From Vicugna vicugna (taxonomy: Eukaryota), in NCBI GenBank assembly GCA_013265495.1, contig MU057887.1, forward strand, positions 4,119,668 through 4,183,667: a stretch of 64,000 nt of DNA, given 5' to 3'. Shown piece by piece: positions 1 to 64,000 of the stretch. Below the pieces are notes generated by a model. The model worked only from the letters and a program-made list of their open reading frames with translations. It was not told where the DNA came from and did not search any database. Both the position numbers and the translations under genes were made by a program. The first letter of the stretch is position 1; every line of letters begins with the position of its first letter.

Positions 1-1602
1 CACATGGCCAATGGGGAGGTGCATCTCCATCCTCTCAAGGTCTTTGGATCCCAAACTTAACCAGGAGGCAGAGCCTGGGACAGGGACAGAATCAGGGCAG
101 CGTCCAGAAAGCTGGCCTCCAGCTTGAGGTCCACCTTAAGGCAGGGCCCCTTACATCCTTTACTGCCATCTGATACACTGGGCAGGGGGTGTTGGGAGGA
201 GCAGGTAGGCGAGATACCTGAGGATAAGCAGAGCCCAGGCTGGGAGCCAGGGGTGTGCCTTGGCCAGCCTGCTGCCTGAGTCAGGGAGCATCTGTGCCCC
301 AGAAGAAGAAACAAGCATGTGTTGTGGGGGGCCTGCCTCTGTCCCAGGAACTCCAGGCTCTTTTTCATGTCTGGGCCCTATCTGGCATCTGTCCCAAGAC
401 TGACTTACTCCTCAGCTTAAGTGAGAAGAAGATGCAGGAGACACGGCTTGTCCCTGGGAAACCAAGCACTGAGAGGAGGCCAGGCGTATGCACCCCCAGA
501 AGCATCTGCACACAGGCCTGGAGGGGCCCGAGTCCTGGCGAGGAGGGGTTTGGATGAGGGAAGGCCGAGAACTGAGATATCTGAGACGCCCAGGATGACT
601 CCCAGGCTTTCCACAGGGCCCAGTGATGGCAATGGGAGCCGGTGTGAGTGGCACCTGGCAGTCAAGACTTTCCAGAGGGCACAGGGGGAGGCCCAAGAGG
701 CCAGGCCAATGAGGAGGGAAAAACAACTTTTGGATTTTCTTTATTTCGTTCATTTTTTACTCTTGATATCTCTGCTGAACTCGGGGTAAGAAGGTCCAGA
801 GGCTGCTGGACGAGGGTGTGGGAGGCTCAGCCTTGGCCTCTCGGGCTCTGCTGTGGACCCTGGGAGGGAACAGTGCTAGCCTCCACTTCACACGTGTGGT
901 GACGGGAGGGCACAACTTCCTCAGCAGCCCATCCCTGTGCTGGGCAGGACCGATGCCCCTGACCCCTGCGCTCCCTCCTCAGGGAGACCAGCCCCCTCCT
1001 CTCCTGTTAGCTCACAGTGGAATGGTCTTCTCAGGTTTCTGGTAATTTCATCAGGGCTGCATCATGTTGCTGAAACTACAGATAACATCTTCCTGTGGGT
1101 AACTCTTCCCTGCCAGAGCCCCCTGAGGCTGGACCCAAGCTCAGAGGAGGGACACGGTGGGTGGGGGACAAGCTTGGTGGTGTGAGGTCTGTTAGGCAGA
1201 AGCCAGTTGGCTGGGATGCCCGAACAGTGTTGAGAAACACTGCCATTTGCCACTAGAACCTACGGAAAAAGAGAAGGGGCAGGAGCTTGGTGGGGGGCCT
1301 GAGCTCCTGGAGCTGCTGTCGACTGTGTTGTCTCCTGACACCTCCAGCGGGGGGCCTCCTGACAAACCCCCAAGCCCAGGCACAGACACAGAGACCCACC
1401 CCTCCCAGAACAGCAGAGCACTGCCCCAGCCCAGGTCCACCTTAACTGGGCAGCCCTCTGGGCGGGGCAGGGTGCGTCACTGATGCCATCTGCATGGAAA
1501 GAGCCCCGGTGGCGCCCAGGCCTGAATCAGGAGTGGTGCATGCAGAGCTCCCGGCCTCCAGTCTCTTGCCTGGCTCCTCACGCTGGATCTGCGGCCCAGA
1601 CC

Positions 1603-3333
1603 ATGATCCAGGGCGCCTCAGAGGCTGACGGCCCCAGCTGGGGCTGGGACGGGGACGGGGACGACGACTGGGATGGCGCCGTGCTGACCCTGCTGGCGCT
1701 GGCTGTGGTGGCCGCCACCGCACTGGCCTTGCACTGGTTTGGCTCTGGGCAGGACCAGGAGGCAGCAGGACCAGCGTCCACAGCCCCTCGGACCCAGACT
1801 TCTCAGGTGGGAGGAACTGGGCCAGCCCTGCCCCCAAAGTCCAAGGTCAGTGGTGGCATCAAGGGGCCCAGCTCAGGGCAGGGGAAGTCAGAGCCTCCAG
1901 GATGTGGCCAGGGGAGCCTGGCGGCAGCAGAGACACAAAATCAGGAACTCCTGGGAGGTAGAGGTCTGGCTGCCACAGCCGCACCTCCACCCAACACACG
2001 TGGTGAGGTGACCAGTGGAGGGGCCTTGGGACAGCAGCATGGTAATGCCACCCCGGAAGCCCCCCGAGGAAAAGGAAGGGAGCCTCACAGGCCAGGTGCT
2101 GCCCTCCTGGGTAGGAGCAAAGCACAGGGGGCATCTACACCCCTCCTGATACACTTCACCCCTCAGAGTCCTGGCAGAGAAGTAGAGGTGCAGGTGAAGG
2201 CAGGAGGCATCCGAGCCAAGTCACCAGCTCACCAGGCCCCAGTCCACACAGTGGAACAGGACACCAGGCCCTGGCAACAAGGTGTAGGGTCACCTGGCTC
2301 ACTGGGGAGGGGCCCGGGCAGCTGGCGGTGGCAGGTGGGCCACAGCTCAGGAGGCAGAGCCTGCCTGGGCACTGTGGTGAGCGTGTGGGATGCTGTGGAT
2401 GCAGCCGGTAGCCTCCCTGCAGGCTCCCAGGGGCTCCGTTTCCTCCGGGAGCTGCCCCCATCACACACTGCACAGACTGGGCCCCTGAAGGATGTCTTAG
2501 AGAGGGGGCGTGGGAAGAGCAGACCCCAGCCAGCCCCAGTCCTAGCTCTGGACTCAGAAGCCAAAGCTGGTGAGAGCAGGGAGGCTGGGACCCTGGCCCC
2601 CAGGGAGTCTCAGGGGTCCCCAGCCTCCATGAAATGCTGGCCCTGGGCACGGAGGGAGGTGGTCATGAGGAGCTTCAGCCAGGCCCCAGGCTCCATTGGC
2701 CCATCACCAGAGGGGCCACAGTGGGGACGCCCACTCTTGTCCCAAGGGCAGGGGACCACAGAGGCCTGCAACGTGGGAGAAGCTGGGGCTAATGGCTCTG
2801 GAGACGACACTGTCTTCAGTTCAGGGCCTGGAGGGACAAACAAGCGAGGAGGCCACAGCATCGAAGGGAGAAGATCCCTGCAAGGTCAGGTGGCTGGTGG
2901 TTCCGACAGAGCTAAGCTAGCTCCAGACATCCGCAGCTGCACCCCTTTCCGGAGCCCCTTAGTCTCGCCCCCTCCATGCATCTCTAAACCCCTCCCACCC
3001 TCAGCTTCCCCATCCACAGCACATCCCCACCAAGGTCTCTTAGCTGTATCCCCAACTCTTCTGACCTCGTCTCCTTCAGACTCTTTGCCCCTCAGAGTTA
3101 ACCAGAGTCCTGCAGAGGATGAAAATCTCAGAGCAGTGCCAGCCCCTCCCCCAACTGCAGCGCCCACTCCAGCCCCAGCCCCTCCCACAGGTGCAGCCTC
3201 TCCTCCAGCCCCAGCTGCAGCCCCTGCTCCTGCACCAGCCCCAGCTGCAGCCCCTCCCCCAGCCCCAGCTGCAGCCCCTCCCCCAGCCCCAGCCCCAGAA
3301 GGTACACAGTACTCGGGTCAGAAGAATGAGTAA
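1603..3333 (+). CDS. KLHDC7B: KLHDC7B long-isoform N-terminal part (hydrophobic anchor plus disordered Pro/Ala region), ending early at TAA 3331-3333 (576 aa)
   Basis: ATG at 1603 (accATGa) gives MIQGASEADGPSWGWDGDGDDDWDGAVLTLLALAVVAATALALHWFGSG, resembling the recalled N-terminus of long human KLHDC7B; motifs PLLIHFTP and SVWDAVD present. In-frame upstream ATGs at 1483 and 1540. Confidence 0.8.
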   Translation: MIQGASEADGPSWGWDGDGDDDWDGAVLTLLALAVVAATALALHWFGSGQDQEAAGPASTAPRTQTSQVGGTGPALPPKSKVSGGIKGPSSGQGKSEPPGCGQGSLAAAETQNQELLGGRGLAATAAPPPNTRGEVTSGGALGQQHGNATPEAPRGKGREPHRPGAALLGRSKAQGASTPLLIHFTPQSPGREVEVQVKAGGIRAKSPAHQAPVHTVEQDTRPWQQGVGSPGSLGRGPGSWRWQVGHSSGGRACLGTVVSVWDAVDAAGSLPAGSQGLRFLRELPPSHTAQTGPLKDVLERGRGKSRPQPAPVLALDSEAKAGESREAGTLAPRESQGSPASMKCWPWARREVVMRSFSQAPGSIGPSPEGPQWGRPLLSQGQGTTEACNVGEAGANGSGDDTVFSSGPGGTNKRGGHSIEGRRSLQGQVAGGSDRAKLAPDIRSCTPFRSPLVSPPPCISKPLPPSASPSTAHPHQGLLAVSPTLLTSSPSDSLPLRVNQSPAEDENLRAVPAPPPTAAPTPAPAPPTGAASPPAPAAAPAPAPAPAAAPPPAPAAAPPPAPAPEGTQYSGQKNE

Positions 3334-3385
3334 CAGCCCCAGCCCCAGCCCCAGCTCCAGCCCCAGCCACAGCCCCTGCACCTGC
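3140..3385 (+). repeat. Coding low-complexity repeat (ccagcc / ccagctgcagcccct units) encoding the Pro-Ala linker of KLHDC7B
   Basis: Directly visible tandem ccagcc-type units; translates to PAPAAAPPPAPA... Confidence 0.9.
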
Positions 3386-3479
3386 TGGTGGGTCAAAGCT
3401 AGCATCTCAGGAGCCCAGTGCTCTCTGCAAGGGCAACCAGGAGGGGCAGTTCTCAACTAGCTGGGGAAACCTTATTTCA

Positions 3480-5303
3480 ATGGTTCTTAGGAGTCACCCC
3501 TTCCCCAGGCAAGAGAGGCCCCAAAGGAGAGCCCCAAGGGCAGCTCTGGAGAGACCTAGAGATCCTAGCACTTCCACACCCTCTGAGAACAAAGAGTCTG
3601 ATTCTCCCCTTGAAGAGGCTGTCCACAGCTGTGAGGACAGGCCAGGCTCAGCCGCACTGGTCACAGGGCCAGGCACAGGGGGCCTGGCTGAGGTTGGAGG
3701 TCAACCACAGCAGAGCAGTGTGGAGACCAAGGAGGCTCCCACCACAGGCCCTCCCTCAGGCCCAAGAGGGGATAGAGCTGAGGAGGACTGTCCAGACTTG
3801 CTGCTGCCCAGAGCCACAATGCCCAGGGCCCCCTCATGGCCACCTGCACAGACCCAGGCTGGGCCTGTACCATCCCCTGCTACAAGGCCTGTCCCCCGGC
3901 CGTGGAAACGCAGCGTGTGCGAAATGTCCGAGAACTCTGAGCAGGAGGTCAGCCGGGTGGCCTCAGGGCAACACCAAGCACAAGCGCCGGTGGGGGGGCC
4001 CAGCCCAGCCGGCAGCAGAGAGGTCCTCGTGGAGAAGCAGGAGGAGGCCCAGAAACTCCTGGTGTTTCTGCAGAGGCCTGGGGGCTGGGGAGTGGTGGAG
4101 GGGCCCCAGAAGCCCAGGTCCTCCACAGGGGACCCAGCTTCCACCACGGCAGTGGCTCTGCCACGGTGGCGGGACCTGGGCAGCTGCCTGGATGTGTTGG
4201 CCTTCGCCCAGCAGCATGGGGCGCCCGGCCTGGCCCAGGAGACCTACGCCTTGATGAGTGACAATCTGCTGCACGTGCTGGGAGACCCGAGCCTCTACCG
4301 GCAGCTGAGTGGTGCTGACCGAGAGCGCATCCTGAGCCTTCGCACTGGCCGGGGCCAGGCTGTGCTGGGGGTCCTCGTGCTGCCCAGCCTCTACCAGGTG
4401 AGCCGCTCGGGACTCACAAGGCACCCTTGTGCTGCCGAGGCTCCTGCGGTGGGGCCTGTGCCCCCGCCTCCCCACACATACCTGCACGTGTTCCACCTCA
4501 GAGAGAACACCTGGCGGCCCCTGACCCAGGTTCCCCCAGAGGTCCCGCTTCGGGGCTGCGGTCTCTGCACCCTGCACAACTACCTGTTCTTGGCGGGGGG
4601 CATCCGTGGATCAGGCGCCAAGGCCGTCTGCTCCAACGAGGTCTTCTGCTACAACCCTCTGACCAACATCTGGAGCCAGGTGCGACCCATGCAGCAGGCC
4701 CGTGCCCAGCTCAAACTGGTGGCCCTGGACGGGCTGCTCTACGCCATTGGGGGCGAGTGCCTGTACAGCATGGAGTGCTACGACCCGCGCACAGACGCCT
4801 GGACTTCCCGCGCGCCCCTCCCCGCAGGCACCTTCCCAGTGGCTCATGAGGCTGTGGCCTGCCGTGGGGACATCTATGTCACTGGGGGCCATCTCTTCTA
4901 CCGCTTGCTCAGATACAGCCCCGCGAAGGATGTGTGGGATGAGTGCCCCTACAGTGCCAGCCACCGGCGGTCCAGTGACATGGTGGCCCTGGGGGGCTTC
5001 CTGTACCGCTTCGACCTGCTGCGGGGTGTGGGCGCTGCGGTGATGCGTTATAACACGGTGACGGGCTCCTGGAGCCGGGCTGCCTCTCTGCCCCTGCCCG
5101 ACCCGGCCCCACTTCGCTGCGCTGTGCTGGGCAACACCATCTACTGCCTCAACCACCAGGTCACGGCCACCTTCACAGTCTTTGAGGGGACTGCCCAGTT
5201 CCAGGCCAAGGAGCTACAGCCTTTTCCCCTGAGGACCAAAGGGGTCCTCTGCCCATTCATCCTGACTCTGCCCCCGGCAGACCCGCTGCAGACAGAGCTC
5301 TGA
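3480..5303 (+). CDS. KLHDC7B: Kelch domain-containing protein 7B, C-terminal/short form (607 aa, intronless)
   Basis: Starts MVLRSHPFPRQ; Kelch repeats with GG motifs (LFLAGG, LYAIGG, IYVTGG; YNPLTNIW, YDPRTDAW). This frame is open upstream to 3330 and encodes ...QEGQFSTSWGNLIS before the Met. Adjacent to SYCE3 as in human. Confidence 0.95.
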   Translation: MVLRSHPFPRQERPQRRAPRAALERPRDPSTSTPSENKESDSPLEEAVHSCEDRPGSAALVTGPGTGGLAEVGGQPQQSSVETKEAPTTGPPSGPRGDRAEEDCPDLLLPRATMPRAPSWPPAQTQAGPVPSPATRPVPRPWKRSVCEMSENSEQEVSRVASGQHQAQAPVGGPSPAGSREVLVEKQEEAQKLLVFLQRPGGWGVVEGPQKPRSSTGDPASTTAVALPRWRDLGSCLDVLAFAQQHGAPGLAQETYALMSDNLLHVLGDPSLYRQLSGADRERILSLRTGRGQAVLGVLVLPSLYQVSRSGLTRHPCAAEAPAVGPVPPPPHTYLHVFHLRENTWRPLTQVPPEVPLRGCGLCTLHNYLFLAGGIRGSGAKAVCSNEVFCYNPLTNIWSQVRPMQQARAQLKLVALDGLLYAIGGECLYSMECYDPRTDAWTSRAPLPAGTFPVAHEAVACRGDIYVTGGHLFYRLLRYSPAKDVWDECPYSASHRRSSDMVALGGFLYRFDLLRGVGAAVMRYNTVTGSWSRAASLPLPDPAPLRCAVLGNTIYCLNHQVTATFTVFEGTAQFQAKELQPFPLRTKGVLCPFILTLPPADPLQTEL

Positions 5304-6385
5304 GTGTTTGCGGGAGGAACCTGACCTCAGTGCTGCTCTCCAGGGAGACACCGGGGCCTCAGGGGCTCTCAGGGCAGGTGAGGCCCAGGGAGGAGGCTGG
5401 GATCCAGAACTTTCTGCTGTTGTTTCTGGGACAACTTTCGTTTTCTGTTCTAATAAGCCTCCTGACCCCTTTTCCCTCCCCTCTCTTGAGCCCTCTCCGT
5501 GTCTAAGCCCAGGCTCCCTGCAACTGGGAGCTGGTCCTTGGTTCCCTAGACTGGTTCCTCACCTCCCGCCAAACCCAGGCTGTTTCCTGCCTTTATGACT
5601 TCCTTCCCTCTCTGGTCACAGCACCTCAGCTGGCTCACACACTCCTCCAGGCAGAGCTCTTCTCTCACAGTACCACCCCACTGCCTGGAAATAATCTGCA
5701 CGTGGGACTCCTTGGGCTCCGAGAACCTGATGTGTCCCCAGGGGCCAGAACTTGGCTCACCAAGGAGCTTGGGGACCCCTGAGCCGAGGGAAGGAGATGA
5801 CTGGGAACACATTCGTGTTCTGTCCCTGGGGCTACAGGCCAGGCAAGGAGCCCTCACGGGGTGGGAAAGGGGAACAAGGAGCAAAGAAGTCCCCAGGAAA
5901 ACATCCTTGCCTCCGGGACTGCCTGCCTGTCCCGAGGCCTCTGGGACCCTGCTTCGCTCTCCCCTGGAAGCAAAGCCCTCCTTTGTCTGACCTCAAGGGC
6001 CTCGAACCCTTGTCTGTGAAAGCATCCTGCTGCCCAGACCCCAGCCCAGACTGGCCAGGACCACTCAGCTCATGCCCCTATGCAGCCTTGTGGGGTCTCT
6101 GCCACCTGCTTAGCCCCTCCAGAAGCCTGCTCCACTTCCCACCAGTCCTTTTCCTAGGTGAGGCCTGGGTTTTGCCCTCGCTCTGTCCCTTCTTAGCTGA
6201 GTGGACTTGGATGAGACATCTAACATCCCTTCTCTTGTCTGTGAATCGGGGCTGGTGGACACCTGCCTCTCAGGAGAGCTGTGAAAACACAGAGACATAC
6301 TGAGCACCCAGCAGCGCGCCCAGGACACAAAACTGAATACATAATGTTCCCTCTCACCCACTTTGGAACTCCCTGTAGGAAGGTA

Positions 6386-6391
6386 AATAAA
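6386..6391 (+). terminator. Candidate KLHDC7B polyadenylation signal AATAAA
   Basis: Canonical hexamer ~1.1 kb after the stop, followed by T/GT-rich sequence at ~6430-6470. Confidence 0.55.
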
Positions 6392-6596
6392 TCCGACTGA
6401 AACCGCTGCCTGTTCCACCCTCTGACCTGGTTTGTCCCCAGCTGGCTTCTTTTTTGCTCTTTATTCTGTTTGGCACCACTGGCACTAAGTACATTTAATT
6501 CCTCAAGAGCATCTTGCACTTCTCATGTGTTGTTCACAAGGACTGATGTGCAGCTGGTGGGACAGAAAGGGTCCTCGGGCTGTGCTTGAAAATAGG

Positions 6597-6602
6597 TTTA
6601 CT
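6597..6602 (-). terminator. Candidate SYCE3 variant polyadenylation signal AGTAAA
   Basis: tttact on + strand, ~95 nt downstream of the SYCE3 stop on the minus strand. Confidence 0.4.
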
Positions 6603-6697
6603 GAGAAGTAAGTTCTGTGCCAAAGGCCATGCACTGGGGTCGCCGTCCCTCTGTGAAGCTTCTGTGCGCTGTGGTGCGGCTGGGTGGTGAGTGGGGG

Positions 6698-9600
6698 CTA
6701 CTGCTTGCGCTTGGTCTCACTGAGCAGCTCCTGCCAGTTCTTCTCCATCTCCTCCTTGCAGTTGAGGAAGGCGTCTTCCAGCCGCCGCATGGACTCCGCC
6801 AGCGTGGGGTTGGTGCGCATCACCACCATGTCGTAGGCCATCCACGTGGCCTGCACTGCAACAATCAGAGAGGCCCTGGTCAGGCCGCGGGGCGGCTGCA
6901 GCCCTGGGCCCCATGGAGGGCTGGGTGCCTCCAGTCGTGTCCAGGGTCCTGGGATCCAGAACCCCTGAATCGCCCAATTACTCTAAGGAGAGAAAGCTGG
7001 TAGGCCATGCGTTATACAGGCCTCAAAAACAAAAAACAAAAAACAACTCTATTAAAACTCCTCTACACAGAGCATTAATGACACCTCCTTAATCTCACAC
7101 AAGTCTCTACTTCACCAACACACAACACTACAAGGCTGAAGCCCAGACTGACAGTAAGTGTGAGGAAAAATTAGAGCAAACATACCTATCTGCAGCTCAC
7201 AATTGGTGGTTACAGGATGATCCCCCAAGAAGTCATAACACCCCCCCCCGCCCCGTGCACAGGTAGGGCTGACCACTCCCACTCCCGCGAGGCCCTGAGC
7301 CTCGGGCTACCTCATGCCGATTGGCCTGGGATGCCTGCCCACCTCCACCTGGGCACCTCTCTGCTTTCATTAAGGCCAGTCCAGGGACTCTTCCTGAGGA
7401 AGTTTGCTGTGTTCCACATTAGGCGTCCTTTGGTGCCCACCACTACACTGTGACCCACTTTCTCACTCATTCCCTTTGAGAAGAACTTGAGGGCAATGCT
7501 CCCTGGGCCTACAGGGGGACATGTGCTTCCTGTACAAATCCAGTGGTTGTGTGCAGAAGCCCCACCTCCACACCTTCCCTCCGCAGCTCCTGCGCCACTG
7601 GCATGGTTCCCCCTTTAGAACTGTGAAGAACGGGGTTGTCTCTCCGGGCAGTAAGTATATCTGCTTGAACTGCTTACGCCTGGCTGGCTACTCTGGGAAA
7701 CTATGTCCTTAAGGAAACTAAGCAAAAAAAGAGACAAAACGATCATTAATAAATGTACATGTATGTCTGCAGACAACTGAGGTCAGCAGCATGGCAGACT
7801 TGAAGTTCTACAGAAAGTGGCATCTGTTTGGTTAGAGAAAATTGTCAGAAAAGATCTGTGCCATACACCCCAACAGATACAGGGCACATGACTATACAGC
7901 CAGCACAAGAGTTCTCCAGTTTTTAGAAGCATGAGCGTCATCTGGAACACTCGTTAAAATGCAGACTGCTGGCCCCTCCCAGAACTCAAAGAGGTTCTTG
8001 TGTAGCAGGTTGGGAATGCTGCCCAGGAACCTGCATCTTAATAAGCATCCCGGGTAATGCTGCTGCAGGAAGCCTGCAGACCACCTGGATGGCAGGTGGA
8101 GCCCGGACCTGGAAGTGAGAGCACTGTGCTTCCCAGCTCCCCATCTGCTGGAATAAGTGGCTAAACTTACTAGCCTCAGTCTCCTCATACGTAAAGGACA
8201 GACAATGTCCTGATCTCACGGCTTTCTGTGAAGATTGAGCGGATGATATATGTAAACTGCCGTGCACATATTAGGTGCTCAGAAATAAGAAACTCTTACT
8301 AAAAAATAAATGAGGTATTCAGGGCAAGGAATTAGGGTGGGTTTAAAAAAAAACAAACAGCTCACAGAAATGAATGTCATATAGTCCGTCCTACACAGCA
8401 GCTGGAATTCTAGCCCTGAGTTTCCTTAGGCCAAAGCAGAGAAGGAAACATGCTTAGTTATACGACTCAGTGACCATAAAATAAAAACAAATCCATTGTT
8501 CCATTGTTTAAGACCCAAGAATTTTCCTATAGGCATAGCTTATGAGAGGTATGCAATATAGCTGAAAATGCCCTTGACAAATCCCTGCTCTAAATACAAG
8601 GAGACTCTTCTGTGTCTATAGTGTAACCACTGGTGAAAGAACCTGGTGGCACAGCAGCAAAGCACAGCTCAGAGAAGGCGGTTCAATGAGCAGCGAAACA
8701 CGGCACCAAGGCACAGCTCTCCCGTGACCTGATCCAAGGGAGAAAACCAGAATACACAGAATAGGACGGACGCATATTTAGAAAACTCTACAGAAATACA
8801 TGCTTCCTGAGGTTTTCGTTCATCTAGTGTTTACTGAGCACCTGCTCTGTGTTGGCATTTGCTAAGACAGCCCTGCCATACTGTACTACAGGATGGACAC
8901 ATCCTGCCCTCATGCAGTGTCTCTGCCAGCTGCAGTGGGAGGCGACAGATAATAAACACACAAGACGACTGCAGGTTGTGAACAGTGCTGTGAAGGAAAT
9001 AAGCAGTGTATGTTGTGACAGAGAAATGTGGTAGGAGAAGCCTTATTTTAGAGCAGGTGGCGAGGACAAGCCTTCTCAAAGGGCTTTAGGGAAGGCCTGC
9101 ACAGTAGCAAAGCCAAGGGCATAATCTCCAGAGGGACCTGAACAGCAGATATTCTGAGATGCTAATTAGGACTCACCCCACACACTCTGTGGCTTTACCT
9201 GCTGGGTAGGGCCAGGTCTGCACACAGAAAGAAATTTTAAAAAATGGTCAAGATGTGCACCTAGATGCCGGGTTCAGTAAAGGATGAAGATGAAGTGTTC
9301 CAAAAATCTGTATGGGAGAGCGGAGGACTATGGGATGCAATAAAGTGGATTTATTTTGAGCCTAAAAGGGGGAAGCAGAGAAAAAGGAATGAAACGAAGG
9401 CCAGCTGACCAGGGATAAAGAGATGAAGATAAGCCAGCCTGGAGTTTCCAGCCCACAGACAAACTCACATCACTTGCAAAACAGAATAATCAGCGTTGTA
9501 AAACGCAAGTGGTGACGTTCTATAGTCTCAAGTCTCGGGTCCCAGGTCCTTTCACAGAGGAGTTCTGCCAGACATTGAAAGAACAGTTAATTCTTATCTA

Positions 9601-12600
9601 ATATAAGTGATTTCGGAAACTAGAGAAAGAGAGAAGACTGATAAGCTCACTGTATGGACTGGTGTAACTTTTTAAGAAAAGGATTTTATAGAAGCATTCT
9701 ATTTATACTGTAGAAGATTTGAGAACAGAGATAAGCAAAAATAAAAACATAACTTTCCCTGAGATGGTTTATTTTGAAATCAAAGAGTATATGAAAAAAT
9801 TATAGGTCTGCCTAACATGAATATAGATGTAAAATCCTAAATATAATATTATCTAATCAAATCTAACAATGTATTAAAATAATGTTATGATCAAGTAGAG
9901 TTTGTAAAGAAATTCAAGGATAGCTGAGTATCAGAAAATCAGTATAATTAACCACAATAAAAGGGGGGGAATCATAGGAATATCTCAGTTAATGCAAAAA
10001 AAAAAGGCAGTTAATAATGCCCATACCTATTTTTGATTTTAGAAAATCAAAGCTCTCACAAATTAGGACTAGAAGGAGACATTTTAACTTAGTAAAGGTG
10101 ATATACCAAAAACTAATAGCAAACATTATACTTAATGGAGAAACCGTGGCTATACTCCTTTTTAAGATTGGTATCGAAACAGATTTTCCGGTCAAGATGG
10201 CGGAGAGGTAGGACCATGAGCTCATCTTGCCTCATGACTACAATTAAACCACAACTGACTGCTAAACAACCATTGAAAAAAAGACTGGAACCTAGCGAAA
10301 AAGATCTTCTGAAACTGGAAGCATAAAGAGGGAACCACAGCAGGACAGTAGGAGGGGTATGCTTGAGATAAAATTGGGCCCCATACCCCTTGGGTGGGCG
10401 ACCCACAAGCTGAAGAACAGTTAAGTCGCAGGAGAGTTCTGAGCCCCACGTCAGGCTCCCCAGTCCGAGGTTCTGGCACTGCAAGAAGGAAACCCCACCA
10501 CATCTGGTTTTGAAGGCCAGCGGGGCTTGGTGCCAGGAGCCCCACAGGACTGGGGGAAACAGAGACTTCACCCTCTTGGGAAGCGTACACCGAAAGTCAC
10601 GTTCACCAGGTCCAAGGGCAGAGGCAGTGATTTCATAGGAACCTGGGCCAGGTCGGCCTGCCTAATTTGGGGGGTTTCCTGGGGACATGGGGGATGGCTA
10701 CAGCGCACCCAGGGGACAAAAAAGCTGGTGGCAGACATTCCAGGAGTGTTCATGTACATGAGCTTTCCTGGAGGCTGACATCTTGATTGGATCATTAGCA
10801 CCAAAACCTAGCCCCACCCAACAGCCTGTAGGGAAACCTCAGGCCAAACAACACACAGGGTGGGAGCACAGGCCCACCCATCAGCAGACTTCCTGAGCCA
10901 CAGAGGCCTCTAAACACGGCCCTTCTCACCAGAGGTCCAGGACCAAGCTCCATCCAGCAGTGTGCAGGCCCCGGCTCCTCCTGCCAGGAAACCTGCATAA
11001 GCCTCTAGTCCAGCCTCACCCACCAGGGGCAGATGCCAGAAACAAGAAAACAGCAATCCCAAAGCCTGTGGAAGGAATCCACAAACACAGGCCAGACTCT
11101 ACCCTGGGACCAACAGGACCCTGGCCCTCGGGTGACAAGAGAGGAGTGTACTGCTGGGACGCATAGGACCTCTCCCACAGAGGGCCACCTTTCCAAGGTC
11201 AAGAAATGTAACTAACCTACCTAAAAATACAAATAGAAAGATAGATGATATGAGGCAGTAGAGGAATATCTCCCAGGCCAAGGCGCGAGATAAAATCCCA
11301 GAAGAAGTGTAAAATGATTATAAATCAATAAAAAATGTTAAAAAAAATCCCAGAAGAAGAAATAAGTGATGAGGAGATAAGCAATTTATCTGAGAAATGA
11401 TGGCAAAGATGTTCAGAGAGCTCAAGAGGAGTATAGATGCAGAGAGTGAAGTTTTTAGCAAAGAGCTGGAAAATATAAAGAATACCTAAACTTAGTTGAG
11501 ATTTACAAATGTTAGCCACTATATATAAAAATAGATTTAAAAAACTTTTTTTGTATAGCACAGGGAACTATGCTTAATATCTTATAATAACCTTTAATGG
11601 AAAAAAATATGAAAACAAATATATGTATGTATATGCAAGACTGGGACATTGTGCTGTACACCAGAAATTGATACATTGTAATTGACTGTACTTCAATTAA
11701 AAACAAAACAAAAAAAGAATTACCCAAACAGAATTGAAGAATAAAATCATTTAAATGAATAATACACTAGAAGGAACCAAGAATAGACTAAATGAGGCAG
11801 AAGAACGGATCAGTGAACTAGAACACAGACTAGTGAAAATCACTAGTGCAGAATAGAAAAAAGAAAAAAGAATGAAAAGAAATGAGGATAGTTTATGAGA
11901 ACTCTGGAACAGCATGAAGTGTACTAATATTTGCATTACAGGGGTCCCAGAAAGAGAAGAAAGAGAGAAAAGACCTGAGAAAATTTTCAGAGAGATAATA
12001 ACCGAAAACTTCACCAACTTGGGAAAAGAAACAGTTACCCAAGTCCAGGAAGCGCAGAGTTCCACACAGGATCAACTCAAAGAGGAACACACTCAAGCAA
12101 ACAATAATCAAATGGACAAAAATTAAGGGTAAGGAAAAAATATGAAAATTGGCAAGAGAAAAGCAACAAATACAATACAAGGGAACTCCCATAAGGTTAT
12201 CAGCTGATTTTTCAGCAGAAACTCTACAGGTCAGAAGGGAGTGGCACGATGTATTTAAAGTGATGAAAGGGAAAAACCTACAACCAAGAATACTCTATTC
12301 AGCAAGGCTCTCTTTCAGATTTGATGGAGAAATCAAAAGCTTCACAGATAAACAAAAGCTAAAAGAATTCAGCACCTCCAAATCAGCTTTACAACAAGTG
12401 TTAAAGGGACTTCTCTAGTCATCAAACTGTAAGAGAACAAAAAGAAGAAAGAGAGAGAGAGAAAAAAAAAGACCTACAAAAGACTGCTTTGGCAGTTCGG
12501 GGTCTTTTATGGTTCCATATAAATTTTGGAATTGTTTGTTCTAGTTCTGTGAAAAATGTCATGAGTATTTTGATGGGGGTTGCATTGGATCTGTGGATTG

Positions 12601-15600
12601 CTTTGGGTAATACAGCCATTTTGCTAGTGTTGAGTCTTCCAATCCAAGAGCACAAGATATCTTTCCATTTCTTTGTATCATCTTCAATTTTCTTCACCAA
12701 TGTTTTACAGTTTCCTGAGTATAGGTAACCTCCTTGGTTAAGTTTATTTCTAGGTATATTATTGTCTTTGATGTAATGGAAATGTTTATGCCAGTCATAA
12801 AATTCTGGTTTTTGAAGTGGGAAAAAAAAGTGAATGAACAGCTGCAAATGGCAAAATATCCTTCTTTCTTATGGGTGAGTTGCTTTCCATTACATATATA
12901 TGCTGCATCTTCTTTATCCATTCATCTATTGATGTGCACTGATGATGCTTCCATATCTTGGTAATTATAAATACTGTTGTTGTTAACAGCGGGGTGTATG
13001 TATCTTCTTGAATTATTATTTTGTGGTTGGCTTTATTCCTTTGATAATGATGTAAGTTTAAAAAGCTAAAGCTCTAAACATTCTTAGAAACAATGAACAG
13101 TACATATATGTCAATTTTAAAAAATATGTGCAGTATACTGTGTATATGTATTTACATGCGATATATATTTATATATGCAGTCAAATTGTAACAATTCTAC
13201 CTAATTAAACTGAAAAATGAAAAAAAAGAAAATAATTATACACCTAACCAAGTTACCACCCAGTTATAAACATAGACATATTCTTAAGCATTTATGAATT
13301 CAAGAAACACAACGTCTATAGCTATAGTTACTAGGTTAAATGTTTGAATTATTTGAATACAGAACGTGAATCTCAACAACCATAGGAATTATGACTACAG
13401 AATAGAATGTAAATATTGTAAATGCTATTAATGTAAACATTACTTGTACTTGATAATATACAAATAATAATATAATGAATGATAGTTATGTCTTAGTGTC
13501 TTCATTTTTAAAATAGGGATAATAAGAGTTCCTATAATCTCATAAAATTATTGTGAGGATTAAATAAACTAATTCACATAGTGCCCAGAATAGCACCTAA
13601 CTAGAATAGAATAGTAATCTAGCAATTACTAAGTACCGAATGAACATTACTGATTAGTATTATTAGGTCCTGAATAAAGATAAAAAAGATATAACTGAAG
13701 AAATAACACTAGATTCCTTATTGTTTTCCCACAAACTTCCTTAATTTTGGAACAATCTTATAGGAGCTACTGTATTTTTTATCGTGAAGAAATATTTATT
13801 TTAAGTGAAGAATTTCTTCATTTCATTTCAATTGAAATTCTTAAGTAAAATTAATGGTAGTACTCTTTATTTTAAAAGTAATTTGTATGATAGCCAATAG
13901 GCACATGAAAAATGCTTAATATCACTAATTATCAGAGAAATGCAAATCAAAACTACAGTGAGGTATCACCTCACCACAGTCAGAATGGCCAGCATTCAGA
14001 AGTCCACAAATAATAAATGCTGGAGAGGGTGTGGAGAAAAGGAAACCCTTCTACACTGTTGGTGGGAATGTAGTTTGGTGCAGCTGTTATGGAAAACAGT
14101 ATGGAGATCCCTCAAAAAACTAAACATAGACTTAATATGATCTAGCAATTCCACTCCTGGGCATATATCCAGAGGGAACCTTAATTCAGTAAGATACATG
14201 CATCCCCATGTTCATAGAAGCACTATATACAAGCCAAGACATGGAAGCAAACTGAATGTCCACTGACAGGTGACTCAGATGACTGGATAAAGAAGCTGTG
14301 GTACATTTATAAAATGGACTACTACTCAGCCAAAAAAAAGAATAAAATAATGCCATTTGTAGCAACATGGATGGACCCGTAGATTGTCATACTAAGTGAA
14401 GTAAGCCAGAAGGAGAAATAAAAATACCAAATGATATCACTTACATGTGGAATCTCAAAAAAAAAAAAAAAGACAAATGAACTTATTTACAAAACAGAAA
14501 CAGACTTACAGATAGAAAACAAACTTAGGGTTACCAGGGAGGAAGGGGGTGGGAAGGGATAAACTGGGAGTTCGAGATGTGCAAACAGTAACATATATAA
14601 AATAGATAAACAACAAGTTTATACTGTATAGCACAGGGAACTATATTCAATATCTTATAGTAACTTATAGTGAAAAAGAATATGAAAATGAATATATCAA
14701 TGTTCATGTATGACTGAACATTATGTTATACACCAGGAATTGACACAATATTGACGCAAACTGACTATACTTCAATAAAATATATATATAAAAAAATAAA
14801 TTAAAAAGTAACCTGTATGATTCAATTTTAATTAAACTGTATCTTTCAAAAAAAATTATCCCTCCATGTATCCATGCACAGGTCCATCATTCTATTTCTG
14901 CAGAGAGAGACTTGGAAGAGTGTTCACCAATGTGAACGGCTAATTCTGAGTGACTGGATTGTGCTGATTTGAAACTTTCTTTGTAACTTTCTATTTTAAT
15001 TTTACTTTGATTGGATTTTAAGAACAATGTACATGTAACATTTCTTTAAAAATCATTATTTAATAATTATCAATTAAACAATTATGTAATGATGTTTATT
15101 AAATATAAACAAGATAATTATTCATTATAATTATTTAATAGTTACTCTTTATTTTAAAATGCTAATAATCACACCTGGAAAATTCTGCTGTATACAGTAA
15201 TAATCTAATAAATTAATAAATAATGATAAAAATGGATGATTTGGGAGGAAAATGAAATATCCACATTGACATAATCTTAAAGCAATAACCAAAGAAGAAA
15301 TTGAAAAAGTTATCAGGAGTTATTCCCAGTAGTCTTACCATTAAATGTTCAATAAAGAATTGTCTCCAAATACTGCACATATAATTTCAGAATGTAGAAA
15401 AAGAAGACTCTAGAGGTTGAGTAGACCTGGACAGTTTAAACTCTCTAAGCTCTAATTTTCTCATCTATAAAGTGGAAATAACAGTGTCTTTCACTCATAA
15501 ATCTATTATGAAGATTAAACAAGATAATGTGTGTAAAGCACACGGTAAAAAGACCAACACCTGGGAGCCGACACACAAGCTGTTAGGGACAATATCAGAG

Positions 15601-18600
15601 TGACACTCAATGCCCGGACAGCTGCAGCCTTCCTACACCCTGGCATTAATTATCCAATAAATAAAACAGAAGACCTCCCATTTATAATGAGAACAGAAAC
15701 ACAGAAGTTAATGTATTAAAGAAATCTGGAGAGGCTCCCTTTGGTAGCACATATACTAAAATTGGAATGATACAGAAAAGATCAGCAAGACCCCTGGGCA
15801 AGGATGACATGCAAACTTGTGAAGTGTTTCACATTTACGTAGTGAACAGTATGACGACTATAGTTACGAAGACTACGTTACATATTTGAAAGCTACTAAG
15901 GGAGTAATCTTAAAAGTTCTCATCACAAGGGAAAAATAACTTGTAGCCAGGTGACGTGATAGATATTAACTAAACTTCTTATGATAATCATTTCACAATA
16001 TATACATATATCAAATCATTATGTTACACAACCTAAACTTATACAATATTCTATGTCAATTATATTTCAGTAAAATTGGAAAAAATTAAAACTGAAGGCA
16101 AAAAAAATCTGGAGAAAAATATTGCAAAACCCTTTGAGACATGTTAAAGAACATCTGAATAACTGGATTCACAGACATGGAAAACAAACTTATGGTTACC
16201 AGAGGGGAAAAGGGGTGGGGAGAGATAAATTGGGTGTTTGGGATTTGCAGATAAAACTTCTATATATAAAATAGATAAACAGCAAGTTCGTACTGTATAG
16301 CACAGGGAACTATATTCAATACCATGTATTAGCCTATAATGAAAAAGAGTATGAACAGGAATATATAAATATTATGTACAATTGAATCACTGTGCTATAC
16401 ACCAGAAATTAACACAATGTTGTAAATCGACTATACTTCAATTAAAAACAAAGAACATCTGAATAATTGGAGAGAAATACCATATTCCTGCATGAGAGTA
16501 CTTAAAAAGATATTATTCTTTCCATATAAATGTATAGGTTTAACACAATTCCAAATAAAATATTAAATGAATCTATTATTTATCTGGGAGAATAAATATG
16601 TGAGAAAAGCTAAAAAGAGAAAAAAGAAAGAAAAAAGAATAATGAAGGGGGACTTACTGATTGATAATGAACTAATGTTGATATGCCATAAAACCTCACA
16701 TATTATGAAATAGGTTAGCTATCTCTGCTCTACTATATGCACAAAGTTCACGAGTAGTTTAGAAATCACTTCTAAACTAATAGGATAAGATGGGATAGAT
16801 TTTGGGGGGAAAAAGTTGGAATCTCTCCTTGTCCTGAGGAATTTTACATTCTCAAGGCTCATTCCCACACAAGGCATACTACAGCTAAACTTGTACTAGG
16901 AAAATAATCCTAGGTCATGTTTTGACTTAAGTTCAAGAGAATGGAAAGAGAAACTTGAGGCCTTGGAGTCAAGAGGATTTTACCTTTTTATAATTGCTTA
17001 AAATAGGCATATATTTATGTATATATAAATAGGCACACTTATTTGCTGGTTGATGATTTTAATAGTTGATGACTGCTTCTTTGGTGATTTTCCCTGCCCT
17101 GTGTGGTCACTGGAAAAATTGGCAAAAGCCTTCCCAGGGGCAACAGAGAGCAAGGACTCACATGTTGGGCCTCACTTTAAATTCAATCTAACGGGTCAGG
17201 GTGTGAGATTCATGTTACTTCCGTCAACAATATTTGTCCTAACGTGTTCTAGGACTGTGAAGAAATAAATAGTCCTGCTGCTTACACATCAGGCAGAAAA
17301 ATATTTTACTGTTTCCAACCATTAGATCTGAGTCCATGAGCCCAAAAACATATAATTTGCTTAAGAAATTACAAAAGCTAAATTTTACAAATTATTTTAA
17401 TACTATTTAATCTGTAGATGCTTATATGTTCAATAAAACATTTACCAGCTGATAAACTGCTAAAGAAAAATTTTAAAAATTTTATATTACCCCCCAAATT
17501 AGGCAACTGTGCAGAACATTTATATAAAAATATAATTATAGAAAAGAGGAAAATATGTACAACTAAAACTAAGAAAAAAATAAGCTAAAGGGAAAGTAAT
17601 GGACCTTATGCCAAATCAAGGAATGTGACATGGAAGAGACTGGGGAAGGGATGTGGAATCATGCATGACAGAAGCCTCATTCATGCCAAGGAGGTGTAGG
17701 CTGTTTATTTTATTTGTTTTATTTTTGTGGGAAAGAAAGTGCACAAGCCTAACATGTGTAGCTGCTTAAATACAATAGTTGCATGTATTAGACAACTTCA
17801 AGTTTACTTAGAAAACTTTAAAAGACAAATTTTAAAAATTGTCAAAGCTGAGTCTTTTATGACTTGTTTCAATATAAACACCTGTCAACCTTGCCTCTAA
17901 TGTGACAGAGCAGAGAGAGCATTTTAAAAATAACAATATTACCTTAGTAATATCATCTTAGCAATATTAACTTCATTATGATTACTTAATAACTTACTTA
18001 ACTATTACCTTAATTATTGTTGGAATATTTGCCAAAAAGAAAACCTCTAGTGAATCTAAATAAAAATGTAGTACGCAGCCTGGTTCCTTTGGCACACCAG
18101 ATAGTTTAGAATTAAATGATTAAAAGAAAACACAGGTAGAAGTAACTATTTCACTGATCTTGGATTATGGAAAGATTTTCTAGGCATCACAGCAATGGTA
18201 ATAAATCAGAAAGGAAAATATTGATACATTTTTACTACATAAGACTTCTGTTTACCAAATATTCATGTACAACATCAAAAGGAAAATTATAAACTGGGAA
18301 AAACATTTACTACAATTTTAAACAAGGACCTTATGGTCTTACAAATCAGTAAGAGATTCTATCACAGAAACCTGCTATTCCTTTCTTGTTTTCAGTGCCA
18401 TGCCCGAGTTAAGGCTAGCCCCTTTTCAGCCTTTAGTTCTGCAAAAACTTTCTAATATGTCTTCCTGCCTCTAGCCTTCCCTCTCCAACCATCTCTCACA
18501 CTGTTACCAGAAGTATCTTTCTTAAATACAAGCGTCTTCCTTGAAATCCCAAATGGTTCCCTTTCACCTAGACAAGAAAGGTAAATCTCCTTAGCTTGGC

Positions 18601-20016
18601 ACTGAAGACCAGTCCTCTCACCTCTTCAGCCTCTTCTTTCTTTGGCCTGCCACCTTGCGACTCTCATGCGCTAATCTGGCTTCTTGACTGTGCCAGTCTC
18701 TCCTTCACAGGCACACAGCCTTGGCTATCTCTCCTGCTGGACTGCCCTTCCTCTCTACCCAAAGTCCTCTACCTCACCTGTCCAGTCTCTGCTTCCTTCC
18801 CAGACTTGGTGTACACCATTATTAGCATTTGCCAGATTATAATTTTATTATAAACTTAAAATGTGTACATTTTAATTTGTATATGTAAATTATAATTAGT
18901 TATCTTGATATCTGTTTCTGGCTCCCACTCACTTCTTCCAATGAAGGAGCATCTCTATTCAACTGTGTATTCCTAGAATAGCATATCGTAGGTGCACAGT
19001 AAATACTATTAAATAAGAGAATATTTAATCAGATCGAAGGAATTATATAACTTTTTTAAAAAGGTAGTTAAAATATATATAAAAACTTTCAAGTACATAG
19101 GCCCCCAAATTGCAAACATTTCTAAGTAGAAATTTTCTGAAGACTGTTGCAATAAGTGGAGATTATTTATAAACCAATAATGTCATTAAAAACAGTTTGT
19201 TTTCATTTGAGTAGAGTATGCAGGCTATCTAAAATTTGTTTTACATTATGATTTTCTCTAGCAAAACTTAGGTTCACAAATTATAAGAATTATACATATT
19301 CTGGACTAGTAAAGAACAAATTTTAAAAATTATAATGCTATCACTACCACTGCAGTTACCACTTAGTGGAAACGTGTTGAATAAAATAACATACTAACAT
19401 TCTTTTCTTAAAATGGAGAAATGTGTTCAACTCTATTGCTGCCTTATTCCACTGAGCCACTGAGCTATACCCCCCATTTCAGCACCTTACCAGTCTTAGC
19501 ACTATTACTCTAAACTCTTTTTATTTAAATGGCTCACACAAAGAAGGTTTCAAGTCTGTTCACAGGCGTTATTGTAACATCATTGGTCATTTGCTGAGTA
19601 CCTGAGCTTGGGTATGGCACTGTGTACCCCATTACAAAAGAAGTCACTATTTCTACCCTCAAGAAGATGACAGTCCATTTGCAGAAATAAGATGCAAACA
19701 CATATAAAATAATCAAAAAAATAATTCAAGGAAACATTCAATGATCAGTGTAAAACTTTATGGTACAGTAGTTACCTAGTATAGAAGTTGAAAAGTGGTC
19801 GGGGAAGGCCTTGCTAAGAAGACACTTGATTTGAGCTCAGAAGTGAAGCAAAGATTTGAACTATTGGAAAGAAGGGTAAAGGCACTCTGCTTAGGAAAAC
19901 ATCCTACCTGAGATTTTTTCCATCTCTTCCAATAGCTTTTCCAAGTCTTTATTTAGGTCTGACAGCATTTTCAGCATGTTGTCATAGTTTCTTTCCCCAG
20001 GGTCAGAATCAGCCAT
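6698..20016 (-). CDS. SYCE3: Synaptonemal complex central element protein 3 (88 aa); coding exons 20016-19908 and 6855-6698
   Basis: 109+158=267 nt giving [88 protein letters not shown]. Donor gtagg, acceptor ttgcag; an acceptor ctag sits immediately before the ATG. Confidence 0.96.
7915..8075. mobile_element. MER5A-like hAT DNA transposon fragment
   Basis: ttaaaatgcagactgctggcccc...ggaacctgcatcttaataagcatcccgggtaatgct resembles the recalled MER5A consensus. Confidence 0.55.
8130..8300 (+). mobile_element. MIR SINE fragment
   Basis: MIR-like core gcctcagtctcctcat...gtaaa and tail tgtgaagattga...atatgtaaa...taggtgctcagaaata. Confidence 0.6.
8820..9100 (-). mobile_element. L2 LINE 3' fragment
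   Basis: tttactgagcacctgctctgtg...catcctgccctcatgcag...gtgggaggcgacaga is a typical antisense L2 tail. Confidence 0.55.
10188..12480 (+). mobile_element. L1 5' half: 5'UTR plus degenerate ORF1, carrying nested L1 tail insertions
   Basis: Begins ggtcaagatggcgg (YY1-type L1 5' end). ORF1 peptides [15 protein letters not shown] and [20 protein letters not shown]...[14 protein letters not shown]. Confidence 0.9.
11492..11713 (+). mobile_element. 5'-truncated L1 3'UTR inserted into ORF1 of the older L1
   Basis: gtatagcacagggaactat...gactgtacttcaattaaaaa tail; degenerate TSD aaagaatacctaaac (11477-11491) / aaagaattacccaaac (11714-11729). Confidence 0.75.
12482..13030 (-). mobile_element. Inverted L1 ORF2 fragments
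   Basis: Minus-strand translation [15 protein letters not shown]...[15 protein letters not shown]...[13 protein letters not shown], plus the ORF2 C-terminal region near 12850-13000. Confidence 0.85.
13892..14803 (+). mobile_element. 5'-truncated L1 (ORF2 C-terminus plus 3'UTR)
   Basis: [12 protein letters not shown]...[18 protein letters not shown] zinc knuckle; A-rich tail; TSD aaaagtaa(tt/cc)tgtatgat at 13874-13891 and 14804-14821. Confidence 0.9.
15732..15836 (+). pseudogene. RNU6: U6 snRNA processed pseudogene (full length, diverged)
   Basis: Aligns end to end with U6 (GCACATATACTAAAATTGGAA..GATACAGA..AAGAT..AGCA..CCCCTG.GCAAGGATGACA.GCAAA..GTGAAG). The ACAGAGA box is mutated to ACAGAAA. 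Confidence 0.93.
15837..16104 (+). mobile_element. Older L1 (L1MA-like) 3' end fused directly to the U6 copy
   Basis: atcttaaaagttctcatcacaa...atcatttcacaatatatacatatatcaaatcattatgttacac...tgtcaattatatttcagtaaa followed by an A-rich tail. Confidence 0.8.
16168..16449 (+). mobile_element. 5'-truncated L1 3'UTR insertion
   Basis: Same 3'UTR type as 14500-14790; 22-nt TSD aaagaacatctgaataa(c/t)tgga at 16146-16167 and 16450-16471. Confidence 0.88.
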
Positions 20017-20369
20017 CTAGACAGTGCACAAAAAGATGCAGTGAGACAGACCAGTGTTTCAATTCCAGCTCCACTACTCACAGCTCGGTAGCCCAAGCCA
20101 GAAAACTTAGGTCATCTTTAATTCCTTATCTTTTCTTCCTGACCTAAGGGGTCACTGGAACTTGCCAATTTTAATTATTTTTGGAATAAATATTTAATCA
20201 TCTATGCATCAGGTAGGCCCAGTGCTTGAGAGCCACCAGTGAACTGAACTTTACCCCTGTGGAGCTCATAGCCCGGCCCAGCTCTTTAAAGTCTCTCCTA
20301 TCAGTCTCTTCCTCCCTCCCTCCCTCCAAGGCTGCTGCTTTAATCGTGGTCCATTCCATTATCCATCAT

Positions 20370-23090
20370 TGATTACAGATTTACTGAGCATCTGTTATGT
20401 ACCAGATACCTACTAAGGCTCTGTGGATATTGCAGTATATCTGTGGGCCCAGACAGACTGGATGCTGTCATGGAGCTTCTGTTCCAGGGGGAGAGACAGA
20501 TACCGTCAGTTTGTGGTCACTGCTACAAAGAAAATAAAAAGGGTGGCATAATAAAGAGGCTCTTTCATGAGGAGGAGTGGTTTGGCTTGTGAAGTCAGAG
20601 AGGTCCTTTCTAATGACATGACATTTGAACTGCCTCTTGAATGACAAAAGGGAGTTGTCTTGTGAAGATCTAGGGGAAGTTCTAGACAGAGGAATGGCTC
20701 AAGAAAAGTTGGGTGTAGCCATGATGAGCTGTAAGGAATAGCAGAAAGTGTAGAATGGGGTTGAGGAGAAGAGTGGTATAAGAATTGATCGGCTAAGTAG
20801 GCAAGAACTTTGGTTTTATTTTGAGTGTAAGGGAAAGCCACTGGAGGTTGAGAGAGCAGGGGATCATGTGATTGTGTTTTTAGATAATAACTTCAGCTGG
20901 TGTTTGGGAAGTGTACTGTTGCAGAAAGTTGAGGGGAGGAAAGAGTGAGAAGACCATTTAGGAGACTACTAGAGCAGTCTAGGGATAACAGTGGCTTGGA
21001 CTTGGGTAATAACATCAATAGTGAGGAGTGGAAGGGTTTGGGCTATATTTTGGAAGATAAGCCAAGAGAATTGGATAGAGGACTTGATGTATCAAAGTTT
21101 GCAGGGGCTAATTATGGGAAGAGAAAAATCAAAATAACTCCTAATTTTGTTGAGAACAACTCAATGGATGATGGTGTTATTAACTGAAATGGAGAAGACC
21201 AGAAGAGGAGCAAATTAGACAGTAAACAGGTTCTCTATTTTAAACATGTTAACATGAGATGCCCACTGGTCCTCCAACTGGAGATATAAATAGGCAGTTG
21301 AATACATGGACCTGGAGTTCAGAAGAGTTGGAGCTGAAAATACAAAGTTTGAAACTAATGGTAAAGGCTCTCTTCATCTTTTTTGGACTACTGCCATAGA
21401 CTCCTAACTGGTCTCCCTGCTTGTAGCTTCCTCTTGTCCAATCCATTTTCCAGTTCACCCCCAGAGTGACCTTTCCTAACATGCAAATCTAACTATGTCA
21501 CACTGTTTGAAACACTTCAATAGCTTCTATTTCTTTCAGGATAAAATATAATACTTTACTATAGATATGAGATCCTTCATAACCTAACTCTTGACTGCTC
21601 CCCTTCTCAACTAGTTCTGAGTTGTGGCCAAATAATTGAAAGCCTTGAGAGATCCAAAATTTAATGAGACATTACCTAAACTCTACAAGAGTTGTGTATT
21701 TCCAAGAGGTATAATGAAAAGATATCCATTAAAATAACATGAAACTCTGTTAAAGTTAAGAAATCTCTACAGTTTTCTTACAAAAGAGTTAAAGAAGTAC
21801 AAAATGGAATAAAATAATTCTATCATGTGGGTGGTTATAAAAATCTGTGTGACGGCAAAGAAATAGATAATGACATAATTCATACCTAAGTTGTGTGGAC
21901 TACTTGCTCAATTCATTAAGTTATAAAGTTTCACTTACATTCTTTTATCCATACATTCAACACATATTTATTGAGAACTATTTAAGATTCTGAAGACAGA
22001 GCAGTGAACAAAACAGATGAAAATCCTTGGTCTCGTGGAATTTATATTCTAGTGGGGAGAGGAGGCAATAAACAAGATTAATAAGTGAAATAAACATAAG
22101 GAAGGGATAAATACTAAAGGAAAAAAGTGAACCAGGATGGAAGGTGGGAGAGAGTGTACAGTGGCTGCAATTTAGATAAGCGTGTAGGGAAGGCCTTACT
22201 GAAGTGATTTCGTGGAGGAAGTGAGAGAATGAGCCATTTGGATATCTGGGGAAAGTGCATCCCGGGGAAAGTGCATCCCAGGCAGAGGAAATAGTAAGAA
22301 CAACGGCCCTGAGCTAGGAGCCTGCTGGATGAGCTGGAGGGAGAGCAATGAGTGGTATAGTTGGTATAGAGTTAAGGAAGAGTTGCAGAAGATAAGGTCA
22401 AAGTGTGGTGGGTGGAACTGTTGTGGGTCTTACAGGCCACTGAAAAGATTTTGGCTTTTTCTTTGAGTGAGATGGGATCCTGGAGAGTGATAATCTGATT
22501 TACATGTTAATAAGTCACTAGATTGAGAGTAGTTTATATGGAAATGGTGGAGGCAGGGAGACTAGTTAGGAGAGGCCACTGGACTAGCAACAGCTCCCAT
22601 CAGCATGGGAATGATGGAAGTGGTGTGAAGGAGTTTGGTTCAGGGCATATTCTGAGGCCAGGGCTGATAAAGTCAGCGTGAAGTCAGGGAAAATGCTAAG
22701 GTATTTGACTGGGCAACCAGAAATGCTGGTACCATTAACTGAGATGGGGAATGCTGGAAGAAGTAAGTTTGTGTGGGAAAGAAAGAACTCAGTTTTGAAC
22801 ATACTAAGTTTAAGATGCTTATGAGGCATCCAAGTGGGAATGTTGAGTAGGCAGCTGAATAAATGAATTCAGGGGAGAGGGTAGGCTAGAGATAGAAATT
22901 TGGGAGTCATCAGCATACAGATGATATTTAAAGACATGAGAATGGGTGGGATCCAGGGAGAAAACGCAGATGGAGAAGAGGCCCAACATCAAGATTGGGG
23001 AGAGGAAAAGAAACCAGCCAAAGAGACTGAGGAAGAGGGACCAGAGAGGTAGAAGGAGAACGAGGACAGTCATGTTCTGGAAGTTCTCAG
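20370..23090. mobile_element. Cluster of ancient L2 fragments, mostly minus orientation
   Basis: Recurrent L2 motifs: atttactgagcatctgttatgtaccag, cattcaacacatatttattgag, tttgggagtcatcagcatacagatgatattta. Confidence 0.65.
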
Positions 23091-23274
23091 AGAGTCACTG
23101 AACCCCAGTCAATGTCCTCTGATCATTATGAAATCTCAGCAAGCTGAGAACACAACTCTAAAAATTATAAAAGAAGGAAACTCCAAAAATTGTGTGGGAC
23201 AACAGAGGTGTTTCCTTAATGCTGAGAAGGCAGGGAATTAAGATAGGAAACTTTAAATGCATAAAAACTGGAAT

Positions 23275-23686
23275 TACAGGTCTCCTCCACTAGCCAAATG
23301 TAAAACTCTTCATAAGCCAAAATGGCATAAAGCAAAGAAGCAACTACCTTAGGATACATCTTGCTAACAGATGCACAAAATAAATCAGGAAAAAGCACAG
23401 ATGCTTACAGACATAGTTTAAAACTATGGCAGCTTGATGCTGAGATGCTGAGTGTAGTTCCTGGGCAAGGAGCTTGGTGGTGCCACTCTCACTGCTTGGG
23501 GTGTTGGCTGCTTCTATACAGCTGACTGCAAAACAAATGCTGGACACTATTTTCATTTGTCACTTTTTTCATAAGTGAAAATCCTCTTCAGATTTCTTTT
23601 GGTTAGTGAAAATAGGTACTAATGTAGATCTTTTGTAAAAGCAAAGGGATGTAAAGTGAACTTTTGAAAAGCAGGGGATACCTGGT
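23275..23686. mobile_element. Tigger-like DNA transposon remnant
   Basis: Imperfect terminal inverted repeats caggtctcct... / ...ggggatacctg; subfamily not determined. Confidence 0.4.
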
Positions 23687-24799
23687 ATTATAGGCATTTG
23701 AATGTTTAAGAGATCATTCAGTAGCAGATCAGCTTTGTCATTCTAGTTAAAAATGTGAAATTAATTATGGGTTGTAATTTGAGGTCAAAATCTTAGTAAG
23801 TTTATAAAGACTTTTAGGACATTTAAGAGAACTTGAGGTTTACCATATTTATAAGTTTGGCTTGTGATATTTATAAGAATTGTTTAAGAAGGTGGGAAGG
23901 TTTGTTACTAAGACAACTTAAGTACTTAAAGAAATGGAATACATTAAGTTTCTAATTAAGAGTTTAAGTTTGTAAATGGAACAAAAACATTAAGTTACTA
24001 TTAAAATTTGCTAAACCTAGAATAAGACCGAGTTTAAAATAAGATAATACTATTTAGAATGAATAATCCAATACATAATCTTACTTTGGATAAAATTTAC
24101 AAACTGAACTTAAATGCTCAAGGAAGACTAGAATTTTAATTAGTAACTTTAATAAAATAAATATTAATTTTTAAAACCAAAGTAACATTCAAATAGTCTT
24201 TCCTCTGTTTAAATAATGCCTTTAAAGGCATCAAAGCTCACACTTAGTTATCTAGCCATATTATCATATACACCCTAAATTTAAGTCATATTAATATTTA
24301 ATTTGATAAATTTAAGTGCCTACCATACACCACACAGTACTACCAAAACTATGGATTAAAAAATAAATACACAGTCCCTGCCATCAAGGAAATCAGTTTG
24401 GTAAAAAGAAACTTATAAAGCAAGATCCTTTGAATTTCAATAGCCATTCATCCAAATGTCCCTACTCAGCTTCTAACCAAAGCCTTCTCATATAAAAAGG
24501 GCCATTATAGCCACATCACTGAGAACTCTGAAAACACCATGCTGTCTCTTGCCTCCATGCCTTTACGTGTATCATTATTCTACTGCCTGAACTGTCCTTC
24601 CCTTGTTCTTTCTTGCTTTTTAATTTAAGACTCAGCTCAAGGCTCACTTTTTTGAGAAGTCTTTCCTTCCTTACATTTCCCACCAGCCAACCCTAAAGGT
24701 AGATCTGCATCTCTTTTATGATCCCACAGCTCCTCTACCTACATCCAGCCAGACACTTTTAAGTAGGTAAATCTCTATAAGAATCATTGAAGGAAAGTA

Positions 24800-26925
24800 C
24801 AAGGATTATTCCAATTTACAGATGAGGAAAACAAGGCTCAGAAAAGTTAACTAACTTGCCCAAGGTCAGACAGCAAATATACACATACCTGGCAGTATGG
24901 CTCCAGTTTGTGCTCTCACACACATAGGTATTCAATAAATTCTTGATAAATATGTGAGTGAGTGGAAAGAACTGATGAAATGTAGCAAGCAACTGGAGAA
25001 AAGTTCTGTGTACCCTGAAAGCCTGGGCTAGAATCTAGGCCCTGCCACTTACTGGCTGTGAGACCCTGGAAAGTTATCCAATCTCTTTAAGCCTCAGTTT
25101 CCTCTTCCATAAAATGGAAATGATAGCTCCTTTGCAGGTTATTGTGAAGACATACATAGGTACACATATAGCAGACACCCCAAACTACCAAATTAAGTAG
25201 TTGGCATGACTGTATGTTAAACACTAGGTACAGAATAGCTGTCCAGAAAATATTTTACTATAATTAGGTGAGAAAGACATACAAATCCAATAATATAAAA
25301 GCTAACTGTATTTCATGCTTAATATACGCCAGGAATTGTGTAAATTCTCAACAAGGACTGACGGATTTCATTCTCACAACAATGCTATGAAGCAAGTGCT
25401 ATTACTCTCCCCATTGTACAGATGAGAAACTGAGGATTACAGACGAATCCAACCAAAGTCACACAACTAAACAATAGCAGAGTTGGATTCAAACCCAGTC
25501 CTATCCGATTCTAGAGACGGAGCTCCATAGCACTACATTTTCTCCCAACTGCCTCAGACAATACAGTGGGTGTTTTTGAGCCTGACTGTCAGGATGGATG
25601 GAGCAAAGAAGCAAAACGGGGGTGGATGGGTGGGGAGGCTACCGAGTTCAATTTGGGCAACTTGAGTGCATGGTGCCTATGGGGTATCCAAGCATCACAG
25701 TTTAGAAAAACTGGATTAGAGCCCTGGAGAGAGGCTAAACTGACAATAAAGATTTGATGGTAGTTTAAATTATGGGAAGAGATGAAATCATTCACAGTGA
25801 AGGAGAAGAAAAAATGGACTAGGAAGAAGCCCTTAAAAGCATCAGCATTTAAACATAGAAGGAAGCAAGAACATAAAAGTCACTAATAAGCAGTTAGAAA
25901 TGTAGGGAACTGGGCAGTGTGTACTTGAAGCCAGCAGAAGAGAGGAGGGATGGGTCAATTAATTCATTCCGTCAACAGATATTTATTGAATGTCAGGCAC
26001 TGTTTTAGAAGTTTATCAGTATTTCAACAAACAAAACAGACAATAACTTGTCCTTGTGGACTTTACATTTTAGTCAAGGGAGACAGGCAATAAACACATA
26101 AATTTATAAAATGTGAGGTGGTAATACGTGCTATAGGGAAAGCAGAGTAAGGACGGCTGCAGAGTAATGAAGTAGGAGGAGCCACTCCATATATGGTGAA
26201 ATATGAAAGTCCCTCTGAGAAGGTAAATTTTGAAATAAAATCAAAGAAAGTGACTGTGTGAGCCCTATAGATATCTGTACAAAGGGAACAGGATAAAAAA
26301 AAAAGGCCTTGAGGGTAAGTATGCCTAGGTGTGGTTGAGGAAGAACAAGAAGGCTAGTAATGCTGGAGTGGAGGGCAGGATGTTAGGAGATGAGGCAGAG
26401 AGGCTGGGGAGGATACTGCAGTTTAGGTAGGACTTTGGCTTTTGTTCCAAGTGAGATGAGAAGATATTAGAGGAATCTGACTGATGTGACATGATTTGAA
26501 CTATGATTTAAAGGGATCACTCTGGCTGCAATGTTGAGAATAGATTGGGGTGGAGAGGGTGGAGCAGAGAGGAGGCTGTTGCAAAATTCCAGGTAAGGAA
26601 TGATGGGCTTGGACCATAGTGTTAGAAATCAAAATATTAAGAAGTGACTGGATTCTGTACATGTTTTGAAAAAGGAGGCGACAGTATTTGTTGACATCCA
26701 AGTGGGAATATGAATCAGAAGTGTGGTGAAAAGCCTGGCTGAACTTTCATATTCAGGAGATGTTGGGAGTATAGATGACATTTGAAGCCATGGGACTAGT
26801 TGAGGTCACCTAGAAAGTGAAGGTAGATGGAAAAGAGGTCTGAGTTCTCCAATGTCTGGAGTTTGGGGAGATGAGGAGGAACTAGCAAAGAAGACTGAAA
26901 TGAAGCAGCCAGTGAGGTAGAAGGC
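24800..26925. mobile_element. MIR (24800-25530) and L2 (25550-26925) fragments
   Basis: MIR cores tttacagatgaggaaa...cttgcccaaggtca and gcctcagtttcctc; L2 motif attcattccgtcaacagatatttattgaatg. Confidence 0.6.
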
Positions 26926-27945
26926 AGATGGGGTGATGGGAGTGGGCTGAGGAGATGGGGTGATGGGAGTGGGCTGAGGAGATGGGGTGATGGGAGCGGG
27001 GTGAGGAGATGGGGGGATGGGAGTGGGGTGAGGAGATGGGGTGAGGAGATGGGGGGAGGGGGGCGGGGGGAGGGGGTGGGGGGAGGGGGGGGGGGGGGGG
27101 GGAGGGGGGGGGGGGGGGGGGAGGGGGGGGGGGGGGGGGGAGGGGGGGGGGGGGGGGGGAGGGGGGGGGGTGAGGAGAGGGGGTGAGGAGATGGGGTGAT
27201 GGGAGCGGGGTGAGGAGATGTGGGTGAGGGGAGTGGGGTGAGGAGATGGGGTGAGGAGATGGGGTGATGGGAGCGGGGTGAGGAGATGTGGGTGAGGGGA
27301 GTGGGGTGAGGAGATGGGGGGAGGGGAGTAGGGTGAGGGGAGCGAGGTGAGGAGATGGGGTAATGGGAGTGGGGTGAGGAGATGGGGGGAGGGGAGTAGG
27401 GTGAGGGGAGCGAGGTGAGGAGATGGGGTAATGGGAGTGGGGTGAGGAGATGGGGGGAGGGGAGTAGGGTGAGGGGAGCGAGGTGAGGAGATGGGGTAAT
27501 GGGAGTGGGGTGAGGAGATGGGGGGAGGGGAGTAGGGTGAGGGGAGCGAGGTGAGGAGATGGGGTAATGGGAGTGGGGTGAGGAGATGGGGGGAGGGGAG
27601 TAGGGTGAGGGGAGCGAGGTGAGGAGATGGGGTAATGGGAGTGGGGTGAGGAGATGGGGGGAGGGGAGTAGGGTGAGGGGAGCGAGGTGAGGAGATGGGG
27701 TAATGGGAGTGGGGTGAGGAGATGGGGGGAGGGGAGTAGGGTGAGGGGAGCGAGGTGAGGAGATGGGGTAATGGGAGTGGGGTGAGGAGATGGGGGTGAG
27801 AGGAGTGGGGTGAGGAGATGGCGTGAGGAGATGGGGTGATGAGAGCGGGGTGAGGGGAGAGGCGTGAGGAAATGGGGTGAGGAGATGGGGATGAGGGGAC
27901 TGGGGTGAGGAGATGGAGTGAGGAGATGGGGGTGAGGACATGGGG
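26926..27945 (+). repeat. G-rich minisatellite of 13/14-nt monomers with a 68-nt higher-order unit (7 copies) and a near poly-G core
   Basis: The marker 'taatggg' recurs at 27361, 27429, 27497, 27565, 27633, 27701, 27769 (period 68). Monomers ggggtgaggagat and ggggtgatgggagt. Confidence 0.97.
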
Positions 27946-27959
27946 ATTAGGGGTCTGTG

Positions 27960-28450
27960 GGTGGAGTCGGTAGTCGCCACGCCTCGGGTCCGGCGTGAGG
28001 CGGTGGGCGCCTCCCGGAGACGCCGTGGCTCAGGGGTCAGGAAGCCAAGGGAAGGTGGGGCCCTCAGGCCGGCCTCGCTCACCTCCCGCCCGCGCTCGGG
28101 TCCCGCTCGGCCGCCCTCCACCTCCTGAGGCATGAGGCGGCTCCTCGGAGTGACGCCCCGCCCCTTTCCGTTGCCGGGCCCGCCCCCGGAGCTGGCCTCT
28201 CGCCCTCATTGGTTGGCCTCCCGAGCGGAAGGGGCGGGGCCTCAGGGGTCCAGCTCTTGGGATTCCTCGGCCGCAGCCCGGCGGAGGGCTGGGGCCGGGA
28301 GCGGCCCGTGGCGAGGGCTGGTACGGCTTAGGTGAGGGGCACACGCCTCCCCCGTCCCACCCCCGCCCTCACTGTAGTGTTGGCTGCCTTGCTCCGTGAA
28401 CGTAAGTCCTTGCGCGCCTGTCTGTCCGCTTGACCACGGTGTCCGCGTTG
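27960..28450 (-). promoter_or_regulatory. CpG-island promoter of SYCE3
   Basis: CpG-dense. GC boxes at ~28156-28164 and ~28230-28240, CCAAT (attgg ~28208-28212), MYB-type CAACGG (ccgttg 28168-28173), CRE half-site tgacg 28151-28155. Confidence 0.7.
28083..28140 (-). other. SYCE3: Probable SYCE3 exon 1 (5' boundary uncertain)
   Basis: Strong donor GAG|gtgagc at 28083/28082 inside the only CpG island between SYCE3 exon 2 and the CPT1B 3' end. Confidence 0.65.
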
Positions 28451-29976
28451 TCCAGGACAGTCCCTGGCACAGTTTAAATGCTAGCAAACATTTGTTGAGC
28501 GAGTAGTTGGATGCCCCAATATTTGTCTCACAGCTACCATGCGTGGTCCACATTGCCGTAACTCTCTCGCTGAGGAGGATGCAGAGGTTCAAGGAGATGA
28601 GGCAGGGACCCAGGTACATGCATCTTTGAGGCATTTTCACAAATTTTTCCTACAGGCATGTCAAACCCAACATTTAAAAATCTTAATCACCCAACTATGC
28701 AAATAGAAAATGTGAATTATCTTTGATGCCTCCCTATCAGGTTTCAGTCCCACCTTTGACATTCTTAGCTTCCTGATTCTCCAGTCCTCAGTTTAAGTCC
28801 TGTCATTTCTTACAACTCTGCCACCACTATAAGCAGGACCCTCTGATAGGTCTTCCCGTGGCTATCCTACTGTACCCTACTTTGTTCCAATCTTCTGGTT
28901 AGCCAGAGTGATCCCATGAAAACTTAGAACAGATTATATCACCCTCTGCTCAAACCCCAGTGGCTTCTTACCCCATCATTCAGGGAAGACAGAGGCTGGC
29001 CTATGAGGCCCTTGCTGCCCTCCTCCACCTGTCCCCTCCTGCTCTTCCTCGACTCCACGCCAGCCACAGGCCCTCCGGTACTGTTCCTCCACCACAGCAG
29101 GCTCCTCCCACCAGGAAGCGCTGGCTTTTGCTGTCCCCTTGGCCAGGAATACTCTGCCCTCAGGTATCAACATGGGTTGCACCCTCATTTCCTGCAGGTC
29201 TTTGCCACCCTATCTGAAATTGCCAACCCCCCCCCATTGCTCCCTCCCCTTTCTTCCTTTTCTCCTTAGCACTTAATACTGTCTGACATACTATGTAATT
29301 TACGCATTCTTCTTGGTTATTGCCTGTCTCCCTCACTAGATGCTAGGCCCCACAGGGGGGGATTGTCTTTGCCAGCTTGGTTCACGGATGTATCCCAGTG
29401 TGTAGCACACTGTAGCGCTCAAAATGGGTTATTCAAAACATCCTGATTTCCCTGCCAGCTGCTCTGTGCCCTAATCCATGCATGCCTCACCTGGTAGTGA
29501 ATTCCACGTGGGCAGGTGATGCCGTGTTCACCACAGAATCCCCAGCACAGAGCCCAGTCAGTGGTGGGTGCTTAAGAAACACTGTTTTATGGTAAAAGTG
29601 TCATAACCTGGGACTGTATTTACCTAACGTTGTGGTTCTTAGCACCTAGCAGAGTCCTGAGATCTAGATTCAGTCAAGAATGCAGCAACAGTAATTGAGT
29701 GCCTGCTTACACTTTCCATAATATTTTTGGTTAACTTTTAATATTATTTTAATAGAAAAGCCGACCTTGCTCCAGTTTATCTTGTGTGCCCTTTCATAGA
29801 CATGACCACCTGGCCACCAGACCTCAGGCCTGGGACGGCAGCTCCTTCCTATGCCTGGGAGGGGGCGGGGGCCTTCACAGAGCTGTGCTCCAGCCCGGAG
29901 GAGATGGGTGGGCCCCACTCTCCAGCAGACAAACAGAAGCGGCCCCAGGGAATAGGTGAAGGTTCTGAAGCAAGAA

Positions 29977-29982
29977 TTTATT
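29977..29982 (-). terminator. CPT1B distal polyadenylation signal AATAAA
   Basis: tttatt on + strand, ~410 nt after the stop; a second, proximal signal lies at 30165-30170. Confidence 0.7.
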
Positions 29983-30393
29983 CCAAGTGCACACGTGAGT
30001 GTGGATAGAAGAGACACATTTCAAATCAGAAGCTTCTCACAAATAGTCTCCCTGCCTCAGCCCTTCCCACCTCCCTGGCCTAAGCTAGAGCAGGGGGAGG
30101 GCCTCCTAGTTCCCAGACAAAACACAGGTACTTCAATGGTAAAATAAAATTATACAGCCTTATTTTTATTAGCATCTAGCAAGAAAAAAAAATCAAGACT
30201 CCCTCCCTGCTCCAGCCCTACTTCCACCACCTGAGCCCTCAGGAAGCAGTGTCTGCCCAGGGAGCATCTGCTACCAGAGGTGTCCCTGGAGCCTGGGCAC
30301 CAGGGCACGGCCACCCCTTGTGTCTGCAGTCCCACTGCAGGTCCCTTCCCCCACGATGCGGGGACAAAAGGGTAGCTGGCATTTCTCCAGCCC

Positions 30394-33300
30394 TCAGCAG
30401 TCAGCCTTGGGAACTTGGAAAAGATCAGCGATGTCCAGCAGAGCTTGGCGGATGTGGTTCCCAAAGCGCTGGGCGTTCTGTGGGGGCCAAGAGCTCAGAC
30501 CAACCTCTGGACGGGCCCTTGCTGCTCTGTTCCCACAAGCAAGGATTCTTCCCCAGCCAGACAGGGCCCTGGGGGGGTGCCCCTCCTCAGGCTGAGAAGG
30601 GGCAGGAGAGACTCACCGTCTCTGAACTTGAGAACTTGCTGGAGACATGGAAGAAGATGGTGTTCTCACCGGCGATCATGTAGGAAACCCCATATCCATC
30701 ATCTGCTACCTGAGGACAGCAAGAGGGGTGAAGAGGTAAACAAGACCCTAAAAGATCTGAGGTCCAAGCTAATGCTGTCCTTCTTCTGCTTGCCCCCGAA
30801 ACAGTGTGCGAACCCAGGATCCAGGAGCTCATGTTCCCTCAGGAGGCCAAGATCACTGCCTCTCTCTTGGGGCAGGGGGGGAGGTCTCTGACTCCCTGAC
30901 AAACTAGCCCACGTGAACGTCCTGGTGGGTGAGCTGGACTCCATAAGCCCACTTCAGCAGCCCCAGGGAGGGTCACTCCAGCGGGGATGTTGACATGGGT
31001 GGGATCCTAGCCACTTTTCTTCCTGGGGTTGACAGGCACCTGCTTCCTTCCTTCCAGGGTAGGTCCAGGGCTGTGTTCTCACCTCCGGGCTGACCTTCTC
31101 AAGGCCCTGCACTCTCCACTGGAACCCCTAGCTCTGGGTCCTGCCCACCCATCGCCCTTCAGGGGCACTTACAGGGCCAAAGCCACCGCCAGCAGCCAGG
31201 TGATTGGGGTACTTGTTTGGGTCAAACATGCGGATCTGGAATTGAGCGATCTGGCTGGTGGAGAGACGCCAGGGTTCTGAGAGTACCTGTGACAGGGGGG
31301 CCCTAGCAATCAGATGCCACGCACTCAGTGCACCCCTGCAGACAGTGGTGACCAAGCACCTACGTGAGCCAGGTACAGTCCTGGAGGAGGATGCAGAAGG
31401 GACGGAACACAGGACCTTCCTGACTGCTGCGCCTGGTCCCCCCAGTCTGTTCTTACCATCACGGCGTCTGCACAGAACCCTCAGTCCTGTGACTCGCCCC
31501 TCCCCTCCTGTTCCTCGCCTACCCCACACCCCTGCCTCAGTGCCAGTGTCGGCACTCGAGGTTCCCTCCACCCGGACGCTCTGATTCTTCCTAGCTTCTG
31601 CACTTTTCTCACAAGCACTGTCACCATCTGACACATCACACGTTTGTCTGCCCACCCCACCATGAGAACACCAGTTCCACGAGGGGCAGGCTCCTGCCCA
31701 GTGCCAGTTCCACAGGCCTTGGTGGGTGTAGAGCGGGAAAGCTGGCTCCAGCCATCCAGGGCAACTTCAGGGGAGCCGGCCAGACAGAAAACAGGCTGAG
31801 ACCCATCAGGAGAGGTCATGAGGACAGAGGACACACCCACCAACACCGACCTCAGCCAGGAAAGGGGAGCTGACCCCCAGGTACTTGGAGACCACATAAA
31901 GGCAGAAGAGGTGCCGGTCAATCCCAGCCCCCGTCATTGCCAGGCGGTACATATTCTGGTGCTTCTCGGCAGCCTTCTGGAACAGATCTTGGAGGTCTGC
32001 TTTCTGGGGGCAGAAATGGAACAGTGAAGAGTAACCCTGACCCTCGAGGAGGCAGGAGACCAAGGGGTCACTTCCCTACGAGGCCATGGGGGGCTCACCA
32101 TGTGGCGCCCCTCCACCATGGCCTGAACGAAGGCTGTGGACTCGCGGGTACAGGAACGTACAGTCTCAGTCCGTCCCTCCCGGAACATTCTAGTCATCGA
32201 GGCTTCATAGGTCAGGCAGAACTTGCCCCTATCCTGGGGAACACAGAAGGGGAGTTTCACAGGTGAACCGGGTGCCACCTGCCTGCTCAGCAGCCCAGGG
32301 CTCCTACCCGGAAGTGTGCCAGCTGCAGGGCGATCTGCACAAAGGCATCGGGGCTGGTCCGGCACTTCTTGATGAGGCCTTTGCCGAAGGGCAAGAACTG
32401 GAAGCAGTACAGCTCCACATCGTCCGCCAGCGCCTTGGCCACCTGGTAGGAACTCTCGATGACCGCCTGGCACTGCCAAGAGATGGAGGGGTCAGCTGAG
32501 GGCAGAGCTCTCCAGCAGGACTCCTGGGTCACGTCCAACAGGACTCCTGGGTCATGTCCAGGAGGCCTAAGAGTCAGCGACGGAGGAAGGCAAGGCTGGG
32601 CAGGCCTAGGTGTGCCCGACATCCTCAGGAGGAGGACACACAAAGGACAAGCCAGGGGCATCAGCACAGGGGCCAGGTTGGACTTTGTCAGGGAGGGAGG
32701 CACTGACAGGTGTTCAAGACACGAGCTCACACCTCACATCTTTCTCCAGCCCCCGGGTGGCCCTGGGGTCTCTGTTTTCCCTGTGGCCAGTGTGGGCCGT
32801 GGGGCGCTCCTGTCCCCTCCCCTAAGAACAGGGCCACAGAACATCTCAGATACTTGTCACTTTCGCACACCCGTCCCTGCCCTTTCTTGGCCTGCACACC
32901 TGCTCAGGGATGTCCCACTGCAGCCGCTGAGGGGGTGCCAGCACAGGGTTTGGTTTACCCAGACAGTGCCCAGTCTCTGTGTAGCCCAGGTGGAAGGCGT
33001 CAGTGCCCACAACAAACTGCAGGGAAAAGGTCGGGCTGAGAGGCCGTCCTGCCACCTCCACCCCTGGCGCCACCCTGAGTCTGCCTTGCGGGGACCCGTC
33101 TGGGCCTGTTACCTCCCAGAGGTGCCCTATGATAGGGGCATCTGCCCACGCGTGTTCTGTGTTGAGGCCCAGCTGGCCGTTCTTGAAGGCGATAAGTGTG
33201 AAGGACTTGTCGAACCACCTGTGGGAGGAGACGGGCAGTGACGCGGAGGCCAGCGGGGGAGCCCAAGGGGCCGTGCGGGAGACCTGGGGCTGCTGTACCT

Positions 33301-36300
33301 GTTGCAGCAGTTGCCATGCAGCAGGGCCTTGCCGTACAGGCTGAGGCTGGCCTCGTCTTCAGGGTCATAGCCATGAGACTCCTCGTCCAAAGCAACAAAG
33401 AAAGCGGCGCGCTCGATGGCATCCAGCGCGGCCTTGTTCTTGCCAGAGCTGAAGAAGGCCTGGCGCGCCTGCGCCCACTCCACCCTGAGAGCATGAGGGC
33501 AGAGAGCAGTGGGGTCACTGTGGGCTTGAGGGCACCTCCTGTGACCTGGCAGGGCCTGGAGCTGGGGTGAGATGGGGCTACCGGGCTGTTCTGTATGGGT
33601 CCCACTCTCCATACCCACCTAGTCACCTCCAGACAGTCACAGCAGCCACCCCGCCACCGTTACCACAAGCACCCCTCACAGCCGCAGGCCCTTGTTTACA
33701 CAGGACGTTGGGGCCACCACGCCCTCCCTTGGTCATGCCTCCGGCCCTGAGTTCCAGGATGGCAGGCAGGGCCGAACTCCTCTCCTCACAGCAGCCCAAA
33801 CCTCAGCCAGGACCATCCCTGCCTGCAGGTCCCAGTACCTTCCCCCAGCAGTGAGGGCCGCCAGTCTCTCCTCCCCAGGCTGAGGTGGGGAGGGGTCGTC
33901 CAGGATCCTCTGGAACTGCATCTCCAGGTCTCGAGGCTTGAGCAGGTGGGAGCCTTCGTAGAGCCACACCTTGAAGAAGCGGCCCTTGTGGTAGACGACA
34001 ACATGCCTGCTGTCCGTGAGGTGCTGCAGCATGTCTGCGACAGGCCAGTGGGTGGGCTGAGGCAGGAAGGCAGGGAGCACCCTCCTCCTGCCGCCACTCC
34101 ACCCTGCACCGGCCCACCAGCCTCGCACTCAGTGGCCCGTGTAGACCCTGCTGTGTCAGGCCTCCTGGCCTCCTTCCCCGGAGGAATCTGCTGGCACTAA
34201 GCCAGGCTCTGGGCTGGGAGCTTCCGTATTTCTCATTTAATGCCAACAGCAGTCCTGTGAGGCATTTCACAGAAGAGGAAACCAAAACTCTAGGAAATAA
34301 CACAGGCTGTCCCAGCATCAGACATGCGGTCTGCAGCTCAGCCTGCCTGGGACGAGCCCACCCCTCCTCCCCACAGGCTCCTGGAAGGGCAGGCCCAGCC
34401 AGGGCAGTGGCAGGCCTCCTGCTGCTCTTCACCCCAGCCTACCTTCCCCGCACTGGGAGCCTCTGCAGGGAAGGGGCTCTGTTCAGGGCCTCTCGGGGTC
34501 CTGGCACCGGCCCTGTGCCTCTAAATAGTATGTATCTACTATTGGTCAAAAACTGACTTTTTTGCAGTTACACGACCCCGAGAAATCGAGGATGCCTGGT
34601 GACCAGCAGGCAGTAGGGCACCTAGCCCTGGTGGGCCCACAGCTGGGAGGGAGGGGCTCCATCCCAAGGGCTCCCCACAGGTGCCTGGCCACGGTCGTAC
34701 CTGCGTCCTTCCCTGGGATCCGGGTGGTGTTGAACATCCTCTCCATCTGGTAGGAGCACATGGGCACGATGCCAAGTGCCATCACCTGGGAGGAAGGCCC
34801 AGCTCAGACCCCGGCCTCCTCTCCGGGCCACACCCTCAACCCAATCCGACTCACAGGCTTGATCTCTTCACGGTCCAGTTTACGGCGATACATGATCATG
34901 GCGTGGACGGCGTTTCCCAGGCGGGCCGCCTGCACGTCTGTGTTCTTGACAAGCACTAAGTCCTACAGTGACAGAGCAGGGCCTGCAGGGTGGCTGTGAC
35001 AGGGGTGCACAGTGGCACCTCTCTGTCCCCTTTCCGCAGTCTGTCCTGCACACCCTGTGAGAGTGAACTGCCAGAGATGAAAGGCACAGCTGATCACGTC
35101 ACCCCCCGCCCCAGCTTCAGCCTGAGTTGCTTTTCTAAACCCGGTGTGTTTGTTAATGTTTTGTTTATTTTCCTTTGAGAAAGGCGTTCCATTACTACAA
35201 AATAGCTTAAAGCCTCTGGTGGACAAAGTACGGGTAGGTTTCTGGAAGGGCAGCTTTGTGGAGGAGGGGAAGGCCAGCACGCAACTGAAAATGGGCTCTA
35301 GAAGCAGGAGTGGAAGGAGGTGTGGAGGCCTGTGGCTGGGCAGCAGGGAGGCCCAGCTGGTTGCGCACAGCCTTACACTGGGAGCAGGAGAAAGCCTGTC
35401 ACATGGGGCAGGGACCAACAGGGACCTCCTGAGCTCTGAGAAGCAGCCCTGTGTTTGTACAGTGACACGGAGACGTTGCTTAAGGAAGTTTCCTAGTAAT
35501 GACGTCAGGACAGCTGGGAAGCCGTGACTGGAAAGCCAGCGAGGGAAGCAAGGAAGGGAGGGACAGAGCCTGGGCTGGGCATCGCTGTGAGCCTGAGTTG
35601 CTCTGGGAGTGACAGTGTCAGGCTTTGGAGTCTACTGGGTTCTCCACATCCTCAGTACCGCCGTCATCTGTAAGCTGCTTTCTGAGTATTCTTCCAGGAT
35701 ATGCCCCGCTCCATCTCCCCTTTCTTTCAGGCCTCATCCCAGGACCCCTACTTGCCCACAGAAACCACCACCAGGGCTCTGGGATGTCCTCCAGTTCCTC
35801 TGCCCTGAGACCAGGGCTGTGGACAGAGCTGAGTACACAGGAGCCCCACTTCTTACCATGACGTAATAGTTGCTGTTCACCATGAGGGGGGTCCTGCCTC
35901 GAAGGTAGACATACTCCTCCCACCAGTCACTCACCTGTGGGTGGGTGGGAGGTTAGAGCTGGGTCGGAGTGGGGTTGTGGGCAGCCAGGACCCAGGGTGG
36001 GTGAGGGTCAGCCCATGAGGTGGAACTCACATAGTTAGTTGCCCACCACGACTTGAGTACCAGGTACTTCTGCAGCCTGGGGGCAGTCTTCTCCTGGAAT
36101 TCCTTGGCCAGCACCTCCATTCGGCAATATTCCTCATCATCCAGTAAGTGTTGCACAGACTCTAGGTACTGTCCAGCCAAGTCATTGTCCGTGTGAGGGT
36201 CAGTCAGCAACACTTGCCTCAGTCCTGACCCTCTTCCAGCCCCAGCCCCAGTGCTCCCTCTCAAGCCCACTCTTTGCAGGGGACAGTCCCTCGTGTTTGG

Positions 36301-37790
36301 ACAAGTCCTCTGAGTTCAACCTGCCCTGCCCACTGGGGTGCCTGACCAGGCCCTCACCCGATGAACTGTGGCTGGCACGCTGGGCACGGGAAGCTTGGGC
36401 AGAGAAGCCTGGAAGCTGTAGAGCATGGGTCGCCGACTGGATAGAAGGCGGACACAGATCTGGGGGTACAGAGCCGAGAATGTCAAAGTGGAAGCTGGAG
36501 GAAAGAATGGAAACTAGCAACCACTTGAGAAGCTGCCCCAGACTCTCGGAACCAGGACAAACCCTGCCAGCCACCAGTGCCCTGCCTGGCTGTCCCCTCC
36601 AGCTCAGAACCCAAAGTGAGGCCCTGGGCGGTCTCAAACCAGATGCCTGAACCCCTCCGCCAGCTTCTGCTCACAGCCCAGACTTTGGTGAAGCAGCTGG
36701 TCTTGCCATGCATCTCAAACATCCAACCGTGGTAGGACAGCAGCAGTTTCAGGGTTTGGCGGAAGAAGAAGATGCCCATCATCCAGACCCCCGTGGAGAA
36801 GACAGCCATGCTGAGAAGTGCTCGGGTCTGTGGGGTCCGGTAGGGGCCACATCTGTCAGAGAAGGGGAGGGGACTGCAGGGGGTCCACTCAAGAACAGCC
36901 CTGGGGAAATTCTGATTCTGCTGTCCTGATGGATGTGAGCCATCTCACGGGAGGCGCCAAGGAGAAAAGCCTCCCTGGACTCACATCTGAGCCGCTGAGT
37001 GCATCACACGTGAACTTACAGAAGTGGGACCGAGATGATGGTTGCCCTCAGGTGAGGGCTGCCCCATGACCTCCCGTGGCTGTGGTCCCATATCTGCCCA
37101 TCAGGAACCCTGACCATGGAGCCCACCCAATCCTCTCATGGCCTGGCTTCTTACCTTTCGGGAAGACATCTCTGGATATAACAGACTAGCCCTCTGGAGA
37201 TATCCACGTTGCAGTAGGAGGAACCCACTGTTGTTATGACGACAACCAGCCAGCTGGTGGGGCTGCCAGGATACACGCCCCTGAGGATGCCATTCTGTGG
37301 GCCAGAAACAAGCAAGCTCACAGAGCAAGGACTGGGATAAGCAGCGCCTATGAGGTCTGCCTGGTTTTACTCCTCCTTCATGTCTGGTGTCTCCCCTCCA
37401 CACTACCACACCTGCAGCACCTGGTTACTCAGTGTCCCACTGCCACTTCCTGTACACCTGTCTCCCCTCCACACCTTGAGCACCCCTCTGGTTTCTGCAC
37501 TGCTGGAGCCTGTCACCCACCAGAACTGCCAACCAAGGTGGGGGTGGAGGACCCCGAAATGGGCAGTGGCTCACACCTGGCTCCTGCATCCCTGGAAGGC
37601 TCTATTCTGCACCTGCTGGGAGGAACAGACCAGAACCACCTGCGCCAACCTTGATGCGAATCAGGCGTTTCTTCCAGGAGTTGATGCCGGACAGGTAGAT
37701 CTGTTTCAGGGCCTCCCGACTGAGCCGGAAGTCGACCCCTTCTGGGGTCACGGTGAACTGGAAGGCCACAGCCTGGTGTGCTTCCGCCAT
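30394..37790 (-). CDS. CPT1B: Carnitine palmitoyltransferase 1B, muscle type (772 aa, 18 coding exons)
   Basis: Exons 37790-37650, 37294-37155, 36852-36675, 36459-36358, 36168-36031, 35934-35857, 34962-34855, 34785-34701, 34034-33839, 33484-33299, 33218-33113, 33016-32900, 32472-32308, 32233-32099, 32003-31851, 31286-31173, 30709-30617, 30477-30394; all GT-AG; total 2319 nt. Starts [12 protein letters not shown]; catalytic [21 protein letters not shown] and LSTSQ motifs present. Confidence 0.98.
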
Positions 37791-38262
37791 CCTGGGGGTT
37801 GGTGGGCACCTGGGAGGCGGCAGGAGGGTGCGCGGGCGGGCTCATCCAGCCCCCGCTGAAGCCCCCCCCACCCCCGCCGCTGTCTACGGCCCTGCCTGCC
37901 CCTCACCCCGCTGAGCCAGGTCATCGGCCAGCCCCAGCAGCCGAGGCCCCACCCTTGGACCCTGAGCTTGGCCAACTGCCGCAGAATCTTCATGCAGTGG
38001 TGCAGGGGTCAGGGAGGGGTTCAGGGCCATGAAAACTTAAGGAGTCCTGAGAACAGTGAAAAGTAGCCTGGGGGTGGGGGCAAGAGGAGTACCGGAATAG
38101 GAGCTGATCTGGTCTCGAGTGAGGCGGGGCCTGGGTATCCCTAGCCCCACCACGTGGGACCCTGGCACCATCCTTGACACCCCCCTCCTCCCCACACCCT
38201 CCCCTCCGCACCCCAGCGCTGGCCCAGGCCAGCGGCCCTGTACCACCCCCAACTCCACTCAC

Positions 38263-38310
38263 GGCTTGAGTTTGCTCCTGTCTGCTTGTGGGGCCAGTAG
38301 CTCTGGCCCG
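38263..38310 (-). other. CPT1B: Probable non-coding first exon of CPT1B (5' end uncertain)
   Basis: Donor gcc|gtgagt at 38263/38262; the first coding exon has acceptor cccag| at 37809, 19 nt before the ATG. Confidence 0.5.
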
Positions 38311-38520
38311 TGTCCCCACGTCCTTCAGGCCTGGCCACCTCTGCCCCGCCCTCACCAGGAACCTGATATCCACTCCCAAATTTGGGTTGAGAGAACAGAT
38401 GTGGGGCGGCAGCCAGAATCTACCCCCCTTGGTGGTGGGAATCAGGAGTGGGGGGCTGGGTTTCTGCAAGCTGAATATTGCTCAAAGGTCTGGGAACCTG
38501 GTGGGGGGCCCAACAGGTCT

Positions 38521-38575
38521 CACGTGAGGATGGTGGCAATAGAGCTAAAAATAGCCCAATGTAGGGAAAAGGTCA
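38521..38575. promoter_or_regulatory. CPT1B muscle and fatty-acid response module: E-box, MEF2 site and DR1 PPRE
   Basis: CACGTG 38521-38526; perfect MEF2 consensus CTAAAAATAG 38545-38554; DR1 AGGGAA-A-AGGTCA 38563-38575. Matches the known PPAR/MEF2 control of CPT1B. Confidence 0.88.
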
Positions 38576-38916
38576 TCAGTGTGTCAGCTGTGCCTTCTGT
38601 TCCCTGATCTCCAGTGCTCAGGGTTGGGCATGCCCACCCAAGGGCCCTCTTTGTAATCCATTTCTCCCCAGGCCCCCACCCAAGTCCTCCTAGAATTTGT
38701 CACTCCTAAGCTGGAGCCAGGGAGGGGGAGAGCAGGGGCTCCAACTGGCAGAATGAACCCGTAACCACTTTCAAGCCCAGATCACCCAACAGCCATGCTT
38801 TTCAGGAGAGGAAACAGGCTCCACGCAGTGGTCACTTTGTTAATCTGTGTGCACTCTTTGGTTGGTACTTTGTGCTGTACTGAGTAGGGCTGGGAGAGTG
38901 TGAAGGAAGAAGCTAG

Positions 38917-38922
38917 TTTATT
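38917..38922 (-). terminator. CHKB polyadenylation signal AATAAA
   Basis: tttatt on + strand, ~175 nt after the CHKB stop. Confidence 0.8.
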
Positions 38923-39094
38923 GTCTTAAGGTACACAGCTGTCCAGTTGCCTGCAGTGGGACCACCAAGGAGTCAGCCTCTTTAACCCCAGTCTCACTCA
39001 GGGGCTCAGCCCAATCCCCAGGGCCTCCCTTTTGTCCCTCCAAGGTCCTGCCCTGGAGGCTCTGGGAGAAATCCAAGGAGTTGGGGGTGGAGAG

Positions 39095-42234
<3,140 letters not shown>

Positions 42235-43149
42235 GGCGCGGGCTCAGCCGGGCCCAACACCTTGCCGCGCTCGGCTCCTTCCGGTTGCGCTCGGCTCCGC
42301 TTCCGGCCAGCCTACGCTTCTCGGGTCGTACTCGGGTCTCTCAGGCTCTATTCGGCTCTTTGCGACTCTGCTCTGCTCTCTAGGAGACCCTGTTCCGGGT
42401 GCTATTTCCGAAGGCTGTGTCCCGCCCCGCTTGGAGAGAAGACCAATGGCCTCTCTCTATGGGTGGGGCCACTCGAAAGACACGTCGCTGTTTGGACTGT
42501 AACCCGGAAACAGGAAATAGTGCAGTCCAATCAGAAGCGCCGTGAGCGGTCAGGCTCGCGGCACAGCCCCGTGTCACGTGGGCGGGTGGCCGGTCCGCTG
42601 CCGGGTGTCCGGGGGGAAATGCCGGTGAGGCAAAGTGGGCCTTCGCCAGGGTCGCGGAGCGGACTGGACAACGCAGGCAGGGCGGCAGAAGCCCTGTCAC
42701 TGGACAGATTTGGCCCCCGGAACAGTCGGAAGGAAGACTGTTGAGTGTGTGGCGAGTCCTGAGTGTGAGTGACACCGGGGAGGGGAGAGTGTGTGTGACT
42801 CACATCTAGGGGTGGAGAATGTAGGTGCCAGATTTGTTGATGAGTAACCTTAAATCCCGAATCACCGCTGAGACTCCCTTGCCAGTTGAAGCGCACCTCT
42901 GAGAGGAGGCTCTTGTTACCCTGCTTGAAACTAATGTCTCCAAGCCCCAGTCCACTACCCTTCTGGCCTCCAGACATAAAATCTGTTACAAAATCTACTC
43001 AGGAGGAGAGGCTCACACCCTGGAGCTGACCCCTGGGGCTGCTTCACGTCTCTTCCCACTGGGGCAGTGTGAAATGCCTCCTTGCGTTTCTTCTGCTTCA
43101 AGCTGGAGTGGCAACCAGGAAGACTTGACCCACGGGCATCTCAGTGTTC

Positions 43150-46100
43150 TTTGGGGTAAAACAGATGGGCAGCTGACGAGTGGTGTTTGATTTGAATAAT
43201 AAGAAAGAAACCAACTATTAGTGATCAGAAGGTGAAAGTCAGTTGCTGCAGCAGAAAATCATGATTGCTCATTCTTTACTTAAATTTGAGCCAGTTCTGA
43301 GACCTGGACTGGAGCCCACTGGTTGAAAGGGAGGCTTGATCCCCTACAGAAAGGATCCTGCAATGCCACCATAAGCACATAAAAAATATTTCTCCAGTCC
43401 TTCCCCAAGGGACCTATTGCCTCTTGACAAAGGAAGGAATTTAACTTTGAAAAAGAGACTACCCAGATCTTTCAAGGGCTGTTAGGTGTAAGATATGAAC
43501 TGATGGTGTGTGCCAGGGTGCATGAAGCCACTGGTTTGGGTAGGGGCTATGGAAGTCAGATGATAAATGGAGTCCTGACCCAAGTCTTGTGGTCACTTCT
43601 CTGGTCCCAGTGCATACTTTGGATAATTATACCCAGCAGTGGGCAGAGCCTGCATATTGCTCCCTGACTTGTGGAATAAAAATCATAGCAGGAAGCGTGG
43701 GAGCCTCTGAAGCTCCCATCCCCTCCAACAGTGGGATCCAGGTGGGGTTGCAGAGACTGCTCACTTACAAAGATATAAATCCCCGTTATTTCCTCTTCAG
43801 TTCACCTGTATGGCCCTTGCAAAATCCAGATGGATTCAAGAAAATGATGGTGGACTGCCACAAACTTAGCTAAATAGCACCCCAGTCAGCAGCTGTGTCA
43901 GTTGAGACATCTGTACTGAAACTGATAATGCACTTCTGACACTTGATAATGCAATGGATGTGAACATGCTTTTCAGTTTCCAGTAGTAAAGTACATTTCC
44001 AAGAGCAGTTTACTTTCATGTGGGGAGGACAGCCAAACATACACATTGTCTTGTTTCAAGGCTGTTTTAACTTGTGCCTTCTGTCGCAGTGCACTCCACT
44101 GAGACCTTGAACACCTGGACATTCTGCATAACATTGATGACATCATGCTAACTGGACACGGTGAAGAAGGAAATGACAAATCACTGTCCCAGGTAAGACA
44201 GTGCATGTTGGAGGATGAGAGATAAACCCTCAGAAGTTCTGGAGCCTGTCATCAGTGAAGTTTCCAGGGGTACAATGTTGTAGGGCAAAGCAGGGCACCA
44301 CCTCTAAGGTAAGGACACATGATTGCCTCTTGCATCCCTATCATGAAGAACGAGGCCTATAACTTGATGCACCTCTGGATTTTGGGGTCAGCATGTACCA
44401 CACTCAGCAGTGCTGTTCTGACCCATTTATTGGGTGACTTGGAAGACTGCCAGTTTTGAATGGGGCGGAGAGAAAAGGAAGGCTCTGGTGAAGATCCTGA
44501 TTGGAGGATGGGTTCCCCTGCCACATGGCAGAACCAGTGGGTTACGGTGGGCTCATTTGTGGTAAATAGGGACCCTGTGTGGCACCTTTGGCAGGTTCCA
44601 ACAGGAGATTTGCAGTGCAGACACTGGGATTCTGAAGCAAGACCATGCCTGCTGCAATGAAGAACTACTCAGCAATGGAAAGCAGCTTCTGGCACAAGAC
44701 TGGTCCCAAATAGAGACTGCCTGCCTGATTATGGGGCATCAAATGACCCTGTGACCACATCTGCCTGTCCTGAGCTAGGTATTGGCAGGTCCACCAAACA
44801 AATAGGTTAAGCAGGCTCAGTAGCAATTCACTGCACAATGAAACAGGATTAGACCTGAGCCTGTCCAGAGAGCACTGGTCATTTGTAGAGGCTACTGTGG
44901 CCCCCACATTGCCTACTTTGTTGTACCAATGCTTCTCTCTTAGCAGACAGCAAGAAAAATTTAGGTCTGGCTCACAGATGGGTCAGCTTGATGTGCTGAT
45001 AAGAGCTGAAAATGAACTGCTGCTGCACTACCATCCATTCAGGGTGGCTCTAAAGGACAGTAATGAGGACAATTCCTCCAGGGAGCAGAGCTTTAGGCAG
45101 CACACTTGGATACCCACTTTGTGGGGAAGAGCAGGGAGGAGTGGACAGAACAGGGGCCTAAGGAAGATGTGCACTGAACTTCTGGGTCGAGACAGATGTC
45201 TTGCTGCTTAGTCAGGGATCTGGGAAGAGCAGGAGGGGAATATTGGAGACAGGGAGGTCTGGGAAAGAAGAGGGACCTATAGGAGTGGTCACAAGTGTGT
45301 GCATCTTTGTGCCTCATGTTAATACCCATTGCAAAGAGGTCACTGAGCAGCAAAGTGAATGGATGCAGCCAGCTTCTGTCCTTGGCTACCCTTATGCTTG
45401 TAAGGTGGACCCATGAATGGAGTTGCCATGGTGGCAGTCTGTGCCCACCAACATGGACTCTCTTACCAAGGCTTATCTATCTGCCTATGAATCTTACTGC
45501 CTATGAATGTCTGACCTGTTAGCAGCCAAGATTAGTGCTGAGCTCCTGATATGGTACCATTCCTAGATGACTCAGGGACAGGTTGGTTACAGCAGATCCT
45601 TTCCACCCAGGAGAGATTCATCCTTGCTGGAATTGACACCTGCTCTGGATATGCGTTTGCCTTCCTTATCCACAAGGTCTCAGAGTAGCATCACTGTCAG
45701 GCAGCTGAGAGGATGCTCAGTTTACCAACACAAGATCATGTGTAGCATGTATATGTATATATGTGTAAATGTATAACCTCGGGCCAAGAAACTCATTTTA
45801 CGGTGAAGCGCACAACAATGTGTGGATTGCCACAGGACCACTGCTTCTCCAATATCCTGTGTTACCTACAAGCAGCCTGTCTCATGGAAAGAAGGAATGT
45901 CCTCACAAAGACTTAGCTAACGTCCCAGCTCTAGGGCAGTATCCGGAGAAGCTGGAGTATATACACAACTCAGAGCCTAGCGTATGGTTCCCCAGGAGAT
46001 AAAATACATGGATCCAGGAACAAAGTCACAAGTCCAAGAACCCAGGGGTTGGTATTAGCTGTCCCCCGCAATTGTTCTCAGTAATCCACTTGTACAAGTT

Positions 46101-46580
46101 GCACATTCTGTCTCTGCAACATTAAACCCTGCTGAATTAGACCTCCTGGCTCCCTGGTGGGGAGCACTTCCATGAGGGGACTTCCACTGATTCTAGGGGA
46201 GGACACCTCCACTGAACCTGAATCTGCAAATTCCAGCAGGTCATTTTGAGCTCCTCATGGAGAACCAGCAGGCAAAAGAGAAAGGGATAATAGATCCTGA
46301 TTATTATGAGTAGATAGGGTTGCTACTACTTCATAAGGCAGTCAGGAGTTGGTCTGGCCTGTAGAGTTCACCTGGTTCTGTCTGGTTGCTTCCATGCCAC
46401 GTGGTGACAGCAGCCACAGCCTGCCAAAGACAAGGCAACCAAGGGCTCAGAACCCTCAGGGATGAAGGTCTGAGTCATCCATCCAGGAAAGCCATATAGA
46501 CCAGCTGAAATGCTGGCTGGTGGTGAGGGAAATCTAGAGGAGGAGGTAACCAGTATCAGTTACAGCCTCAGGAACAGGTG
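43150..46580 (+). mobile_element. Highly degenerate ERVL-type internal region (pol fossil)
   Basis: Translated remnants: FSSPVWPLQNPDG...MMVDCHKL (RT N-terminus, ~43795-43870), HNIDDIMLTG (YIDD-like, 44127-44156), LAGIDTCSGYAFAF (integrase, ~45623-45665). Confidence 0.8.
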
Positions 46581-47120
46581 CAGCAGTGGGGACTCTGTTT
46601 GTTCTACTAACGCTCTTGTGTTAAGGCTTTTGTAAATGTGACCTTCGAGACTTTGGCTCAAAAAATCATGACAACATGGACTACACTTGGTGCCTGAGTA
46701 GATCTATTGGGTGCAAGGTCTGGTGTCTTGACTGATGCCTTCAGCACACCTTTAATTGCAATGGACTTACAGAGCTGCATCTCTGGCACCTGCTGTGTAT
46801 CTTTGCATTTTCTGCCCAGGCCTTCTCTGACACAGCAGGAGCCCACTTGGTCTGCTTACCAGCACAGTCTAGGTCCCTGGGGGCAACTTCAGGGACTGGA
46901 GACTGGCGTCGGTGGATGAGTAGTTGGACAATCCTAGGAGGCACTCTGTACACTTATCAGGAGGTCGTGGTGAAGTCAAGGTGCTGTTAGCCAGAGCAGA
47001 AACCTCAGGACCGTGCTATGTTTTGATTCCTCCGTTTCTGTCTCACTCTTCCCCTACTCCATTTATGTTTCCTGGAATCACTTCCTGAACAAACCACTTA
47101 TACCTAAGTCTTTGGGCCTG
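46580..47120 (+). mobile_element. ERVL-class LTR (LTR16-like), possibly the 3' LTR of the pol fossil
   Basis: 3' portion ttcctggaatcacttcctgaacaaaccacttatacctaagtc resembles the recalled LTR16 R/U5; lies directly after the internal region. Confidence 0.45.
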
Positions 47121-47127
47121 AAGTCAC

Positions 47128-47497
47128 TGTCACTGGGCTGAAATTGTTGTGTTGGTAAGGCTGCACTCTCTCTGGAGGCTCTAAGGGAGGATCCACTCCT
47201 TGCTGCTCTGGTAGATGCGGGCTTTACTTAGCATGTGTCTGCATCACTCGTCTCTGGCTCCATGGCCGTCATTGCTTCCATCTCTCCTGTCTGTGCAATC
47301 TCCCTCATTCTCTCTTATAAAGATGCTGCGATGGTATTTAGGGCCAACCTGGATAATCCAGGATAATCTCTTCATTGCAGAATCCTTGATTTAATCAAAT
47401 CTGCGCACATCCTTTTTCCAAATAGGGTAACACTTACAGGTTCCAAGCGTTAGAACATGGATATCTCTTGAGAGACCATTTTTTTCAGCCTACCAGA
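47128..47497 (-). mobile_element. MLT1-type MaLR LTR fragment
   Basis: tctggaggctctaagggaggatcc...tagggccaacctggataatccaggataatctc...cagcctacca is typical of MLT1. Confidence 0.75.
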
Positions 47498-47699
47498 GTC
47501 ACGAATTCTTCCTCTCACAGCTTTCAGCTTATCAATCCATTGTGTCCCAGTCCTTGAATATTGCAGTCAAACAGTTCTGAGCCCAGCCTAATTTTTCTCC
47601 TTGGACAGAATTTAATTTTTCTGACTAAATACTTGAAGAAGTATGGTATATGCATGAGGGAATGATTTATTTATTTATTCACTTAAAATGATAATAAGC

Positions 47700-48467
47700 C
47701 CTCGGATGTTAGCATAAATAACTATTTTATAAAATAAAAATTTGATGAGAATAGTGGCCTTCTCTTTACATTTTTGTAAGTTTCTTTATTGCCTGCTTAG
47801 TTGGAGACAGCTGGTCCCCATAGCTGCTTCTGCAGTCAGTCTCTTCCAATGTATTGTTTTAGTTGAAACATGAAGAAAATCCAGCCTCACTTAGATTTGT
47901 AGTTGGAAACCTTTTCAATTGGCTTTTTTAGATAAATGTGGATCTTTGTTGATAGTACACCAAGACTTGATGAGAGACAGTTTCTTAAAGGTTAGTTGCA
48001 GTTTGGACTTTGAAACCATATCAATGAACTTTTTCATGCTCTGTTGCATTAAAGTCCATTGGTCTGTCTTGCGTGTTGAGTGGGTCTTTTAGTCATTCAT
48101 AATTTTGAAGCATCATGCATTCGTTGGTCATTTGGATGATGCTGGTTCACTGAGTTATGTAGATCTTACAAATTTTGACAGATTTTATTATATATTTTAA
48201 AAATCACAATTGTTAATGCCACCACCAATCTAATCAGAAAAACATATAAATATTGGGAAACTTTAAGCTCATGATGATGGACACAGGTTTTCCAAAAACC
48301 TAATTTTTTCTTAAAAGCAAAAATGTTATCATTGGCAGCAAATACTATCAGTTGTTTTCCTTGAAGTAACATGCCCACTTTATTCATTTTGGAGAGTGTT
48401 TGCCAAATACCCAAGTCAGAATAACCATTATTTGTCAGTTTTCTTTCAAATAAAAATAGTTTCATGG
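47700..48467 (-). mobile_element. Charlie1-like hAT DNA transposon, left part
   Basis: Minus-strand peptide LTNNGYSDLGIWQTLSKMNKVGMLLQGKQL...NIFAFKKKLGFWK resembles a frameshifted Charlie transposase; continues at 56356. Confidence 0.7.
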
Positions 48468-49356
48468 AGTGATGTCAGCAAGAAGGCAGAGGGAGAAATT
48501 CCCTGTCTCTCCTCTTCAATTTACAGCCAATAAAACATTCACAATGCCAAAAAAGTTACCTCTGTCCAGCACACCAGGATGCTGGAGAATTCTACACTTC
48601 TGTGCATCTAAAGGTGGATGGACTAGAACCCTTAGAGGTGGTGGAGCTGGGGGAATAGTGGAGGCAGTGCCTATAATCCTGGATTCCCAGCTGCAGCAGC
48701 TGAGCCTGCAGCCTCAGATAACTTGGTAGTAGCAGGGGAGGTGGCACACACAGCTCCATACTCCCAGTGACAGTGGCAGTCACAGGTAACTAGCAGCAGT
48801 GGCAGTGAAGCCTAGGATTCCATGTCTTCAGCTTCAGAGGTGCCCATGACTCTACCTGCAGCATTCCCCCTACCTGAACCAGCAGATCCTGTGAACCATA
48901 CAACAGACATGGCAGAGACAGCTGTGCAACACTGGCTACTTCCCACCTAATCCCTCCCCAGTGATGGCAGAGCTGGAGCCCAGGGGATCCCAGACCCAAT
49001 GGAAGAGCCCACTATCCTGGTGCCCAAGGCAGCAACACCAGCAACACTGGCAGCAGCAAGGTACCAGTCACACCAGGGCTACAAGAAGCAATAACGAGGG
49101 CACAGGGGTGATGCTCCTGACAGAGGTGGCGGTGGGTAGAAAGTACTGACTCTCAAACATAGCCAGAGGCAGTTCAGAATCAAACAGAAAGGTGGTCATT
49201 ACTTCAGATGCGCCAGCAAAGAAACAACTCATCAAGCGCTATGAAGAACCACAGTAACATGGTATTACAAAAATAAAATGATAATTCTCCAGAAACCAAA
49301 TTTAAAGGCATGGAATACTGTGATCTACCTGATAGAGCATTCAAAGTAGCGGTCCC

Positions 49357-49490
49357 GGTGAAAGAGAATGTGACAATTAATATATGTATGTTCATGTATA
49401 ACTGAAAAATTGTGCTCTATACTGGAAATTGGGACAACATTGTAAACTGACAATAACTCAATAAAAAAAATAAATAAAAACTAAGAAAAA
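49357..49490 (+). mobile_element. Short L1 3'-tail insertion inside ORF1 of the older L1
   Basis: aatgtgacaat...gactgaaaaattgtgct-like sequence similar to 55318-55420, with an A-rich tail. Confidence 0.7.
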
Positions 49491-51124
49491 AAAAGCTGTC
49501 ATGAAGAAACTCAACCAGCTACAAGAAAACTTAGGCAGTTCAGTGAACTCAGGAATACAATTAATGAACAGAAGGAAGACTTTGCCAAATAGATTGAAAC
49601 TAAAGAAGAACCAAACAGAAATTCTCAACAAATAAGATAAAGGATGCAGTAGAAAACATTGGAAATAGAGCAGACCATATGGAAGAGAGAATTAACAAGC
49701 TCAAAAACAGAAGTCTAGAAGTAACACAAGTAGAAGAGATAAGAGGAATAAGATATTTTAAAAATGAGTTTGGTGAGAGCTGTCCAACTTTCAGGAAGGG
49801 TAACAGTAGTGTAATGGGTATGTCCCACCAGGAGAAGAAAGGGAGAAGGGAGCAGAGAGTTTCTTTAACAATAACAACTGAGAACTTCCCAAACCTGAGG
49901 AAGAAACTGGATATACAAGTCCATGAAGCTAAGATAATAGCTAATTACCTCAATGGAAAAGGTCCTTCTCCAAGACACATTATATTAATATTGTCAAAAG
50001 TCAATGACAAAGAATGTTAAAGGCAGCCAGGGGAAAAATAGTGGTAACTCCCAATAGATTATCAGCAGATTTCTCAGCAGAAACTCTACAGGCCAGGAGG
50101 GAGTGGAATGACATTCTCAAAGTACTGAAAGATAAAAACTGTCACCCGGGAATACTTTATCCAGCAAAGTTATCATTCAGATATGAAGCAAATTAAGACT
50201 TTCCCAGACAAACAAACCCAAGGAAGTTAATTAACACTAGACCTGTCTTACAAGAACTGTTGAAAGGAACTCTTTTACCAGAAATAAAAAGAGAAGTGTA
50301 CACAAAACTTTGAGCAAGGTGATAAATAGACAGAATCAGAAAATCACAACTCTTTATCAGAATAGATTTTTAAACACTTTATTATAAAATAAAGGTTAAA
50401 GGGAGAAAAAGAAGAAAAAACAATGACAGTTACTTCAATTTGGTAAAAAACAAAAACTCAGCATAAAAAGGGATAATTTGAAGCAATAAAAGAAAAACAC
50501 AAAAAGGAAGAGGAAAATGATGGAAACCATAGAGGTAATTGAGGATAAGATGCTATCAACTGAAAAAGGACTATTTTATCTATGAGACATTTTATACAAA
50601 CCAAATATCTAGAACAGAGATATGAAACAAACAAAAGAAATGGAGAAAAAATCATAGAAAACCACTAAACTAAAACAGCAGACAGAAACACAAGAAAAAA
50701 AGAAACAATGGAGAAATAGAGCAACCAGAAAACAAAAGAGAAAATGGCAATACTAAGTCTTCATCTATCAATAACCACCCTTAAAGTAAATGGATTGAAT
50801 TCAGCAGTCAAAAGACACAGAGTGGCTGGATGGATTGAAAAACAAGACTGAATTCTGTGCTGCCTCCTGGAGGCTCACCTCAGCTCTAAAGGCACACATA
50901 GGCTCAAAGTGAAGGGATGGAAGATGATACTCCAAGCAAATGGCAGCCAAAATAAAGTGGGTGTAGCCATACTCATATCAGACAAAGTAGACTTCAAGCC
51001 AAAAAAGGAACAAGAGACAAAAACAAACAGCATATAATGATAAAAAAGACAACTCATCAAGAAGACATAACATGATTTATATATATATACACACACACAA
51101 GCACCTAACAGAGGAGCATAAACA

Positions 51125-51125
51125 T

Positions 51126-51180
<55 letters not shown>

Positions 51181-51182
51181 TA
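51125..51182 (+). repeat. (TTTA)n microsatellite
   Basis: About 14 tandem ttta units, directly visible. Confidence 0.95.
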
Positions 51183-52081
51183 AATTAACAGACCTAAAGG
51201 GATGGAGAAACTGACAGCTACGGGGACTTTAACACCCACTGACATCAATGGATAGATCACCTATACAGAAAGTCCATAAGGAAAGAGTGGTCTTAAATGA
51301 AACATTGGACGAGATGGATTTGATAGATTTGTACAGAACATTCCATTCAAATGCAGTAGAATATACATTCTTCTCAAGTACATATGTAATTTTCTCAAGG
51401 ATAGACCATATGTTGAGACACAAAACAAGTCTCAATAAATTCAAGAAGCTTGAAATAATATCAAGCAATTTTCCAATCCAATGGTATGAAACTAGAAGTC
51501 AACTACAAGAAGAAAGCTGGAAAAATCTCAAATATGTGGAGACTGAATAATATGCTACTGAACAACTATTGGATCAATAAAAAAAAATCTGAAGACAAAT
51601 GAAAATGAAAATACAACATACCAAAATCTGTGGGGACAGCAAAAGTGTAGTTTATGGCAATACAGGCCCACCTCAAGATGTGAGAAAAATCTCAAATAAA
51701 CAATCTAACCTTGCACTTAGATGAATGAGCAAAAGAGCAAACAGAGCCCAAAGTCAGGAGAAGGAAGGAAATAATAAAGATCAGAGCAGAAACAAACGAA
51801 ACAGAGACTAAGAAGACAATAGAAGAGATGAATGAAAATAAGAGGTGGCTCTTTGAAAAGATAAATAAAATTAACAAAAATTTAGCTACATTCACTAAGA
51901 AGAAAAGAGACAAAACCAATAAACTCAGAAATGAAAAAGGAGAAATAATGGATACCTCAGAAAAACAAAGGATTTCAAGAGAATATTATGAATATATACC
52001 CCAACAAACTGGACAACCTAGAAGAAGTTACTGCAATCATATAACCTTCTGAGACTGAATCATGGAGAAATAGAAAATCTG

Positions 52082-55000
52082 CAATGGATCAATGAGGAAA
52101 TCAAAGCTGAAATTAAAAAATACCTTGAGACAAATGATAATGAAAGCACAACCACTCAAAACCTATGGGACACAGCAAAGGCAGTGCTAAGAGGGAAGTT
52201 TATAGCGATACAGGCCTTCCTCAAAAAAGAACAATCTCAAATAAACAAGTTAACCCACCACCTGAATCAATTAGAAAAAGAAGAACAAAAAGCCCCAAAA
52301 AGCAGCAGAAGGAAGGAAATAATAAAGATCAGAGAGGAATTAAATACAATAGAGATTAACAAGACCATAGAAAAAATCAACCAAACCAAAAGCTGGTTTT
52401 TTGAAAAAGTAAATAAAATCGACAAACCTCTGGCCAAACTCACAAAGAAGAAAAAAGAGAGAGCACAAATTAGCAAAATAAGAAAGGAAAATGGAGAAAT
52501 TACAACAAACAAAATAGAAATACAGAATATCATACGAGAATATTATGAAAAACTATATGGAACCAAACTGGATAACCTAGAGGAGATGGACAAGTTTCTG
52601 GAAACATACTGTCCACCAAAACTGAATCAAGAAGAAACTGAACACTTGAACAATCCGATCACTAGAAAGGAAATAGAAATAGCAATTAAAAACCTCCCTA
52701 CAAATAAAAGTCCAGGACCGGACGGCTTCACCGGGGAATTCTACCAAACATACAAAGAAGAACTCATACCAGTCCTTCTCAAACTCTTCCAGACGATTGA
52801 AAAGGAGGGAATACTCCCAAACTCATTCTATGAAGCCACCATCACCCTGATACCAAAACCAGGCAAAGACACTACAAAAAAAGAGAATTATAGGCCAATA
52901 TCACTGATGAACATAGACGCCAAAATCCTCACCAAAATTTTAGCAAATAGAATCCAACAACACATAAAAAAGATTATACATCATGACCAAGTGGGGTTCA
53001 TCCCAGGGACACAAGGCTGGTTCAACATACGCAAATCAATCAATGTAATACATCACATCAACAAGAGAAAGGACAAAAACCACATGATCATCTCAATCGA
53101 TGCAGAAAAAGCATTTGATAAAATTCAACACCCATTTATGATAAAAACTCTCGCCAAAGTGGGTATAGAGGGAACATATCTCAACATAATAAAAGCTATA
53201 TATGACAAACCTATAGCCAGCATAGTTCTCAACGGTGAAAAACTCAAAAGCTTCCCACTAAAATCTGGGACAAGACAAGGATGCCCACTATCACCACTCC
53301 TATTCAATATAGTCCTGGAAGTCCTAGCCACAGCAATCAGGCAAGAGAAAGAAATAAAAGGGATCCAAATTGGAAAAGAAGAGGTAAAAGTGTCATTATA
53401 TGCTGACGACATGTTACTATATATAGAAAACCCTAAAAGGTCCACAAAAAAGCTACTAGAGCTGATCGAAGAATTCAGCAAGGTAGCAGGTTACAAAATT
53501 AATGTTCAAAAATCAGTTGCCTTTCTTTACACTAACGATAAATCAACAGAAAAAGAAAGTAAAGAAACAATCCCCTTTAAAATAGCACCCAAAGTAATAA
53601 AATATCTGGGAATAAATCTAACCAAGGAGGTGAAAGAATTATACACAGAAAACTATAAACCATTGATGAAGGAAATTAAAGAAGACTTTAAAAAATGGAA
53701 AGATATTCCATGCTCTTGGATTGGAAGAATCAATATTGTTAAAATGGTCACACTGCCCAAGGCAATCTACAGATTTAATGCAATCCCTATCCAATTACCC
53801 AGGACATATTTCACAGAACTAGAACAAATCATAATAAAATTTATATGGAACCATCAAAGACCTAGAATTGCTAAAGCATTACTGAAGAGAAAGAAAGAGG
53901 CTGGAGGAATAACTCTCCCAGACTTCAGACAATACTATAGAGCTACAGTCATCAAGACAGCATGGTATTGGTACCAAAACAGACATATAGACCAATGGAA
54001 CAGAATAGAGAGCCCAGAAATGAACCCACAAACTTTTGGTCAACTCATCTTCGACAAAGGAGGCAAGAATATACAATGGAATAAAGACAGTCTCTTCAGC
54101 AAATGGTGTTGGGAAAACTGGACAGCAGCATGTAAAACAATGAAGCTAGAACACACCCTTACACCATATACAAAAATCAACTCAAAATGGATTAAAGACT
54201 TAAACATAAGACAAGATACAATAAACCTCCTAGAGGAAAACATAGGCAAAACATTATCTGACATACATTTCAAAAATTTTCTCCTAGAAGAAATAAAAGC
54301 AAGAATAAACAAATGGGACCTAATGAAACTTACAAGCTTCTGCAGAGCAAAGGAAACCAGAAATAAAACAAGAAGAAAACCTACGGAATGGGAGAAAATT
54401 TTTGCAAGTGAAACCGACAAAGGCTTGATCTCCAAAATATATAAGCAGCTCATACGACTCAATAAGAAAAAAATAAACAACCCAATCCAAAAATGGGCAG
54501 AAGACCTAAACAAGCAATTCTCCAAGGAAGACATACAAATGATCAAAAAGCACATGAAAAAATGTTCAATATCACTAATTATCAGAGAAATGCAAATCAA
54601 AACTACAATGAGGTATCACCTCACACCAGTCAGAATGGCCGTCATTCAAAAATCCAAAAATGACAAATGCTGGAGAGGCTGTGGAGAAAGGGGAACCCTC
54701 CTACACTGCTGGTGGGAATGCAGTTTGGTGCAGCCACTATGGAAAACAGTGTGGAGATTCCTCAAAAGACTAGGAATAGACTTACCATATGACCCAGGAA
54801 TCCCACTCCTGGGCTTGTATCCAGAAGGAAATCTACTTCAGGATGACACCTGCACCCCAATGTTCATAGCAGCACTATTTACAATAGCCAAAACATGGAA
54901 ACAACCTAAATGTCCATCAACAGGTGACTGGATAAAGAAGATGTGGTATATTTATACAATGGAATACTACTCAGCCATAAAAACCGACAACATAATGCCA

Positions 55001-55434
55001 TTTGCAGCAACATGGATGCTCCTAGAGAATGTCATTCTAAGTGAAGTAAGCCAGAAAGAGAAAGAAAAATACCATATGAGATCGCTCATATGTGGAATCT
55101 AAAAAACAAAAACAAACAAACAAACAAAAACAAAGCATAAATACAGGACAGAAATAGACTCATGGACAGAGAATACAGACTTGTGGTTACTGGTGGCGGG
55201 GGTAGAGTGTGGGAAGGGATAGACTGGGATTTCAAAATTGTAGAATAGATAAACAAGATTACACTTTATAGCACAGGGAAATATACACAAAATGTTATGA
55301 TAAATCACAGAGAAAAAAATGTGACAATGAGTATGTATATGTCCATGAATGACTGAAAAATTGTGCTGAACACTGGAATTTGGCACAACACTGTAAAATG
55401 ATTATGAATCAATAAAAAATGTAAAAAAAAAAAA
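52082..55434 (+). mobile_element. Young 5'-truncated L1 with an uninterrupted ORF2 frame (52082-55102), 3'UTR and poly(A)
   Basis: [19 protein letters not shown]... through RT motifs ([27 protein letters not shown]) and [18 protein letters not shown] to the stop at 55102. Endonuclease domain absent. AATAAA at 55411 then an A tail. Confidence 0.97.
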
Positions 55435-56355
55435 GAAAGTCTGGACAGGCCTGTCACTAGTACAGAGATTTAAAAGGTGATCAACAAGCTCCCAAACTCA
55501 AAAGTCCAGGGCCAGACGGCCTCATAGGCAAATGCTACCAGACATTCAAAGAAGATTTAATACCTATCTACAGATTCAATGCAATCTCTGTCAATATCCC
55601 AAGGACTTTTTTTCACAGAAAATTTATATGGAACCACAAAAAACCCTGAATAGCCAAAGCAATCTTGAGAAAAAACAAACAAACCTGGAACTCCCTGATT
55701 TCAAACCATATTACAAAATCATAGTAATTAGAACAGCATGGTTCTAGGAGAAAAAAAGATACATAGATGAATGAAAAAGAGTTGAGAGCCTAGAAAGAAA
55801 CCTATACATATATGGTCAATTAAGTTATGACAAAGGGGCAAAGAACACACAGTGTAGAAAGGATAGTCTCTTCAATAAACGGTGTTAGAAAAACCAGGCA
55901 GCCACATACTACTCAAATACCACTCAGCCAAGAAAGATGAAATCTTGTCATTTGTGACAAGCTGTATGGACATTGAGAATATTATGCTAAATGAAATAAA
56001 TCAGACAGAAAAAGGTAAATACAGTATGATTTCACTCATATGTGGAATATAAAAAACAAGCAAAAAAAGAAAAAACCAAAATAAATGAACAAAACAAACC
56101 AAACAAAAATAAAGATGTAAATACAGGGAACAGAATAGTGGTTACCAGAGGAGGAGGCGCGGGAAGGCGAAAAGGTCTGCACTGGGATGGATGGAAACTA
56201 AATTCCTAGTGGTGAGCGCGCTGTAGGGCACACAGAAGTAGAAATATAATGTAAGCTATAAGGATTAAGAAATATAATGTACACATGAAACTTATATAAT
56301 GTTATAAACCAATGTTACCTCAATAATAAATGAAAGTTTAAAAAATAAAAACTGT

Positions 56356-56780
56356 GTTTCATGGAAAAAGTGGCCAGTTCAGCTGCCAGCTGAAAGAATT
56401 GTGTAAGTAGTTGTGACAACCACTGGACTTCAGTATGCAGCGCTTTCTGTCACCACACTGACTATTAGAATTGTTAAGTGTCAAGGCTTAATTAATTTTA
56501 ATACATTTTATTGCTTTATCAAGTAAGTGAAACTGATTAGTAAGTGAAACTGCCCCCTGCCATGAGCATGTAGCAGTGATTTTGATTACTATTTGGTACC
56601 ACTGCTTTGATTTGTGTTAAGGAACCAGCAGTTTTACCAACCATTGCTTTTGCACCATTAATGCAACTGTCAATCCAATAGGAAAGCAAATAACATCTTA
56701 GTATTAGACAGATAATTTTGACCTTGCTGAACTTTGGAGACTCCAGGAATCCACAGATCACATTTTGGGGACCACTGCTG
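56356..56780 (-). mobile_element. Charlie1-like hAT DNA transposon, right part with terminus
   Basis: Ends ...cagatcacattttggggaccactg (reverse complement cagtggtccccaaaatgtg), an hAT/Charlie terminal motif. Confidence 0.7.
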
Positions 56781-58039
56781 TAGTATATCATAGGAATCAT
56801 AGAATATGTGTGTTTTCAGTTTTACTAAATATTGCTAAATTTCTCTCCAAACTGGTTATCCCAATTTCTATTCTGTAACAGTAGGATAATATTTGGCCAT
56901 AAGTCACTAAGACCCAGAATAACAGTGACTTAAGTAAAAGAGAAAATTTGGTGATGCTGTGTGTGGTTGAACACATAGGATATACTCAGTGGAGGCCCTG
57001 GAATTACACAGTGCCCAGGTTTAGAATGGCCAGCCCTGGGCATCGATGGTGTCTCTGTTCCTTGAAACCCTTTATGATCCAGGTTTCTTTTATCTTGTTC
57101 TGCCTTTGTGTCCTCCATTCCCAAGGTTACTTCATGATTCAACAAGTGCTTCCAGCTTTAAGCCAGCAGGGATAAGAAGGTCTGAGTCGGACGATCACAC
57201 ACCTCTTGCCTGCAGTCTCTTAAAGGAAATATCTAGAAACAGCCACATGCTACTAGCTACATGGGAGACTGAAAACTGTATTTTATTTTAGAGGGCTAAA
57301 TGGCTGATTAAAAATCTGGATTCTACAATTATGTGGGACAGTGAGCAGTTTCTGCTACAGCCCACTTCTTTGGTCGTTCACAGGTCCATGCATTCTTTTT
57401 TCCTGTGTATGGAACACCCTCACTTTATCCCTAGGGGGATCATTTGCAGAGGTTTCACGTAGCTTAAAGCTCAGGTTCCTTGAGTTATGCATTTTGTTCC
57501 AAAAGGTCTAGCTGTAGATCCTTGTGGACCAGGGATTTTAAAAAATGAAAAGATACATTTTTGCTTCCCAATATAATCAATTTACAACAATTTATAAATT
57601 TAGTGGTTTATAAACTGAAAAATATTTTATGTGTCCCAAGCATACAAGAGAGTAAGAGTAGGATAAGTTCAATAAAAACCCCTATTAAGAAAAGGCAACA
57701 CAGGCAACATGTAAGTCTGGTCCACGACACTTTCCAAATCCTATTGAGCAGAAATAGTGAAGGCCCTTCCCTGGCAGGAGAGAAAGTTCCTTGTTTTGGC
57801 AGCCCCCAGCCATGTTCTCTGGGAAATTTTCCCTTTCCCATTCTGCTTCATATCCATATCTGAAGATGGCACTGAAGTGCGTGCCCTTCTGGGGCTGTGC
57901 AGCCTTTTCTGTGGGATTGAATGCTTACTGGCTTTTTTGTAGGGGTTACTTTAGGAGGCAAATGGTCACAGGCAAGTGGTCCCAGGCAAACTAGGATTGC
58001 TGTTCTTCACAAAATTTCACTAATGATCAATTCTAGATT

Positions 58040-59250
58040 CTTAACGTGAGTTGGGAAGGGTTCTTTCCTGCTATTTTCTGAAGTGTTTCTTCTAGAATAC
58101 GTACAGCTTCTTCCTTTAATGTTTTTTAGAATTCACCAGTAAAGCAATCTGGGTCTAAAGCTTTCTTTGTAGGTAAGTTTTAAGCTGAGAATTCAGTTTA
58201 TTTAATACCTATAGGTCCATTTGGATTTTCCCCTTCTTCCTGTTCCAGCTTTGATAATTTGTGTCTTTCGAAGAATTTATTCATTTAATCTAAGTTGTCA
58301 AATTTATTGGCAAAAATTAGTTTATAGTAATTTTTATTATCCTCTTTGTATCTATTGAATCTAAAGTAATGTCCCTTATTTCATTTCTGACGCTGGTAAT
58401 TTATGGCTACTCACTTTTTTCCTTAATTAGTGTAACTAGAGGTTTGTCAACTTTATGGAATTTTTCAAAGAACCAGCTTTTGGTTTTATTGATTTTCCTC
58501 AATTGCTTTTATGTTTTCTGTTTCACTGATTTCTGTTCTTTCCTTCTAGTTCATTGGTTCTTCTCCCTTCCAGCCTTTACATTTAGCCTAATTTTTGTTT
58601 TTATATTAAAGTCCATTTCTTGAGACAGCCTATAGTTGGGTCTCACTTTTGTATACAGTCTGACAATATCTGCATTGTAATTTAAGTGTTTAAAACATTT
58701 CCATTTAATGTAATTATTGACATTTTTGTTTTAAATCTACCATCTTGGCTATTTGTTTTATATTTGTCCCATTTTACCTTTATTTAATTCCTCCTCTTTT
58801 TTGCTCTCTTTTGTATTAAACAAACGTGTTTAAGAATTCCATGTTATCTCCACTCTTAGCTAATTGGCTTATATCTCTGTAATTGTTAATGCATATTCTC
58901 CAGGGTTTGCAGTATACACTTTCAGGCTATCACGCCACCTCAGCTTACTACCTCACATATAAACACCTCACAGCAGTGGGTCTCCAGTTCTCCCACCCTG
59001 TGCTGCTGTCGCTGTGTGCTCTGTTCACACACAGCGTTTTAGACTCTATAACACACCGCCGATCTAAGAAGTGGATACAGTCAATTGTATTTTAAAGAAA
59101 TTCAAACATGAGAAAAAGTCTTTTAGGATTACTCTCAGTCCTCTTTATTCCTTTGGGTAGACCCAGGTTCTCTTCAGGTATGTTTTTATTCATTCTAAAG
59201 AACTTATTTTAATGTTTTTTGTATTGTGTATATGCTAGTGAAAAATTATC
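58040..59250 (-). mobile_element. Ancient L1M fragments, antisense
   Basis: T-rich antisense ORF2 motifs: tagaattcaccagtaaagcaatctggg, ttttcaaagaaccagcttttggttttattg. Confidence 0.7.
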
Positions 59251-59261
59251 TCAGATTTTCC

Positions 59262-60676
59262 TTTTGTACAACAAAGGAAACTATAAACAAAAGGAAAAGA
59301 CGACCTACAGAATGGGATAAAATATTTGCAAATGATGTGACTAACAAGGGCTTAATTTCCAGAATATATAAACAGCTCATACAGCTTAATATCAAAAACA
59401 AACAACCCAATCAAAAAATGGGCAGAAGATCCAAACAAACATTTCTCCAATGAAGGCATACACTGGCCAATAGGTACATGAAAAATGCATAACATCACTA
59501 ATCATCAGAGAAATACAGATCAAAGCAGCAATGAGATATCACTTCACACCAGTCAAAATAACCATCATTAAAAACTCCACAAACACTAATCAAACTTATA
59601 AGCTTTTGCACAGCAAAGGAAACCATAAGCAAAACAAAAAGACAACCTACAGAATAGGAGAAAATATTTGCAAAATCTAAGGCTGACAAGGGCTTAATTT
59701 CCAGAATATATAAACAACTCATACAACTTAATAAGAAAAAAACAAACAACCCAATCCAAAAATGGGCAGAAGACCTGAACAAGCAATTCTCCAATGAAGA
59801 CATACGAATAGCCAACGTGAACATGAAAAAATGCTCAGTATCACTAATTATCAGAGAAATGCAAATCAAAACTACAATGAGGTATCACGTCACAACAGTC
59901 AGAATGGCCATAATTCAGAAGTCCACAAATGATAAATACTGGAGAGGGTGTGGAGAAAAGGGGACCCTCCTACACCTGTTGGTGGGAATGTAGTTTGGTA
60001 CAGACGTTATGGAAAACAGTATGGAGATTCCTCAAAAAACTAAAAATAGGCTTACCATATGATCCAGCAGTCCCATTCCTGGGCATATATCTGGAGGGAA
60101 CCTTAATTCAAAAAAAACACAAGTACCCCAATGTTCATAGTAGCAATATTTACAATAACCAAGACATGGAAGCAATCTAAATGTCCATTGACAGATGATT
60201 GGATAAAGAAGAGGTGGTATATTTATACAATGGAATACTACTCAGCCATAAAAAGCCATTTCCAGCAACATGGGTGAACCTGGAGAATATCATTCTAAGT
60301 GAAATAAGTCAGAAAGAGGAAGAAAAATACCACATGATATCACTTATATGTGGAATCTAAAAAAATGACACAAATGATTTTACTTACAAAACAGAAACAG
60401 ACTCATAGATACAGAAAACAAACTTATGGTTACCAAGGAGGAAAAGGGGTATGGATGGATAAAGTGGGAGTTTGGGATTTGCAGATATGCACTTCTATAC
60501 ATAAAGTAGATAAACAAGGTCCTACTGTACAGCACAGGGAACTATATTCAATGCCTTATAATAACCTATGATGAAAAATAATATGAGAAGGAATATAGGT
60601 ATGTAGAACTGAATCACTATGTTGTACACCAGATATTAACACAACATTGTAAACAGACTATACTGCAATTTAAAAA
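59262..60676 (+). mobile_element. Two adjacent L1 3' fragments (59262-59585 and 59586-60676), the second complete to the 3'UTR
   Basis: The ORF2 segment KETI...PTEW.KIFA...[15 protein letters not shown] occurs twice in succession; tail gactatactgcaatttaaaaa. Confidence 0.85.
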
Positions 60677-60689
60677 GCAGATTATAAGC

Positions 60690-61270
60690 AATTAAAGGCA
60701 GAATTGGTGAGCTAAAAGATAAATATCAGAATAAATTATCCTGAATATTACCTGGAAAGACATAGAGATGGAAAATGTAAAAGGTCAGGGGCTATGGAGG
60801 CTAGAACAAGAAGGTCCAGCGTAAGTCTTATTGGGGTCCCAGAAGGAGGAGAGATGGAATGGAGCAGAGGCAACATTTGAAGAGATAATTTCTAAACTGA
60901 GGAAAGAGAATTCATATAGATAAGAATCTCAGTGAACCTTGGCAGAACAAATAAATACACCACACCTAGGTATACTGTATTGAAACTTCAGAACACCAAA
61001 GACAAGGAAAGAAGTCCTAAATGTAGCTGGAGAAGAAAAGGTAATTACCTTTAAAGGAGTGGCAGACTGAGAGGTGGCTTCTCATACCAACAAGGGAGTT
61101 CAGAGGAAGACAGTGGATGATGATGGAAATGAACTACCTGACATAGTAGTCCATATCTAGTAAGAATATCTTTCAGGAGTCAGGACAAAAAAATAAAGGC
61201 ATTTTTAGACAAACTGAGAGTTTACCTCCCCAAGCTCTCAATAAAGAAAATTCTGAAGAATGCACTTCGG
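60690..61270 (+). mobile_element. Ancient L1 ORF1 remnant
   Basis: attggggtcccagaaggagga...gaggcaacatttgaagagataat resembles IGVPE...AIFEEI of ORF1. Confidence 0.6.
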
Positions 61271-61687
61271 ACCAAAGGACACTTTTAAGGTATTTAGATT
61301 TCAAAGATTGTTGTTATTTCCTAATGACAATCCCTTAAGAAAAAAAAAGCTTCAACTCTGATTCATTATGATAATAGTTTTTCTCATTGGTAGAAATCTG
61401 TTTTCTGAAAGATATAACTATTTGTGAGAATTCTTTCTTAAACTAAAAGAAGGATATTTTTTTACTGTCCTTTCCTGTAAGGCATAACAGTATTGCAAAT
61501 CCCATGGCTTTGGATCCCTTATTGGAACAGAGATGAGAATATACTGTTTCTTTTAACACTGGATTATGTTGGTTTGCTGATGTAAACAATCCAGAAGAGA
61601 AGCTGGTGATTCCAAAAAGGGGGCTAATTTCAAGCAAGGAACTTGATTTGGTAATGAGAAAAGTTGGAAGATCAATAGGCTGGAGAT

Positions 61688-62208
61688 CTGTGGTGGTTTT
61701 ATAACACAGCCTCCAAATTCTTTGACACGCCTCCATTGAGAGTTGGTGTCCATGGCTGCTCTCTTGAATATGGATGGGATTGTGACTGCTTTAGCCAACA
61801 GATACGACAAAAGTGATGCCATGTGACTTCCAAGGCTAGATCAGAGAAGGCCATGCATCTGCCCCCTGGCCTTCCTAGGACACTCACTCTGGGGGAAGCC
61901 TGCCATTCTGTAAGAAGCCCAGCTACCCTGAGACTTCTATGCTGGAGAGGCCAGGTGTAGGTGCTGGTTGACAGCCTCAGCTGAGCTCCCAGTCAACGGT
62001 CAGTGACAACTGCCAACCTTGTGAGTGAGCCATCTTGGATGTCCAGCCCAGCTTACCTCTGGCTATAAACAAACTGCATGAGAAACCCCTGACAAGAACT
62101 TCCCACTGGAGTCCTTCCTGAATTTATAACCTAAAAACTATAAGTAAAGTGGTTGTTTAATTCCTCTAAATTTGGTGGTAATTTAGTACACAGCAGTAGT
62201 ACCGGGAA
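61688..62208 (+). mobile_element. MLT1-type MaLR solo LTR
   Basis: tgtggtggtttt...gtgacttccaaggctagatca...gtgagtgagccatcttggatgtccagccca...tttggtggtaatttagtacacagcagtag. Confidence 0.8.
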
Positions 62209-63457
62209 CAAGTTTCTTACGGAGTCAAATAATTGTGGATTTCGTGGTAATAAGAAAGCAAGAAAAATCGGAAGTGATGGTCAGAGAATTGTGAGCTTAA
62301 AATCAAGATTCAAGAGGTAGTGAAGCTACTAGTTATGACAGAATTCCCAATAAAGTATGGCTCATAAGCTTTTCATTTTTTGTTTCAGCTATTGGCATTT
62401 AAAATTTTGTGTTTGTGACTTCCGTGCTATGTGAGTGAAATAAAAGACAGATAGTTTGCATTTGTTTATTTTCTAATCTATGAGAAAATTGTCAGAAAGT
62501 GTCCCCTGACTTTCTAGGATTGATCTGTGGTCAAGACTGCTGAGACTGTGTTGCTGTTCCAATCTTCCATTGTAAGTCCAGCCAATTTTGTGTTTTGTAC
62601 TAACTGTACCATTAGTGGACCACATACTATCAGACTGTTGGCTGGTCAGAAGTCAAGAGTGTTGGATGGGTCACTTATGTGGATGTTCATGTTAACCAGT
62701 TTGATGACAAGACTCAGGATTGAAAGGAAAGCTGGGAAGTTTTGGTCAAAACTGTTTGTGAATTCTGGGAAGAGATCTGGAGTTTTGTGGGGAAAATCAA
62801 AGAGTGGTTAATACATCCAGACTCCTTGAACCCCAGAAATGAAGAATGTTCTTAGTGTTACTAAAATTGAAAAGACAAATGATGAAAAGGATTTAATCCC
62901 CCAGACCTGGTAGAGCCTATAAGCCCTCATTCACTCATTCATTCACATATTTGCTGACCACCTACTGTGTGCCAGGCACTGGGCTTGGAGCTTGGAAGTT
63001 TAAAGAGAGATAAAATACTGTCTCTGTTCTCTTGCAGCTCTCAATCATTGAGAGGGAAACATACATTTATAAATGTCATTCTTACAAAAGCACTGTAATT
63101 GAGATAAAATATAAATTGTTGTTGGACCACAAAAGAGGGCACCATCTGCCCCTGGCCATAGGCCTTTTCTCTCGGCTGGAATGATTGCCATCCAAAGAAT
63201 GATGTCACCTTTCCCATCTTGCGTGAGCTCCTTCTGTCCTGTGGTTTCCAAGCATCAATCACTCAAGAGCCTAATCCTTCAGAAATAATTTTCTACAGAA
63301 ATAAATGGACAAAGAAATATCAGGGCATATAATTTCCATCAAGCAAAAAGGAATAATTTTACTGCCACCTTGTTGAAACTCCAGCATCCCTCTTTAGCCA
63401 AATCTTCTCCACAGTCTCCCTATCCTGCTCCTCCTAACTTTCTTTAATAACCATACT

Positions 63458-63585
63458 GGGAGTGGGTGGGTTATAGCTCATGCTTAGCATGTGCAAGGTC
63501 CTGGGTTCAATCCCCAGTACCTCCATTAAAAAATAGATAAACTTAATTACCTCCCCCCAAAACAAACAAAAACAAAAAACAAACA
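63458..63585 (+). mobile_element. tRNA-derived SINE, camelid Vic-1-like
   Basis: tatagctca...tgcttagcatg..aggtcctgggttcaatccccagtacctcc (B box GGTTCAATCC); A-rich tail; perfect 12-nt TSD aataaccatact at 63446-63457 and 63586-63597. Confidence 0.85.
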
Positions 63586-64000
63586 AATAACCATACTCAC
63601 AACCCTGATCTGTCCTTCCCCCACTGCAATATCAGATAACCCTCACCGAATGTGACTCCTCCAGCTGGATTTCAACCACTTCTCTCCCTATGCAGCTCCA
63701 CTTGAAGCCAGAACATGTTGATACCCTAAAAAGTGCCAGTAACATAGCTGGTGCTCAAGAAATAGTTTTCCAATTGAATGAACATAGTCTCAGGGTTATA
63801 ACTTCACTCAGTGCCCATGAATACCTCAGTCCAGCCTGCGCAGCCTGTACTATGTACTGAAAGTTCAGTTTTGGCCTCAGTCAGCATAGTCTGTATGGCC
63901 AACTCCAAGTCCAGCCGGATCAGCATCCCGTGGTCAGATACCTCTGTCCGGCACTGTTCAGCACTCGCTGGGGAATCAGCGCCTCCAGCTCCGATCAGTA

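What the first reader, a model, noticed from the sequence alone, without database searches (positions are those of the whole stretch)
3299..3336. A 35-nt non-repeat segment breaks the long KLHDC7B ORF; removing it restores the frame
Seen: inside the (ccagcc)n Pro-Ala repeat sits aaggtacacagtactcgggtcagaagaatgagtaa (3299-3333), flanked both sides by cagccccagccccag. It carries TAA in the upstream frame and TGA in the downstream frame. Deleting 35 nt joins ATG 1603 to stop 5303 in one 1221-aa ORF, and the downstream frame still encodes a conserved-looking QEGQFSTSWGNLIS before Met 3480. The offset window 3302-3336 is also 35 nt and reads GAAG|GTACAC...TAACAG|, i.e. GT-AG boundaries that also restore the frame. 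Known: human KLHDC7B has a long single-exon form and a short Kelch form starting at MVLRSH, and the gene is linked to hearing loss. Inference: this is either a lineage- or allele-specific knockout of the long isoform, an unusually small new intron (below typical vertebrate minimum, no polypyrimidine tract, so less likely), or an assembly artefact in a GC-rich repeat.
Basis: partly seen in the sequence, partly recalled or inferred. Interest (0 to 1): 0.8.

Follow-up and report, generated by a model that had tools for sequence, protein, structure and literature searches.

The report
Likely assembly glitch in camelid KLHDC7B
The 35 bases that seem to break the long form of a hearing gene in this llama/alpaca-type genome occur at a different locus in every related animal I checked, so they are most likely an assembly error in a GC-rich repeat, not a natural knockout or a new intron.

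Summary
The 35-nt segment, both stops and the 1221-aa rejoin are real in the window. The gene is KLHDC7B of a South American camelid; three Camelus species have an unbroken 1208-aa form. In 4 of 4 DNA runs laid on the junction (4 studies), window 3299-3349 sits inside an unbroken contig of another locus, with 705-1371 unrelated bases before it. A fifth run shows the same foreign flank. A simulation shows that a true second copy in KLHDC7B would cut that contig at the insert's start. Three runs and an alpaca RefSeq model also carry a repeat unit that the window lacks. A 35-nt frame-restoring GT..AG arises in 435 of 2000 shuffles, so it is no sign of an intron. Best reading (0.8): a misjoin through a shared (CAGCCC)n stretch where the true Pro-Ala repeat was lost. 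I could not identify the window's own reads, so a private templated insertion stays open (0.16). No splicing test was possible. The scan had not noted this on other DNA.

The parts
1603..3298 (+). 5' half of the long KLHDC7B ORF (in-frame ATG also at 1483); residues 26-47 (about 1678-1743) are a hydrophobic stretch at the place where human and mouse have a predicted transmembrane helix
   Evidence: 96% identical to Camelus P0001 over 571 aligned columns; 14-16 differences in 532 aa to three Camelus proteins and no other frame break; TM position from PMC12820229 passages
3139..3298 (+). Left part of the GC-rich Pro-Ala repeat, built of 6-, 24-, 30- and 54-nt units; likely cut short in this assembly
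   Evidence: TRF; a further unit differing at 3228 and 3231 is on contigs of 3 of 3 DNA runs and in the tail of alpaca model P0122, but not in the window
3299..3333 (+). 35-nt foreign segment, native to another locus of the genome; holds TGA (3327-3329) and TAA (3331-3333)
   Evidence: Inside unbroken contigs of 1437, 770, 4112 and 1436 nt with unrelated upstream DNA in X1, X8, X2, X14; same loose end in X5
3334..3364 (+). (CAGCCC)n stretch shared by KLHDC7B and the other locus; the likely crossing point of the misjoin
   Evidence: 3334-3349 shown identical in the other locus. 3350-3364 is inferred: that contig ends 14-15 letters past 3349 in 3 of 4 runs, and the KLHDC7B downstream contig fits the window from 3335 (X1, X5) or 3339 (X14) if read as collinear
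3334..3376 (+). Right part of the Pro-Ala repeat (hexamer, 7.2 copies)
   Evidence: TRF
3480..5303 (+). Short KLHDC7B ORF, 607 aa, Kelch repeats, intact
   Evidence: 2 differences from alpaca RefSeq P0089, 21-23 from Camelus; Pfam Kelch_1 E 6.5e-29

Best explanation
The 35 nt are native to another locus of the camelid genome and were most likely placed in KLHDC7B by an assembly error, so the long reading frame is probably intact in the animal. Shown: the 35-mer and the next 16 nt lie in an unbroken contig of another locus in four related DNA runs, and the window lacks a repeat unit that related runs carry. Inferred mechanism: the path through the 76% GC Pro-Ala repeat was lost; the 3' half of the gene was extended leftwards through about 31 nt of (CAGCCC)n that it shares with the other locus, picked up 35 nt of that locus, and was closed bluntly against the 5' half at 3298. 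A model allele fitted to run X14 puts 63 nt of repeat in place of the 35 nt and reads through as 1242 aa; that length is a model, and alleles appear to differ between animals.
For: (1): in 4 of 4 runs (X1, X8, X2, X14; 4 studies, 3 organism labels) 3299-3349 matches exactly inside one contig with 1371, 705, 1371 and 1371 unrelated letters before it; X5 shows the same flank. Flanks of X1, X14, X5 differ from the window by 0, 1 and 2 letters over about 1060 nt (table 8); X2 and X8 hold 0.93 and 0.91 of the words. (2) (k=31 simulation; the other locus was a stand-in with lengths chosen by me): a real copy, homozygous or heterozygous, cuts the source contig so that at most 1 letter precedes 3299; the insert-free model leaves it whole and ends it 14 letters past 3349, as in X14 and X8. 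(3) X8 holds a 41-nt contig that fits 3264-3298 exactly and goes on with 6 letters that do not fit the insert (too few to count as a bridge). (4) Contigs of 82, 102 and 76 nt in X1, X14, X5 carry a unit differing at 3228 and 3231; their 25-letter unaligned start in X1 and X14 equals the distance from the predicted contig start 3264 to the unit start 3289. Alpaca RefSeq model P0122 reads this unit and the window does not. (5) Three Camelus proteins are unbroken; one Camelus-like RNA contig spans 2838-3900 in 989 nt, 74 fewer than the window, matching 35 + 39. (6) The 5' half is no more diverged from Camelus than the 3' half (14-16 of 532 against 21-23 of 607 aa), so there is no sign of long decay. 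(7) False indels in GC-rich exons are a documented cause of false short introns and false gene loss (PMC9516821, passages).
Against: I do not know whether any run is the window's own sample, so a private allele is untested. Logan contigs drop rare variants and the tool leaves some records out. No South American camelid long-form protein is on record: 0 of 8 members of the camelid cluster, and alpaca has only split models. That is weakened by the same split in dromedary and grey whale, which also have long models. The 82-, 102- and 76-nt contigs are placed by inference; the X1 and X14 ones did not appear, where they should fit 3264-3298 (nor did the exact 49-nt contig, so that listing is not exhaustive). 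The model gives 3 differences for the X1 contig where 2 were seen. No single contig of a South American camelid run was seen to span the whole repeat. Where the X2 contig goes for its last 2690 nt is unknown. The left joint has no shared letters with the source flank, so word overlap does not explain it; a closed gap is assumed. Only 5 of the 14 DNA-type holders listed were laid.
Confidence: 0.8

Rival explanations
1. A real but private or rare allele: a break in the Pro-Ala repeat was repaired by copying 35 nt from the other locus, primed on the shared (CAGCCC)n stretch, with loss of about 60 nt of repeat. This would end the long, membrane-anchored form after 576 aa and leave the 607-aa form.
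For: Distant template, local deletion, homology at one joint and no poly(A) fit class 2 templated sequence insertions (PMC5110952, passages). The rest of the gene has no other frame break. The window's own reads were not identified, and contigs lose rare alleles.
Against: Not supported in any of 5 DNA runs laid. The same anatomy is what a graph misjoin produces, and it falls where contigs fragment into 33-102-nt pieces in every DNA run laid. The inserts tabulated in that paper's experiments were 73-414 bp.
Confidence: 0.16
2. A fixed, lineage-wide loss of the long isoform in South American camelids.
For: Alpaca RefSeq lists only a 607-aa model plus separate N-terminal models; no long form from this lineage was found among 86 hits.
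Against: 5 of 5 related DNA runs place the 35-mer at another locus behind one upstream flank; split models also occur in dromedary and grey whale; 0 of 159 fetched proteins hold any 6-residue reading of the insert; no excess divergence of the 5' half.
Confidence: 0.02
3. A real insert that is spliced out as a new ultra-short intron (3302-3336, or to a later in-frame AG up to 71 nt), so that the long protein is still made.
For: AAG|GT donor-like start and in-frame CAG acceptors every 6 nt. Human introns of 37-65 nt have been reported (PMC4463651, abstract).
Against: It needs the insert to be real. The GT..AG fit occurs in 435 of 2000 shuffles. 35 nt is below the 37-nt lower end and the 65-nt threshold given in that abstract. 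There is no U-rich tract (sequence). The donor-like motif belongs to the source locus. The gene is single-exon in mouse.
Confidence: 0.02

Closest known systems
False gene losses and false micro-introns from GC-rich, repetitive exons (Kim et al. 2022, PMC9516821; passages read)
   Same: An apparent frameshift with stops in a GC-rich repeat of a coding exon, repairable on paper by a tiny intron, and not supported by independent read data.
   Different: The PCDH17 example there is a small false insertion leading to 1-2 bp false introns; here 35 nt come from an identifiable other locus and likely replace a longer stretch of repeat.
Class 2 templated sequence insertion polymorphisms (PMC5110952; passages read)
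   Same: A short patch copied from a distant locus, local deletion, homology at a joint, no poly(A).
   Different: Those are real germline alleles; this junction was not supported in any run laid, and it is shorter than the 73-414 bp experimental inserts listed.
Mammalian KLHDC7B, long and short forms from one exon (PMC12820229; passages read)
   Same: Two in-frame starts, N-terminal hydrophobic stretch at residues 26-47, Pro/Ala-rich linker of variable length, C-terminal Kelch repeats.
   Different: Nothing shown beyond a longer Pro-Ala repeat than in Camelus, whose true length is not resolved.
Human ultra-short introns, 37-65 nt (PMC4463651; abstract only)
   Same: Short GT..AG stretch with weak splice signals.
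   Different: Those were chosen for conservation between species and 15 had evidence of splicing; this one is absent from Camelus and has no RNA support.

Membership tests
KLHDC7B orthologue | C-terminal Kelch repeats with best hits to named KLHDC7B proteins | tested here: met
   Pfam Kelch_1; 97% to dromedary KLHDC7B; 2 differences from alpaca
KLHDC7B orthologue | Continuous long ORF from the upstream Met | tested here: inconclusive
   Broken in the window; open in a model fitted to X14; no spanning contig seen in a South American camelid run
Assembly-born false gene break | Lies in GC-rich or repetitive sequence | tested here: met
   76% GC tandem repeat
Assembly-born false gene break | Independent data from related animals show another arrangement | tested here: met
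   4 of 4 runs, a fifth; simulation
Assembly-born false gene break | Not supported by reads of the same individual | not testable with these tools
   The window's own sample is not identified and only contigs were served
Class 2 templated insertion (TSIP) | Insert copied from a distant locus | tested here: met
Class 2 templated insertion (TSIP) | Both junctions present in germline DNA | tested here: inconclusive
   Source contig unbroken in 4 of 4 runs, which speaks against carriers among them; the assembled animal is untested
Class 1 TSIP / L1-mediated insertion | Poly(A) tail and TTTT/A target site | tested here: not met
   Neither is in the sequence; criteria
Class 1 TSIP / L1-mediated insertion | Target-site duplication | tested here: inconclusive
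   15-nt identical flanks exist, but they are hexamer repeat and the right copy is also part of the source locus
Spliceosomal (U2-type) intron | GT..AG ends beyond chance | tested here: not met
   435 of 2000 shuffles do as well
Spliceosomal (U2-type) intron | Joined reads in RNA of a carrier | not tested

The most novel reading that the evidence does not exclude
The assembled animal carries a real templated insertion that knocks out only the long, membrane-anchored KLHDC7B isoform and spares the short Kelch isoform. It would be a natural isoform-specific null for a hair-cell gene; both mouse knockouts described in PMC12820229 hit sequence common to the two forms, so such an animal would test whether the long form is needed for hearing.
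Probability: 0.16. Interest if true: 0.5.

Novelty: not a real feature. Interest (0 to 1): 0.08.

Why it matters
If the best reading holds it is only a warning: this assembly should not be used to claim loss of long KLHDC7B in camelids, and split database models of this gene are not evidence of loss. If the insert is real in the sequenced animal, it would separate the two isoforms of an age-related hearing-loss gene in a living mammal.

Tried and rejected
No whole genome is held for this window, so the source locus could not be read or named. No 12-nt piece of the insert recurs in the window, and an exact scan of JGI metagenome contigs found 0 matches. No listed piece crosses 3298|3299; lack of cover alone proves nothing and is not counted as evidence. 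In one search the tool skipped 3323-3390 and left 24 pieces unlisted. The top word share of 0.93 is below the 0.97 expected if only the 30 junction words were missing, so it does not discriminate. Contig depth in the repeat is low in X1 (4-12 against 28-30) but not in X14 (10-17 against 14-15); I do not lean on it. Alpaca's short-only RefSeq model was rejected as evidence of a break because dromedary and grey whale are split too. An L1-type insertion was rejected (no poly(A), GC-rich target). A paper search for KLHDC7B with whale, dolphin, cetacean, alpaca or camel (any 2 of 6 terms) listed 20 of 14,366 papers, none holding the gene name; that search was loose and does not show absence from print. 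The KLHDC7B search listed 30 of 298 papers, none on camelids by title or abstract start. No supplements were read. Splice-site strength was not scored. Four look-ups in earlier findings gave no note on this gene.

Full report
Observation. 3299-3333 is a 43% GC island in a 72-76% GC Pro-Ala repeat, with TGA at 3327 and TAA at 3331, and removing 35 nt gives a 1221-aa ORF from ATG 1603. The repair is not specific: every 3n+2 deletion covering both stops works, the GT at 3302 pairs in frame with a CAG every 6 nt, and 435 of 2000 shuffles of the insert give a 35-nt frame-restoring GT..AG.

Gene and organism. The 607-aa ORF has Kelch repeats and differs at 2 residues from alpaca KLHDC7B and at 21-23 from Camelus, so the window is from a South American camelid. 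Dromedary, Bactrian and wild camel each have a 1208-aa long form with a plain Pro-Ala linker. Mouse and human have one exon with two starts and a predicted transmembrane helix at residues 26-47 of the long form (PMC12820229, 12 of 16 passages seen). The window's 5' half shows 14-16 differences in 532 aa against 21-23 in 607 aa for the 3' half, and tblastn finds only this one break. Nothing suggests a long-dead region.

Where the 35-mer belongs. A search of public runs with 2700-3900 listed 24 rows, 14 of them non-RNA holders with 0.91-0.93 of the words. I laid 5 of those 14 and 1 of 6 RNA rows. In one search (X1, X14, X5, X15) the DNA flanks match the window at 0-2 differences, and each of the three DNA runs has a contig that starts to fit at 3299 after at least 255 unrelated letters. 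In one search (3255-3349; X1, X8, X2, X14) all four runs hold 3299-3349 exactly inside one contig of 1437, 770, 4112 or 1436 nt, with 1371, 705, 1371 and 1371 letters before it and 15, 14, 2690 and 14 after it. So the 35-mer, followed by at least 16 nt of the same hexamer repeat, is native to another locus. I simulated 31-letter contigs with a stand-in for that locus. A real KLHDC7B copy, homozygous or heterozygous, cuts the source contig at 3298-3299 and yields a 59-64-nt junction piece. The insert-free case leaves the contig whole and ends it 14 letters past 3349. The data match the second case. The 1371 letters and the sharing of 3334-3364 were inputs of mine, so the test is the unbroken contig, not those numbers. 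Contig building can prune rare branches, so a low-frequency allele is not excluded.

What the window lacks. X1, X14 and X5 each hold a short contig with a repeat unit differing at 3228 and 3231. The window has no such unit, but the tail of alpaca RefSeq model P0122 reads it, as does a dromedary model. Both the window and my model predict contigs of 565, 35 and 49 nt and a next one starting at 3264. The first three are seen in X14, X8 has a 41-nt contig starting at 3264 that leaves the window after 3298, and the X1 and X14 contigs have the 25 unaligned first letters expected if the extra unit follows 3289-3298. A model fitted to X14 replaces the 35 nt by 63 nt and is open for 1242 aa. Against it: it gives 3 differences for the X1 contig where 2 were seen, so alleles probably differ in the repeat; the 82- and 102-nt contigs did not reappear; and no contig of a South American camelid run was seen to span the repeat. 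The RNA run X15 carries Camelus substitutions and spans the region in one contig 74 nt shorter than the window. It confirms the camel state and says nothing about splicing here.

Mechanism. Shown: foreign origin of the 35 nt, identity of the next 16 nt between the two loci, a missing repeat unit. Inferred: sharing extends to about 31 nt (3334-3364), since the source contig ends at 3363-3364 in three runs and the KLHDC7B downstream contig begins at 3335 or 3339. An assembler or gap filler that lost the GC-rich path would extend the 3' half leftwards into the other locus, and the piece would then be closed against the 5' half, which fits the blunt left joint. I give this 0.8. The same anatomy could come from real break repair with a distant template (class 2 TSIP; PMC5110952, passages). 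That cannot be excluded without the animal's own reads, and I give it 0.16. A fixed lineage knockout (0.02) and a spliced micro-intron (0.02) are poorly supported. Reported human ultra-short introns run from 37 to 65 nt (PMC4463651, abstract; PMC5435141, abstract, also argues that short introns exist).

Database models. No long form from this lineage is on record. RefSeq also splits the gene into an N-terminal model and a short model in dromedary (P0158, P0088) and lists an N-terminal model in grey whale (P0123), each of which has a long model elsewhere (P0001, P0102). The split is therefore no evidence of a break.

Comparison and verdict. The closest known class is false gene loss from errors in GC-rich exons, which also produce false tiny introns (PMC9516821, 12 of 37 passages seen). 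The feature is real in the assembly and probably not in the animal. Interest 0.08; novel case 0.16 probable, worth 0.5 if true.

Noticed in passing
Source-locus flank listed as the loose end before 3299, plus window 3299-3307: The last 15 flank letters plus the first 3 of the insert form an 18-nt stretch with a pyrimidine-rich CAG before it and GT after it, and one phase reads as Gly-X-Y. It may be a microexon of another gene, perhaps a collagen, which would explain the donor-like motif. Read by eye from 30 letters; untested.
   Followed up: no
window 3139-3376: The Pro-Ala repeat seems to vary between animals: the upstream contig ends at 3264 in X14 but at 3261 in X5, and the extra unit appears to differ at the letter matching 3256.
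   Followed up: partly
Proteins P0095-P0106 (cluster 2; 15 of 21 members listed): All 8 dolphin, porpoise, beluga and river-dolphin species listed have only short or N-terminal KLHDC7B models, while four baleen whales and a beaked whale have 1166-1187-aa forms. Split models also occur where a long form exists, so this is only a lead for a DNA-level check in echolocating whales.
   Followed up: partly
Proteins: The N-terminal half of KLHDC7B is filed as a separate gene under names such as 'collagen alpha-2(I) chain-like', 'spidroin-2-like' or 'calcium-binding protein P-like' in several mammals.
   Followed up: partly
window 26926-27937: A 27-nt G-rich tandem array (37.5 copies) whose middle, 27051-27170, decays into near-pure G with regularly spaced A; it looks like a poor consensus in another GC-rich repeat of this assembly.
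   Followed up: no
window 52022-55102 (+): An open frame of 1026 aa with a reverse-transcriptase domain (Pfam RVT_1, E 4e-49), likely part of an L1 ORF2 (L1 label recalled, not tested).
   Followed up: partly
window 6605-7003: The opposite strand of this ORF resembles an exon of SYCE3, the known neighbour of KLHDC7B (recalled, from no call).
   Followed up: no
window 1483-1602: In-frame ATG upstream of the conserved start at 1603; alpaca model P0122 starts 21 residues before that start.
   Followed up: no
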